Virus record (IMG/VR): IMGVR_UViG_2724679236_000013
Location: 1-22,583 of that record
Length of the DNA stretch: 22,583 nt
Source of the DNA: a virus
Taxonomy: Duplodnaviria > Heunggongvirae > Uroviricota > Caudoviricetes
Reading direction: 5' to 3' (one strand)
Shown: positions 1-22,583 of the stretch, one piece after another
Layout of the letters: each line of letters begins with the position of its first letter
Numbering within the stretch: position 1 is the stretch's first letter
Notes under the pieces: model-generated
Database searches by the model: none
What the model was told of the DNA's origin: nothing
Seen by the model: the letters and a program-made list of their open reading frames with translations, nothing else
Program-made: the position numbers and the translations under genes

Positions 1-2181
1 TTATGCTACAACTCCACCATTAACCAAAAGTCTCTCGGCTCCATTACTGCTTCCTGCCCCACCATTTGAGAACCTGTTTGTTACACCGTAGTAGAAATTG
101 GGATTCACAAAAGCATTGGCAGAACCTGTTGTTCTTGCAAGCCTGAAGGCATTTTTTGTGCCAATAAATGTTATCCCTCCCCATGGCAGTTGAATTGTTG
201 TGTCAACATAAGTCTGACACCACACACCATATGCAAATCCCTTAATTACACCACCAATAATAATTGCATTTGAAGGTTCTCCTGCAACATAAACTGCGGA
301 GTTAGCCGTTGAGTCTGTCAGGGTTCCTTTCGCATTCAGATTATTCAGGGTACTTGTTGCCGCCGCACCTGATGCAAAAACGACACCATATCCATCCGTG
401 GCTCTTTCAACAACAATGTTATTGAGGATGTGATCACCAAAGACTGTCGCTCCAGATACTGGAGAGAGAAATACACTATTACCCGCAGCCCTGACAGTCC
501 TGTGGCCATTAACAACAACACCATTAGCTTCACCAGTAATGTATATTCCTGAACCTTTGCTATCAAAATCTACATTATTAATCATTGTTAACTTTGAATT
601 ACCCACTCTATCCTGAATACGATAAGCCCCTGAACCAGATTGACCAAATCCTGAAACAATATTGTTTGAGATTACATCTCCATCAACAATGTCTCCAATA
701 AGTATACCTCCAGAGATATTTGAAGAATCTGTTTTGATGCCAACATTATAGATAATATTGGCATCAATAATTGATGGTGGATACGAGACAGAGCCGTCTG
801 CCCCGCCTGAACGATAAATGCCAGTCCAGTTAGTATCACGAATGATATTATGTGCAATCAATATTGAACCGCCGTAAGTTTGATGGCTATTATAGCCAAA
901 CTCAATACCGTGCCTTTTATTGATTAGCGATGAATCCTTCGCAGTGAAATCAGAGTTGTAGGTGAGAATTGTGTTATTTGTAATAATAATATCCCTGTCA
1001 GCAGACAAGGCGTTCACATTTATTCCCTGGCTGGCATCTGACAGTAGCAAATTACCTATAATTTTACCTCCCTTTGATGCCCCTGGAGTACCAGTGTAAG
1101 CGACTATATCACCTCCAGTGGCAAATGTACTGGTTAGGTCCCAATCATTAAGCCAGCATAAATTATCAATAGCTTCCCACTGCCTGCAGCTCTGGAAGAA
1201 TATCCCTGCATTTTTCCATCCGATGCTTCTGCAGCGCCTAACAAATGCCTGCTTAAGTCCAACCATTCTAAATCCATTTGCAGTTTCAGCAGCCGTAGAT
1301 GGTGTCGCACTAACGTTTTTAACTTCAAGCCCTTCCAATTGAAAGATTGTTTGGTCATTTTCAGGCGCCATTACACCGTTAATTTCTGGCGCGGTATATT
1401 CAACTATCATACCGTCGGCAGTTACCCATGGATTAACGCCAGTAAACAAAAGGCCGACTGATGACCTGAATACGCCAGGACTACCAATACAACGATTTTG
1501 AGTGGCCCACCTTGAAAGACCAGTTGCACTGTCAAAGGTATCGTCATCAGGTATAGCACCACATTCTGGCGGAGTGAGAGCATCTTTCTTAACGTTAATC
1601 CATCTCCCCTGACCACTAACTGATGATGGCATGATGACTGAGAATCCATCATGGGCCTCTGTGCTAGTTGCATTCCATCTGAAACAACCACCACCAACAC
1701 CTCTTCCAGCATGAAAGCTTTTTACCGACACTCTCTCCCCGTTATCAATCAGGGACAATTGGGAGAAGGATTGCAAGTCCGCTACCGATTCAAACTCCCC
1801 AATCATCGACATGCCATATGGAGCTTCCAAGTCATGTTTTAGCGCGGCAGGATCATACTTCAACACATTAGGAAAATAGAACTGCTGAGCACCATACGCA
1901 TCATAAACAGCCATAGAATGGCCATGTACAGTAACGAATTTGGCAATCTGTCCGTTATATACCGGATATCCAGCAGCGTTAATGATGATTGGTTGCGAAA
2001 CAGGAATGTGAGAGCCGTCTTCGTTCTCCACATAAACCTGAATCTGGTTTTCAGGATTTACCGGGTCTGTGTCAATTTTACCGATATAAATTTTGCCATT
2101 GGCTACGGCTTTAAAAGAACGCGCCATAGTGAAGAGTTGCGAAGGCATCGATACAATCACATTGGCTGTAATGTCTGTCAT
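1..2181 (-). CDS. Tailspike protein (P22 gp9 family), 726 aa: conserved N-terminal head-binding domain, divergent C-terminal receptor-binding domain
   Basis: The first ~110 aa ([13 protein letters not shown]...[23 protein letters not shown]...VLKYDP) closely match the P22 tailspike head-binding domain as I remember it; the remainder is Gly/Asn/Ile-rich as expected for a beta-helix. Stop codon TAA lies at positions 1-3. Last gene of the late block, as in P22. Confidence 0.9.
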
Positions 2182-2239
2182 TTAATTTGCTCCAGATACA
2201 AGGAATCGCCGCAGCATGGCTACGGTGAATTTTGGGCAT

Positions 2240-2263
2240 AAAAAAACCCAGCCGAAGCTGGGT
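2240..2263 (-). terminator. Rho-independent terminator downstream of ant
   Basis: Perfect 7-bp stem ACCCAGC / GCTGGGT with a 4-nt loop; on the minus strand it is followed by a run of seven T. Lies between the ant stop (2304) and the tailspike start (2181). Confidence 0.6.
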
Positions 2264-2303
2264 CGTTGCGTTGGTTATTGACCTACACTTTTCGTGCAGG
2301 TAG

Positions 2304-3206
2304 TTAAAGTTTAATTGAGTGGCACGCTCTATCACGTATCGCTGCGAATGAAGCTATCTCTTTAAGTGCCCAGCTTTGCTCAGCCATTAAATGGCGAAGT
2401 GCTTTTAGCTCGGCTCTTACTGCTGAAACGTCATACCCCGCTTTTGTCAGAATATCGATTAGTTTATACGCCGGACTGCATTCAACGAGTGCGCTGCGGT
2501 CAAGAGCAACAGTATCACCGCATTGCTGCCTGATAATGGCGTAAGGTGCATTTTCAGCAAACCATGAAATCGGGAAGTTAATATCCAGTTTCGGCGCTGG
2601 TAACTCTTCTTGTTTGCCGATGAACTCACCTTCAAGCACTACCCTGTGGATGTACTCTACGGCTTGCGGTATCTGAGATGCATCAAGCTCTTCAATACTT
2701 TCCACATTGAAACGCTGATGAATCATTGCATAAGCTTCTGGGTACATTAGATGCTTTTTGCTGACTAGCATATTTACAGCATCACGAAGCGGAGTCCTGT
2801 CATCAACAGATGTTTTCTTACGTGCATTTTCTGCCTTTCCCTTTGTCCAGTAGTCATGCAGCACAGTAAAGCATTCTTCCTGGTACTGAATCAGTTTATC
2901 GCGGATGTCAGCACGAACTTTCTCAGGGTTGATGCTGAACAGCCATCCATTTAACTTCTTCAAAGGAAGGCAGAGTAACTTACGAAGCTTCCCATCAGCG
3001 GCAACCATGTTCATATGAACACAGTTGAATTTGCTAATCTGCTTCATGAGTTTTGTTTGCTGCGTTGACCAGCTCATTCCAAGGTTTTCAACGATTGGCT
3101 TCATCGCAACATATGCAACTCCGGCAGCCATGGCGGTGATAATTTGCTGACCGTTGAATGGTACGTAAGAGGTGTTCACTGCTTCTAAAATTGCTATACT
3201 ATTCAT
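2304..3206 (-). CDS. ant: Antirepressor Ant (immI region), 300 aa
   Basis: Lies directly downstream of the Arc-like gene and upstream of the tailspike, the P22 immI arrangement. Start chosen at the internal Met ([10 protein letters not shown]...), which is preceded by GGAG; this gives 300 aa, the size I recall for P22 Ant. The 322-aa extension in the ORF track is probably not translated. Confidence 0.75.
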
Positions 3207-3438
3207 GTTGGTTTTTCTCCACGGATTTACTGACAACCGAAGCCCTGACTGTTCCCGCAGTTGGGGCTTCACTGTTTTGATTTCTTTGCCGCATCAAGCA
3301 TCACTTCTGAAAACGTGCGCTTGCCACTGAATACTCTTTCTCTTCTCAATTTTTCGTTCGTGCCAAATGATTCGCCATGAACAAAATTTGGTCTTAAAAT
3401 GGTAATCGCAATCTCTTTGACTACTGCATCCAAGCGAA

Positions 3439-3579
3439 TCACACCGTTATCCCCTCTCTCTTCAGGCTGTCCATCACCCGTTTAATTACTTCTGCGCTAA
3501 ATGAGCGACACTCTTCCTTTGCTTTCTCTTCAAGGATTTTTTCTAACTTCTCTGGCATACGCAGTGTTTTTACCTTCAT
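3439..3579 (-). CDS. arc: Arc-like ribbon-helix-helix repressor, 46 aa (below the ORF-track length cutoff)
   Basis: Hand translation of the minus strand gives MKVKTLRMPEKLEKILEEKAKEECRSFSAEVIKRVMDSLKREGITV, preceded by GGAGG. It resembles P22 Arc (…FNLRWPREVLDLVRKVAEENGRSVNSEIYQRVMESFKKEG…, from memory). Sits immediately upstream of ant. Confidence 0.7.
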   Translation of the reverse strand: MKVKTLRMPEKLEKILEEKAKEECRSFSAEVIKRVMDSLKREGITV

Positions 3580-3683
3580 TGCATCCTCCGTTGTATGTGG
3601 TACGCATACATAGTATTTAGGTACGCATTGATAGTCAATAGATACCTACATATCCTGTGGTAAAAATTATTCAGGATGCGCCG
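3580..3683. promoter_or_regulatory. Divergent promoter/operator region between arc-ant and the Mnt-like genes
   Basis: A 104-bp AT-rich spacer between divergent starts. GGTACGCAT occurs at 3599-3607 and 3620-3628 (21-bp spacing), and an inverted repeat TAGGTA (3618-3623) / TACCTA (3643-3648) is present. Position corresponds to P22 Pant/Pmnt with the Arc and Mnt operators. Confidence 0.45.
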
Positions 3684-3941
3684 ATGTCTGATCGTAAGTA
3701 CAAAAACCCTCAAGTGAATCTGAGGCTTCCTGTAGAGATAAAGGAACGTCTTATTGAACTGGCTGAGGCTAATTCTCGTTCATTAAATGCTGAGATGGTC
3801 GCAGCACTTGAAGCATGGACCGAAAAAAACAAACACATTCAAGCACTAGATCTTGCAACTATAGCATCACGATTGATAGATCTTGAGCATGATGTTGAGA
3901 AGTTGAAATGCATGTATGGCAACGATGAAAACAAAGGTTAG
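3684..3941 (+). CDS. Mnt-like ribbon-helix-helix repressor, 85 aa
   Basis: The N-terminus (NLRLPVEIKERLIELAEANSRSLNAEMVAAL) has the Arc/Mnt RHH signature and resembles P22 Mnt as I remember it. ATG at 3684 is preceded by AGGA; the ORF track's start at 3657 is a GTG without an obvious ribosome-binding site. Divergent from arc-ant, as mnt is in P22. Confidence 0.6.
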   Translation: MSDRKYKNPQVNLRLPVEIKERLIELAEANSRSLNAEMVAALEAWTEKNKHIQALDLATIASRLIDLEHDVEKLKCMYGNDENKG

Positions 3942-4182
3942 AGACATAGCCCCATATAGCGTAAGAATGCCAGATAGCCTCAAGCGCGACCTGACCATAA
4001 GAGCATCGAAAAACGGACGCTCATTAAATTCAGAAATAGTTATGATCTTGCAAGCCGCTATTGATGAAGAAAAATCACCAAGATCGATAGAAGGTTTTGC
4101 TCAACAAGAATCTGAAAAATTTAGGGAGGCTCTTCTTAAGACTCTCAGCAGCATGTACGGAGAAGATAAAAAACCCACCTGA
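3916..4182 (+). CDS. Second Mnt/Arc-like RHH protein (paralog of the upstream gene), 88 aa
   Basis: RHH-like N-terminus (VRMPDSLKRDLTIRASKNGRSLNSEIVMILQAA). Its C-terminus ends ...MYGEDKKPT, against ...MYGNDENKG in the upstream protein. Start is uncertain (ATG at 3916 or 3925, neither with a strong ribosome-binding site); it overlaps the upstream stop, suggesting translational coupling. Confidence 0.5.
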   Translation: MATMKTKVRDIAPYSVRMPDSLKRDLTIRASKNGRSLNSEIVMILQAAIDEEKSPRSIEGFAQQESEKFREALLKTLSSMYGEDKKPT

Positions 4183-4192
4183 CGGTGGGTTT
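4168..4192. terminator. Bidirectional rho-independent terminator between convergent genes
   Basis: AAAAAA-CCCACC-tgac-GGTGGG-TTT: a 6-bp GC-rich stem flanked by an A-run and a T-run. It overlaps the stop of the + strand RHH gene and sits directly beside the stop of the minus-strand toxin-like gene (4191). Confidence 0.55.
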
Positions 4193-4640
4193 AGTCAAAC
4201 ATAGTGTTTCTAAAGTCTCTCGCATACCCTGCTAACACTCTCATTCTATTATGATTGTTAGCAGACATGTGAGCTACAGGATGAAAAAGAGCAATCAATG
4301 AATACCTGTTCTCATCAAAAAGATTTTGTGCATAAACGAGAGCGGTATTGGATGTTTTATGCCACTGCAACTTTTGCGGTGTGCTGATATCTGTGCCATT
4401 TTTTATTGGCTCAAATTTATTTTCACCAATTGCTAAATGAAGGTGCATAAGGCCTGCATCTTCAATATCAGGAGGTCGATGATAAGAGGTGTCTCTGCCA
4501 AAATAGCTGGGCAACGTTCCCGTAGACTTGTAGATGATAAAATCATCTACAAGTGTTTGTTTTAAATCAGGAAACTCAACAAAAACCGGGGAGAAAAAAT
4601 AGTCAAAACTATCCTGATTATATTCCACGGTTACTTGCAT
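4191..4640 (-). CDS. Putative YafO-family toxin-like protein, 149 aa
   Basis: Motifs YFGRD...HLHLA...ALVYAQNLFDE...LIALFHP...NHNRM resemble E. coli YafO (ribosome-dependent mRNA interferase) as I recall it; not verified by search. GAGG ribosome-binding site; start lies 8 nt after the upstream gene's stop. AT-rich cargo DNA. Confidence 0.5.
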   Translation of the reverse strand: MQVTVEYNQDSFDYFFSPVFVEFPDLKQTLVDDFIIYKSTGTLPSYFGRDTSYHRPPDIEDAGLMHLHLAIGENKFEPIKNGTDISTPQKLQWHKTSNTALVYAQNLFDENRYSLIALFHPVAHMSANNHNRMRVLAGYARDFRNTMFD

Positions 4641-4648
4641 GTTTTACC

Positions 4649-5215
4649 TCAGTGGAAGTTACCAGAGTGAAACACACGAGTCCCGTGCTCAGCAAGCGCA
4701 CGCAAACCAGCCATATCTACGGAACTATCAAAAACAACCGGAACACATGAGCGTTGTTTAATAAGACTATTCAGGTTGGTTACGGCAGATCTGGCATCAG
4801 CAACAACGATATAGATATCTCTTGCGATCTCTTTAAAATCAGCAGAAGCTTCTTTGAATACCGATTTCATTGCCCCTTCAAGTCCTCTCAATTGATGCTC
4901 TATCAATCGAGACTTTTCTGGTTCAATGATAGACAACACATTGTCTACATTCTCATCGGTAGCGTTTGCAAGAACACGATAAGCGTATTTCAGCATTCGA
5001 GACAATTCTTTAATCGAAGACACCGCCTCATGAAGCTCATCATTAGCCCGTTCACTGCTGAATGAGGATTGATGGTAAGCGTGCTGAACGTTATCAGTAA
5101 CAACCACCTCACAACTGAACGCAGAAGCTTGCTGTAATAGCAAACCTATTGCGACTCCAGCTTTGGCAGCGTTCAAGCTAAACATTTCATCAATCCTATT
5201 AGTCTCATTGCTCAT
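4649..5215 (-). CDS. Hypothetical protein, 188 aa, translationally coupled upstream partner of the YafO-like ORF (candidate non-canonical antitoxin or regulator)
   Basis: Strong ribosome-binding site AAGGAGG 5 nt upstream of the ATG at 5215 (the ORF track's longer form starts at a TTG). No resemblance to YafN/DinJ/RelB or RHH antitoxins that I can recognise; no transmembrane segment evident. Confidence 0.6.
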   Translation of the reverse strand: MSNETNRIDEMFSLNAAKAGVAIGLLLQQASAFSCEVVVTDNVQHAYHQSSFSSERANDELHEAVSSIKELSRMLKYAYRVLANATDENVDNVLSIIEPEKSRLIEHQLRGLEGAMKSVFKEASADFKEIARDIYIVVADARSAVTNLNSLIKQRSCVPVVFDSSVDMAGLRALAEHGTRVFHSGNFH

Positions 5216-5390
5216 ACAAACCTCCTTCTTATCGGAGATTATCAATAGCTATGCATCCATTGAATACACGCTATGCGCAATAAGTTTACGTCACGTGATA
5301 TCATTATGCAACCACCGTTCTATCACCGACTAACTTTACTCCCACTCCTATACATCATCTGGTATCCTGCGCAAAACTAAGGAGGTTGGT
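5216..5390. promoter_or_regulatory. Divergent intergenic control region of the cargo island
   Basis: A 175-bp AT-rich spacer between divergent starts (5215 minus, 5391 plus). It contains overlapping 8-bp palindromes TCACGTGA (5291-5298) and TGATATCA (5296-5303), candidate operator sites. Confidence 0.4.
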
Positions 5391-5813
5391 GTGTTTGGTA
5401 TATTAAAGAAAAGCAAGATAAAAAAATTAAGGGCAGAACTCGCCGAAACACAAAAACTGGCTTCACATTTTTACAAAATGAAATACGACGCTGAAGAGCG
5501 TGCATTCGTTGAGTTATGCGATTTATCTATTCGTATGGGAGTAGAGCCAGATGTAGCGGCAAAAACTCAACAAGGCATTGATATACTTGCAGATGTTGTT
5601 TTAAACAGGCAATATGCGTTTTATCTAAACGAGAAGGCCATTCAGATTTACTCGCAAATCTTCCTCCTAGAAAAAAGAAGAGGAACTCACGATCGAGAAG
5701 AGTGGTTAAATGAAGTTGTTAAAAAATCTGGCTGGGAAGTTGTTTCATCAGAACTACCTCTTATTTGTGCTGATTTAATCGAAGAGGCAAAAGAGCGCCT
5801 ATCCGATGGCTAG
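5391..5813 (+). CDS. Hypothetical protein, 140 aa (cargo gene of unknown function)
   Basis: GTG start at 5391 preceded by AAGGAGG at 5-nt spacing. Divergent from the toxin-like operon and convergent on gp16; no recognisable domain. Confidence 0.55.
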   Translation: MFGILKKSKIKKLRAELAETQKLASHFYKMKYDAEERAFVELCDLSIRMGVEPDVAAKTQQGIDILADVVLNRQYAFYLNEKAIQIYSQIFLLEKRRGTHDREEWLNEVVKKSGWEVVSSELPLICADLIEEAKERLSDG

Positions 5814-5837
5814 ACGAATCCATCCGTGGATTACTAA

Positions 5838-7994
5838 TTACTCCTGTGCCATTCCGCTTAGCGATGCCACAATTCCAGCTCTTGCTAAACGCTGGAACTC
5901 TTCGTTTCCTAGTGCCTCGCGTATTGCCTTTACGGCGGCCTTATTTGCCATAAATCTGCGTTCCGCCGCCGCTAATGCACCATCACTTGCCCCAACCTTA
6001 ACTGCCTTTGTTGCCTCTTGAACAGCCTTTTCAATAGCGTAACGACCACTGCGGGATGCAGCTAACTTTTCTATCGTCCCTTTAGCTATAGATCCAGAAA
6101 CAGCCCCTACAACACCGCCAACAATCCCTCCACCAGTAGTACCAACAATAGCCCCTGATGTTGAATTGCCTATTGCATTGAGAACTGTCATGACAGCTTT
6201 TGGCAGTCCTTGCTCAAGAGAGTTAATTGCCGGTATAGAGCGCCCCGTATGCTCTACATATCGCAGTGGTCTGGTTGCTGCTCTGGCAAGGTCGCTGTAT
6301 GCCCTAGCAATCTTACCCATTTCTGGCGAGTGCCTACTAATGGCAGTAATGTTCTGCGGCGTAAGGATCGACGCTATATGGAATACGCCAGCAGACTCTG
6401 ATTTACCGCCACGCACCCCTTGCGATACCGCATCTTGTAATATTGATGCAATTGCAGGAGATCGCTCAGACTCTGGCAGCGCGCCAATAATCTGATGAAA
6501 CTTTCCTGTCCCACTTTTTGATGAATTTTGCAAGGCTTTAATACCATCAGTGACTAACTGATCAGTTGCAAGGTTTCTAAACGCTGCTTCAGCCTGTTCT
6601 TGTGCTGTAAATCTTGCTTTTGACAGATCATTAGCTTTTTGCCAGTCATCAAGAAAACCGCCATTTTGAGCCATTATGCGCATATCTTCCGTTGCTGCAT
6701 CACGAAGCTCCGCCATGCGCCTTGCCGTATTTGCCTCACCAGACCTTATATACTTCTGCTCAGCGTCAGCAAGTTTACTTCGCCATGCCTTCATGGCATC
6801 AAACGTGATTCCTTTTTTACCAGTTTTAGCATAAGCAGATGCAAATTGTTTCATCTCAGGAGTTAGCGGCATGCCAGCCAAAATATCACCCTGAATTGTA
6901 GCGTTCAGGTTTGACATTCTGGCCTTTGCGTCAGGCATCGTGGAGCGGACGCTATCCCATGCTGCCTTTTCTGAGTTCTTCATTTTATCAATACTTGCTA
7001 AAACCCTTTGTTTTATGGCTGCACTTTTTTCTGATGCAGATCCAGCCTCAGCACCAAGTTCATCAAGTGCTGAGTGGAATTTCGACTGTATTTCACTAAA
7101 AGCCCTAGTATGTGCATCCTGAACAATTCCTGGTTCGGATGCCAATATCCCTTCGGCTTGTGCAATTCCACGACTTCCAGATCGCATTCCTGGTGTTAAT
7201 GCGTTTATATCAATTCCAGCAGACTCAGCCGCTTTTGCTACATCTTCGGACACATTAGCGGCCTGACTGGCAATTGACTGACGCCCAGCACCTGACTTTG
7301 CCATCCTGGAAACATCATTAGCAGAATTCAGTGCTGCACCACCAAGAGCCTGTGAAACCCTTGGCGCAATAACGCGCCCGACACCTGAAAGAACGCCTTG
7401 AGCACCAATATTGATACCACCGTTAACGGCAGCATTTTGTGCAAAATCACCCTCCTGATTTGCAGCATCAGCAAGAGAACCGGCAATCATGTTTCCTGCG
7501 GAACCGATGTCTCCTGCGAGCTTTGCTGGCGCTCCAGCAGCTTTTGCTGCTGTGCCAATTGGCAGGAGATACCCACCAATTGTTTCACCGGCTTGCGCGT
7601 AAGGGTCTGTCGGTCGATCGACTGGACGATAGACATCATCCAAAACCTTGGGGCCACCAAGCCCCTGGCTGATTGCATTAATCAGACTTGCGCCACCCTG
7701 CAATACGTCAAATGGTATGTTTACCAGACCACGACCAGCCTGTTCTGCAATTTGCCCTGCACTTTGACCACCTGTGAGCCAATCACCAGCTTGTTGCATC
7801 AATGATGGTTCTTCTTTCTGCTGCTGAGGTGGAGGGTATGCTGCATAAAACTGATCTCTTGCTTCAGCCCATTTGTCACCAGCCTTAGGGGCAACAACCT
7901 CATCAAAATATTGCGCTTGAGCCTGTGCTTTCTGTTCTTCAGTTAACGCCTGATACTGTGGAGAAGCGATAACATCTTTCCATGCTTTAGCCAT
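5838..7994 (-). CDS. Ejection (injection) protein, P22 gp16 family, 718 aa
   Basis: Synteny: last of the gp7/gp20/gp16 trio before the immunity/cargo region. Ala/Gly/Gln-rich composition typical of ejection proteins. Its start overlaps the gp20 stop (TAATG). Confidence 0.7.
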
Positions 7995-9343
7995 TAATCA
8001 CCCCATAAAGACGAGAAACCGGACTTATTGCTGTCGCTTCCTGATTTTCGCTCACTAACATATGTGTCATAACCTGATGAACTATATCCCATTGATTCAG
8101 CCTCCCTTGCTGCAACCTTTTGAAATACAGAATATTGCGATCGGATTTCAGATAACTGTTTTCTGACGACCTCTTCAGGCTGTGTTATATCGAGTTTCGC
8201 GATAAGGTTTTCCAGTTTTTGTCCTTCAGCATTGGAGAGGCTACCCATACCTCGCATAGTCTGCACGTTCTGGACAAACGCACCCGACTTTAATTCTTCT
8301 ATCGCATTACGGTTTGCAAGCCCTTCAGCACTTGTGAAGCCATCTATATTTCTTCCTTCGAAGCGACCGATACCTTCAAGCTCCTTCTTACCAAGCAAAG
8401 AATCTATTTTCTCTATCCCTCGCTCACCAGTAATCAACGCATTGTTGTAATTATTGTTGCCATCAAGCCATCTCTTAGCCTGAGACATTCTGGCTGACGT
8501 TGCAGCTTTACCGGTTAGCGGATCAATTCCCGTCGCTGCTATCTGTGAGTTAAGAGACAAAACATCCATATCCTGAAGTTGTCCTGCTCTTTCAAGGGCC
8601 GCCTGTGACTGCTTAAACACATACTTGTCGTGATTCAGTCTTGCCATTTGAGCCTTATAGGAAAGATCCTGCCCCCTAATAGCCCTCGCATTCGTCATGT
8701 CATTATTGCGAATGGTTTCGTTAATTCTTTGCTGCTCCTGCTGGCGACCAACCATCTTATCCTGAACAGCAAAAGCCTTTTCTGGCCCAAGTGCACCGAG
8801 AGACATAGTAGTCAGCATGTGTGATAGCTGCTCTGGATTCTGGATACCTGTCTGAATCATCCAGTCAGCATTAGCACCAACGCGATTTAACCTGTCCTTG
8901 TTGTCAGTAATGAATTTACTGTAGGCTTCCGGTCCCTGAGAAAGAGCGACGTTAGCCCTCATGGCTAAATCGCCCATATCGTTGCGTTGCTGCTCATTAA
9001 GACCGGAAAACGCCTGTTGTGCCTGCGCAACAAATGCTGGATTTTCCTTGGCAAACTTAAATAGTCCCGATGGATCACCAGAAGCCCATGCATCAGCATG
9101 AACCTTATTGAACGCATTAATCGCTTTCTGTTGCTGTTCCTGCTTATAAATATCAGCAGCCCCAGCCAGACCACGTAACGCGGTCAGACCAACGTTATTT
9201 GCACCTGATCGAGCCAGTTCATTGTTTTCGCGGATCAGACCAAGCGTTGCGTTAATGTCGCTTGCCTTTGGCGCATTCTCATTTTGCGCACCAATTCCAG
9301 CCAGAAAACCACCAGAATTAATACCCTGTTGCCAAGTAGCCAT
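7994..9343 (-). CDS. Ejection protein, P22 gp20 family, 449 aa
   Basis: Synteny between the gp7 and gp16 homologs; size close to P22 gp20; tight operon packing. Confidence 0.7.
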
Positions 9344-9353
9344 TGATTAACCC

Positions 9354-10043
9354 TTAAAACAGTGAACCAAGCAGACCAAGACCAGCACCGATACCAGCAC
9401 CCCACGGAGTTGATAGCTCGAGAGCACTGGCTATGCCACCACCCAAAAGTGCACCGGATGCAGCACCACTAACCCCCTGCTGCAATGCTGACGGTCGGTT
9501 GGCGTTTGCCGCAGCCAGCGCCGCGCTTTGCTGTGAAATCTGACTCATGTTGTTGGCGTATGTCTGCCCAGCGTTTGCCTGACCTTGCAACGCACCAAGG
9601 CCAATGTTTGCCAGATTCTGGTAGTTGTTCATTTGTCCAGATAGCCATTGCTGGCCAAGAGTTGGTGCGATTGTTGCTAACTGATTACTGGTTGCGGTGG
9701 AACCTAATCCACCTGTTGCTTCCGCTGCCGCCAGACTCTGATAGCGCGCCTGACCAGCAAGGTCTTTGTACTGCTGAGAGTTGTAATACTGGTTAAGCGC
9801 CTGACCTTGCCCCTCCAGAGACGATAAGTTCTCGAGGCTGCCGACATACTTCCCAGCCAGAGGAGTAAACGGCTTCAGGTTGTTCATGATGGTGTTGAAC
9901 TGCTGATTTTGCAGGTCTGCGGCATACTTCTGGGCTTCTGCTGCATACTTTGCGCTTTTATCGGAGCCACCTTTTCCGCCTTTTTCAGGGCAATAAGGTT
10001 CCTCGCCACGCAGTTTTCTGCCCAGCTTAAATGCATATAACAT
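9354..10043 (-). CDS. Ejection protein, P22 gp7 family, 229 aa
   Basis: N-terminus MLYAFKLGRKLRGEEPYCPEKGGKGG matches my recollection of P22 gp7; Gly/Ala/Gln-rich C-terminus; same length as I recall for P22 gp7. Confidence 0.75.
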   Translation of the reverse strand: MLYAFKLGRKLRGEEPYCPEKGGKGGSDKSAKYAAEAQKYAADLQNQQFNTIMNNLKPFTPLAGKYVGSLENLSSLEGQGQALNQYYNSQQYKDLAGQARYQSLAAAEATGGLGSTATSNQLATIAPTLGQQWLSGQMNNYQNLANIGLGALQGQANAGQTYANNMSQISQQSAALAAANANRPSALQQGVSGAASGALLGGGIASALELSTPWGAGIGAGLGLLGSLF

Positions 10044-10045
10044 GG

Positions 10046-10504
10046 CTATCTCCCGTGCTTCAAGAAGTCGATTAGTTCTTCGCGTGTGGCGCTGTAAAAC
10101 GTCACGTCATCCACGCCTTTGAAGTATTTCTTGATGGTTCCTACACGCTTAAGGCCAATCATTGCGCAGTACATCTGCCCGTGGCGGAATTTGCGTGCAG
10201 CGAACGATGTGACGCACTGAACGGTGGTGTTAGTCAGAATGTATCGCCAGAACGCCAGCCCGATTTCCTTGCTGAAGCCGCGAATCTCTGGCAGGTACAT
10301 GGCGTGGCAATCAAAGGTCAGCGGCTGAATCTCCTGATAGTAAACAATGCCGCCGAACTGCCCGTGCACGTTCACCTCAAAGTAACGGCAATCAGGTTTG
10401 TAGTCGTATCCATCACCGTTGTTGCTACCAGCGATAATGTCAGGGTGATTTCCGACTGCTTCGATCAGGTCGATGTTTCGCGTTGGTTTGAACTGAATCA
10501 TCAC
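10046..10504 (-). CDS. P22 gp14-like head/DNA-stabilisation protein, 152 aa
   Basis: Positional homolog between gp26 and gp7; its start overlaps the gp26 stop (ATGA). Confidence 0.55.
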
Positions 10505-11349
10505 TGCTCCGCGATTATCTTGATGGTTGTGGCAGTAAACGCCGCCCCATTTGACTGAATGGTTAACGTACTGCCATTTGTGGCAAGAAAGCCGTCTTTA
10601 TCCACGCTGAAGAACGTAGCTAACAGGATGTTGTCGGTTGTCGTCGCCGCATTACGACTGCTGACCAGTGTGTCAGGAACAGAGCCGGAAAAGGTTAGCT
10701 GCATTGACCTGTTTGCGGTTCCGCTGGGCCACGTCCCGACGATCGACAGTTTGAAGAACAAGGTTTTGTTCTCGTTGAACACAACCATCTTGTTGTTAGC
10801 AGTGTCGAAGAATGGTGCCAACGCGCCAGATGACGGCGTGAGCGTTTTCAGCAGGCTAACAAGGTTGGTCGGCGCTGTCGGAATGGTTACTGATACGCCA
10901 GAGTAAACAACCTCTGACTTTTTGCGAGTAGTGGCATACTCCAGAGCATCAATGCGCGTTTCATGGTCTGAAACCTGCGACTCCAGCGACTGAACTCTGG
11001 TATCAAGCGACGCAATATCGCTTTCATTCTGAGCGATTCGCGTTTCATGTTCCTGAAGAGTTGATTCTGCCTGGCTGATTCGCTCCTCATGATTAACAAG
11101 CGTTGCTTCCGCAGCAGAAATTCGCTGCTCATGGTCAGCGAGAATCACATCCTGCTCATCGTTCCTGACTTGTGCGTCATAAGCGCCCTGTCCGGCCTCG
11201 TTGGCCTTGTTAGCCACGTTACCAACATCAGTGCCCTGTGCGATAACGTAAAGCAGATACGACTGCGAGAAGATATTGCGTGGAAGAACTGATGTGTCGA
11301 GTCGTGTAGCCTGAATGATTACCGGCACATTGAGATTCGAATCCGCCAT
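10501..11349 (-). CDS. Tail needle (P22 gp26 family) with Sf6-type C-terminal knob domain, 282 aa
   Basis: N-terminus [43 protein letters not shown]...NDEQDV is near-identical to the P22 gp26 N-terminal tip as I remember it. Central heptad-like repeats ([49 protein letters not shown]) indicate a trimeric coiled coil. The C-terminal ~130 aa are beta-rich, like the Sf6 needle knob, not the P22 helical tip. Confidence 0.85.
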
Positions 11350-11843
11350 TACTCAATCCTCTGCCTTGCAAACTCTCCAAAATTTTCTGCTCTTGCCATC
11401 ATTGATGCTGAGATAGCTTCGTCCAGGTCATCGAAGCATCCAACGTGAACCTGTTTTTTATTTTTCTTGAAAGAAACAGTCCACTTGCAGAGATTTTTGT
11501 GCCAACAGACACCCGGATATCCTGACTTATTATTTCTTTGAATATTCCTGTTCATCCCATTCTGGGATCTATTTGCCAATCTTAAATTTGAAAATCTGTT
11601 ATCCGTTCTGTCTCCGTTAATATGATCTATTAAGCAATTTGCAGGTTTTCCTGTCATATAAAACCAAGCAAGCCTATGCGCTAAGTATCTCTTACCACAG
11701 ACCATTATCCTTAAATAACCAGTGCACATGGTTCCCGCTTCATCACCAACGGTGACGCTCGCTGTATTTGATATTTTTCGGGTAAAAACCCCGGTTTCTG
11801 GGTCATATGATAAATGACGCTTCAACTCTTCATGTGAAATCAT
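11349..11843 (-). CDS. HNH homing endonuclease with AP2-like DNA-binding domain, 164 aa
   Basis: HNH-type motif [31 protein letters not shown] followed by an AP2-like segment ([40 protein letters not shown]). Inserted between gp10 and gp26, which are adjacent in P22. Its stop overlaps the gp26 start (TAATG) and its start lies 2 nt after the gp10 stop. Confidence 0.75.
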
Positions 11844-11845
11844 TA

Positions 11846-13264
11846 TTACTCCAGCCTAATAGAGCAGCCAGACAGAGTGACAGGTGACTTCGTGATAACG
11901 CGCAATTTGAAGCCAACATTTTTCCTGATGCGCCCTACTCGCTTCCACAAAACACGTTTGTCGTAAACGAACGGTTCATTCTGCTCAATCATCTGCTCAC
12001 GCCCGTAATTGATGCCGTCAGTGGTTGCAGAGAGGAACAGGCGGTCAGCGTACTGAGCGACACCCGTCGATGATTCAACTTCCAGATCGAAGCATCTGCC
12101 GTTATCCGCTTTGAACAACGGAGTAAACAGAAGGTGTTCCTGTTGCTTGTCGTACTGGCTGCTGATGTCGAACTGCAATTTCCCGGTCACCGATTCCAGC
12201 TTATCGCCGCACGTTATCTGATTGCCTTCGTAAATGAAGTCGATAGCGCGGTACACATCGTCATACAGGCCTGTTTTCAACACACACCATTGCGGACCAT
12301 TGGCGCTTGAAGATGCGTCGTACACCAGAACATGGCGCGGAAGGTGGATAATCAGCAGTTCATGCGCATCAAATCGCAGCGATTCCATCACACCATCAGC
12401 CAGTTCATCAGCAGTGTAGGAGCGTAGTATTTTCTCAATGCTCGCGCTGGCGATTGGTGATACCTGACCGGAGCCGATGATATACACAGACGGCGCACCT
12501 GTTGCCGGATTGCTGATGAACGCATACGAGTCAGCAAACGGCGTTTTGCAGTAAGTCCCGGCAATGCCTTTTTGCACCATCAGTGATGGCTGTGCGACAT
12601 ACAAAGCAGCACCAACGGTGGTTGCGCCAGTAAGGGAGAAATATTCAATAGTCGATGAACCAAAGCAGACGATGAAGTCTCGCCATGTCCCGATACCGAT
12701 GATGCCGTCCGGCTGAGACTCGGCACGATATTGTGCGCTGTAGCGGTCAGGGTGCGATTCGTCTTCAAGGTCAGTGATAAACCATGAATCAGTGCCGTCT
12801 TTTGACCACGCATAACGCCCACGTAAGCGCGTAATGTCGCGGACTGAACCTAACTCATACTGCGTGAATCCGCTGTCTGTAGGCCAGTTTGAGACGGTTT
12901 TAACCGTGCCATCATAGCGATACTCGACCAGTTGACCATTAACGCCTACTGCCTGTGATGTCCTACCGTGTGCCATTGATACGCGACCACTTCCGGCAAC
13001 ATCACCGACCTCGCTTTCGCCCTTATACAGCTTGCCGCCACACACGCGATATACAGCATTCTGCGCCATGTTGTACTCGACGCCGCGCGATACGCCGTTC
13101 ACATCAGAACGTTTGGCAATGCCCGGGAATGAGCGAAGATATCCGCTGCTGTTAAGGATTTCTTTGGGTGTAGCCAACATATTCACTGGCAGATAGTCGA
13201 TATAGTCGGCGTTTCGAAAGTCTTTGCCGACACCTTTCATAAGCGGAAGTTGCTGAATCGGCAT
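11846..13264 (-). CDS. Tail accessory/hub protein, P22 gp10 family, 472 aa
   Basis: Synteny after gp4 and the same length as I recall for P22 gp10. Confidence 0.75.
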   Translation of the reverse strand: MPIQQLPLMKGVGKDFRNADYIDYLPVNMLATPKEILNSSGYLRSFPGIAKRSDVNGVSRGVEYNMAQNAVYRVCGGKLYKGESEVGDVAGSGRVSMAHGRTSQAVGVNGQLVEYRYDGTVKTVSNWPTDSGFTQYELGSVRDITRLRGRYAWSKDGTDSWFITDLEDESHPDRYSAQYRAESQPDGIIGIGTWRDFIVCFGSSTIEYFSLTGATTVGAALYVAQPSLMVQKGIAGTYCKTPFADSYAFISNPATGAPSVYIIGSGQVSPIASASIEKILRSYTADELADGVMESLRFDAHELLIIHLPRHVLVYDASSSANGPQWCVLKTGLYDDVYRAIDFIYEGNQITCGDKLESVTGKLQFDISSQYDKQQEHLLFTPLFKADNGRCFDLEVESSTGVAQYADRLFLSATTDGINYGREQMIEQNEPFVYDKRVLWKRVGRIRKNVGFKLRVITKSPVTLSGCSIRLE

Positions 13265-13273
13265 TTATTCACC

Positions 13274-13735
13274 TCACGTACTCGGATCATCTTTCTCGAT
13301 GTAAAACCGATTCCACGTAAACGCGCTTTTGTTACCACTACCGCGAGGCATGTCATTTCGCCGCTCAAGTGGTGGTATTTTGGTTAAAGCGATACAGATT
13401 GTTTGATATGCACTGTCAGCAGCGGTAAGGAGAGCGTCTGACGGCTGAATGACGTTATCCATGCACACTTGCACAGCGAGTTTCAAAGCGACGCCATCAT
13501 TTGCCCATGCAGGGATACCTGAATCATCGTCAGGTAACGGCATGATGCCGTTTTCTGTATCAGCAAACTGATACCCAAGCTCGATACCTTTCGCCTGCCA
13601 TGCTGCCATCATGTCTTCGAGGTCATTAATAGCATCTTCAATTGCCTGAGGGTCAGCATCTGTCAACGTGGCATTGGAATACAGCCCGGCTTTTCGTAAA
13701 GCCTTTAGAACGAGATCACCCTTCGTTTTCGCCAT
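13274..13735 (-). CDS. Head-to-tail adaptor, P22 gp4 family, 153 aa
   Basis: Synteny between coat and gp10; size close to P22 gp4. Confidence 0.7.
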   Translation of the reverse strand: MAKTKGDLVLKALRKAGLYSNATLTDADPQAIEDAINDLEDMMAAWQAKGIELGYQFADTENGIMPLPDDDSGIPAWANDGVALKLAVQVCMDNVIQPSDALLTAADSAYQTICIALTKIPPLERRNDMPRGSGNKSAFTWNRFYIEKDDPST

Positions 13736-13904
13736 CTTCTTCCTCCTTAGCCACTTTTTGCTTCGTTGCGGTTTCTTCAGGAGTTTTTACCCAGCCTTTT
13801 TTCAGGTGAGATTTAACTTCTTCGTCATCAACAATGATGTAATCGACAGCAAACTGACCACAGGTGATCATGTTGCCCGGCTTATAGAGCATTGTTCGTG
13901 CCAT
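13716..13904 (-). CDS. Small hypothetical protein, 62 aa, between coat and gp4
   Basis: GGGAGAAG ribosome-binding site upstream of the ATG; fills the coat-gp4 gap and overlaps the gp4 start, consistent with operon packing. No recognisable domain. Confidence 0.4.
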   Translation of the reverse strand: MARTMLYKPGNMITCGQFAVDYIIVDDEEVKSHLKKGWVKTPEETATKQKVAKEEEDGENEG

Positions 13905-13945
13905 TGTCTTCTCCCAATAAAAATGGGGCCGAAGCCCAACTAAAA

Positions 13946-15199
13946 TTACTGCCCGGCAATAACGATGCCCGTATATTCAGGAACAAGTACAGAGCAACCG
14001 TACAGAGTGGTGAAACGCGCAGTGGTTACGCCTTTGATGTGGTCGAAGGCGTAAGACATGATCAGCGTAGCGCCCTGCTCGGTGGTTGCTGTCATTACCT
14101 GTGGACCCTGACCAGTCGGGAACGCCAGTTTGCCGTACATCAGCTCAACAGAACCATCAGCCCAGAACAGGTTAGCCGGTGCGGCATTTTTGTTGAGAAT
14201 GGTAATTGCTGCACCATTTGCCGCGTTAGCATCAACGTTTGCATATGGTCGGCTGGCGACATCCGCGTTGTCAGGCGGCAGAATTTTCGGGGAGATAGTT
14301 ACTGTCGTTCCGCTTACAGCCAGAACGCGGAATACCTGCGGCTGCCCGGTGGTATCTTTGGTGATCTGATGTACGGAATTCACGCCAGCAATGGTGAACG
14401 CATCGCCAACCTGCAAACCAGATGCAGATACCGTAATGGTCCCCTGTCGGTTATCCACTGGCATATCGTTGACATCTTTCGCTTCAACCTTGTGCGCAGG
14501 TTCAGCCGCCAGTGTCAGGGAAGTTGCTGTACCCTTCGGAACACGACCAGAAATATCGGTCTTGTAGCTATCGAAGGACGCAACCGGAGGGATCTGCGCT
14601 TTTTCGTATGCCGTCAGGGTTGCGCCCTGAGCATAGGCACGGTGACCAAGCTCGCCAGCAAGGTCTTTGTAGTTGAAGGGGTTCCAGAAAGAGCGACGGT
14701 TGATACCCTGAGGTACACCAATCGCCGTCATGGTGGCATCAATACCTGCCGCACAGTTCCACAAATCACGGCCCTGTGAACCAGTGGTTGAGTCAGCCAT
14801 TGTGATCACGTTAGTAGCACGCTGCGTGACCATGGAAATCAGGTCAGAGTCAATCTGTGCAGCAAGGCGCATACCTGCGGCGCGACCAGCTTCAGTTTTA
14901 TGCTCAGGGTCACGCATTTCACGCGCATCCAGAGTGTACAGAATGTTTTTCGGCTCCTTGAACACAGAAGGAACAAGGCGCTGAACCAGTGCTGTTGGCG
15001 TTTTGCTGCTGAGGTCGAGGCCTTCCTCAATGTTCATGTGGTAATGCTGCGGACGATACAGAACATCACCTGCTCGCTGCATTGCTGTATCACCGGGACG
15101 GAATTTTTTAGCGTTACGGGAAACTACGCAGGCGGCCTCAAAGCCTTCAACGTAGTTTTCGAACATGATTTCAAGGTCTTTTGCTAATTGGTTAGCCAT
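13946..15199 (-). CDS. Major capsid (coat) protein, P22 gp5 / Sf6 gp5 family, 417 aa
   Basis: Synteny directly after the scaffold gene; size consistent with P22-like coat proteins; strongly expressed-gene-like composition. Confidence 0.8.
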   Translation of the reverse strand: MANQLAKDLEIMFENYVEGFEAACVVSRNAKKFRPGDTAMQRAGDVLYRPQHYHMNIEEGLDLSSKTPTALVQRLVPSVFKEPKNILYTLDAREMRDPEHKTEAGRAAGMRLAAQIDSDLISMVTQRATNVITMADSTTGSQGRDLWNCAAGIDATMTAIGVPQGINRRSFWNPFNYKDLAGELGHRAYAQGATLTAYEKAQIPPVASFDSYKTDISGRVPKGTATSLTLAAEPAHKVEAKDVNDMPVDNRQGTITVSASGLQVGDAFTIAGVNSVHQITKDTTGQPQVFRVLAVSGTTVTISPKILPPDNADVASRPYANVDANAANGAAITILNKNAAPANLFWADGSVELMYGKLAFPTGQGPQVMTATTEQGATLIMSYAFDHIKGVTTARFTTLYGCSVLVPEYTGIVIAGQ

Positions 15200-15217
15200 G
15201 CTTAATGCTCCGATAGG

Positions 15218-16111
15218 TTATTTTTTTGCCTTTTTAGCGGCGAAATACGGCGTCCAGTCACCAGTTTCCAGCGCCTTGGCTTTCAATTTGTCGAGGTTGT
15301 TGATTACTGCGCCGTTGCTCCCCTTAACCGTCGGGGTTGTGGCTGCCGTGGTTTTTGCTTTTGGCATGATTCTGGCCTTCGATTCGATACGTTCCAGCAG
15401 ACGACCAATTGCTACGGGGTTGGTAGCTTCTGCCAGTTGCTTGCGCAGTTCAGCGTTGCGACCAAGCGCCAGAACAACGATTTCCGGCTTCTCTGACTCA
15501 AACAGGATCGCGTTTTGTGTCTCGATGGGAACTTCCTCGAGTACGGCCTGCTCAGCTTCCTGATAGCCAGGAACTTTGAGAGCCTTAACACGTTGCTGAT
15601 ATTTGGATAATCGCTCTTGATAGGCAGCCTGAAGCTCCTGCTCCTTCTGCTTGCGAGCCATCTCCTGTTGCTGGTACTTGCCGTTATCCTCTGCCCACTT
15701 AGCCATGCGTTGCTGGTAGATTTCTTCATCGAACCCGATGTCCTCATCATCCAGTTTTGGCATTCGCGGTGGTTGAGTGATTACCGGCTGCTGCTCGACG
15801 GGTTTCTGAGACTGACGCATCAGCTCTTTCAGCTCGCGGTCTTTCTCTTTAATCGTCTTGCGCAGGTGTTTTACCAGTCCATGCTCTGCGCCATCTTCGC
15901 TGGTTGGCGAATCCAGCTTTTCGTCACCAAAGTAGAATTCCTGTTCTGATTCGTCGTCATCAGTTTCAGTAGCTTCCTCTGCATCATTGCCGGAGGACTC
16001 ACTGCCATCTTCTGTTTCGACTTCTTCAGCCAGTTCGACATCATCAGGAATCTGCTCTGACGCGTCGGTTTCGATTTCAACTTCTGGTGTGTTTTCTGCC
16101 ATCTGGTCCAT
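15218..16111 (-). CDS. Scaffolding protein, 297 aa
   Basis: Synteny between portal and coat; hyper-acidic N-terminal ~70 aa, charged and predicted-helical middle, basic C-terminal tail (…YFAAKKAKK) as expected for a coat-binding scaffold C-terminus. Confidence 0.75.
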   Translation of the reverse strand: MDQMAENTPEVEIETDASEQIPDDVELAEEVETEDGSESSGNDAEEATETDDDESEQEFYFGDEKLDSPTSEDGAEHGLVKHLRKTIKEKDRELKELMRQSQKPVEQQPVITQPPRMPKLDDEDIGFDEEIYQQRMAKWAEDNGKYQQQEMARKQKEQELQAAYQERLSKYQQRVKALKVPGYQEAEQAVLEEVPIETQNAILFESEKPEIVVLALGRNAELRKQLAEATNPVAIGRLLERIESKARIMPKAKTTAATTPTVKGSNGAVINNLDKLKAKALETGDWTPYFAAKKAKK

Positions 16112-16201
16112 TTGTTACCCCTGTTTACTCGATGTTCAGCCCATCGGAAGGCAATAGGGTGCAAGGCCTCATAAAGACAGCCATTGCACGTTATGGGTTA
16201 A

Positions 16202-18400
16202 TTACTGCTGTGGTTGTTGCTGAGTTGATTTTTGCAGGATGCTGCTGATGTCCATGCGCTGCGCATGGCCCTGTGCCTGACTTTTCAGGACAAGCTCTGC
16301 ATCAGCACGGGCATTATCTCCTTGCTGTTGCTGGAACTGTCCGAGCAGTTTCAGAGCCTCGCGGATATCAGATTTCTGCTGACTATCGGCAGATGCGAGG
16401 ATTTTCACAACATTTGCCGCTGCAACCTGAGCATCAGTCTGTGCCTGGAATGCTTTAACCTGAATGGCTGCCTGTTCGTTCTGCGCTTTCTGCAATTCAG
16501 CCTGACCAGCAAGAAGCTGACCTTGCGCTGCAACCATAGCCGGATCTGGCTGACTGGCCTGTTGTTGTTTCGCCTGTTCAACCATCTGCTGTTCTTCAGG
16601 CGTTCTCGGCTTGATAACGCCAGACAGAAGCAACTGATTGCGGTTGTATTCTTTCAGGTCTTCCATCCCTTCGCCGTCCATATTGTCGAGAATAAGAGAC
16701 GATACAAGGTCATGCTTCGGCGTTCCTGGTGGGATAAGTGCCAGCATGGAAAGTAACGACTTAACCGTTGCATCACGGCGAGTAGCGAACGACTGACCGA
16801 CATCGACAGTCACTTCATAGTTGCCCTGCGAAAGGTCATTAAGCGCGATAACCTGCCCTGTCTGACGGTCAACCACTTCACCAGTCATCAGAGCCACGTC
16901 ATCGCTGCCGTCCTCATTAACGATACGCATCGGCGTATCACTGCCATAGACCTCACGCGCCATAGAAAGCCACACAACGCCAGCGCGACGCATGGATTTA
17001 GCCATGTTGTCCATGTAGATATAGGACTGCGTATCCATCCGGTTAAAGATGCTATCAACGGTATCGGTGGCAACGTTGCTCGGCATGTTCTCAAGCTGCG
17101 ACGCACCTGTAATTTGCTGAATAGCCGTTCCGGTGTACTGCAATAGCCCGGCAAGAGCAGGAGGCATTTGTGTTGGAGGGGTCCAGCCAGCAACCTGAGC
17201 CTCTGAAATGACTGTTCCGTTTTTGTCCTTCTTGCTGGTCATAGGAAGAACTGCAGGTCTTTTCTTATTCCTCTCTGCCCAGTGATTCATTAATGGACCG
17301 GGAATGAAATCAACATCCACGATAGGAATGCCATCACCGCCAGCCTGAGTAGCGTTATCTGCAATCATGGAAACCATAAGGTTCTCAAGACGCTGTGCAT
17401 CCATCGCTTTTGCAGCGTGGCCTTCGATTCGCTCCTGATTATCAACAAATGAGCGACGCCCATATACCGGGATGAGAGGAATATGTTCACCCGGAATACG
17501 CTTCGGTTCTTCCAGCCATTCAGCGCCAGACAGAAGACCGCAATAAACGCGGCGCTTCTTCACCGTTCGCTCGCCAATCAGTTCGAATGCACCATCGGTC
17601 AGCTCGTCGACAATATCTTTGATTTGCTCTTCATCATAGATTGCCGTTTCTCCGCTAACAGGGTTGCGCCACGCCGTGAGCTTCACCTTCTCTATGCGAA
17701 CTTCGTAGTAACGTCCAACATAGATGGCGTCAGGCGTTGACCAGTCATACTGAGTACCAGTGTCATCCCGAGAAAGGCTTGCCGCAATGGAATCAGGGTA
17801 TTCAGCCTCGAACGCTTTAGGCGTCATGGAGAACATTTCCATAGCCCACATAGCATCAGAGCGGTCATATTGTTTGCTGTCCTGATCGAAGAAGACGCAT
17901 GTCGCCGGGTCGTAAACAGGAAGAAGGCTGATGCGTCGCTGCTCGTTACTTGGGTCCATTTCATCTTCGTAATCGGCACACATGCGGAAACAACCGAATC
18001 CGCCCGTTACAGCATCATCAAATGCGTTATCACACGCTTCGCCACCGGATGTTTCCTGATAGTCAGCGCGGAATTTGCCGTTCATCTTTTCGGCTAACGC
18101 TTCCGATGCCTTATCGTCCTTCGGCCTGAATTTAACGCTGATGCGATTCTGTCGATACTCGCCAATGATGCGATCACATTCACGGGCAATCTTATTCAGT
18201 TCAAAGCGCGGGTAATGCTCAAACCTGCCTTCATCAAATGAGTAACCAGCGTTTGTGCTGCCTTCCCACTGTGCGCCGGACACCCGGACGAAACGTTGAG
18301 CCTCAATAATCTGCTCACGCATATCCTGCGTTGCTGACCAGGCATTATCAAAGTTGCACAGCACCTTGCGATGCCAGTCAGTCATCTTTTTTTCTGCCAT
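16202..18400 (-). CDS. Portal protein, P22 gp1 family, 732 aa
   Basis: Synteny directly after the large terminase; size close to the P22 portal; Gln/Ala-rich helical C-terminal extension typical of the P22-like portal barrel. Confidence 0.85.
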   Translation of the reverse strand: MAEKKMTDWHRKVLCNFDNAWSATQDMREQIIEAQRFVRVSGAQWEGSTNAGYSFDEGRFEHYPRFELNKIARECDRIIGEYRQNRISVKFRPKDDKASEALAEKMNGKFRADYQETSGGEACDNAFDDAVTGGFGCFRMCADYEDEMDPSNEQRRISLLPVYDPATCVFFDQDSKQYDRSDAMWAMEMFSMTPKAFEAEYPDSIAASLSRDDTGTQYDWSTPDAIYVGRYYEVRIEKVKLTAWRNPVSGETAIYDEEQIKDIVDELTDGAFELIGERTVKKRRVYCGLLSGAEWLEEPKRIPGEHIPLIPVYGRRSFVDNQERIEGHAAKAMDAQRLENLMVSMIADNATQAGGDGIPIVDVDFIPGPLMNHWAERNKKRPAVLPMTSKKDKNGTVISEAQVAGWTPPTQMPPALAGLLQYTGTAIQQITGASQLENMPSNVATDTVDSIFNRMDTQSYIYMDNMAKSMRRAGVVWLSMAREVYGSDTPMRIVNEDGSDDVALMTGEVVDRQTGQVIALNDLSQGNYEVTVDVGQSFATRRDATVKSLLSMLALIPPGTPKHDLVSSLILDNMDGEGMEDLKEYNRNQLLLSGVIKPRTPEEQQMVEQAKQQQASQPDPAMVAAQGQLLAGQAELQKAQNEQAAIQVKAFQAQTDAQVAAANVVKILASADSQQKSDIREALKLLGQFQQQQGDNARADAELVLKSQAQGHAQRMDISSILQKSTQQQPQQ

Positions 18401-18401
18401 A

Positions 18402-19817
18402 TCAACCTACACCACAAGGAATTGAGTAACTGGAATAGTCGGGTTGCGCAGCCGACTCCGGGCAATGCATACACATCATCAGCGCATCAGCCAGGTTAGG
18501 AGATGGAATACCGAGCTTCTGCTTCATTTCGACCTTAGTCATTAGCTCCAGCTTCCCGTTGTTATTGAATTTGCGCTGAATCTGCGTCAGTTCTGCAAAC
18601 AGCTTCTCCAGCATCTTCTCGCCTATCGCTTCTTTGTCGAAACTCAGCATGTCGTCGGGGTCTGCATACTCACCGTAAACAACCGCCCGATATGTCAGAT
18701 ACAGCCTGTCAGCCAGCGCGTAATAGAATTGCGCTCGCTTATTGCGGAACACATCACCAATAGTGCGAACGTTGTCGCCCTGTACGACTTCATCAGCCCA
18801 TGCTCCGGCCTGATACGGCGCATCTTCATCGAATGGCGATTCACTGCCCTTGAACATCGTGGCGGTGATTTTCTTGCCGGAGAACGCTTCCGTTGTCTGT
18901 CTGCGTAGGCCCGCACCAACACCATCACCATCCCACAGGTAATGGTCAGCACCGTCTTCAATCGCCAGCGAAGTTGCCCAGTCAGCACCTTCATTGATGT
19001 CCATCAGCAGACCTTCGGCAATGCGCTTAACAACCGAACCGTGACGCGATGCATAACCTTTAGCATCCGGCCCTGTATCTGACGGGTCATGCGCAGAGAC
19101 AACAGCGCCTTTCGCTTTCCATCCGAGTTTCTTGTGCGCATCGGTTGCGGCTTCAAGCCATTCACGTTTGATGATTGCCATATCACTTGCGCTTACTGGC
19201 TCACCAAGCCAGATGTGACGATACAGTGTCGGATTTCTGCGTTTGCACTCTTCCATCTCCAGACGGAGAACTTCAGGAAAGTGCGGGTTGTCGGTGTAGT
19301 TCACCGTCAGCAGACAAATATCATCGGGAGGATTTACGACGAATCGCTGATAGGTATCGTCGAGTATGTTCTTCGGGTTAAAGCTCACCCATATTTCGGA
19401 AAACGGCTTGCGGATGGTTGGTATCAGGATATCCCATGATTCCTTCGTTACCGCTTCCGCTTCTTCCACCCAGCAGATATCAATGCCTTCGAGCGATTTA
19501 ATCTTCGTCGGGTTGTTTTTGATGCCGTAGAACATGAATTCAGCATTCGTTCCGAGATGACGAATCATGGAACGCTGAATTTCAAACTCAGCCGAATACC
19601 CTTCACGCTCGATGGTATCTTCAAGCAGCCGGATTACCGAATCGCTGATACTGTTTTGCAGTTCACGAGCGCAGAGAATACGCACTGGCTGACGACGCGC
19701 CGCTTCAACAAGCAGCCTAGCAATTGCCCATGACTTACCGCTACCTCGACCGCCTTTGGCGACTTTGTAGCGATGCGCCTCAATGAACGGTTCAAAGATA
19801 GGATTAATCGAGGTCAT
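18402..19817 (-). CDS. Terminase large subunit, 471 aa
   Basis: Walker A motif KGGRGSGKS near the N-terminus; acidic nuclease-like C-terminal half; start overlaps the small terminase stop (ATGA); followed by the portal gene. Confidence 0.9.
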   Translation of the reverse strand: MTSINPIFEPFIEAHRYKVAKGGRGSGKSWAIARLLVEAARRQPVRILCARELQNSISDSVIRLLEDTIEREGYSAEFEIQRSMIRHLGTNAEFMFYGIKNNPTKIKSLEGIDICWVEEAEAVTKESWDILIPTIRKPFSEIWVSFNPKNILDDTYQRFVVNPPDDICLLTVNYTDNPHFPEVLRLEMEECKRRNPTLYRHIWLGEPVSASDMAIIKREWLEAATDAHKKLGWKAKGAVVSAHDPSDTGPDAKGYASRHGSVVKRIAEGLLMDINEGADWATSLAIEDGADHYLWDGDGVGAGLRRQTTEAFSGKKITATMFKGSESPFDEDAPYQAGAWADEVVQGDNVRTIGDVFRNKRAQFYYALADRLYLTYRAVVYGEYADPDDMLSFDKEAIGEKMLEKLFAELTQIQRKFNNNGKLELMTKVEMKQKLGIPSPNLADALMMCMHCPESAAQPDYSSYSIPCGVG

Positions 19818-20239
19818 TTTCCGAATAGAGTGCTCATCGGTGATGTTTCAATCTGGATTGCGCCGCCGTCTTTGCCGACAAGCTCGTTAGTTACCTTGTC
19901 GCCATACTTACGGGGATTCATTCGGGCCAGCGCCCATTTGCGGGTATCAACGCGAAGTCTTGCCTTTGCCACCTCAGCAGCATCTGGAATCGCATTGTCA
20001 GCAATTTCGAATATCTCTTCGAAAATAGAATCAGCTCGTGCCTCAGTTGCCTTCGCGTACTTGTCTCTAAATTCTTCATGCTCTGACAGCCAGCGAAATA
20101 CAGTAGCCTTTGCTGGCATGCCGGGGCGCTTGCAAACCTTAACCAGACTTTCCCCGGAGGCAAGCAGCGCACAGATATCATCAGCCACCTCCGGCAGGTA
20201 ATCCGAAGGGCGACCGACATTCTTTTTCTCAGTCGCCAT
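19814..20239 (-). CDS. Terminase small subunit, Sf6 gp1 type, 141 aa
   Basis: The sequence (…GRPSDY.PEVADDIC.LL.SGESL.KVCKRPGMP…TVFRWL…FRDKYAKATEARADS…) matches my recollection of the Sf6 small terminase and not P22 gp3. Immediately upstream of, and overlapping, the large terminase. Confidence 0.8.
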   Translation of the reverse strand: MATEKKNVGRPSDYLPEVADDICALLASGESLVKVCKRPGMPAKATVFRWLSEHEEFRDKYAKATEARADSIFEEIFEIADNAIPDAAEVAKARLRVDTRKWALARMNPRKYGDKVTNELVGKDGGAIQIETSPMSTLFGK

Positions 20240-20318
20240 ATTGATTATTTCCCTTCTGCTTGCTTATCCCATTCATCGCGGAATTTGGATGGGTTGTCGA
20301 AACCTTGAGTTGCCATGT

Positions 20319-20561
20319 TTATGCTCCGGTAGTGAACAGGTCTAACGCTTCCTTCGATTTACGCACCGCTTCGATAGTTCTGGTCGTGATATCTGAATTA
20401 GCGCCGCCTGACTGGAAGTGAATTTTGAATAGCTCAAGCTTCAGCTCGTCAGTGCCAATGAATTGAAATGCTTCCTCTGCGGCTGCGTTCTGGTTCATGA
20501 CCAGTTTGTAAATCTCTAGCTGGAATTTCTGTTCTTCAGTCATGGGAATAATCTCTGCCAT
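20319..20561 (-). CDS. Hypothetical protein, 80 aa, upstream of terminase
   Basis: ORF with a ribosome-binding site in the accessory block between lysis and packaging genes; P22-like phages carry small conserved ORFs here. No recognisable domain. Confidence 0.5.
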   Translation of the reverse strand: MAEIIPMTEEQKFQLEIYKLVMNQNAAAEEAFQFIGTDELKLELFKIHFQSGGANSDITTRTIEAVRKSKEALDLFTTGA

Positions 20562-20664
20562 TATTGGCTCCGTTTATCCGTTAAAAGGGATATCAGTTAA
20601 GTTATCCCGTGCAGGGTATAAGCCATTATCAAAGCCACTCTGTAGGGAATGGCTTTTGTAATAA

Positions 20665-21021
20665 CTACTGTTCGCTTATCTTCTGCTTCAGCAAGTAACC
20701 TTCGAGCATCCAGATTTTGTTTACAGCATTCTGCCGGGCAATCTTCCGACCAATTTCTGCATCAAAGTTTTCCGGGCTTGCACAGGCACTCTCTCCGGTG
20801 ACGGTGAAGCCATTCTTCAGCACCAGTACGCAGAAAGTAAGGAGGTCTGTAGATTTATGCGCTGTCCACGCATCGCCAACGCCCATATTGGCGGCACGAA
20901 TACCGTCATAAGCAGTAAAGAAATGCTCTTCAAGAATGATGCTTTCGATATATTGGGGCGTAACGCGCGGTGCCGTTTTGCCTTTCTCAACGATTTCTTT
21001 TTCGATTTGCTGGTCGTTCAT
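20665..21021 (-). CDS. Hypothetical protein, 118 aa (possibly the N4 gp49 / Sf6 gp66-like family)
   Basis: Position and size are consistent with that family of unknown function, often found upstream of terminase in P22-like phages. The family assignment is tentative and from memory. Confidence 0.45.
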   Translation of the reverse strand: MNDQQIEKEIVEKGKTAPRVTPQYIESIILEEHFFTAYDGIRAANMGVGDAWTAHKSTDLLTFCVLVLKNGFTVTGESACASPENFDAEIGRKIARQNAVNKIWMLEGYLLKQKISEQ

Positions 21022-21208
21022 AATTATGACCCTGTAGAGTGGTTGCTTGATTAGGATGTCTTTCCATCAGTCCGCCACCACAAAGAATCTTTTTTGCCAT
21101 AAGGCTGGAGGTTCATCTTTCAGTGGCTGCCAGTGTTATTTCCCCACTTACTGGCTTGGGTTGTTTCGCTGTACTGCCGTAATGCAAAAACTGGATTAAC
21201 CTGCGAAA

Positions 21209-21739
21209 TCACACCATTCCGGGCAAATACATTTGCACTTCATTTGCCGCTCTCTCACGTGCAACATGAAGCAATCTTTTTCGCCCACCAACGCCCCACT
21301 TAGCCATTTGGCTTGCGCACTGGCTTATCGCTTTGGTTTCAGTATTGATGATGTGATCGATTCTATTCAGACGGGACATTGCGCCAACGCCGAGACGGAC
21401 AACCGTTTTGAAAACTTCATAAACTTCGATTTCAAATTCCGGCTTAATCCATGCTGCATATCTGATTGCCAGAAGTTCAACACCCCACACACCTGGTTCT
21501 GCACCACCTTTGATTATTTTAAGTGGTTGAATTTGTTCCAAAGTGCTTTTTTGCACTTTGGCCTCCAGTGCTTTTATGAAGCGTTTTATCTGCGCGCTAC
21601 GCAAAAACTGGCTTGGGCGCTGTTGCTCTGTAGCCTCTCCATTTGCAACTGCTGCTGCATGGAGATCGTTTAAGTTGTAGCGTCCATCCTCATCAACACG
21701 AACGGACACGCCATTGACAATAACTGTTGGGTACTTCAT
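21209..21739 (-). CDS. KilA-N domain DNA-binding protein, 176 aa
   Basis: N-terminal segment (VIVNGVSVRVDEDGRYNLNDLHAAA...QRPSQFLRSAQIKRFIKAL) fits the KilA-N/APSES-like pattern common in phage accessory proteins. Confidence 0.55.
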   Translation of the reverse strand: MKYPTVIVNGVSVRVDEDGRYNLNDLHAAAVANGEATEQQRPSQFLRSAQIKRFIKALEAKVQKSTLEQIQPLKIIKGGAEPGVWGVELLAIRYAAWIKPEFEIEVYEVFKTVVRLGVGAMSRLNRIDHIINTETKAISQCASQMAKWGVGGRKRLLHVARERAANEVQMYLPGMV

Positions 21740-21886
21740 CAGTGATCACCTTTTAGTGATGAACCTTGTCACACAGGATTCCGGCCCACAGAAAGGCACC
21801 GATCACCAAACCGGCATCCTCAAGGGTCATCCTGAAAGGTTCTGTGTTCATAAGTCGCGCGTGTGAAGCGCGTTTACTGCGGACAT

Positions 21887-21909
21887 AAAAAAGCCCCGCA
21901 TCGCGAGGC
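21887..21909 (-). terminator. Putative rho-independent terminator downstream of Rz
   Basis: GC-rich 7-bp stem (one mismatch) GCCTCGC / GCGGGGC with a 3-nt loop, followed on the minus strand by six T. Confidence 0.45.
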
Positions 21910-21942
21910 TCATTAAATGGACTTTGTGATTTGCAAAAAAAA

Positions 21943-22380
21943 TTATTTCAGGCACTGAGTCCTGATGTATTCCTGCAGGTAGTTAACCTGCGCGGTTATC
22001 CTGTCGATTCCACTTCGGAGACGGTAATAATTGAGTTCAGCATCTGCTGTAAGTCTTGGGCTTTCTCCATCGCCCATGCTGCTGGCTCCGGTCGTTGACT
22101 TTGCACAGGTGGCGGCGACTTGCAGGCGCTTACGACCAGCAGAAACATCAGCACGGAGACTTTCGATAGTCGCGTTAGCATCAGCAAGCTCCTTTGTGTA
22201 TCTGGCGTCAAGTTCTGCTACATCACGTTGACGCTTCTGCATGTCAGCGATTGTGGATGTGGCCTTATCGCGCTGCTCTTTGTAGGCGATGGCGTTATCA
22301 CGGTAATGATTAACCGCCCATGACAGGCAGACGATGATGCAGATAACCAGAGCGGAGATAATCGCGGTTACTCTGTTCAT
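21943..22380 (-). CDS. Rz: Rz i-spanin, 145 aa
   Basis: The protein (…[36 protein letters not shown]…) is highly similar to lambda Rz as I recall it. Start taken at the ATG that overlaps the lysozyme stop (ATGA), not the upstream Met used by the ORF track. Confidence 0.85.
21996..22181 (-). CDS. Rz1: Rz1 o-spanin lipoprotein, embedded in the +1 frame of Rz (~61 aa)
   Basis: An ORF lying wholly inside Rz encodes a signal-peptide-like hydrophobic stretch with a lipobox-like VSAC followed by a Pro-rich segment ([16 protein letters not shown]), the lambda Rz1 architecture. Exact start uncertain. Confidence 0.65.
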
Positions 22381-22583
22381 TGCTGACCCCACAAACAGAT
22401 TTCACGCTCAATCTCACGACGAGTCATGAGACCTTTCCATTGCTTACCGCCAGCATATGTCCAGCGACGTAGCTGATCACATGCGCCTTTGATATCGCCC
22501 TGGTTTATTTTGCGAAGAAGCTTCGATGTTCTGAAATTGCCTGTGCCCACGTTATAGACGAACGAGTAAAGAGCGCCGCGCGT
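22377..22583 (-). CDS. Endolysin (lysozyme), 3' portion only; N-terminus lies beyond the window
   Basis: Hand translation of the minus strand gives …[65 protein letters not shown], a lambdoid lysozyme C-terminus; its stop overlaps the Rz start. Confidence 0.7.

Follow-up and report, generated by a model that had tools for sequence, protein, structure and literature searches.

A tailspike gene ends the late region of a P22-like prophage

The stretch of viral DNA analysed here, 22,583 nt long and hereafter the window, begins at the last base of the stop codon of a tailspike gene, an intact open reading frame of 726 codons in the ORF list that occupies positions 1..2181 on the minus strand (ATG 2181-2179, TAA 3-1). 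The initial annotation had rightly taken these positions as one real gene; we correct its orientation to the minus strand. By direct reading, a Shine-Dalgarno sequence, GGAG, lies 8 nt 5' of the ATG (2190..2193, minus strand), and a terminator scan places a terminator-like GC hairpin with a T-run (2245..2264, minus strand) between the tailspike gene and its upstream neighbour, the antirepressor gene ant (P22_AR_N; 2304..3206, minus strand). This order of ant followed by the tailspike gene is common to the window, CUS-3 and other P22-like phages. The encoded protein is an exact match to WP_059268032.1, which is annotated as a phage tailspike protein of Escherichia albertii.

Apart from the tailspike gene, the window consists of a P22-like prophage's late and immI region. 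The late genes comprise an Sf6-type small terminase, a large terminase, P22-type portal and coat, gp4, gp10, the needle gp26, gp7, gp20 and gp16; Arc/Mnt-like repressors and ant follow, and the tailspike gene, 3' of immI/ant, is the last late gene. Where a scaffold gene would be expected lies a 297-aa ORF with no family match. The partner region of the tail hub (10501..13735, minus strand) holds a gp4-like gene (13274-13735; Pfam P22_Tail-4), a gp10-like gene (11846-13264) and a gp26-like needle gene (10501-11349), all on the minus strand, with further Pfam matches across the region to Phage_stabilise and Phage_tail_NK. Among phage genomes, CUS-3 is the closest, aligning with 62% of the window at an identity of 94.8%. 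Over 12,181 nt, the window and contig BBVS01000009.1 from E. albertii CB9791 are identical; two E. albertii assemblies encode an identical tailspike protein, as do read-level assemblies from further sequencing runs. The element is apparently an intact P22-like prophage of CB9791.

Several features of this prophage lie apart from the tailspike itself. Between the gp10-like and gp26-like genes, an HNH endonuclease gene (HNH_3 and AP2 domains; 11349-11843, minus strand) looks like a mobile homing-type insertion, because it is missing from the prophage copy in E. albertii GCA_027566315.1, in which the gene order is the same and the tailspike identical. The immI-like region contains three additional ORFs (4191-5813): a YafO_toxin-like ORF (4191-4640, minus strand), a 188/198-aa ORF assigned to phrog_8416 that precedes it (4649-5245, minus strand) and a 140-aa orphan ORF on the strand opposite to the YafO_toxin-like ORF (5391-5813). 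These may constitute a toxin-antitoxin or exclusion moron; PADLOC returned no match for the small ORFs of the region. Upstream of the terminase genes, a KilA-N domain protein is encoded (21209-21739, minus strand), with an Rz-like lysis gene on one side and gp49/DUF2560 genes on the other. Outside the window and past the prophage end (locus L003, 14675-22181) lie an alpha/beta hydrolase gene and three type III effector-like genes, encoding an OspG/NleH-type kinase, NleG and PipA, and then ybhB-bioA-bioB-bioF. From this gene order, we place the prophage at a lambda-att-like site beside the bio operon.

The head-binding domain ends at a sharp junction

The first module of the protein is the head-binding, virion-docking domain (aa 1-112; 1846..2181, minus strand), which matches the whole of the Pfam profile Head_binding PF09008 at E=7.6e-65 and ends in the conserved motif NVLKYDP. 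In a search of PDB sequences, only the N-terminus was recognised, by Sf6 gp14 (aa 1-118, E=1e-62) and by the P22 tailspike (aa 1-138, E=5e-49). Whereas this domain had initially been described as close to that of P22, and is indeed of the P22 type, it is nearer to those of Sf6, CUS-3 and HK620: its first 111 residues are 90% identical to Sf6 and 74% identical to P22, and its DNA is 95%, 92% and 87.5% identical to that of CUS-3, HK620 and Sf6, respectively, by megablast. This search covered 50,697 phage records and found matches at nt 1848-2181 only, all of which share a sharp end at about nt 1848-1853 (residue 111), just past NVLKYDP.

Beyond this junction the known relatives part company. Sf6 gp14, CUS-3 SiaK1, HK620 gp9 and P22 gp9 are likewise built from an adaptor and a beta-helix joined at NVLKYDP, and their genes likewise follow ant, but their bodies share no detectable sequence with aa 113-726 of the window protein. 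Those known bodies are endorhamnosidases in Sf6 and P22, an endo-N-acetylglucosaminidase in HK620 and an endosialidase in CUS-3. A second stretch of P22, in the body, did appear in the PDB sequence search, with an insignificant i-Evalue of 180. The protein is also longer than the P22 tailspike, as had been noted (726 versus 667 aa, and 623-667 aa for Sf6 and P22), and it differs from these four relatives in having an extra neck. With no DNA match past residue 111, the body is not a near-identical copy of the Sf6, HK620 or CUS-3 body, and the proposed domain swap, a head-binding domain near-identical to that of many P22-like phages on a different body cassette, holds and lies well outside what chance would give. 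What does not hold is the two-part layout, for the architecture comprises three modules: head-binding domain, neck and helix.

The neck travels with the adaptor and the helix is the exchangeable cassette

The second module, a linker and small neck domain (aa 113-205; 1567..1845, minus strand), carries the motifs IGEFESV...GGGxFRW...GRW. A profile matches the N-terminal domains of solved proteins, namely the Klebsiella K2 tailspike (8iq9/8iqe), WceF (6tgf) and Acinetobacter gp49 (6c72), with E values of about 1e-6 to 1e-7; the AlphaFold2 model is of low confidence in this part. The third module, a receptor-binding and putatively catalytic right-handed beta-helix with the C-terminal part (aa 206-726; 4..1566, minus strand), is the specificity cassette.

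Several lines of evidence lead us to assign the neck to the adaptor side and to treat the helix as the mobile unit: the identities of the separate segments, an 822-aa E. albertii protein, the third-position GC content (GC3) and DNA identity along the gene. Where the helix of a P22-type spike is only 34-56% identical to that of the window protein, its neck is 77-85% identical; non-P22 spikes with a 79-94% identical helix have a neck of only 54-57% identity. The 822-aa protein, which bears another adaptor, shares the helix nearly residue for residue from aa 198 and is 94% identical across the full alignment (aa 117-726). GC3 is 31.7% in the helix, against 41-44% in the two modules before it; GC content elsewhere in the window is 48%. 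Such markedly AT-rich third positions would fit an origin of the helix other than that of the remaining prophage. Two E. coli family members match the DNA at 90% or more as far as about aa 160, after which identity collapses. As judged from these comparisons, the neck (about 90 residues) moves together with the P22-type adaptor, and aa 206-726 form the exchangeable cassette.

The helix family is shared by phages of several kinds

A protein search with the body alone recovered the exact protein in E. albertii and about 25 homologues, and the homology to some 25 other carriers is strong, with E values down to 0. The closest homologue of the same architecture, from E. coli, is 87% identical in the body; homologues behind two other N-terminal adaptors are 84% and 79% identical, many P22-type spikes of E. 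coli and E. fergusonii are about 51% identical, and further proteins are 44-49% identical. Bodies of 79-94% identity stand behind other adaptors in P0003 and P0049 (of the 822-aa type) and in P0004 (PF18668 adaptor), and bodies of 44-51% identity stand behind the adaptors of a T7-type phage (PDP351P4) and of an Agtrevirus (ChubbyThor gp1). By its sequence relationships, this body family is shuffled as a cassette among P22-like, T7-like, Ackermannviridae and other tail adaptors.

Full-length relatives within the phage collection are limited to ChubbyThor gp1, the Agtrevirus tailspike of a Shigella phage (45% identity), and the tail fibres of Kayfunavirus PDP351P3/P4 (44-45%). Their neck and helix are homologous across 99-100% of the body, but their virion adaptors differ, consisting of PF18668 alone or of a T7 tail-fibre N-terminus plus PF18668, the latter being the arrangement in PDP351P4; all are lytic phages. 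These proteins, too, are members of the PF27114-type family. Because the identity is only 44-45%, their specificity is probably different from that of the window spike. ChubbyThor gp1 is described as untyped and uncharacterised (PMC10892097), and the literature on the PDP351 phages gives no host serotype. The O8-specific AV101 TSP1 and other characterised Agtrevirus spikes were also considered as relatives, and among the Agtrevirus spikes only ChubbyThor gp1 appeared.

When 1.84 billion representative sequences were searched exhaustively with a profile, only some six close clusters emerged at the 50% level; below these comes a gap and then a broad superfamily of beta-helix proteins, with 41 members at E<=1e-30 and 1083 at E<=1e-3. 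In Pfam, the window protein matched no tailspike-body family, nor did it match the pectate-lyase-like and Beta_helix families PF12708 and PF13229 at E<=1, for which relatives at 21-51% identity do score. NCBIfam gave no match, PHROGs matched the adaptor and neck only, and PDB sequences gave no significant match to the helix with either the single sequence or the profile. Precomputed tables do assign PF27114 (Phage_tail_beta) to this exact protein. The body is, as originally suggested, uncharacterised, its phage relatives (44-45% identical at best) included, and no solved tailspike matches the helix by sequence; yet it was already catalogued in protein databases, with about 30 close homologues. 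The family has no characterised member and is uncharacterised rather than unknown.

Predicted fold and candidate active site

The structure prediction suggested at the outset bore out the expectation of a tailspike body. AlphaFold2, run with the family alignment, returned a monomer model with a confident all-beta solenoid at aa 201-726 and low confidence for residues 1-200, and in this model aa 206-726 form a right-handed parallel beta-helix. Foldseek against the PDB and BFVD gave generic beta-helix matches with TM-scores kept low by the unreliable first 200 residues of the model. Among enzymes, a mannuronan epimerase superimposes best as a rigid body, closely followed by lyases; the receptor-binding domain of the cyanophage Pam1 tailspike (PDB 7EEA) resembles the helix in fold only, at 13% identity and with an unrelated host. 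When searched against PDB sequences, a profile built from the body alone found neck domains (Klebsiella K2, WceF, Acinetobacter) and never the helix, so there is no solved homologue from which catalytic residues could be transferred.

Conservation points to candidate residues of the active site. Across 43 relatives of 21-48% identity, D358, S381, R423 and G492 are invariant and H424, Y430 and Y456 nearly so; D358 is the only invariant acidic residue across the distant relatives, and D346 and D348 are conserved in the close family. These positions fall largely in two motifs. The first, NDWD...GGD (aa 345-358; 1108..1149, minus strand; alignments A1, A2 and A3), holds the candidate catalytic acid or acids, and the second, KRHGI...GY... 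(aa 422-459; 805..918, minus strand; alignments A2 and A3), holds candidate residues of the active site or substrate groove. On this basis we infer D346/D348/D358, R423/H424 and Y430/Y456 as candidate active-site residues.

The helix co-occurs with one type of O-antigen cluster

CB9791 is typed as EAOg35 in a supplementary table, in which the row for EAOg35, as read, names neither a corresponding O-antigen cluster of E. coli nor a typeable serogroup (PMC6927306). The Wzy of CB9791 is encoded on contig BBVS01000051.1, in a cluster collinear with the E. coli one described below. This EAOg35-type cluster is Wzx/Wzy-dependent and contains GDP-L-fucose pathway genes and acetyltransferase genes. The former suggest that the O-unit contains fucose, and the latter make it probable that the O-unit is O-acetylated.

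The spike body and the same Wzy occur together in the CB9791 assembly, in the complete chromosomes CP117678.1 and CP117615.1 and on a 634,686-bp contig, and accession-series pairs point to two or three more E. albertii genomes with both. Every E. albertii genome found to carry the body also has the EAOg35-type Wzy, and this co-occurrence with a single type of O-antigen gene cluster backs the original idea that the C-terminal domain predicts host serotype. Part of the association may stem from shared ancestry: the E. coli carriers described below resemble a single clone, and the E. albertii genomes may be related.

In E. coli, the body is present in 54 of 5,426 complete genomes, full-length in 38 and partial in 16. 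The two loci examined, in KBN10P04869 and strain 19-5, represent one shared IS-riddled prophage remnant between sbcB and dacD, and match positions suggest that most other carriers belong to the same ST410-type lineage. The remnant (L006, L008), which is P22-like and heavily decayed, includes a terminase gene fused to a gp16 fragment and contains IS100, IS421, IS66 and IS3. Its spike, WP_053915615.1 (P0002), has the same three modules and length as the window spike, and the DNA of its body, which encodes the 87% identical homologue mentioned above, is 70-86% identical to that of the window outside a patch of 94-97% at aa 299-358. Unlike the window spike, it resides in a defective element and is often truncated: many E. 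coli spikes have lost their first 18 codons to IS100 (the 708-aa form, on 229 contigs).

A distance of about 30 kb separates the remnant from the O-antigen cluster at his-gnd, so spike and cluster could be transferred together. In KBN10P04869 this cluster (CP026473.1, 1,811,068-1,823,509) is of the Wzx/Wzy type and comprises gmd-fcl-gmm-manC-manB and two acetyltransferase genes. Its Wzy has close relatives in E. albertii only, at 81% identity. Between the E. coli and CB9791 clusters, identity is 76-88% for the acetyltransferase, Wzx, Wzy, one glycosyltransferase and a 294-aa protein; the 5' half of the E. coli cluster is orthologous to, and collinear with, that of EAOg35, and the next glycosyltransferase differs. 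With one glycosyltransferase differing, the two O-antigens may not be identical. Papers report ST410 isolates of this lineage as O8:H9 by SerotypeFinder. In KBN10P04869, however, the locus between galF and gnd reads as a fucose cluster of the Wzx/Wzy type, and no wzm/wzt cluster lies between gnd and his.

Proposed function and alternatives

In P22 and Sf6, the head-binding domain docks the tailspike trimer on the gp4/gp10 tail hub, and genes for both partners are present in the window. We propose, as the probable reading, that the gene encodes the functional tailspike, equivalent to gene 9, of the P22-like CB9791 prophage, and that its helix binds and cleaves the EAOg35-type O-antigen, more likely by hydrolysis. 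By analogy with P22, Sf6 and HK620, the trimer would dock through its head-binding domain on the gp4/gp10 hub, and the helix would bind and cleave the repeats of the EAOg35-type O-antigen. This cleavage would allow the virion to work its way down to the outer membrane, where DNA ejection would follow. The most likely target is the host's own O-antigen type, EAOg35. O-antigen specificity is indicated because one helix is found on two different prophage adaptors in hosts that share an O-antigen cluster, and because spike and cluster diverge in parallel between two species. The body would thus be an O-antigen-specific depolymerase, and probably a hydrolase.

The chemistry of cleavage is where this proposal is most readily challenged. 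The Arg-His-Tyr pattern of the second motif, together with the ranking of a mannuronan epimerase and nearby lyases among the fold matches, would suit a polysaccharide lyase acting by beta-elimination, or an epimerase-like enzyme, on an otherwise unchanged tailspike. We consider it unlikely that the spike is such an enzyme rather than a glycoside hydrolase: its identity to all lyases is at most 15%, the conserved acids D346, D348 and D358 of the close family could form a hydrolase pair, and neither the EAOg35-type nor the E. coli cluster contains a uronic-acid-specific gene, both having genes for GDP-fucose, GDP-mannose, acetyltransferases and glycosyltransferases instead. It is this lack of uronic-acid genes in the EAOg35-type cluster that makes hydrolysis by an endoglycosidase likelier than beta-elimination.

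A different receptor, such as capsule, colanic acid or enterobacterial common antigen (ECA), must also be weighed against the O-antigen, given that CUS-3, the closest phage genome, bears, behind this adaptor, a capsule-specific endosialidase spike. The neck is similar to its counterparts in capsule depolymerases, and PHROG 8280, 'colanic acid degradation', matches the protein, at aa 1-162 only. The helix itself, however, matches no such depolymerase, a single Wzy/Wzx type accompanies the body in two species, and the E. coli spike gene sits about 30 kb from the O-antigen cluster, all of which makes another surface polysaccharide quite improbable as the receptor. Still further from likely, in our judgement, is a non-functional relic or a spike that binds without enzymatic activity. 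The E. coli copies do lie in a decayed prophage, and most are N-terminally truncated by IS100, but the window ORF is full length, has a Shine-Dalgarno sequence and is preceded by a complete late gene set; moreover, the identical protein recurs in two E. albertii assemblies and further read-level assemblies, and the polar motifs are kept across relatives of 21-48% identity.

Tailspike bodies are the main determinant of the O-serotype range of P22-like phages and are useful depolymerase reagents. The spike of the window is an ordinary, textbook mosaic tailspike produced by a well-known domain swap, and the current view of tailspike biology is unchanged by it. What our proposal of O-antigen cleavage provides is a testable enzyme-substrate pairing for E. 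albertii O-genotype EAOg35, which by homology points also to the O-antigen of the E. coli ST410-type lineage, and an illustration of one receptor-binding cassette moving among temperate podoviruses, T7-like phages and Ackermannviridae. A bolder version, which we regard as rather doubtful, is that the helix founds a new O-antigen depolymerase family with an unusual Asp-Ser-Arg-His-Tyr constellation and that the E. coli homologue is specific for the ST410-type O-antigen. If so, the window and E. coli spikes would be a ready-made pair of typing or anti-virulence reagents, and the spike and a linked, membrane-anchored GDSL esterase would form a matched 'cut and modify' receptor module.

The gene for this membrane-anchored GDSL/SGNH protein (234 aa; L003 12555-13259) lies beyond window position 1 and is convergent with the tailspike gene. 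Its product shares 79% amino acid identity with that of the gene neighbouring the ST410-type spike in E. coli, and there the next gene encodes an AT3 acyltransferase. The GDSL gene is a candidate O-antigen (de)acetylation module for antigen conversion that travels with the spike.

Follow-up and report, generated by a model that had tools for sequence, protein, structure and literature searches.

The stretch of DNA analyzed here (22,583 nt, hereafter the window) is part of an Escherichia coli P22-like (Lederbergvirus) prophage. Positions 3200–4250 share about 96% identity with phage CUS-3, and positions 3440–3945 are 99.6% identical to E. coli LI60C3; the latter region was found at ≥80% query coverage in 111 of 5426 complete E. 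coli genomes. The immI module of the window is complete, consisting of the antirepressor gene ant, the sar RNA, a 46-aa Arc-like gene and a divergent Mnt-like gene, and is located between the genes for the DNA-transfer (gene 16-type) protein and the tailspike (Table 1). The immI slot of P22-like phages, between the gene 16 homologue and the tailspike, has been referred to as the "ant moron" (PMC2629481), and it is this slot that the module occupies. The rightward mnt1 unit and the leftward arc-ant unit share a single intergenic control region, the boundaries of which had been given exactly in a first-pass annotation of this DNA. All three regulators encoded here, the Arc-like protein, Mnt1 and Mnt2, are ribbon-helix-helix proteins. 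The module as such is of a known kind: its sequence has been public since CUS-3, and its genes are labelled "Arc family DNA-binding protein" by PGAP.

Table 1. Coordinates of the immI module, its neighbors and the elements of the arc-mnt control region in the window.
Feature	Position	Strand	Evidence or remark
Tailspike, head-binding N-terminus	1..2181	-	ORF
ant antirepressor, 300 aa from ATG at 3206	2304..3206	-	Pfam P22_AR_N, E=2.9e-45
sar antisense RNA, with terminator 3239–3270	3207..3273	+	Rfam RF00262, 87.7 bits vs gathering score 43
57-aa ORF of the Pant operon, between arc and ant	3269..3442	-	phrog_17642, E=1e-43, unknown function
arc-like, 46 aa, ribbon-helix-helix	3439..3579	-	Pfam Arc PF03869, E=2.9e-9
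arc-mnt intergenic region, 104 bp	3580–3683		arc start codon 3577–3579 (-); mnt ATG 3684
Conserved immI control core, 65 bp, promoters and boxes	3592..3656		gapless alignment in most of 89 loci
19-bp dyad TGTATGTG-GTA-CGCATACA around O1, center 3601	3592..3610		7/8 arm pairs
O1 box, GGTACGCAT, consensus GGTAYGCA	3599–3607 (8-nt box 3599–3606)	+	GGTA and GCA each kept in 27–28/30 lineages
Pant-like promoter: TTGACT 3638–3633, 17-nt spacer, TACTAT 3615–3610	3610..3638	-	consensus scan; predicted start ~3603
O2 box, GGTACGCAT, consensus GGTACGYA	3620–3628 (8-nt box 3620–3627)	+	TACG 3622–3625 invariant in 30/30 lineages, positions not fixed by the alignment anchor
Pmnt-like promoter: TTGATA 3628–3633, 17-nt spacer, TATCCT 3651–3656	3628..3656	+	consensus scan; predicted start ~3663
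O3 box, GATACCTAC, degenerate, consensus GRTAYSYA	3641–3649 (8-nt box 3641–3648)	+	T3643, A3644 and A3648 invariant in 30/30 lineages
mnt1, 85 aa, ribbon-helix-helix and C-terminal helix	3684..3941	+	Pfam Arc PF03869, E=3.3e-10
mnt2, 88 aa, second Mnt-like gene	3916..4182	+	ribbon-helix-helix, different immI type
DNA-transfer (gene 16-type) protein	5838..7994	-	phrog_770, E=3e-214

The start of the 57-aa ORF overlaps the arc stop codon (GTGA); no Pfam match was obtained for this ORF, and annotated homologues are present at the same position in phiv205-1, 611R6, EC.P3 and Emek and absent from P22. The sar stretch and the 5′ end of ant are 97–100% identical to those of P22 and epsilon34, but the neighboring arc, operators and mnt are unrelated, which results in a sharp mosaic boundary. 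On the other side of the module, a bidirectional terminator (4171–4192) parts mnt2 from the gene for a YafO-type toxin domain protein (4191–4640, minus strand; PF13957, E=3e-22), which lies downstream of the gene for a 198-aa protein of unknown function (4649–5245, minus strand; phrog_8416). This pair may constitute toxin-antitoxin or defence cargo of the ant moron. Mnt-type repressors are widely mislabelled as "partition protein ATPase", in PHROGs (phrog_795 and phrog_2685) as well as in the RefSeq records of SEN22, epsilon34 and Emek.

Between the divergent Arc-like and Mnt-like genes, i.e., at the position of the Pant/Pmnt operators in P22, a direct repeat and an inverted repeat had been noticed in the first-pass annotation and read as operator elements. 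The direct repeat GGTACGCAT is exact, its two copies (O1 and O2 in Table 1) lie 21 bp apart from start to start, i.e., two helical turns as described, and no further exact copy occurs in the 22.6-kb window. The inverted repeat reported at 3618–3648 is likewise present (TAGGTA, 3618–3623; TACCTA, 3643–3648) and extends to 18-nt arms (3614–3631 and 3635–3652) that are complementary at 14 of 18 positions and centered on 3633. The chance occurrence of such repeats was estimated by shuffling the 104-bp intergenic region 5000 times with its dinucleotide composition kept: a direct repeat of ≥9 nt without mismatch arose in 115 of the shuffles (p ~0.02) and an inverted repeat with 18-nt arms and ≥14 pairs in 22 (p ~0.004), and the 6-nt inverted repeat by itself is unremarkable. 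The self-identity of the core reaches 57% at lag 21, compared with 15–40% at every other lag between 5 and 29. GTAYG occurs four times in the 104 bp against 0.23 expected from its density in the window, and GTAY is the sole motif family enriched in the control region.

As read from the sequence, these repeats are three evenly spaced GGTAYGYA boxes of 8–9 bp with a GTAC core, i.e., one architecture and not two elements. The box cores are centered at 3601.5, 3622.5 and 3643.5. The reverse complement of GTAC is again GTAC, and with cores phased by 21 bp this makes O2 and O3 read as an inverted repeat about 3633 as well, O3 being the right arm of the TAGGTA/TACCTA pair; the direct and inverted repeats thus become one architecture. 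The earlier reading of the repeats as operator elements stands insofar as they are conserved (see below), but they are three 21-bp-phased copies of one box and not a pair of elements, one for each protein. O3 is the most degenerate copy and matches 5–6 of the 8 box positions in the E. coli clade. In Photorhabdus and several viral contigs, O3 is simply a further direct GGTACGCA; the full GGTACGCA or GGTATGYA stands at O3 in 17 of the 89 loci compared, including Photorhabdus khanii. The expectation under autoregulation that a stronger O3 accompanies a stronger Pmnt -10 was not borne out (Spearman -0.12, p=0.6).

A further element, absent from the first-pass annotation, is the TGTAT arm at 3592–3596, which forms the 19-bp dyad around O1 with ATACA at 3606–3610. 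TGTAT and GCATACA are conserved, and the dyad is the positional counterpart of P22 Omnt, at the equivalent place beside the arc ribosome-binding site. It is not significant alone (1204 of 5000 shuffles) and was rejected as an independent statistical signal. Parsing into omega-like heptads was rejected, since the autocorrelation at lags 7 and 8 (0.28 and 0.23) equals background and that at lag 21 is 0.57; an extra GGTACGTA at 3160, inside ant, was judged a chance match because 1.65 such matches are expected.

Two sigma-70 promoters of opposite direction with overlapping -35 hexamers are predicted in the control region. The Pant-like promoter would drive leftward transcription of arc, orf57 and ant, and the Pmnt-like promoter rightward transcription of mnt1 and mnt2. 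Their hexamers match the consensus at 9 of 12 positions, and shuffles of the wider region give equally many hits in the scan. The Pant-like hexamers are found at the same place in Photorhabdus by an independent scan and across the alignment of relatives; the TAnnnT pattern of the Pmnt-like -10 and T3656 are invariant, and A3663, the predicted start, is kept in 27 of 30 lineages. Along the DNA the elements follow each other in the order O1, Pant -10, O2, overlapping -35 hexamers, O3, Pmnt -10, so that the boxes bracket every hexamer of both predicted promoters. O1 is placed at about -4 to +5 of the Pant-like promoter, O2 lies inside the Pant-like spacer and abuts the Pmnt -35, and O3 lies inside the Pmnt-like spacer. 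In P22 (L005), the same scan placed the promoters at 2772–2800 (+) and 2805–2777 (-), in agreement with the annotation of Pmnt/Pant and arcO in epsilon34. The P22 promoters are superimposed over ~34 bp, whereas only the -35 hexamers overlap in the window; accordingly, the distance between the predicted starts is ~37 bp in P22 and ~60 bp in the window.

Relatives of the locus were retrieved via protein, not DNA, similarity, so that the repeats themselves were not selected for. Eighty-nine loci were compared: 8 seeded with Mnt1, 80 viral contigs seeded with the Arc-like protein, and the window. The Mnt1-seeded loci originate from Arsenophonus, Phlomobacter, Xenorhabdus, Photorhabdus and Chimaeribacter, and their Mnt proteins are 51–59% identical. 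The whole core is kept in 7 of these 8 loci, an insertion having removed everything left of O2 in the eighth (L016), and the core is kept in all 80 Arc-seeded loci; a few loci carry a 1–3 nt indel left of O2. The core is 76–96% identical to that of the window, a figure that excludes the search pattern of one DNA-seeded search, compared with 32–50% at the third codon positions of mnt, which are saturated. The first-pass annotation had made its reading depend on conservation of the repeats in relatives, and they are conserved far above the neutral level. Of all the evidence that the repeats are real, this conservation weighs most: O1 and O2 match GGTAYGYA at 8 of 8 positions in 81 of the 89 loci. 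In a per-position profile built over 30 non-redundant lineages, the variable positions are 3597–3598, 3603, 3613, 3616–3619, 3650 and 3653, and the flanks (3583–3591 and 3657–3667) contain little information. The invariant bases of O2 and O3 (Table 1) fall in promoter spacers, outside the hexamers, and promoter function alone imposes no constraint at such spacer and leader positions.

These data bear on the explanation that the repeats are not operators at all, and would instead be the neutral remains of a tandem 21-bp duplication, or else only elements of the promoters or of a leader RNA, e.g., a hairpin in late or Pant transcripts. The greater distance between the predicted starts than in P22 corresponds to roughly one extra repeat unit, the region folds as RNA at -19.5 kcal/mol, and a terminator-like scan flagged the dyad, all of which would fit this explanation. 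However, a neutral duplication is contradicted by conservation across genera that far exceeds neutral, and the invariant bases lie outside the hexamers. The RNA fold has a z-score of -1.56, with 11 of 200 shuffles folding equally well, which does not favor an RNA structure or attenuator, and a Pant transcript from ~3603 would hold only half of the dyad. We regard a non-operator origin of the repeats as very improbable.

The predicted DNA-reading parts of the repressors are inherited together with the core. PQVNLR[LM]P, the Mnt strand, occurs in each of the 89 loci, and the Arc N-terminal strand, this Mnt strand and the core are linked in all 89, the rest of Arc being mosaic: its N-terminal ten residues travel with the intergenic region and mnt1, the C-terminal part of the window's Arc is shared with the phiv205-type Arc, and SEN22 and ETEC4075 carry another. 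Such linkage of strand and operator would be expected if the two form a co-adapted unit. In L016 (Xenorhabdus sp. PB62.4), a transposase-like insertion (~1380–1500) removed arc, O1 and most of O2, and the -35 hexamers, O3, Pmnt and mnt were retained; this locus is thus a natural "orphan mnt" derivative of the window's immI type.

P22 immI, with Arc and Mnt, is the textbook system of DNA recognition by ribbon-helix-helix proteins, and to our knowledge the only immI operators characterized so far are those of P22. P22 Omnt (AGGTCCACGGTGGACCT) and Oarc (ATGATAGAAGCACTCTACTAT) have no match with ≤3 mismatches in the whole window, consistent with the earlier remark that the repeats differ from the P22 operators, and the intergenic regions of the window and P22 cannot be aligned by eye. 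The solved relatives of the repressors are 1par/1arr (Arc) and 1mnt (P22 Mnt, the best for Mnt1). Alignment to these structures predicts V3/T5/R7 as the DNA-reading residues of the Arc-like protein, compared with Q9/N11/R13 in P22 Arc (T5 aligning with N11 and R7 with R13), and Q10/N12/R14 as those of Mnt1, compared with H6/N8/R10 in P22 Mnt. Mnt1 resembles P22 Mnt over residues 8–43 only, and the C-terminal part differs; a single-sequence AlphaFold model of Mnt1 is weak (pLDDT 73), its helix 57–79 being the only hint of oligomerization. The distinct immI specificity implied by the first-pass annotation is, at the level of sequence, well supported, as the operators differ from those of P22 and so do the predicted DNA-reading strands of both repressors. 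By sequence, the window would lie outside the P22 specificity group (P22 and epsilon34), with operators, predicted strand residues and superimposed promoters all unmatched. As Mnt1 carries Q/N/R like P22 Arc, TAGA-like boxes were considered as its sites and rejected: the only TAGA (3640–3643) is unconserved, with TAGG or TAGT in other loci, as is TAGTA at 3611, which changes to TATTA.

It is likely that the boxes are the operators of the immI ribbon-helix-helix repressors, with a specificity and a layout unlike those of P22. In the proposed mechanism, ribbon-helix-helix dimers would insert their β-ribbon into the major groove at the box cores, which lie exactly two helical turns apart on the same face of the DNA, and RNA polymerase would be blocked. 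With the identical and near-invariant O1 and O2 occupied, Pant would be turned off and the antirepressor thereby silenced; with the weaker and more variable O3 occupied, Pmnt would be turned off. The anatomy of the sequence and its conservation, the families of the proteins and the lack of the P22 operators are observed directly; we infer binding, protein-site pairing, oligomeric state and transcription start sites.

With regard to which repressor occupies which site, we lean slightly, and tentatively, to the following assignment. Mnt1, presumed to be a tetramer through its C-terminal helix, would bridge O1 and O2 and keep ant off in the lysogen, O3 would serve as a low-affinity autoregulatory site, and the Arc-like protein would act on the GTATG/CATAC dyad (3592–3610) and shut Pant after infection. 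The half-sites of P22 Arc and Mnt are about one turn apart (1PAR and the Mnt literature), and two small Arc-type dimers placed 21 bp apart are too distant to touch; bridging of O1 and O2 would therefore require the putative tetramer geometry of Mnt1. We know of no Arc- or Mnt-family protein with such a two-turn bridging geometry. Strands and core are linked in 89 of 89 loci, and no natural Arc/Mnt hybrids suitable for site assignment were found among the 80 Arc-seeded and 8 Mnt-seeded loci. Two Arc strand classes, KVKTLRMP and KPSSVRFP/EPVSVRMP, both occur with identical boxes.

About equally likely is an arrangement parallel to P22, in which Mnt1 would bind the dyad at the Pant start and repress Pant only, and the Arc-like protein would bind the boxes in both spacers and repress both promoters. 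P22 Arc indeed represses both promoters, and the location of O2 and O3 in the Pant and Pmnt spacers would provide for this. The distance from the dyad to the arc start codon is 13 nt, compared with 17 nt for P22 Omnt, and the dyad's length of 19 bp and half-site spacing of ~11 bp would fit an Arc- or Mnt-type tetramer. On the other hand, direct cooperation between small Arc dimers would not be possible over 21 bp, the dyad is insignificant by itself, and its left arm tolerates single changes in otherwise identical E. coli sequences (TGCATG, TGTGTG, TGTACG and TGTATA), which the boxes do not.

A switch with shared operators, in which both repressors would bind the same three boxes in opposite order of affinity, as lambda cI and Cro do at OR1–OR3, seems unlikely. 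Three related sites between divergent promoters, the single enriched motif family and an Arg at the equivalent strand position of both proteins (R7 and R14) would agree with it, as would the center of O2, which falls at about -40.5 relative to the predicted Pmnt start and so resembles the position of an activator site. However, the analogy is purely architectural, the central strand residues differ (Thr/Ser versus Asn), and conservation of the TGTAT arm points to a further, different type of site. A three-operator switch made wholly of ribbon-helix-helix proteins, with boxes shared in opposite order and Mnt1 tetramers bridging two turns, which would have been kept at nearly every base between E. 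coli phages and the prophages of insect and nematode symbionts, is a similarly doubtful prospect.

The assignment that we slightly favor involves Mnt1 and leaves Mnt2 aside. The first-pass annotation had considered both Mnt-like proteins as ligands of the control region, which is unlikely for the second. Mnt2 is identical over 83 of 83 residues to the primary Mnt of phage vB_EcoP-611R6 and shares 30% identity with Mnt1. The control region of 611R6 (L003 2440–2550) is built from GTGA/TCAC palindromes, and no motif of this type, the cognate operator of mnt2, was found anywhere in the window. Mnt2 is thus probably an orphan repressor that targets a different immI type, and not a ligand of the window's control region. 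The slot downstream of mnt1 is also filled elsewhere (L001, L067, L068 and L013): CUS-3 (L001 3261–3509) and two viral contigs carry a P22-type Mnt there, and Arsenophonus carries another ribbon-helix-helix gene. Second-slot Mnts may be orphan repressors by which the lysogen is protected against Ant from superinfecting phages whose immI type differs.

In the literature searched, no study of the immI type of the window, its operators, binding, footprints or transcripts was found. This second immI type is widespread: 111 or more of 5426 complete E. coli genomes carry it, and it is also found in CUS-3, in SEN22 and in Photorhabdus, Xenorhabdus and Arsenophonus prophages. Its repressors are homologous to those of P22, but the operator sequences that go with them are unrelated and the geometry of promoters and operators is different. 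It thus offers natural tests of how the strand residues (V/T/R and Q/N/R, compared with Q/N/R and H/N/R) set specificity and of whether two turns can be spanned by an Mnt-type tetramer. Which P22-like phages can induce each other's prophages through Ant is a further question on which this type bears. The result is an incremental one and not a new principle.

P22 immI and the module of the window agree in gene content, order and orientation, and both lie between gene 16 and the tailspike; their ribbon-helix-helix repressors and Ant are homologous, sar and the ant 5′ end are nearly identical, and the operators, putative in the window, are placed in the arc-mnt intergenic region. The two systems differ in the operators themselves, since those of P22, Omnt (17 bp) and Oarc (21 bp), are palindromes distinct from each other and the window has three direct 21-bp-phased boxes and one dyad; P22 also has one Arc operator in a common promoter spacer, which is not so in the window. 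Arc comprises 46 aa in the window and 53 aa in P22, and the window adds the 57-aa gene and a second mnt.

CUS-3 and the UTI89-type E. coli prophages belong to the same immI type, with ~96% identity over arc, the intergenic region and mnt1 and with the same boxes; O3 of CUS-3 carries one change (GACACC), and the second mnt of CUS-3 is P22-type, whereas that of the window is 611R6-type. According to Villafane et al. (2008; PMC2629481), arc is apparently missing from CUS-3, and the corresponding region (L001 2480–2961) is annotated only as "boundary sequence bsq2", without an arc gene. This "bsq2" encodes a 46-aa Arc-like protein (MKVKTLRMPEKLEK...), by which the published view of CUS-3 is corrected. 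Phage Emek (L008 2410–2504) has TAGTAC-C-GTACTA and a repeated CGTACTACTA in its control region; Emek and 611R6 thus each use a repeated short motif of their own, which points to several immI specificity classes in Lederbergviruses.

Beyond the immI modules, ribbon-helix-helix dimers are known to bind short repeated boxes, direct or inverted, in the omega heptads, the MetJ met-boxes and CopG, with a spacing of 7–8 bp or adjacent to each other; the window differs from these arrays in having no 7-bp periodicity, only lag 21 standing out. Lambda OR1–OR2–OR3 resembles the window, by analogy only, in having three sites between divergent promoters, two strong ones on the lytic side and a weaker third on the maintenance side. 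Lambda OR is bound by helix-turn-helix proteins at 17-bp palindromes spaced by 23–24 bp, and the sharing of sites by two proteins is only hypothetical in the window. The operator of the P2 C repressor consists of direct 8-bp repeats two helical turns apart that span the -10 of Pe (PMC2995052). The systems are unrelated, P2 C being a helix-turn-helix protein with two sites and not three, and they are alike in geometry only: O1 and O2, direct repeats 21 bp apart, lie on either side of the predicted -10 (3610–3615) of Pant, the early, lytic-side promoter. In P2, direct repeats two turns apart on both sides of a -10 hexamer are a proven geometry for a repressor, and they serve as a precedent for O1 and O2.

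Follow-up and report, generated by a model that had tools for sequence, protein, structure and literature searches.

Organization of the immI region

The window, by which we mean the whole 22,583-nt stretch of DNA that was analyzed and which covers about 22.5 kb of the phage only, contains a complete P22-type immI (secondary immunity) module with two mnt genes on the mnt side (Table 1). The immI region of P22 is a textbook circuit, and the initial annotation of this DNA had correctly assumed such a context here, as arc, a 57-aa ORF, and ant lie on the - strand and the sar RNA is encoded on the + strand. ORF1 is directly divergent from arc, the small ORF, and ant. ORF2 is the second gene in the direction of ORF1 here, whereas in vB_EcoP-611R6 and in O157 the ORF2-type gene itself occupies the divergent position. 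The two ORFs overlap by 17 nt, or by 26 nt if ORF2 starts at 3916.

The arc protein is identical in E. coli LI60C3, where PGAP labels it as Arc family DNA-binding protein, and the counterpart of the 57-aa ORF is annotated as "hypothetical protein" in LI60C3 and vB_EcoP-611R6. The sar RNA scores 87.7 bits with its Rfam family, for which the gathering score is 43 (E=2e-18), and a terminator-like hairpin lies within it at 3239-3270. The start of ant is probably ATG 3206, given where sar lies and given that ant is annotated with 903 nt in LI60C3 and 611R6. The G+C-rich hairpin at the end of ORF2, which was scored on the - strand and is accompanied by the T-run TTTTTTAT, is also present 3' of the single ORF2-type gene in vB_EcoP-611R6 and is likely to form the end of the mnt operon and the terminator for the convergent - strand operon.

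Table 1. Coordinates of genes and other features in and next to the immI region (positions in the window).
Feature	Position	Strand	Description
ant (antirepressor)	2304..3206	-	PF10547 P22_AR_N, E=3e-45
sar antisense RNA	3207..3273	+	Opposite the ant ribosome-binding region; Rfam RF00262
57-aa ORF between arc and ant	3269..3442	-	phrog_17642, E=1e-43
arc	3439..3579	-	46-aa RHH protein; first gene of the Pant operon; PF03869, E=2.9e-9
arc-mnt intergenic control region	3580..3683		Divergent promoter-like sites and candidate operators
Inverted repeat TGTATG-TGGTACG-CATACA	3592..3610		First unit of a 21-bp direct repeat (GGTACGCAT...)
31-bp near-palindrome TAGGTACGCATTGA-TAG-TCAATAGATACCTA	3618..3648		Inverted repeat; spans both -35 hexamers
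ORF1 (mntA)	ATG 3684 to TAG 3941	+	85 aa; PF03869, E=3e-10; phrog_795
ORF2 (mntB)	ATG 3925 (or 3916) to TGA 4182	+	85 (or 88) aa; PF03869, E=8e-9; phrog_2685
ORF1/ORF2 overlap and mosaic junction	3925..3945	+	Megablast match ends and side-by-side gene ends
G+C-rich hairpin AAACCCACC-TGAC-GGTGGGTTT	4171..4192		Contains the ORF2 stop codon
YafO-family toxin gene	4191-4640	-	Ends 9 nt from the ORF2 stop; shares the hairpin 4171-4192
Upstream partner ORF of the YafO-family gene	4649-5245		

Predicted RHH proteins encoded by ORF1 and ORF2

Both ORFs match the Arc-like DNA-binding domain PF03869, with 40.1 bits for ORF1 and 35.7 bits for ORF2 at a gathering cutoff of 20.4. In BLASTP, the two proteins are 30% identical over 71 residues (E=8e-8), and a profile-profile comparison of the ORF1 family with the ORF2 family gave a probability of 98% over 72 columns. 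The AlphaFold2 models (mean pLDDT of 78.7 for ORF1 and 79.8 for ORF2) begin with an extended N-terminus, which is followed by helices 17-29, 34-48, and 57-79 in ORF1 and by helices 17-29, 34-50, and 55-79 in ORF2. When the models were compared with the PDB using Foldseek, Arc repressor chains (1par, 1bdv) were the top matches for both ORFs, Arc 1par being the best for ORF1, with probabilities of 0.97-1.00 and target-normalised TM-scores of 0.7-0.8; for such small models the E-values were weak (0.03-0.3), and the fold assignment rests chiefly on Pfam and on PDB sequence profiles. Judged by PF03869, AlphaFold2, and Foldseek, both ORFs are intact and encode proteins with the predicted RHH domain of the P22 Mnt class and a C-terminal helix.

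The description of two overlapping + strand ORFs as Mnt-like RHH genes in the initial annotation is borne out by PF03869, BLASTP, and AlphaFold2, and structure prediction of ORF2, which it had named as a decisive check, yielded an RHH fold with Arc chains as best matches. The C-terminal motif MYG(N/E)D that it had noticed in both proteins is real as well (...KCMYGNDENKG in ORF1 and ...SSMYGEDKKPT in ORF2) and belongs to a wider 'LKxMYGKD' tail shared by Mnt proteins of the ORF1-type and the ORF2-type and by some of the P22-type.

P22 Mnt (the immI maintenance repressor of P22; PDB 1mnt, 1qey) shares with the two proteins the RHH domain followed by a C-terminal helix and a length of about 83-85 aa, and the P22 locus shares with the window the divergence of mnt from arc-ant and the presence of sar; P22 has one mnt gene, whereas the window has two. 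The ORF2 family profile matches residues 5-75 of P22 Mnt (1mnt) with E=1e-12, and in BLASTP ORF2 is 33% identical to P22 Mnt over 80 columns covering P22 Mnt residues 6-78, its C-terminal helix aligning through residue 75-79. ORF1 resembles P22 Mnt in the RHH part only, and its strand PQVNLRL is nearer to PQFNLRW of P22 Arc. Although the C-terminal helix of ORF1 displays a heptad pattern, no sequence match to the C-terminal alpha-helical oligomerisation domain of Mnt (residues ~52-82) was found for it, and among 56 homologues the N-terminal arm R-YK-PQ-NLRL is invariant. The DNA-reading beta-strands of the two proteins differ (KNPQVNLRLP in ORF1 versus DIAPYSVRMP in ORF2), and the pair is also separated by its PHROG assignments.

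Origin of the gene pair

Among IMG/VR loci, ORF1-type genes are the sole mnt in 62 of 80 and ORF2-type genes in 24 of 25; single-gene examples are SEN22 for the ORF1-type and vB_EcoP-611R6 and an O157:H7 prophage for the ORF2-type. ORF1 is 94% identical to the 'mnt' ECRS218_0005 of CUS-3. From codon KVRD to the stop, ORF2 is identical to the sole mnt of vB_EcoP-611R6 and of the O157:H7 lambdoid prophage and differs from these single genes only in the N-terminal junction codons, so that it is not the frameshifted remnant that the initial annotation had considered as an alternative.

Megablast matches to ORF1-only genomes stop at about 3931-3944 of the window and matches to ORF2-only genomes start at about 3931-3934, the join coinciding exactly with the 3' end of ORF1. 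The ATG of ORF2 lies in sequence that is continuous with the native tail of ORF1 (GGCAACGATGAA...), and ORF2-derived sequence begins at about 3931-3934 (AAGGTTAGAGAC). As read from these alignments, the pair arose when phages recombined at the 'LKxMYGKD' boundary that is conserved at the 3' end of mnt genes. This event removed the promoter, the operators, and the start codon that ORF2 had possessed and left it behind ORF1 with the 17-nt overlap.

The exact ORF1+ORF2 pair was found in the window, in 1 IMG/VR contig, and in E. coli LI60C3 (1 of 5426 complete E. coli genomes), and with 1 IMG/VR contig and 0 GTDB representative genomes containing the exact junction this specific pair is rare. The IMG/VR locus L006 shares with the window only about 1.5 kb of the immI core while both flanks differ, and its ORF2 is distinguished from that of the window by 4 synonymous changes and 1 conservative codon change.

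Control region and candidate operators

Between arc and ORF1, a Pmnt-like site (-35 TTGATA at 3628-3633, -10 TATCCT at 3651-3656) and a Pant-like site (-35 TTGACT at 3638-3633, -10 TACTAT at 3615-3610) were recognized, both as consensus matches only. The near-palindrome that spans their -35 hexamers has a central ATTGATAGTCAAT that is invariant across genera and is a candidate operator, which would be Oarc-like by its position if the assignment to Arc or Mnt follows P22. The inverted repeat located just downstream of the Pant-like -10 is kept across genera, too, and, since Omnt of P22 is located at the start of Pant, its position makes it a candidate for the Mnt operator. CUS-3, SEN22, LI60C3, and divergent IMG/VR loci all have the control region in conserved form, as do loci in Yersinia, Arsenophonus, Xenorhabdus, and Photorhabdus, and the region travels together with ORF1 in every ORF1-first locus examined, those in other genera included. 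The P22 operators Omnt and Oarc, the sequences of which were read from P22 DNA for comparison, are not present in the window.

No promoter-like site was found inside ORF1, and, as no Shine-Dalgarno sequence was recognisable before either ATG 3925 or ATG 3916, translation of ORF2 would have to rely on a presumed coupling. In LI60C3, PGAP uses the homologous start of ORF2. The related phage Kapi1 yielded no detectable mnt transcripts in lysogens (PMC12922286), and therefore expression of the Mnt side in E. coli P22-like prophages cannot be assumed.

In vB_EcoP-611R6 and in the O157:H7 prophage, the ORF2-type gene lies opposite another arc allele and is served by a promoter region of its own; in such single-gene loci of the ORF2-type, the arc-mnt interval contains 4 CACNGTGATA repeats clustered in about 70 bp. 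A related TGATATCAATGTGAT element was found beside an ORF2-family gene in Xenorhabdus. The co-occurrence of the CACNGTGATA cluster with ORF2-type genes suggests that it belongs to the ORF2-type Mnt and not to the partner Arc. In the window, only single matches to CACNGTGATA with 1 mismatch were obtained, at the level expected by chance (4 found versus 3.75 expected), and no match to the composite ORF2-type operator site was detected. The search of L006 and of the whole LI60C3 prophage for ORF2-type operators likewise returned only chance-level single matches with 1 mismatch, and the LI60C3 prophage contains 0 exact copies of CACNGTGATA and no comparable cluster. Judged from the 22.5-kb window and partly from the related LI60C3 prophage, ORF2 probably has no target in cis. 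Elsewhere, ORF1-type and ORF2-type genes are accompanied by operator regions that are unrelated to each other and, the DNA-reading strands being different as well, the two operator specificities suggested by the initial annotation are plausible.

Stacked mnt genes in other genomes

A CUS-3-type stack, in which an ORF1-type gene is followed by a P22-type mnt gene, occurs in 45 of 5426 complete E. coli genomes, and CUS-3 has been annotated with "mnt, mnt" since its deposition. The two-mnt arrangement as such is thus already annotated, and the view that the pair is unusual when compared with the single mnt of P22 immI was overstated. The CUS-3 pair (ECRS218_0005/0006), which has prophage relatives in UTI89, NU14, IHE3034, and APEC O18, shares with the window the first gene, the control region, the ORF1 3' junction, and the presence of a second, heterologous Mnt-type gene directly downstream on the same strand. 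In CUS-3 this second gene is of the P22-type and follows after a 23-nt spacer with the P22 mnt leader and a Shine-Dalgarno sequence, whereas in the window the second position is taken by the 611R6/O157-type allele, which shares 17 nt with ORF1. At the same junction, CUS-3-type loci possess about 15 nt of ORF2 5' sequence (GACGAAAGTTAGAGA) before the P22 mnt leader, which suggests that the window-type arrangement, or an ancestor common to the window and CUS-3, came first. The second Mnt of CUS-3 has the N-terminus of P22 Mnt, and P22 Omnt AGGTCCACCGTGGACCT gave 0 matches at <=3 mismatches in the entire CUS-3 genome.

Other stacks include one triple and a reverse order in Xenorhabdus. Stacks recur in several genera with varied combinations and with either order of the genes, which are always on the same strand and tightly spaced, and the downstream mnt copies examined are intact. 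Where an ORF1-type gene is the second one (L009, L047, Xenorhabdus), its own operator region has been lost. In literature searches on two mnt, mnt-like, and Mnt together with superinfection, no paper discussing stacked mnt genes was found. In the phages L, ST64T, and ST104, mnt is retained and both arc and ant are missing (PMC8022706, PMC2629481). Their orphan mnt genes are logically similar to ORF2, since each resides in a prophage without a cognate antirepressor promoter, but they are the sole mnt and have their own promoter, whereas ORF2 rides behind a cognate mnt.

Proposed role of ORF2 and alternative explanations

We consider it somewhat probable that the two mnt genes form one operon, with ORF1 repressing the local Pant and ORF2 being a spare specificity that acts in trans on incoming ORF2-type phages. 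In the lysogen, ORF1 would serve as maintenance repressor and keep Pant, and with it arc, the small ORF, and ant, switched off, while ORF2 would share the transcript from Pmnt and be translated through coupling with ORF1. Having no target in its own prophage, ORF2 would work in trans at the Pant operators of ORF2-type immI phages, whether these are incoming or co-resident, and would stop such phages from making antirepressor, which could otherwise inactivate the main repressor of the resident prophage, and stacked mnt genes would thereby widen the secondary immunity of the prophage. A passage in the literature describes that P22 Ant inactivates the repressors of the heterologous phages L, lambda, and 21 (PMC3121763), and ORF2 may shield the prophage from the antirepressors of other phages.

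The main rival to a spare specificity, which we regard as rather unlikely though deserving of weight, is a neutral recombination relic: ORF2 would have been left when an ORF2-type immI phage took up an arc-operator-ORF1 module, or in the reverse event, and, expressed or not, it would have no role and would decay. This agrees with a junction that looks like an ordinary mosaic breakpoint and lies in a region whose genetic flux is known to be very high (PMC2629481), with an ORF2 that has neither Shine-Dalgarno sequence nor promoter, and with the CUS-3-type loci, in which ORF2 was later mostly deleted and replaced so that about 15 nt are left. The rarity of the ORF1+ORF2 pair is as compatible with a recent accident as with a selected trait, and the divergence among ORF2 copies is too small for a meaningful dN/dS (synonymous/non-synonymous count) and too low to demonstrate purifying selection. 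However, a start codon was kept at the junction, and ORF2 is intact and full length in three different flanking contexts. Also, the CUS-3-type stack persists in all those 45 complete E. coli genomes, and stacks arose repeatedly, with varied partners, in both orders, with up to three genes, and in several genera, the downstream copies examined being intact.

A joint control of Pant, as put forward in the initial annotation, is improbable and not supported by our analysis. ORF1 and ORF2 would both bind the local control region, or form mixed tetramers via their C-terminal helices, and would thus constitute a two-input repressor of Pant. The two proteins resemble each other in their C-terminal helix and in the LKxMYG tail, and one mRNA would be expected to yield equimolar-like amounts of them, but the ORF2-type operator motif was not found in the control region, and this region is unchanged in many phages that have ORF1 alone, so ORF1 suffices there. 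Furthermore, the two families have little in common in their C-terminal halves, of which that of ORF2 aligns to P22 Mnt and that of ORF1 does not, and the second place is freely open to different partners (a P22-type gene in CUS-3, other genes elsewhere), which argues against an obligate pair.

The adjacent position on the same strand, the equal length and architecture, and the homology detectable over the full length would suit the tandem duplication of one mnt in situ with subsequent divergence that the initial annotation had proposed, but this origin is highly improbable and is contradicted here, as the copies are 94-100% identical to single-copy genes elsewhere and 30% identical to each other, fall into different PHROGs (795 versus 2685), and have their breakpoint at the overlap, where ORF1-only and ORF2-only similarities end. 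RHH proteins are common antitoxins and the YafO-family gene lies close to ORF2, with a hairpin common to both, yet a function of ORF2 as antitoxin or regulator of this toxin gene deserves hardly any credence and is rejected because of the orientation and the lack of conserved linkage, since the genes are convergent on opposite strands, the YafO-family gene has an upstream partner ORF of its own, the ORF2-type genes in 611R6, O157, LI60C3, and L006 are not beside this YafO gene, and the homology of ORF2 to P22 Mnt extends along the entire protein.

Extending the spare-specificity reading of ORF2 to stacked mnt genes in general is more tentative. In P22-like and other enterobacterial prophages, such stacks might be a selected 'anti-antirepressor' immunity array, in which heterologous Mnt specificities placed behind the own mnt would silence the ant promoters of several rival immI types in trans and so protect the resident repressor, the conserved 3' end coding for LKxMYGKD possibly serving as the recombination joint at which specificities are appended. 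If the second gene is a mere recombination scar, the locus represents ordinary mosaicism in the 'ant moron'. If, on the other hand, extra Mnt genes without a target in their own genome stay intact in many prophages, this would point to a phage-versus-phage function in which the antirepressors of rivals are blocked, and orphan mnt genes such as that of phage L would be explained as well.

Organization of the immI module

The window belongs to a P22-like phage or prophage of the Lederbergvirus type, with nucleotide matches to CUS-3, vB_EcoP-611R6, phiv205-1 and Salmonella P22-like phages. The secondary-immunity module immI around the two adjacent mnt genes, ORF1 (mntA) and ORF2 (mntB), is complete, and gene calls, Pfam and the match to sar bear out the coordinates, the ORF overlap and the immI context proposed in the initial annotation. 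The conserved 57-aa ORF between arc and ant overlaps the arc stop by 4 nt, and P22 has no gene at this position. An intact arc, nearly identical to that of the window, lies unannotated inside 'bsq2' of the CUS-3 record (~6759-6899; 3245-3385, - strand, of comparison locus L001).

Features of the immI region and adjacent genes in the window
Feature	Position	Strand	Evidence or remark
ant	2304-3206	-	P22_AR_N, E=3e-45
sar antisense RNA	3207-3273	+	RF00262, 87.7 bits
57-aa ORF	3269-3442	-	phrog_17642, E=1e-43
arc	3439-3579	-	PF03869
Control region	3580-3683		104 bp, arc-ORF1
ORF1	3684-3941	+	
ORF2	3925 or 3916 to 4182	+	
Hairpin	4171-4192		ORF2 stop codon within
YafO-family toxin-like gene	4191-4640	-	PF13957, E=3e-22; NCBIfam YafO equivalog match below its cutoff
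198-aa ORF	4649-5245	-	phrog_8416, without Pfam match

The YafO-family gene, preceded by the 198-aa ORF, is convergent with ORF2 and shares a terminator hairpin with it. The YafO-family gene and the 198-aa ORF look like a two-gene cargo, perhaps for toxin-antitoxin or defence functions, carried in the 'ant moron', whose general variability has been described (Villafane et al., 2008; PMC2629481). A role of ORF2 as antitoxin for the YafO-family gene is contradicted by the data.

Both ORFs encode Mnt-class proteins

Both proteins score above the Pfam gathering threshold for an Arc-like RHH domain. AlphaFold2 models, built with 56 and 38 homologues for ORF1 and ORF2, respectively, have a mean pLDDT of ~79, averaging >85 over the RHH helices, and share one predicted architecture, in which an extended N-terminus leads into helices 17-29 and 34-48/50 and the C-terminal part forms a long helix (55/57-79); Arc repressor chains are the top PDB fold matches for both. 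ORF2 aligns with P22 Mnt along almost its entire length at 33% identity, and its family profile matches residues 5-75 of P22 Mnt (1mnt, E=1e-12), whereas the match of the ORF1-family profile to Arc and Mnt is confined to the RHH part, and the C-terminal half of ORF1 is a heptad-patterned helix with no detectable similarity to the Mnt tetramerisation domain. ORF1 and ORF2 are 30% identical and their family profiles align across 72 columns. Both are Mnt-class proteins, and the RHH fold attributed to ORF2 in the initial annotation is predicted by Pfam score, model, fold matches and profile alignments, including that to P22 Mnt.

PHROGs 795 and 2685, both Mnt families, carry the label 'partition protein ATPase', as does mnt in the RefSeq copies of SEN22, ST64T, ST104, SPN9CC and Emek; for RHH repressors of 80 aa this name is very probably an annotation error that has been propagated. 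Within the ORF2 family, near-identical bodies carry two versions of the N-terminal beta-strand in residues 1-16, VRDIAPYSVRMP and KGVSISPTTVRIP, suggesting that operator specificity may have been swapped by recombination in the 5' end of the gene.

The two genes were joined, not duplicated

The pair had been interpreted as a tandem duplication with divergence, and this must be abandoned, as each gene has closer single-copy relatives elsewhere, the PHROG assignments differ (795 for ORF1, 2685 for ORF2) and similarity breaks at the ORF1/ORF2 junction; in-situ duplication of one mnt is contradicted by the data. The first 'mnt' of CUS-3 shares 94% identity with ORF1, and the sole mnt of Salmonella phage SEN22 shares 86%; between KVRD and the stop, ORF2 does not differ from the sole mnt of either vB_EcoP-611R6 or an O157:H7 lambdoid prophage. 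ORF1 stands alone in 62 of the 80 IMG/VR loci in which it was found, and ORF2 in 24 of 25. Among complete E. coli genomes, similarity ends at window position ~3931-3944 in those with ORF1 only and begins at ~3931-3934 in those with ORF2 only; LI60C3 alone spans both genes.

The ORF1 gene has a conserved tail (...LK-x-MYG-K/N-D/G-E-K), past which the DNA varies from locus to locus. In the window, the native tail GGCAACGATGAA passes into ORF2 sequence ...AAGGTTAGAGAC, the native start region of ORF2 being GTATGACGAAGGTTAGAGAC. The ORF2 ATG (3925) is provided by GAT-GAA of the ORF1 tail in the other frame, and the N-terminus reads MKTKVRD versus native MTKVRD. The joining event stripped ORF2 of its promoter, operators and start codon while its reading frame stayed complete. 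The shared C-terminal 'MYG' motif is real and belongs to a conserved mnt 3' boundary, at which ORF2 of LI60C3 has gained another tail along with another gene downstream. CUS-3-type loci have the same junction with ~15 nt of ORF2 5' sequence (GACGAAAGTTAGAGA), and then continue with the leader of P22 mnt, ACTAACTTGGAGTGATGGC, and an mnt gene of the P22 type. Because junction and ORF2 5' sequence are kept there, we infer that the CUS-3 arrangement apparently arose from an ORF1>ORF2 order like that of the window.

Stacked mnt genes in other genomes

Two consecutive mnt genes are annotated in the CUS-3 record, and this type of stack, labelled by PGAP as two Arc-family proteins, occurs at >=80% coverage in 45 of 5426 complete E. 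coli genomes, including NU14, IHE3034, APEC O18 and UM146. The exact ORF1+ORF2 pair was found in the window, in IMG/VR contig 2648501336_000006 (L006), whose flanks differ, and in LI60C3, and was absent from the GTDB representative genomes searched. On the other side of ant, at ~2.2 kb distance, L006 also has a further Mnt-like ORF (21-281, +), which scores 65.6 bits against P22-type Mnt and has a hairpin of its own behind it.

ORF1 is followed by other Mnt-like genes in loci L070, L073/75, L079 and Arsenophonus L116, and preceded by an ORF2-like gene in L047 and E. coli MS 196-1. Locus L009 (IMGVR_UViG_2541047931_000005, 2244-3036) holds an ORF2-like, an ORF1-type and a P22-type gene in succession, a triple not found at >=80% coverage in any complete E. 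coli genome; the beta-strand RDIAPLGIRIP of the first Mnt recurs in the neighbouring arc allele. In Xenorhabdus yunnanensis (L126) and Xenorhabdus sp. TCT-1 (L127), an ORF2-family gene, an 8-nt spacer and an ORF1-family gene (1745-2234) lie in the reverse of the window's order, in a different genus. Literature searches found no paper discussing stacked mnt genes.

A putative match between the first mnt gene and the local operators

Within the control region lie promoter-like hexamers in divergent orientation, their -35 boxes overlapping, together with a 31-bp near-palindrome (3618-3648) and an inverted repeat (3592-3610) that is part of a 21-bp direct repeat. It is kept wherever an ORF1-type gene comes first, even where the protein is only 50-75% identical (Yersinia, Arsenophonus, Xenorhabdus, Photorhabdus), and the N-terminal arm and beta-strand of ORF1 are invariant in parallel. 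Positions 3592-3660 (GTATGTGGTACGCATACATAGTATTTAGGTACGYATTGATAGTCAATAG...) are almost invariant from E. coli to these four genera while flanking genes diverge to 50-60% identity, and some genera show three GGTACGYA units at 21-bp spacing. Where ORF1 is the second gene, the operator region is lost.

In loci where an ORF2-type gene stands alone, the spacer is unrelated and contains four CACNGTGATA repeats, and a related TGATATCAATGTGAT element accompanies the Xenorhabdus ORF2-family gene; no CACNGTGATA-type cluster was found in the window, L006 or the whole LI60C3 prophage. Similarly, the second Mnt of CUS-3 has the P22 Mnt N-terminus, and P22 Omnt was not found anywhere in the entire CUS-3 genome. 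From these comparisons a rule emerges by which the first mnt would match the local operators and downstream mnt genes would be orphans.

Possible function of the downstream gene

Gene content, families, the junction and the co-variation of operators are observed, and on this basis a mechanism can be proposed in which ORF1, like P22 Mnt, would repress the antirepressor promoter Pant in the lysogenic state. ORF2 would be co-transcribed from Pmnt, because no promoter-like site was found within ORF1, and its translation would probably depend on coupling, given that ORF2 lacks a Shine-Dalgarno sequence. It may then act in trans on the ORF2-type immI of incoming or co-resident phages; an ORF2-type mnt is present as single copy in many of the 518 E. 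coli genomes with a match to this region of the window, including many O157:H7 strains. P22 Ant is cited as inactivating repressors of heterologous phages (Susskind and Botstein, 1975, cited in PMC3121763), and therefore a prophage would gain by silencing foreign ant genes. The orphan mnt genes of phages L, ST64T and ST104 (PMC8022706, PMC2629481) fit this logic.

The main rival to such action in trans regards ORF2 as a neutral scar left by an exchange of modules, a reading favoured by the rarity of the pair and the lack of expression signals for ORF2, but its start codon is preserved, it is intact in three contexts and independent mnt stacks recur. There is no support for a heteromer or a dual repressor acting on the local Pant, as ORF1-only phages have the same control region and the second partner is interchangeable.

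The two-mnt feature is real and the duplication hypothesis wrong. ORF1+ORF2 combines alleles in a rare version of an arrangement already annotated in CUS-3-like prophages. The locus itself represents ordinary phage mosaicism, and the putative rule of the orphan downstream Mnt offers a concrete lead on the purpose of immI.

What the first reader, a model, noticed from the sequence alone, without database searches (positions are those of the whole stretch)
4191..5215. YafO-like toxin coupled to an unrecognised 188-aa partner in the phage cargo slot
A two-gene minus-strand operon sits where P22 carries sieA, between the ejection genes and immI. The downstream ORF has YafO-like motifs (YFGRD, HLHLA, LVYAQ..FDE, LIALFHP). 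The upstream ORF is 188 aa, has a strong AAGGAGG site, ends 8 nt before the toxin start, and resembles no canonical YafN/DinJ/RelB antitoxin. This is the right architecture and location for an undescribed toxin-antitoxin, abortive-infection or superinfection-exclusion module. The region is conspicuously AT-rich relative to the structural genes, consistent with horizontally acquired cargo.
Basis: partly seen in the sequence, partly recalled or inferred. Interest (0 to 1): 0.85.

Follow-up and report, generated by a model that had tools for sequence, protein, structure and literature searches.

The report
Prophage YafO toxin with uncharacterised partner
A self-contained two-gene cassette in a P22-like prophage encodes a YafO-family RNA-cutting toxin that is always paired with an uncharacterised helical protein, most likely its antidote: a new partner for a known toxin, not a new kind of system.

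Summary
On the minus strand, a 188-aa ORF (5215..4649, AAGGAGG ribosome site) ends 8 nt before a 149-aa ORF (4640..4191), which is followed by a strong terminator. The 149-aa protein is a real YafO-family member: Pfam PF13957 at 78.9 bits (cutoff 25), and 38% identity to E. coli K-12 YafO. The 188-aa protein matches no Pfam, NCBIfam, PADLOC or PDB entry and is unrelated to YafN or SieA. It is all-helical and belongs to a small family (23 representatives among 1.84 billion proteins). Every family member examined sits immediately upstream of a YafO-family gene: 26 of 26 loci found from the toxin side, 27 of 27 from the partner side, and 5 of 5 remote members. The spacing is usually exactly 8 nt, and the toxin's ribosome site overlaps the partner's stop codon. 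The cassette (window 4166-5393) is a sharply bounded mosaic module that occupies different cargo slots in different phages. The best reading is a type II-like toxin-antitoxin cassette with a new antitoxin family. Neutralisation, RNase activity and any anti-phage role are inferred, not shown. One feature remains unexplained: the partner's conserved N-terminal hydrophobic segment looks like a signal peptide in distant members. Novelty: new variant of a known kind. Interest is moderate.

The parts
4166..5393 (-). The whole mobile cassette: upstream non-coding region, partner gene, toxin gene and terminator.
   Evidence: blastn of window 2000-9000 against 12 related prophage loci. Identity is 99.9% with breakpoints at exactly 4166 and 5393, while the flanks are absent or only 73-97% identical. 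The same boundaries hold in L037, where the cassette is only 74% identical.
5216..5393 (-). Upstream non-coding leader of the cassette, with the Shine-Dalgarno site AAGGAGG at 5227-5221. The promoter is presumed but not identified.
   Evidence: Sequence read directly. The consensus scan found no sigma-70 site of at least 9/12 on the minus strand here. By eye there is a GATAAT at 5243-5238 with a poor -35 (inference). No inverted repeat or operator was found.
4649..5215 (-). Partner gene: 188 aa, all-helical, with no known family. Putative antitoxin.
   Evidence: phrog_8416, function unknown, E 6e-96. No Pfam, NCBIfam or PADLOC hit. AF2 model pLDDT 70.8 with helices 16-37, 54-83, 90-122, 125-156 and 167-183. 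No fold match. The family has 23 representatives. It is always upstream of a YafO gene.
4641..4651 (-). Translational-coupling junction: partner stop TGA (4651-4649), GAGG (4650-4647) acting as the toxin's ribosome site, and an 8-nt spacer before the toxin ATG at 4640.
   Evidence: The pattern CAY-TGA-GGTRnnnn-(A/T)TG is conserved across loci whose partners are only about 35-40% identical. More than half of the junctions use a weak TTG start for the toxin. The gap is exactly 8 nt in 25 of 27 IMG/VR loci.
4191..4640 (-). Toxin gene: 149 aa, YafO family (putative endoribonuclease).
   Evidence: Pfam PF13957 E 3.4e-22, 78.9 bits against a cutoff of 25. 38% identity to K-12 YafO, E 7e-20. Columns invariant with K-12 YafO include D33, F34, G48, Y53, H66, H68, Y103 and H124. 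PGAP names it 'type II toxin-antitoxin system YafO family toxin'.
4161..4192 (-). Intrinsic terminator closing the cassette (AAACCCACC-GTCA-GGTGGGTTT followed by a T-run). It overlaps the toxin stop codon and faces the end of the convergent Arc-like gene.
   Evidence: 9 pairs, 5 G-C, loop of 4. Sequence.

Best explanation
This is a prophage-borne, self-contained bicistronic toxin-antitoxin-like cassette (a 'moron') whose toxin is a YafO-family endoribonuclease and whose antidote belongs to a previously uncharacterised helical protein family.

Proposed mechanism:
1. The 188-aa partner is translated efficiently from a strong ribosome site.
2. Ribosomes terminating at its TGA re-initiate 8 nt downstream, on a ribosome site that overlaps the stop codon. 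The toxin is therefore made only together with the partner, and probably in smaller amounts.
3. The partner binds and neutralises the toxin. The binding region is most likely the family-wide conserved C-terminal third (residues about 139-188), which the monomer model predicts poorly.
4. When partner supply stops or the partner is degraded, the freed toxin cleaves mRNA and arrests translation. Triggers could be host shut-off by an infecting phage or loss of the prophage.
5. The outcome would be abortive infection or stabilisation of the element.

Shown here: gene anatomy, toxin family membership, strict and ancient pairing, the conserved coupling junction, and the discrete mobile module found in many phage cargo slots.

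Inferred, not shown: physical binding, neutralisation, RNase activity of this homolog, the trigger, and any defence phenotype.
For: Toxin identity.

Partner-toxin pairing:
- From the toxin side, the upstream ORF matches the partner HMM in all 26 loci, spanning E. coli, Salmonella, Serratia, Buttiauxella, Enterobacter, Pluralibacter, Pseudomonas putida, Orbaceae, Klebsiella phage-plasmids and Pseudomonas phages.
- From the partner side, all 27 IMG/VR loci have a YafO-family gene directly downstream.
- The five most remote partner representatives are all next to PF13957 genes.

Coupling: the antitoxin-then-toxin gene order matches YafN-YafO (PMC11980606 Table 1). The stop/ribosome-site overlap is conserved and TTG toxin starts are frequent.

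Co-evolution: partner and toxin pairwise identities correlate (r = 0.85 over 190 pairs). The partner evolves faster (mean identity 28% against 46%), as antitoxins usually do.

Conserved but poorly modelled C-terminal region.

Autonomous module: it has sharp boundaries and its own terminator. It sits in different slots: P22-like gene 16/immI, the tail gene cluster of HK639 and siphoviruses, between Q and holin, beside integrase or repressor, and in phage-plasmids.
Against: - The partner is atypical for a type II antitoxin. It is larger than the toxin and has no recognisable DNA-binding domain. No operator-like inverted repeat lies upstream.
- The partner has a conserved N-terminal hydrophobic segment. 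In distant family members this looks like a Sec signal peptide or lipobox, and UniProt labels one member 'Lipoprotein'. An exported protein could not neutralise a cytoplasmic RNase.
- The toxin model was too poor (pLDDT 53.6) to confirm a RelE-like fold.
- No model of the complex could be made.
- No experimental data on this pair were found in the literature library.
Confidence: 0.6

Rival explanations
1. The partner is targeted to the membrane or exported through its N-terminal signal-like segment. It would then act at the envelope, as a superinfection-exclusion factor or injection sensor (fitting the sieA and HK97-gp15-type slots), rather than as a simple cytoplasmic antitoxin. The YafO-like protein would be controlled in some other way.
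For: - Distant YafO-coupled members have textbook n-h-c/AXA or lipobox N-termini.
- About a quarter of members score within the range of real signal peptides on a crude hydrophobic-segment score.
- UniProt gives the YMC11/02/R656 protein the automatic name 'Lipoprotein'.
- The n-region of the HK639 clade is net positive.
- The cassette sits in slots that hold membrane-acting exclusion genes in P22 (PMC10883804).
Against: - The window protein (score 18.4) and the HK639 clade (13.7-16) fall below all positive controls (at least 21.2).
- The n-region in the window clade is acidic.
- The segment, with its GLL(M/L)QQ motif, is among the most conserved parts of the protein, unlike ordinary signal peptides.
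- The Klebsiella and P. putida members lack a convincing hydrophobic core.
- No other candidate antidote is shared by the loci.
Confidence: 0.15
2. The two proteins work together, but the partner is not an antidote. It would be a sensor, adaptor or activator that directs or switches on the RNase, making this a two-component effector rather than a toxin-antitoxin pair.
For: - The partner is larger than the toxin and helical-bundle-like.
- It lacks an antitoxin-type DNA-binding domain.
- The pairing is strict.
Against: - The toxin keeps the residues conserved with K-12 YafO, a validated toxin that needs YafN (PMC2814082; PMC11980606), so an antidote is expected.
- The upstream position, coupled translation and weak toxin start codons fit excess-antidote logic.
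- One locus carries a frameshifted toxin next to an intact partner, the usual decay order for toxin-antitoxin pairs.
Confidence: 0.1
3. It is a toxin-antitoxin pair, but its biological role is selfish stabilisation (addiction) of the cassette or prophage, not defence against other phages.
For: - It is a discrete mobile module with sharp boundaries that spreads among unrelated phages and phage-plasmids.
- No PADLOC model matches it.
- The literature library reports no defence phenotype for any YafO system.
Against: Its location in prophage cargo slots that often hold exclusion or defence genes is suggestive, but that is all. The two roles are not mutually exclusive, and nothing here separates them.
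Confidence: 0.3

Closest known systems
YafN-YafO type II toxin-antitoxin system of the E. coli K-12 dinB operon
   Same: - The toxin family is the same (PF13957; 38% identity over 120 aa, E 7e-20).
- The gene order is antidote first, toxin second, with a gap of a few nucleotides.
- The expected activity is mRNA cleavage (PMC2814082, PMC11980606).
   Different: - The upstream protein is unrelated to YafN: BLASTP E 36, hhalign probability 0.3%. It is 188 aa and all-helical, against 97 aa for YafN.
- Leplae et al. record Phd as the named antitoxin super-family associated with YafO (PMC3141249); this partner has no recognised family.
- The toxin scores below the NCBIfam equivalog cutoff (79 against 153). 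It also carries about 12 extra N-terminal residues.
- The system is carried as mobile phage cargo, not in the dinB operon.
P22 SieA superinfection-exclusion gene
   Same: It occupies the same genomic slot, between ejection gene 16 and the immI genes (mnt/arc/ant). Like a prophage cargo gene, it has its own transcription signals.
   Different: - There is no sequence similarity.
- SieA is a single 164-aa inner-membrane protein encoded on the strand opposite to gene 16 (PMC10883804).
- Here there are two co-directional genes, one of them an RNase-family toxin.
Phage 'moron' cassettes (for example HK97 gp15, between the tape measure and tail genes)
   Same: It is an autonomous promoter-gene-terminator insert with low GC and sharp mosaic boundaries. 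In HK639 the pair lies between the tape measure/lipoprotein genes and the minor tail genes. HK97 gp15 is cited in PMC10883804, reference 8.
   Different: The content is a toxin/partner pair rather than a single membrane exclusion protein. Expression from the prophage state has not been shown.
RelE/ParE-superfamily (BECR-fold) toxin-antitoxin modules used in phage defence (for example the HigB TAC module)
   Same: YafO is listed among the 13 Pfam BECR-fold toxin families. Some of these families act in abortive infection (PMC11980606).
   Different: No defence role has been reported for any YafO system. The fold could not be confirmed here. The partner is not one of the antitoxin or chaperone families described there.

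Membership tests
YafO toxin family (Pfam PF13957) | Scores above the Pfam gathering threshold over the full domain | tested here: met
   78.9 bits against a cutoff of 25. E 3.4e-22. Profile positions 3-101 of 101 are covered.
YafO toxin family (Pfam PF13957) | Conserved motif residues shared with the experimentally studied K-12 YafO | tested here: met
   Alignment A3: D33, F34, P44, F47, G48, Y53, H66, H68, L101, Y103, A117, H124, A127 and M133 are invariant, including in K-12 YafO. BLASTP gives 38% identity, E 7e-20.
YafO toxin family (Pfam PF13957) | Orthology (equivalog) with K-12 YafO by NCBIfam NF007377 | tested here: not met
   79 bits against a cutoff of 153. It is a family member, not an equivalog.
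YafO toxin family (Pfam PF13957) | RelE-like (BECR) fold | tested here: inconclusive
   The AF2 model has pLDDT 53.6. Foldseek against the PDB gave no hit at E<=0.001. No PDB sequence relative was found.
YafO toxin family (Pfam PF13957) | Growth inhibition and mRNA cleavage | not testable with these tools
   Needs expression and RNA-cleavage assays.
Type II toxin-antitoxin system | Two adjacent co-directional genes with a short gap or overlap, conserved as a pair | tested here: met
   8-nt gap. The pair is conserved in 26/26, 27/27 and 5/5 loci.
Type II toxin-antitoxin system | Antitoxin with a DNA-binding domain (RHH, HTH, AbrB or Phd) that autoregulates through an operator | tested here: not met
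   None of 25 partner-family members has any Pfam hit. No NCBIfam hit. No inverted repeat upstream.
Type II toxin-antitoxin system | Direct protein-protein neutralisation of the toxin by a labile antitoxin | not testable with these tools
   No complex prediction was available. The only indirect support is the conserved but low-confidence C-terminal region.
YafN / Phd-YefM antitoxin family | Sequence or profile similarity to YafN | tested here: not met
   BLASTP E 36. hhalign probability 0.3%. No Pfam PhdYeFM hit.
SieA superinfection exclusion (P22) | Sequence similarity to P22 SieA | tested here: not met
   No local alignment at E<=100 for the partner. The neighbouring 140-aa ORF also shows no real similarity (E 14).
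Known anti-phage defence systems (PADLOC-DB v2.0.0) | A match to any defence-system protein model | tested here: not met
   The toxin has no hit. The partner has only a 14-bit ZorA hit at E 0.0035, read here as a coiled-coil artefact.
Sec-exported protein / lipoprotein (partner) | N-terminal n-h-c signal peptide with an AXA site or lipobox | tested here: inconclusive
   On a crude score the window protein gets 18.4. Distant members look like real signal peptides. No dedicated predictor was available.

The most novel reading that the evidence does not exclude
The partner may be a membrane-targeted or exported antidote. Its conserved signal-like N-terminus would tie the cytoplasmic level of antidote to Sec export or to events at the inner membrane, such as DNA injection by a superinfecting phage. 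The YafO RNase would then fire on envelope or injection signals rather than on proteolysis of the antitoxin. That would be a new activation logic for a toxin-antitoxin pair, and it would explain why the cassette sits in exclusion-gene slots.
Probability: 0.1. Interest if true: 0.8.

Novelty: new variant of a known kind. Interest (0 to 1): 0.45.

Why it matters
YafO-family toxins in prophages are currently reported as orphan toxins, for example in the P. aeruginosa prophage survey PMC10449497. In an E. coli survey only 8% of YafO partner clusters matched known antitoxins (PMC10790755).

This work shows that a single unnamed helical protein family is the dedicated upstream partner of the phage-type YafO clade across Enterobacterales, Pseudomonas and Orbaceae. 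Related sub-families are seen on hundreds to more than a thousand contigs. Every source calls them 'hypothetical protein', apart from one UniProt 'Lipoprotein' label.

This gives a testable function to a protein family that has no Pfam entry. It adds a likely new antitoxin fold. It also flags a compact 1.2-kb cassette, present in ExPEC and APEC strains (S88, APEC O1, ATCC 11775), as a candidate prophage-encoded defence or addiction module.

It does not reveal a new kind of system.

Tried and rejected
**Unavailable or failed tools**
- Foldseek of the partner model against the PDB and BFVD gave only generic helical-bundle matches, none at E<=0.001.
- The toxin model was too poor to use (pLDDT 53.6). 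Its Foldseek search, as expected, gave nothing usable.
- The diverse toxin alignment A3 was too divergent for a genome scan. The closer alignment A2 was used instead.

**Sequence and profile searches that found nothing for the partner**
- PDB sequence and profile searches.
- Pfam on all 25 family members.
- NCBIfam.
- PADLOC gave only a 14-bit ZorA hit.
- Weak Pfam hits (DUF745, Vps53_N and others, E>0.04) were dismissed as coiled-coil noise.

**Specific relationships rejected**
- YafN homology.
- SieA homology.

**Regulatory signals**
- No operator-like inverted repeat was found upstream.
- No consensus promoter was found on the minus strand.

**Lipoprotein reading**
- This is considered unlikely for the close clades. 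The residue before the Cys is H in L003, L010 and HK639 and P in L005, neither usual for a lipobox. The window's AFSC is at best marginal.

**Literature**
- Searches for YafO with NetFlax, P22-like, phage defence, or YafM found no experimental work on this pair.
- The 'YafM antitoxin' label in PV340560.1 is a depositor annotation with no supporting paper found.
Full report
**1. The observation**

The minus strand of the window carries two tightly packed ORFs.
- The upstream ORF starts at the ATG at 5215, which is preceded by AAGGAGG (5227-5221) with a 5-nt spacer. It ends with TGA at 4651-4649 and encodes 188 aa. A longer reading from a TTG at 5245 (198 aa) is possible, and one older annotation uses it. 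RefSeq uses 188 aa.
- The downstream ORF starts 8 nt later at 4640 and ends at 4191, encoding 149 aa.
- A strong hairpin plus T-run (4192-4161) overlaps its stop codon.
- GC is 39-41% here against 47-54% in the virion genes.

The surroundings are P22-like. Pfam identifies gp7 at 9354-10043 and gp20 at 7994-9343. A 718-aa ORF sits at the gene-16 position. Three Arc-like genes and an Ant antirepressor lie at 2304-4182, and a tailspike with the P22 head-binding domain lies at 1-2181. The one difference is that sieA is on the opposite strand to gene 16, while this pair is co-directional with it.

**2. The toxin**

The 149-aa protein matches Pfam YafO_toxin (PF13957) end to end at 78.9 bits, against a gathering score of 25. 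It is 38% identical to E. coli K-12 YafO over 120 residues, E 7e-20.

An alignment of 13 diverse homologs including K-12 YafO has invariant D33, F34, P44, F47, G48, Y53, H66, H68, L101, Y103, A117, H124, A127 and M133.

It falls short of the NCBIfam equivalog cutoff (79 against 153) and has about 12 extra N-terminal residues. It is therefore a family member, not an ortholog of K-12 YafO. PGAP already names it 'type II toxin-antitoxin system YafO family toxin' in E. coli genomes.

YafO is listed among the Pfam BECR/RelE-fold mRNA-cleaving toxins with antitoxin-toxin gene order (PMC11980606). I could not confirm the fold. No solved structure is related by sequence, the AlphaFold model reached only pLDDT 53.6, and its fold search was empty.

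**3. The partner**

The 188-aa protein matches only phrog_8416, whose function is unknown. It matches nothing in Pfam, NCBIfam, PADLOC or the PDB. It is unrelated to YafN (BLASTP E 36, hhalign probability 0.3%) and to P22 SieA.

Its AlphaFold model (pLDDT 70.8) is all-helical.
- A confident bundle spans residues 54-156.
- An N-terminal helix (16-37) is modelled less confidently.
- The C-terminal region is poorly modelled.
- Fold searches gave only generic helical-bundle noise.

The family is small. It has six 90% clusters by the word-indexed search. A full HMMER scan found 23 representatives at 50% identity among 1.84 billion proteins. None of 25 members has a Pfam hit. Apart from one UniProt label ('Lipoprotein'), every source name read is 'hypothetical protein' or equivalent.

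Across the family the best-conserved blocks are:
- an N-terminal GLL(M/L)QQ segment;
- a central QLRGLE motif;
- the last third, roughly ARSA..LN.LI.Q....F.S.ID..GL..LA.H.T.

**4. The pairing**

This is the strongest result.
- Starting from toxin homologs (33-85% identity), an HMM built from close partner sequences hit the ORF immediately upstream in all 26 loci, at E values from 7e-85 to 2e-5. The sources were metagenomic phage contigs, sequenced phages and species-representative genomes.
- The hosts include Serratia, Buttiauxella, Enterobacter, Pluralibacter, Pseudomonas putida, an Orbaceae bacterium, Pseudomonas phages YMC11/02/R656 and D14L, coliphages HK639 and PhiR40_1, and a Klebsiella phage-plasmid.
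- Starting instead from the partner, all 27 IMG/VR loci have a YafO-family gene directly downstream, 25 of them exactly 8 nt away.
- The five most remote partner representatives I looked up (E 5e-9 to 2e-4) are each followed by a PF13957 gene.
- The junction reads CAY-TGA-GGTRnnnn-(A/T)TG, so the toxin's ribosome site overlaps the partner's stop codon. More than half of the junctions use a weak TTG start.
- Pairwise identities of partners and toxins correlate (r = 0.85). Partners diverge faster, with mean identity 28% against 46%.

**5. The cassette as a mobile unit**

blastn against related prophages gives 99.9% identity over window 4166-5393, with breakpoints at exactly those positions. The flanks are missing or much more diverged, and the same boundaries hold for a cassette that is only 74% identical.

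The pair turns up in several different phage slots:
- the gene-16/immI slot of P22-like prophages;
- inside the tail gene cluster of HK639 and other siphoviruses;
- between the Q antiterminator and holin;
- next to Arc/Ant modules;
- next to repressor or integrase genes;
- in phage-plasmids.

Fifty-five of 5,426 complete E. coli genomes carry at least 80% of the cassette query (window 4100-5400). They include S88, APEC O1 and ATCC 11775.

**6. Mechanism**

The most economical reading is a type II-like toxin-antitoxin cassette in which the helical partner is the antidote of a YafO-type RNase. Supporting points:
- the same gene order as YafN-YafO;
- coupled translation with weak toxin start codons;
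- exclusive co-inheritance of the two genes;
- faster evolution of the partner;
- a conserved C-terminal region that is poorly modelled in the monomer, as expected for a segment that folds on its partner;
- one natural variant with a frameshifted toxin and an intact partner.

Binding, neutralisation, RNase activity, the trigger and any anti-phage effect are all inferred. The partner departs from textbook antitoxins in three ways. It is larger than the toxin. It has no DNA-binding domain. No operator-like repeat lies upstream.

**7. The unexplained feature**

All clades carry a moderately hydrophobic N-terminal segment. In distant members that are still YafO-coupled it looks like a classical signal peptide or lipobox, for example MKMNPLLKHCFAAILSGGILSVPSYSLA|D in L012 and ...LALSVSTSC in YMC11/02/R656. 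UniProt's automatic name for the YMC11/02/R656 protein is 'Lipoprotein'.

I scored this segment with a crude hydrophobic-segment measure.

| Set | Score |
|---|---|
| Partner family, full range | 10-25 |
| Window protein | 18.4 |
| HK639 clade | 13.7-16 |
| Cytoplasmic controls | 5-15 |

In the window's clade the n-region is acidic. The segment there is also more conserved than the rest of the protein, which argues against an ordinary signal peptide. I cannot decide this point with the tools available. It is the main threat to the simple antitoxin model and the basis of the more novel reading.

**8. Prior knowledge**

- Leplae et al. 2011 found YafO toxins associated either with Phd-type antitoxins or with unclassified 'guilt-by-association' partners. 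At that time they found no YafO on phages (PMC3141249).
- An E. coli survey lists 13 partner clusters for YafO toxins, of which 8% are known (PMC10790755).
- A P. aeruginosa prophage survey lists YafO alone, with no antitoxin named (PMC10449497).
- One GenBank phage record labels a distant partner homolog (24% identity to the window's partner) 'YafM antitoxin', with no supporting paper found.
- I found no experimental study of this partner family or of any phage-borne YafO module.

**9. Verdict**

It is a known toxin family with a new, dedicated and still uncharacterised partner family, packaged as a mobile phage cargo cassette. That makes it a new variant of a known kind, of moderate interest. 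It carries a modest chance of something more unusual if the partner proves to be targeted to the envelope.

Noticed in passing
window 5391-5813 (+): A 140-aa ORF (GTG start) lies 24 nt from the end of the gene-16-position ORF and converges on it. This is the place and orientation of sieA in P22. It looks soluble, has no Pfam, PHROG or NCBIfam hit, and has no tblastn match in 50,697 phage records. Window 5394-5816 has no blastn match in the 12 related prophage loci compared.
   Followed up: partly
window 3439-3579 (-), 3657-3941 (+), 3916-4182 (+): The immI region has three Arc-like ribbon-helix-helix ORFs, against two (mnt and arc) in P22. The two plus-strand ORFs overlap by 26 nt. Their best PHROG families (phrog_795 and phrog_2685) are labelled 'partition protein ATPase', which looks like a mislabel for such small RHH proteins.
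   Followed up: no
L028 (IMGVR_UViG_2537562173_000011), locus 2823-4051: This copy of the cassette is 99.5% identical but differs in length by 1 nt. The change truncates the toxin ORF at its 5' end while the partner stays intact, making it a possible natural toxin-inactivated variant.
   Followed up: partly
L001 (E. coli ATCC 11775, NZ_CP033092.2), locus 3166-7977: In this prophage the cassette is flanked by a ClpP-like protease gene instead of the window's 88-aa Arc-like gene. An IS21-family element sits between ant and the tailspike gene.
   Followed up: no
L014 (phage HK639) 2420-3438, and L016 (phage PhiR40_1) 222-1212: The pair is present in two isolated coliphages. In HK639 (genes 17/18) it sits between the tape measure/lipoprotein genes and the minor tail genes. 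In PhiR40_1 it sits near the left genome end, where the depositor named the genes 'YafM antitoxin' and 'YafO toxin'. These phages would make convenient experimental systems.
   Followed up: partly
window 4649-5215, partner residues 11-36: Met11 is invariant in the close family, and some homologs start at the equivalent Met. Translation from Met11 would give MFSLNAAKAGVAIGLLLQQASA|FS, which has a more signal-peptide-like layout than the full-length N-terminus. A second start site is conceivable but untested.
   Followed up: no

What the first reader, a model, noticed from the sequence alone, without database searches (positions are those of the whole stretch)
5391..5813. Divergently transcribed 140-aa unknown gene completing the cargo island
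A well-signalled gene (AAGGAGG, GTG start) with no recognisable domain lies divergent to the toxin-like operon and convergent on the ejection gene. Genes at this position in P22-like phages are typically host-interaction, exclusion or defence functions. It may be a third component or regulator of the adjacent module, or an independent exclusion factor.
Basis: inference. Interest (0 to 1): 0.5.

Follow-up and report, generated by a model that had tools for sequence, protein, structure and literature searches.

The report
Soluble unknown gene in sieA slot
This is a real, conserved 140-amino-acid gene of unknown function sitting in the exact slot where P22-like prophages normally carry their membrane-bound "keep other phages out" gene (sieA); it travels independently of the neighbouring toxin pair and is the only soluble protein seen among the dozen unrelated genes that use that slot.

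Summary
The ORF is real: 5391-5813 (+), GTG start, AAGGAGG at 5379-5385, divergent from the 198-aa/YafO pair and 24 nt from the convergent ejection gene 16. It is under purifying selection (dN/dS about 0.07-0.10) and has same-length homologs at 32-52% identity. The AlphaFold2 model is confident (pLDDT 94.6), all-helical, with no membrane segment.

Main result: the 34 nt up to and including the GTG (5360-5393) are about 97% identical to the leader and start codon of P22 sieA and HK620 hkcB. In 119 viral contigs this leader precedes 12 unrelated ORF families, nearly always beside gene 16. Eleven have a membrane segment or signal peptide; this is the only soluble one.

The gene does not belong to the YafO pair. 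The identical protein sits next to at least five different left neighbours, and many E. coli genomes carry the same YafO pair and leader with a different gene after the GTG.

Distant homologs lie in a mnt-X-sieA arrangement in Morganella-type prophages and next to a PARIS system in a P2-like contig.

Best reading: a stand-alone, prophage-expressed accessory cassette, probably an anti-phage factor acting in the cytoplasm. The function is inferred, not shown.

The parts
5360..5393 (+). Conserved 34-nt 'sieA-type' leader plus start codon: TGGTATCCTGCGCAAAACTAAGGAGGTTGGTGTG. It holds a TGnTATCCT extended -10-like element (5360-5368; inference only), the Shine-Dalgarno AAGGAGG (5379-5385) and the GTG start (5391-5393). 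It is the left mosaic junction of the cassette.
   Evidence: About 97% identical to the sequence immediately before and including the start of P22 sieA (L012 2501-2535), which begins at the last base of P22's annotated PsieA promoter (2471-2501). Also matches HK620 hkcB and 69 phage records. Found in 460 of 5,426 complete E. coli genomes. Matches from ST95/APEC-type genomes run through 5300-5393 at 100% and stop at the start codon. The extended -10 reading comes from my own scan.
5391..5813 (+). CDS of 'X': a 140-aa soluble, all-alpha protein of an uncharacterised family. Most conserved block: residues 53-85, AAKTxxGxxILxxVVLNRQYAFYLNExAIQ. N-terminal Met-Phe is invariant.
   Evidence: ORF. 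dN/dS 0.07-0.10. Family alignments A1/A3. AF2 pLDDT 94.6, helices 2-29, 31-49, 53-56, 60-95, 102-113, 115-125, 127-139. No hydrophobic segment: Kyte-Doolittle 19-residue maximum 0.75 against 2.2-2.6 for the SieA proteins. No family or fold match. GC 38% against 45-52% in gene 16.
5814..5837 (.). 24-nt spacer between the convergent stop codons of X and gene 16, with a weak 6-bp hairpin (AATCCA tccg TGGATT, 5817-5832). It is the right junction of the cassette.
   Evidence: Sequence. Folding energy -5.2 kcal/mol, z = -0.49, so not distinguishable from shuffles. No terminator-like site was called there.
5838..7994 (-). Gene 16 (ejection/DNA-transfer protein): the positional anchor of the slot, context only.
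   Evidence: tblastn and annotation of homologous loci. Pfam Phage_P22_gp16 on the equivalent gene of L161. 105 of 116 evaluable leader cassettes in IMG/VR are followed within 200 nt (median 19) by a convergent long ORF of median 644 aa.

Best explanation
X is a self-contained accessory ('moron') cassette in the sieA slot of a P22-like (Lederbergvirus-type) prophage. Shown: the slot lies between ejection gene 16 and the mnt/arc/ant immunity-I genes. Shown: the slot has a conserved 34-nt leader carrying the ribosome-binding site and GTG start, behind which recombination has placed at least 12 unrelated ORF families. X is one of them and moves independently of everything to its left, including the YafO pair. 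Shown (by prediction): X encodes a compact all-helical protein with no membrane anchor or signal peptide, under purifying selection, with no partner gene that is constant across contexts. Inferred: like sieA, X is transcribed on the strand opposite to the late operon. Transcription may start at the TGnTATCCT element in the leader, or come from the mnt promoter where X lies in the mnt operon, so X would be made in the lysogen. Inferred, and least secure: X protects the lysogen against incoming phage. It would act alone from the cytoplasmic side, by binding a phage or host protein, for example the cytoplasmic end of the gp7/gp20/gp16 DNA-delivery conduit or an early phage product. It would not act as a membrane plug like SieA. 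My confidence is about 0.9 for 'independent cassette in the sieA slot, not part of the YafO module' and about 0.4 for 'anti-phage factor'. The figure below is for the whole statement.
For: Position and leader: 97% identity of 5360-5394 to the P22 sieA leader and start. Cassette behaviour: 12 unrelated families follow the exact leader in 119 IMG/VR contigs, with X at 7 of 119. 105 of 116 lie next to a convergent gene-16-like ORF. One contig (L116) carries two tandem leaders with different cassettes. Independence: there are at least 7 kinds of left neighbour, and the same YafO pair occurs with another cassette. Real gene. Soluble. Defence-type neighbourhoods elsewhere: a distant homolog lies between gpA and an AriA/AriB (PARIS) pair, upstream of portal and terminase, in a P2-like contig. 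Another is inserted antisense among tail genes of a different phage. In Morganella-type prophages the order is mnt, X, a SieA type-C-like protein, then convergent gene 16, with 19- and 10-nt gaps. Literature: SieA is a prophage-expressed exclusion protein at this locus, and only 22 of 66 P22-like phages carry it (PMC10883804). The region is a fast-changing moron (PMC2629481). Most unknown genes tested from P4 hotspots were defensive (PMC13586616).
Confidence: 0.45

Rival explanations
1. X is a third component, antitoxin or regulator of the adjacent 198-aa/YafO toxin module.
For: Physical adjacency and a shared 145-nt divergent intergenic region in the window. In MS14385-type prophages a different YafO-family pair lies directly upstream on the same strand, 22 nt away.
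Against: None of 18 other X-bearing loci has the window's pair. The identical X protein occurs beside Panacea, P63C, hkcC-like or small ORFs. The same pair with the same leader is followed by a 116-aa membrane ORF in APEC O1/ST95-type genomes. X occurs in P2-like and other phages with no YafO nearby. X shows no similarity to YafN, RelB or other antitoxin families.
Confidence: 0.03
2. X is a lysogenic-conversion or fitness moron that acts on host physiology (stress, envelope, virulence) and has no anti-phage role.
For: Morons often carry host-directed functions. X is found in pathogenic lineages such as ST131 and porcine ETEC UMNK88. There is no match to known defence proteins. X is soluble, unlike the exclusion-type envelope proteins that share the slot.
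Against: The slot and leader are those of a proven exclusion gene (PMC10883804). A homolog sits in a P2-like defence hotspot beside PARIS. The family is seen almost only inside phage genomes of several types rather than in chromosomal islands (L039, beside chromosomal-type genes at a contig end, was not resolved).
Confidence: 0.2
3. X serves the prophage's own life cycle. It might modulate its ejection proteins or DNA delivery, the immI (Mnt/Arc/Ant) switch or induction. Its convergent transcription might also tune expression of gene 16 and the tailspike.
For: Constant adjacency and convergence with gene 16 in P22-like contexts, with no evident terminator between the two genes. X is placed directly after mnt in Morganella-type prophages. 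The ant moron is reported to influence read-through into the tailspike gene (PMC2629481).
Against: X occurs with gene 16 types ranging from 99% identity to undetectable by tblastn and in prophages without ant (L014, L163). It also occurs in phages with no gene 16 at all (L029, L031). Most P22-like phages lack X. A protein under strong purifying selection is not needed for a purely transcriptional effect.
Confidence: 0.12
4. X is a counter-defence (anti-defence) protein that the phage uses against host immune systems.
For: It is a small helical protein with no enzymatic motif, typical of inhibitor proteins. Defence and anti-defence genes can share hotspots; a homolog lies beside PARIS.
Against: Its orientation is antisense to the late operon, and it uses the leader of a prophage-expressed gene, which suits expression in the lysogen rather than early in infection. 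As far as I know (own knowledge), counter-defence genes of P22-like phages lie in the early operons. X is near-neutral (pI about 5.8), not a strongly acidic DNA mimic.
Confidence: 0.08

Closest known systems
P22 SieA (superinfection exclusion protein A; types A, B and C; Leavitt et al. 2024, PMC10883804)
   Same: Same genomic slot, between gene 16 and mnt and convergent with gene 16. Same 34-nt leader, Shine-Dalgarno and GTG (about 97% identity). Similar size class (140 vs 164 aa). Same orientation opposite to the late operon.
   Different: No sequence similarity: BLASTP against the SieA-A cassette representative and a Morganella SieA-C-like protein gave nothing with E<1, and the family profile scores them at or below zero bits. 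X lacks the FxRYPxEAxxFNK motif and has no transmembrane helices, where SieA has several. In Morganella-type prophages X is present together with a SieA type-C-like gene.
HK620 HkcB and the other ORF families that follow the same leader
   Same: Alternative occupants of the same slot behind the same leader. All are short (62-164 aa). All except SieA have unknown function.
   Different: All 11 other families have an N-terminal or internal hydrophobic segment or a signal peptide; X has none. X has no detectable homology to any of them.
'Ant moron' of P22-like phages (Villafane et al. 2008, PMC2629481) and the moron concept
   Same: X lies inside this hyper-variable, non-morphogenetic insertion between genes 16 and 9. 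It has lower GC than the flanking genes and is present or absent among otherwise syntenic prophages.
   Different: I found no mention of the X family in the papers I read on this region or in full-text searches. I also did not find a description of the conserved leader as a cassette-exchange joint serving at least 12 families, but the library is incomplete.
P2-like phage defence hotspot between gpA and the portal gene (tin/old position; Rousset et al. 2022, cited from memory; PMC13586616)
   Same: A 39%-identical homolog of X sits directly after gpA and next to an AriA/AriB (PARIS) pair, before portal and terminase, in a P2-like contig.
   Different: This is one contig only. X is not related to Tin, Old or any PADLOC model. 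The hotspot placement itself is my reading of the gene order.
Pfam DUF6435
   Same: Weak resemblance of the N-terminal 26 residues (MFGxxKK...), E=0.016.
   Different: Below the gathering score (15.7 vs 26.9 bits). Only 1 of 11 family members gives the hit. DUF6435 is itself uncharacterised and only 53 positions long.

Membership tests
SieA superinfection-exclusion family (types A/B/C) | Sequence homology to SieA, including the conserved cytoplasmic motif FxRYPxEAxxFNK | tested here: not met
   BLASTP against the SieA-A cassette representative and a Morganella SieA-C-like protein gave nothing with E<1; the family profile scores -0.9 and -2.4 bits. The motif search was run on the P22 and SW4848 SieA proteins and found it there; reading X's sequence shows no such motif. 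Type B was not compared.
SieA superinfection-exclusion family (types A/B/C) | Inner-membrane protein with several transmembrane helices | tested here: not met
   Kyte-Doolittle 19-residue maximum is 0.75 for X against 2.60 for P22 SieA. The AF2 model is a soluble helical bundle.
SieA superinfection-exclusion family (types A/B/C) | Located between the gene 16 and gene 9 homologs of a P22-like prophage, next to gene 16 | tested here: met
SieA superinfection-exclusion family (types A/B/C) | Blocks DNA injection by P22-like phages; escape mutations map to gp16/gp20 | not testable with these tools
   Needs phage challenge, K+ efflux or DNA-entry assays.
Type II toxin-antitoxin module with YafO toxin (X as antitoxin or third component) | Co-transcribed with the toxin gene and conserved in co-occurrence with it | tested here: not met
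   X is divergent from the pair in the window. 0 of 18 other X-bearing loci carry this pair. The pair occurs with other cassettes. The identical X protein has at least 5 different neighbours.
Type II toxin-antitoxin module with YafO toxin (X as antitoxin or third component) | Similarity to known antitoxin folds (YafN/RelB/Phd, RHH, HTH) | tested here: not met
Phage moron (independently expressed insert in a phage operon) | Present or absent among otherwise syntenic relatives; not needed for morphogenesis | tested here: met
   The leader slot occurs in 460 complete E. coli genomes and X in 30 of them. There are 12 alternative families. X is absent from all deposited phage genomes.
Phage moron (independently expressed insert in a phage operon) | Own promoter and terminator | tested here: inconclusive
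   No consensus sigma-70 site or terminator was found. There is only a TGnTATCCT extended -10-like element inside the conserved leader. The 3' hairpin is not significant. P22's annotated PsieA upstream part is not conserved here.
Phage moron (independently expressed insert in a phage operon) | Base composition different from the flanking genes | tested here: met
   GC 0.38 at 5401-5800 against 0.45-0.52 in gene 16.
Known anti-phage defence systems (PADLOC-DB v2) | Match to a model of a known or candidate defence protein | tested here: not met
   The window protein has no PADLOC hit; across all 11 family members the best E-values are 0.025-0.026, in one member each.

The most novel reading that the evidence does not exclude
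X is the founding member of a new single-protein, cytoplasmic superinfection-exclusion or defence mechanism carried in the sieA cassette slot. It would be the first soluble counterpart of the membrane protein SieA, stopping incoming phage from the inside, for example by binding the cytoplasmic end of the gp7/gp20/gp16 conduit or an early phage product. The 34-nt leader would then be a portable expression-and-recombination joint that lets P22-like prophages swap at least 12 unrelated exclusion cassettes.
Probability: 0.3. Interest if true: 0.6.

Novelty: new variant of a known kind. Interest (0 to 1): 0.42.

Why it matters
The region next to the ejection-protein genes of P22-like prophages is where the one well-studied injection-blocking protein, SieA, is encoded. 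Leavitt et al. report sieA in only 22 of 66 sequenced P22-like phages, and I found no account of what fills the position in the rest.

This analysis shows that the position is a cassette slot with a shared leader and at least a dozen unrelated occupants. It singles out X as the only soluble one.

If X excludes phage, its mechanism must differ from SieA's. It would be an easy, single-gene entry point to that mechanism. It is carried by clinically important lineages such as ST131.

If X does not exclude phage, that shows the slot is not devoted to exclusion.

Either way, the finding removes X from the YafO-like toxin module, which simplifies the interpretation of that module.

Tried and rejected
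**Family libraries.** Pfam, PHROGs, NCBIfam and PADLOC were run on X and on all 11 members of alignment A1. They gave only a sub-threshold DUF6435 hit.

**Structure comparisons.**
- A PDB sequence-profile search gave nothing meaningful.
- Foldseek against PDB with the single-sequence model gave E of 0.3 or worse.
- Foldseek against BFVD gave E of 0.49 or worse.
- The afdb50 library was not available.

**Sequence searches.**
- tblastn against 50,697 phage records and 72,556 plasmids gave no hit.
- An exhaustive phmmer search of 1.84 billion representatives found 12 proteins. One of them, P0013, is a spurious eukaryotic repeat protein, and P0009 is a fragment of X.
- Profile searches with 11 and with 25 sequences found no relatives beyond the family, even at E up to 1.

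**Ideas rejected.**
- HEPN-like: no Rx4-6H motif with a conserved His (my reading of the alignment).
- Helix-turn-helix: the conserved A...G segment sits at the start of a 36-residue helix.
- ESCRT-III/PspA-like: only weak generic hits.
- DNA mimic: pI about 5.8.
- Intrinsic terminator after X: hairpin z = -0.49.
- Consensus promoter upstream of X: none found.

**Literature.** Searches for the accession, hkcB, 'ant moron' and P22-like defence hotspots found no mention of this family.

Full report
**1.

The ORF listing and the raw sequence show an ORF at 5391-5813 on the + strand. It is 140 codons long and starts at the first start codon (GTG) after an in-frame stop. AAGGAGG at 5379-5385 lies 5 nt upstream.

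To its left, on the other strand, lie a 198-aa ORF (4649-5245, phrog_8416, no Pfam family) and a YafO-family toxin (4191-4640, Pfam E=3.4e-22). To its right, 24 nt away and convergent, is the 718-aa ejection gene 16, followed by genes 20, 7 and 14.

The wider window is a P22-like prophage. It carries a tailspike, ant, arc, sar RNA (Rfam 87.7 bits at 3207-3273) and two Arc/Mnt-family genes.

X has no hit in Pfam, PHROGs, NCBIfam or PADLOC, apart from a sub-threshold DUF6435 match to residues 1-26.

'Well-signalled' applies to translation only. No consensus promoter or terminator was found, and the small hairpin after the stop is no better than shuffled sequence.

**2. It is a real gene**

- Eight nucleotide alleles from E. 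coli prophages fall into two groups. They differ at about 20 synonymous and only 6-9 non-synonymous sites, giving dN/dS 0.07-0.10 at dS about 0.28.
- An exhaustive phmmer search of 1.84 billion cluster representatives found ten genuine full-length relatives of 138-146 aa at 33-49% identity, plus one fragment of X and one spurious repeat protein.
- Viral and genome contigs add more relatives.
- The family alignment has invariant M1, F2, A56, G62, L71, R73, E81, I84, Q85, W105 and V110. The most conserved block is residues 53-85, AAKTxxGxxILxxVVLNRQYAFYLNExAIQ.
- With this alignment AlphaFold2 gives pLDDT 94.6 and pTM 0.82. The model is an all-helical protein with long helices at 2-49 (kinked near residue 30) and 60-95 and three shorter C-terminal helices.
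- There is no hydrophobic segment. The pI is about 5.8.

**3. What the locus is**

The 34 nt from 5360 to 5393, TGGTATCCTGCGCAAAACTAAGGAGGTTGGTGTG, are about 97% identical to the sequence that precedes and includes the start codon of P22 sieA. In P22 this sequence begins at the last base of the annotated PsieA promoter.

The same leader precedes three other genes that I examined:
- HK620 hkcB;
- a SieA type-A gene in E. coli SW4848;
- a 116-aa multi-pass membrane ORF in APEC O1.

The leader is present in 460 of 5,426 complete E. coli genomes. X is present in 30 of them.

The ORF that starts at the leader's GTG falls into 12 families with no detectable similarity to one another:

| Family | Contigs |
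|---|---|
| 129-aa secreted protein | 22 |
| HkcB-like | 22 |
| 109-aa anchor plus coiled coil | 13 |
| SieA type A | 12 |
| 62-aa membrane protein | 11 |
| 75-aa membrane protein | 9 |
| X | 7 |
| 106-aa protein with N-terminal anchor | 7 |
| 149-aa protein with membrane anchor | 5 |
| 116-aa multi-pass membrane protein | 5 |
| 99-aa protein with signal peptide | 4 |
| 68-aa protein with signal peptide | 2 |

In 105 of 116 evaluable cases a long convergent ORF (median 644 aa) ends within 200 nt, with a median gap of 19 nt. One contig (L116) has two leaders in tandem with different cassettes.

X is the only family without a hydrophobic segment or signal peptide. It is not homologous to any of the others or to SieA type C.

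The region as a whole is the 'ant moron' of Villafane et al. (PMC2629481). SieA biology is described by Leavitt et al. (PMC10883804). [quoted passage not shown] Escape mutations map to gp16 and gp20. There are three SieA types, and only 22 of 66 P22-like phages carry the gene.

**4. X is independent of the YafO pair**

In annotated E. coli genomes the gene left of X varies:
- a PIN-domain pair in ST131;
- a Panacea-domain gene in UMNK88;
- an XhlA-like gene;
- a P63C gene;
- a different YafO-family pair on the same strand as X in MS14385.

Across 18 X-bearing loci there are seven kinds of left neighbour. None of these loci has the window's pair.

Even the protein identical to the window's is found beside Panacea, P63C, hkcC-like or small ORFs. 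It is also found beside the YafO pair, in draft assembly GCA_027566315.1, which has the window's arrangement.

Conversely, many ST95/APEC-type genomes match the window at 99-100% across the YafO pair. The match runs exactly up to 5393, the last base of the GTG, and then diverges into another cassette. No complete E. coli genome holds the window's combination.

The crossover therefore lies in the leader, and X and the pair assort freely.

**5. Contexts of distant homologs**

- Citrobacter, L013: same slot, same SD and GTG.
- Morganella-type prophages: the order is mnt, X, a 195-aa protein, then convergent gene 16, with 19- and 10-nt gaps. The 195-aa protein is SieA-like (27% identity over 100 residues to P22 SieA, E=1.6e-8; NRYPGEA motif; several hydrophobic segments). 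This fits the type C that Leavitt et al. report in Morganella, Providencia and Proteus. X can therefore accompany sieA, not only replace it.
- C. amalonaticus: X lies within the same moron but not next to gene 16.
- A P2-like contig, L029: gpA nickase, X, AriB/AriA (PARIS; PADLOC E=5e-14 and 4e-31), portal, terminase. This corresponds to the tin/old hotspot position.
- Two contigs (L031, L032): X lies antisense next to a tape-measure gene; in L031 it sits between tail-operon ORFs.

No partner gene is constant across these contexts.

X is absent from deposited phage genomes and from plasmids. Every source names it 'hypothetical protein'. It occurs in Escherichia, Salmonella enterica and E. albertii, and, as distant relatives, in Citrobacter and Morganella.

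**6. Mechanism**

Shown:
- X occupies a cassette position behind the sieA-type leader;
- it assorts independently of its neighbours;
- it is soluble and helical by confident prediction;
- it is under purifying selection;
- it is confined to temperate-phage accessory sites.

Inferred:
- X is expressed in the lysogen. It shares the leader of a prophage-expressed gene. That leader contains TGGTATCCT, which fits an extended -10 element. In Morganella-type prophages X lies immediately downstream of mnt, which P22 expresses in the lysogen.
- X has an anti-phage role, suggested by the slot it occupies and by the PARIS-adjacent homolog.

Most speculative: X acts alone in the cytoplasm by binding a phage or host protein. 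Nothing identifies the target.

I put about 0.9 on 'independent cassette in the sieA slot' and about 0.4 on 'anti-phage factor'. The rivals are listed separately: a host-directed moron, phage self-regulation, counter-defence, and a YafO-module component.

**7. Novelty and score**

The kind of element is known: a moron or exclusion cassette in the ant moron of P22-like prophages. The protein family is uncharacterised, has no fold or sequence relative, and is atypical for its slot because it is soluble.

I did not find the leader-defined cassette slot with at least 12 families described in the papers I could search, but the library is incomplete.

The finding is a moderately interesting, testable lead rather than a surprise. 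Interest is 0.42.

Noticed in passing
L116 2340-2372 and 4105-4137 (IMGVR_UViG_2545824644_000015): Two copies of the 33-nt sieA-type leader lie in tandem on one strand. The first precedes a 129-aa secreted-protein cassette. The second precedes the 149-aa family (its ORF runs off the locus end). A P63C-like gene lies between them on the other strand. This suggests the leader acts as a recombination joint and that slots can be duplicated.
   Followed up: partly
window 5300-5393 versus ST95/APEC O1-type E. coli genomes (e.g. L008): Many complete genomes match the window at 99-100% across the YafO pair and intergenic region, exactly up to the GTG at 5391-5393. They then diverge into a 116-aa multi-pass membrane ORF. 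RefSeq annotates that ORF from an internal ATG (109 aa) rather than from the leader's GTG.
   Followed up: partly
window 4191-5245 (-); L005 4991-5994 (+): The YafO-family toxin is paired with an upstream 198-aa protein (phrog_8416) that has no Pfam, NCBIfam or PADLOC match, not with a YafN-like antitoxin. MS14385-type prophages carry a different 199-aa + YafO-family pair (not detected by tblastn with the window's pair) in the opposite orientation at the same place.
   Followed up: partly
window 3657-3941 (+) and 3916-4182 (+): Two consecutive, overlapping Arc/Mnt-family ribbon-helix-helix genes lie on the mnt strand. P22 has a single mnt there. The second is 100% identical to the single mnt-like protein of Ec15103 and phage 611R6.
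   Followed up: no
window 4171-4192: A strong hairpin (9 pairs, 5 G-C) with a T-run on the - strand lies between the end of the second RHH gene and the end of the YafO gene. It is a likely terminator for the YafO operon and may also stop mnt-strand transcription.
   Followed up: no
window 3207-3273 (+): A canonical sar antisense RNA (Rfam RF00262, 87.7 bits) overlaps the start of ant, so the immI circuit looks intact.
   Followed up: yes
L035/L036/L040/L041 about 6731-8020 (Morganella-type prophages): A compact arrangement of mnt, an X homolog and a 195-aa SieA type-C-like membrane protein lies convergent with gene 16. The gaps are 19 and 10 nt.
   Followed up: partly
L029 1415-9834: P2-like contig with the order gpA nickase, X homolog, AriB/AriA (PARIS), portal, terminase.
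   Followed up: partly
L011 4032-4442 (E. coli CH468) and L001 9164-10333 (AZ146): Signs of prophage decay around X. In CH468 the match covers 137 of X's 140 residues and then ends, the stretch is unannotated, and a gp4 remnant and repressor genes follow in place of gene 16. In ST131 AZ146 an ISEc52 element interrupts gene 20.
   Followed up: no
window about 5421-5427 (A7 run) and 5672-5677 (A6 run) inside X: Homopolymer A runs inside the CDS. Several database fragments (P0003, P0009, P0022) look like frameshifted or truncated copies broken near these runs. They are probably assembly errors, but phase-variable expression was not excluded.
   Followed up: no
L007 6149-6553, L009 3963-4367; P0002: Some annotations start the slot gene at an upstream ATG, giving 134-aa or 165-aa products. 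The added N-terminus (MLALQPRYSNYTLSSGIL.KTKEVGV) is just the translated leader and is probably a start-site mis-call.
   Followed up: partly

Follow-up and report, generated by a model that had tools for sequence, protein, structure and literature searches.

A putative free-standing HNH-AP2 homing endonuclease gene, probably a recent invader of the gp10 3' end in Sf6/P22-like phages

In most Sf6/P22-like phages, the gene for the head closure protein gp10 is joined directly to the tail needle gene; what, then, is the ORF that lies between them in the phage DNA described here, and how did it come to be there? The window, i.e. the whole stretch of 22,583 nt that was analysed, carries a P22/Sf6-like virion-assembly operon on its minus strand, for which gene calls give the order large terminase, portal, scaffold, coat, gp4, gp10, nuclease ORF, tail needle, gp14-like, ejection proteins, accessory region, and tailspike (Table 1). 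The explanation that we favor, with a rough probability of 0.8 based on sequence analysis, is that the ORF is a free-standing HNH_3 (I-HmuI-like, "HNN") plus AP2 homing endonuclease gene, a recent invader of Sf6/P22-like phages at the gp10 3' end, the best reading being that the enzyme is active or was so until recently. The geometry reported for the 164-aa ORF in the initial annotation, with a 2-nt gap upstream and a 1-nt stop/start overlap downstream, is exact; gp10 ends at 11846, 2 nt before the nuclease ORF, and the nuclease stop codon and the needle start codon have one base in common at 11349 (TAATG). The nuclease has an ORF of its own, with an ATG and a TAA, which is out of frame relative to gp10 and is surrounded by neither an intron nor an intein, and an identical protein is already annotated in E. 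coli genomes, where its RefSeq name is HNH endonuclease. The composition of the ORF is foreign, with a GC content of 39.6% versus 51% in the flanks and a GC3 of 38% versus 56%.

Table 1. Features of the gp10-needle junction and its surroundings (positions in the window)
Feature	Position	Strand	Basis or remark
Large terminase gene	18402..19817		
gp10 gene (head closure / packaged-DNA stabilisation protein), invaded gene	11846..13264	minus	PF11134, E=9e-301; PHROG 578
Cassette, putatively mobile, 503 nt, GC 39.6%	11361..11863	minus	Alignment to empty sites of NCTC9104 (L124), Sf6, and N7
Recoded gp10 tail, TCT ATT AGG CTG GAG TAA (SIRLE-stop)	11846..11863	minus	Carried by the cassette
GGAG, putative Shine-Dalgarno sequence, 5 nt before the nuclease ATG	11849..11852	minus	Read from sequence; made by the recoded gp10 tail
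Homing endonuclease ORF (putative), 164 aa	11349..11843	minus	ORF list; RefSeq WP_021529423.1, HNH endonuclease
N-terminal beta-rich region, aa 1-52, comparable to the N-terminal DNA-contact domain of I-HmuI	11688..11843	minus	
HNH_3 (HNN-type) catalytic domain, aa 53-97; D73, H74, N86, N95, N98	11553..11687	minus	Pfam, homologue columns, I-HmuI alignment
AP2-type DNA-binding domain (putative), aa 107-153, three strands and a helix	11385..11525	minus	
Resident gp10 tail, AGG ATT GAG TAA, forming the last nuclease codons (RIE-stop)	11349..11360	minus	Identical to the gp10 3' end of empty alleles
Tail needle gene (gp26 homologue, Sf6-type knob), downstream flank	10501..11349	minus	PF16532, E=7e-116; PHROG 1030

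Beyond the junction, between the genes for the ejection proteins and the tailspike, the accessory region holds a 149-aa ORF that matches the YafO type II toxin family (4191..4640, minus strand; PF13957, E=3e-22; NCBIfam NF007377 reaches 79 bits against a cutoff of 153). The adjacent 198-aa ORF (4649..5245, minus strand), considered as an antitoxin partner, gave no family match. A P22_AR_N antirepressor-like ORF (2304..3272, minus strand; E=3e-45) adjoins the tailspike gene (1..2181, head-binding domain), which is cut off at the window start.

The protein starts with a region like the N terminus of I-HmuI, continues with an HNN catalytic domain, and ends in an AP2 domain, and both the HNH and the AP2 part are detected by profile and fold searches. 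The HNH motif named in the initial annotation corresponds to a full-length Pfam HNH_3 match well above cutoff (E=4e-16, 58.7 bits versus 24.8, profile positions 1-46 of 46) and to a match with PHROG 99, "HNH endonuclease" (E=4e-70), and its catalytic residues are intact. More than 4,900 homologues were found, and among 61 sampled from them all match HNH_3, with D73, H74, N86, and N98 invariant and N95 at least 90% conserved; residue by residue, the active site lines up with D74/H75/N87/N96 of I-HmuI. An AlphaFold model built on the homologue alignment is confident (pLDDT 92.4, pTM 0.80) and predicts a beta-beta-alpha-metal fold similar to that of I-HmuI, together with the three-stranded antiparallel sheet packed on a C-terminal helix that characterizes the AP2 fold. 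The AP2-like segment is the part of the domain assignment that stands with a qualification, because the fold model and the family speak for it (51 of the 61 sampled homologues match AP2 at E<1e-3, the best at 7e-11), but its own Pfam score lies under the gathering cutoff (E=8e-5, 23.3 bits versus 33.3, profile positions 1-50 of 54); the C-terminal AP2 call is one made on the modeled fold and the family context. Searching for defence systems with PADLOC returned just a weak generic "homing endonuclease" profile match (E=6e-6), and NCBIfam returned none.

The gene is absent from most relatives. Among 37 phage records matching the junction region, the ORF occurs in one, vB_EcoP-683R2, where it is 99.8% identical, and in Sf6, N7, Kapi1, HK620, and the remaining records gp10 is joined directly to the needle gene. 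Across 5,426 complete E. coli genomes, 914 carry this gp10 versus 16 with the nuclease ORF, and in IMG/VR the ORF is found at 2 of the 80 best gp10 loci, so that ∼2% of related prophages and phages have the gene and ∼98% do not; the possibility that it belongs at this position in all P22-like phages is thereby dismissed. Among the loci that we compared, the same junction is filled in 15 and empty in 81, as well as in Sf6, N7, and NCTC9104. The last of these, a prophage of E. coli NCTC9104 (NZ_LR134152.1 1825710-1834291), offers a near-isogenic empty site, with one gp10 mismatch to the window in ∼900 nt beside the junction and a needle gene 95-100% identical. The gp4 and ejection-protein modules of the NCTC9104 prophage are unrelated to those of the window, and it provides a natural "empty site" control. 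A scan of GTDB species representatives gave just two distant homologues (Methylobacterium and Gilliamella, ∼40% identity) and is silent on host range. In the searchable literature, where coverage is incomplete and an earlier description is possible, we found no account of a nuclease at the gp10/gp26 junction of P22-like phages.

This distribution bears directly on the idea that an HNH protein coded inside a virion-assembly operon might be a terminase-associated factor like HK97 gp74, without which DNA packaging or virion assembly would fail. We regard such a role as extremely improbable and reject it on the grounds that ∼98% of phages with the same gp10 manage without the gene, including the viable Sf6, N7, and HK620, that the terminase gene is ∼6.5 kb away, and that the sole HNH match of the protein is to HNH_3, of the I-HmuI group, not to PF01844. 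Packaging HNH proteins belong to His-Me finger group 1 (PMC5714182).

Where exactly the gene entered can be read from an alignment of the junction with the insert-free relatives Sf6, N7, and NCTC9104. The cassette stands in place of 6 nt of the empty allele (CAGATA), which lengthens the allele by 497 nt. Along the gene strand, the empty allele reads ...TCTGGCTGC / CAGATA / AGGATTGAGTAATGGC..., and the filled allele reads ...TCTGGCTGC / TCTATTAGGCTGGAGTAATA-ATG...nuclease...GCAAGGCAG / AGGATTGAGTAATGGC.... The initial annotation saw the ORF as wedged precisely between gp10 and the needle gene; this is true of the ORF itself but not of the DNA that moved, because the cassette begins on its left 18 nt within gp10, and the nuclease ORF closes with 12 nt of resident gp10 tail. 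On the left, the cassette replaces the native gp10 tail, CAG ATA AGG ATT GAG TAA (QIRIE-stop), by a recoded one in which 6 of the 18 nt are changed (native CAGATAAGGATTGAG versus recoded TCTATTAGGCTGGAG), and the GGAG within this recoded tail probably serves the nuclease as a ribosome-binding site. On the right, four observations identify the end of the ORF as resident sequence: it is identical to empty alleles, the T/C polymorphism of AGGAT(T/C)GAG is present in empty and filled alleles alike, the nuclease copy of a second lineage terminates in a lineage-specific GAATAA, and the family consensus stops at GEFAR plus at most 3 residues. The resident tail retains the TAATG coupling to the needle gene. 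The cassette is located within the end of gp10, restores gp10 with the copy of the tail that it brings, and spares the upstream context of the needle gene.

Two other properties of the junction were considered and set aside. A direct repeat, AGG-NTN-GAGTAAT, at both cassette ends could evoke transposition with target-site duplication, which we reject because gp10 function demands R-(I/L)-E-stop from both copies and because HNH homing leaves no duplications behind. In many empty alleles, a 5-bp inverted repeat, CTGGC-T-GCCAG, spans the left insertion edge (window 11864..11875), and its right arm is destroyed by the cassette; Sf6-type tails (GGCGCTCAG) are without it, and it is probably coincidental. 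Across 46 distinct empty junction sequences, a conserved island is apparent (..T.AGG.T.GA.T.ATGGC.GA..), and constrained sequence of this kind is what homing endonucleases typically target. The window contains no intact empty-type site, the site of the filled allele being split and recoded.

The history of the cassette is reflected in its variation across backgrounds. The copies at the 15 loci differ by 0-2 nt in 495, with one (L023) also frameshifted, and most of the nucleotide changes between the window and the 14 intact-cassette loci are synonymous. For gp10, we compared the 15 filled loci (13 distinct gp10 sequences) with the 81 empty ones (73 distinct). Over nt 1-1401, diversity in filled alleles is 0.05-0.09, equal to that in empty alleles and to the divergence between the classes, whereas over the last 18 nt diversity in filled alleles (pi) is 0.000 and between-class divergence (dxy) is 0.33; diversity across filled alleles is zero within the cassette block and 5-9% just outside. 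Of the 13 distinct filled gp10 sequences, 11 have an empty allele as their closest gp10 relative, and the needle side is likewise undifferentiated, the cassette adjoining needles of three types (233, 282, and 317 aa). Polymorphisms in the flanks, 3-7 nt from both cassette edges, assort freely, and no co-conversion tract is detectable in the flanks of filled alleles. In IMG/VR, the 21-mer of the recoded tail is confined to 10 cassette-bearing contigs. No footprint of loss, i.e. a recoded gp10 tail fused to the needle start, was found in 5,426 E. coli genomes, in which the best single-piece full-length match (92.3%) is the native tail. Because a near-invariant cassette recurs in many diverged backgrounds, always with the same edges, and vertical descent predicts otherwise, we infer a recent, site-specific spread.

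Four copies are decaying: in three E. coli genomes, an IS2 element interrupts the nuclease gene after nt 387, counted from the stop-codon end (L013, which is E. coli FDAARGOS_1280, 4001-5627, and also H53 and H54), and in the IMG/VR locus L023 a 1-nt deletion at nt 56 (L023 nt 3056) causes the frameshift. With this and the low frequency (∼2%), homing activity could already have ended for part or all of the copies. A nuclease-free locus, L149 (IMGVR_UViG_2602041583_000005), has near nt 2625 a gp10 tail, TGCTCTATTCGGGTGGAATAA-TGGC (CSIRVE-stop), that resembles the recoded tail of the cassette and not the usual native ones; natural immunity, membership of the ancestral donor lineage, or past loss of the cassette could each account for it.

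The same junction is filled in a second lineage. A 78%-identical nuclease (P0003) occupies it in a diverged P22-like contig, with 72% aa identity in gp10 and 43% in the needle protein, and the 2-nt gap, the 1-nt overlap, and the edges are as in the window (TGC / TCTATCCGAGTGGAGTAAAT-ATG ... AAG / AGGATTGAATAATGGC), the matching empty allele of that lineage being CTGC / TCGGTA / AGGATTGAATAATGGC (L137). Between the two nuclease lineages, dN/dS is 0.08 (dN 0.106, dS 1.30), which points to purifying selection on the protein. More distant relatives, at ∼50% identity, occupy other sites, such as the space between scaffold and capsid genes in a T7-like contig; homologues at E<1e-20 occur in 1,059 phage records, and the closest ones in cultured phages besides 683R2 are <50% identical. 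The label "endolysin" on the nuclease gene of vB_EcoP-683R2 (ON470594.1 32056-32550; L001 2725-3219) is a misannotation, and 46%-identical homologues are mislabeled as "putative class I holin" in S4lw (OQ660438) and as "endolysin" in STP03 (KY176369).

Could the gene be passive cargo, an inactive or no-longer-homing "moron" that ordinary recombination, homologous or over short homologies, shuffles between P22-like phages? Several observations would suit this account: the strong mosaicism of P22-like genomes, in which sharp breakpoints fall at the gp4/gp10 boundary and ∼200 nt inside the needle gene, the absence of a co-conversion gradient, and the low frequency of the gene, some copies of which are disrupted. 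We nevertheless consider it unlikely, given that the catalytic residues are all intact and dN/dS is 0.08, that the same two edges, give or take a few nucleotides, return in 13 gp10 backgrounds and again in the second lineage, as they would not after random crossovers, and that near-zero diversity in the cassette against 5-9% in the flanks argues for recent and rapid spread. Given the high mosaicism of P22-like phages, ordinary recombination is a background process by which genes move as well. When the window is compared pairwise with related prophages, identity falls from 95-100% to 35-65% at the two breakpoints, which lie at ∼13265 and ∼11149 in the window, so that gp10 and the needle N terminus act as one exchange module.

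A further question is what the nuclease does for the phage that carries it. It might be a weapon of competition or exclusion that cuts the gp10 junction of co-resident or superinfecting P22-like phages, with selection acting on the phage and copying of the gene as a by-product. Its presumed target is an essential late gene of close competitors, and the PADLOC match, weak as it is, would agree with such a function, as would the idea of marker exclusion, with which I-HmuI-type biology, from what Goodrich-Blair and Shub reportedly described in 1996, is compatible. Expression and frequency, on the other hand, make this reading very unlikely as the main explanation. No promoter of its own was found upstream of the gene on the gene strand, and promoter-like matches were overall fewer than in shuffled sequence; with no promoter-like site just upstream, the gene is probably expressed with the late operon and so would be silent in lysogens, and a frequency of ∼2% is low for a beneficial weapon. 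The weapon reading and homing overlap and are not mutually exclusive.

We therefore return to homing as the preferred explanation. That the ORF is a free-standing homing endonuclease in a conserved structural operon, as first proposed from the letters of the sequence, is supported by its domains, by its absence from most relatives, and by near-identical copies in divergent flanks. Behind it stand the domains and intact active site of the protein, a presence/absence polymorphism confined to one exact site, a cassette nearly identical across many divergent backgrounds, sharp cassette edges, and purifying selection. In the mechanism that we propose, the nuclease gene would be transcribed with the late operon and translated from the GGAG made by its own recoded gp10 tail. 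The N-terminal region and the AP2 domain of the enzyme, presumably a monomer, would read the conserved sequence of the empty junction (about GGCTGC-CAGATA-AGGATTGAGTAATGGC), and the enzyme would nick or cut at or beside it, probably on a single strand, as does I-HmuI, which is a monomeric nicking enzyme. Because the recoded tail is always linked to the gene, most likely either as the stretch between cut site and gene or as the immunising change itself, the cut is predicted to fall within or next to CAGATAAGGATTGAGTAA. When filled and empty genomes meet in one cell, the break in the empty allele would be repaired from the filled one, and the cassette would be copied in. The filled allele would itself be immune, with its site split and the upstream copy carrying 6 substitutions in 18 nt. 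The recoded tail would keep gp10 full-length and the retained resident tail would keep the ribosome-binding site and start coupling of the needle gene, so that the essential operon would be left undamaged.

Classic homing often drags flanking markers along, and the free assortment of markers next to the cassette counts against homing here. A more specific proposal, which we offer tentatively and hold to be rather unlikely, is that this is a compact cassette that homes inside an essential coding sequence without the help of an intron or intein, carrying the recoded and presumably cleavage-immune last six gp10 codons together with its own ribosome-binding site and borrowing the resident tail as its C terminus and stop. 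On this view, edges as sharp as ∼3-7 nt across 13 backgrounds, with no co-conversion beside them, would be the mark of a repair route that starts from a nick and is unusually precise, and not of erosion by later recombination.

Taken together, the locus offers a clean natural example of the spread of a homing endonuclease in genetically tractable temperate phages. Sf6, P22, and HK620 have well-developed genetics, empty-site phages exist, and vB_EcoP-683R2 is a cultured carrier; the predicted target of ∼28 bp and the presumed built-in immune recoding are directly testable. Once characterised, the enzyme would add one specificity to the little-studied HNH-AP2 class. The nuclease could also explain one mosaic boundary of P22-like phages, that of the conserved gp10 beside the hypervariable needle gene, and the database annotation of ON470594 can be corrected from endolysin to HNH nuclease. 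No concept is changed by this locus, an ordinary example of its kind; it is notable for unusually clean population evidence of recent spread and for a neat junction.

Several known systems resemble this one. T4-type free-standing homing endonucleases (Seg, Mob) spread by "intronless homing", typically with co-conversion of flanking markers over tens to hundreds of nucleotides. The present gene is like them in being free-standing between or within conserved genes, in its presence/absence polymorphism, and in the spread expected in mixed infections. It differs from them in that co-conversion of the T4 type is not seen here and in that Seg and Mob belong to other nuclease families, GIY-YIG or, for Mob, group 1 HNH (PMC5714182). 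In its N-terminal region and catalytic domain, the protein resembles I-HmuI (PDB 1u3e), the intron-encoded HNH homing endonuclease of Bacillus phage SPO1 and a member of His-Me finger group 2 (PMC5714182), although sequence similarity to I-HmuI is marginal (E=0.19); a group I intron encodes I-HmuI, whose terminal DNA-binding modules are helical and HTH, whereas the present protein is free-standing and ends in AP2. Closer in both respects are the free-standing HNN-AP2 endonucleases of phages Xp10, OP1, Xop411, T5, T1, RB16, RB43, and Felix O1 (PMC2248197; Magnani et al. 2004 as cited there), which have the same two domains, the same boxes (HRLAW, DH, DNR, NLR, QN/EN), a similar size, and free-standing, scattered genes (PMC2248197). 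Those genes, however, occupy varied positions with no conserved flanks (PMC2248197), whereas in the lineage described here one strict site is used in two diverged sub-lineages. The IPA-HNH genes (HNH plus AP2) of vibriophage ICP1 and others adjoin essential genes and mark boundaries of genetic exchange (PMC10448857). Here too an N-terminal HNH and a C-terminal AP2 domain are found beside essential structural genes, between the conserved gp10 and a needle gene with a hypervariable C terminus. Unlike the ICP1 IPA-HNH proteins, which are too divergent for the HNH_3 profile (PMC10448857), the present protein matches it strongly, and the large "HEG island" of co-transferred flanks of the ICP1 case is absent. 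The class itself, its link to AP2, its mobility, and its preference for essential structural operons are already established (PMC2248197, PMC5714182, PMC10448857), and it is within this class that the gp10-junction nuclease finds its place.
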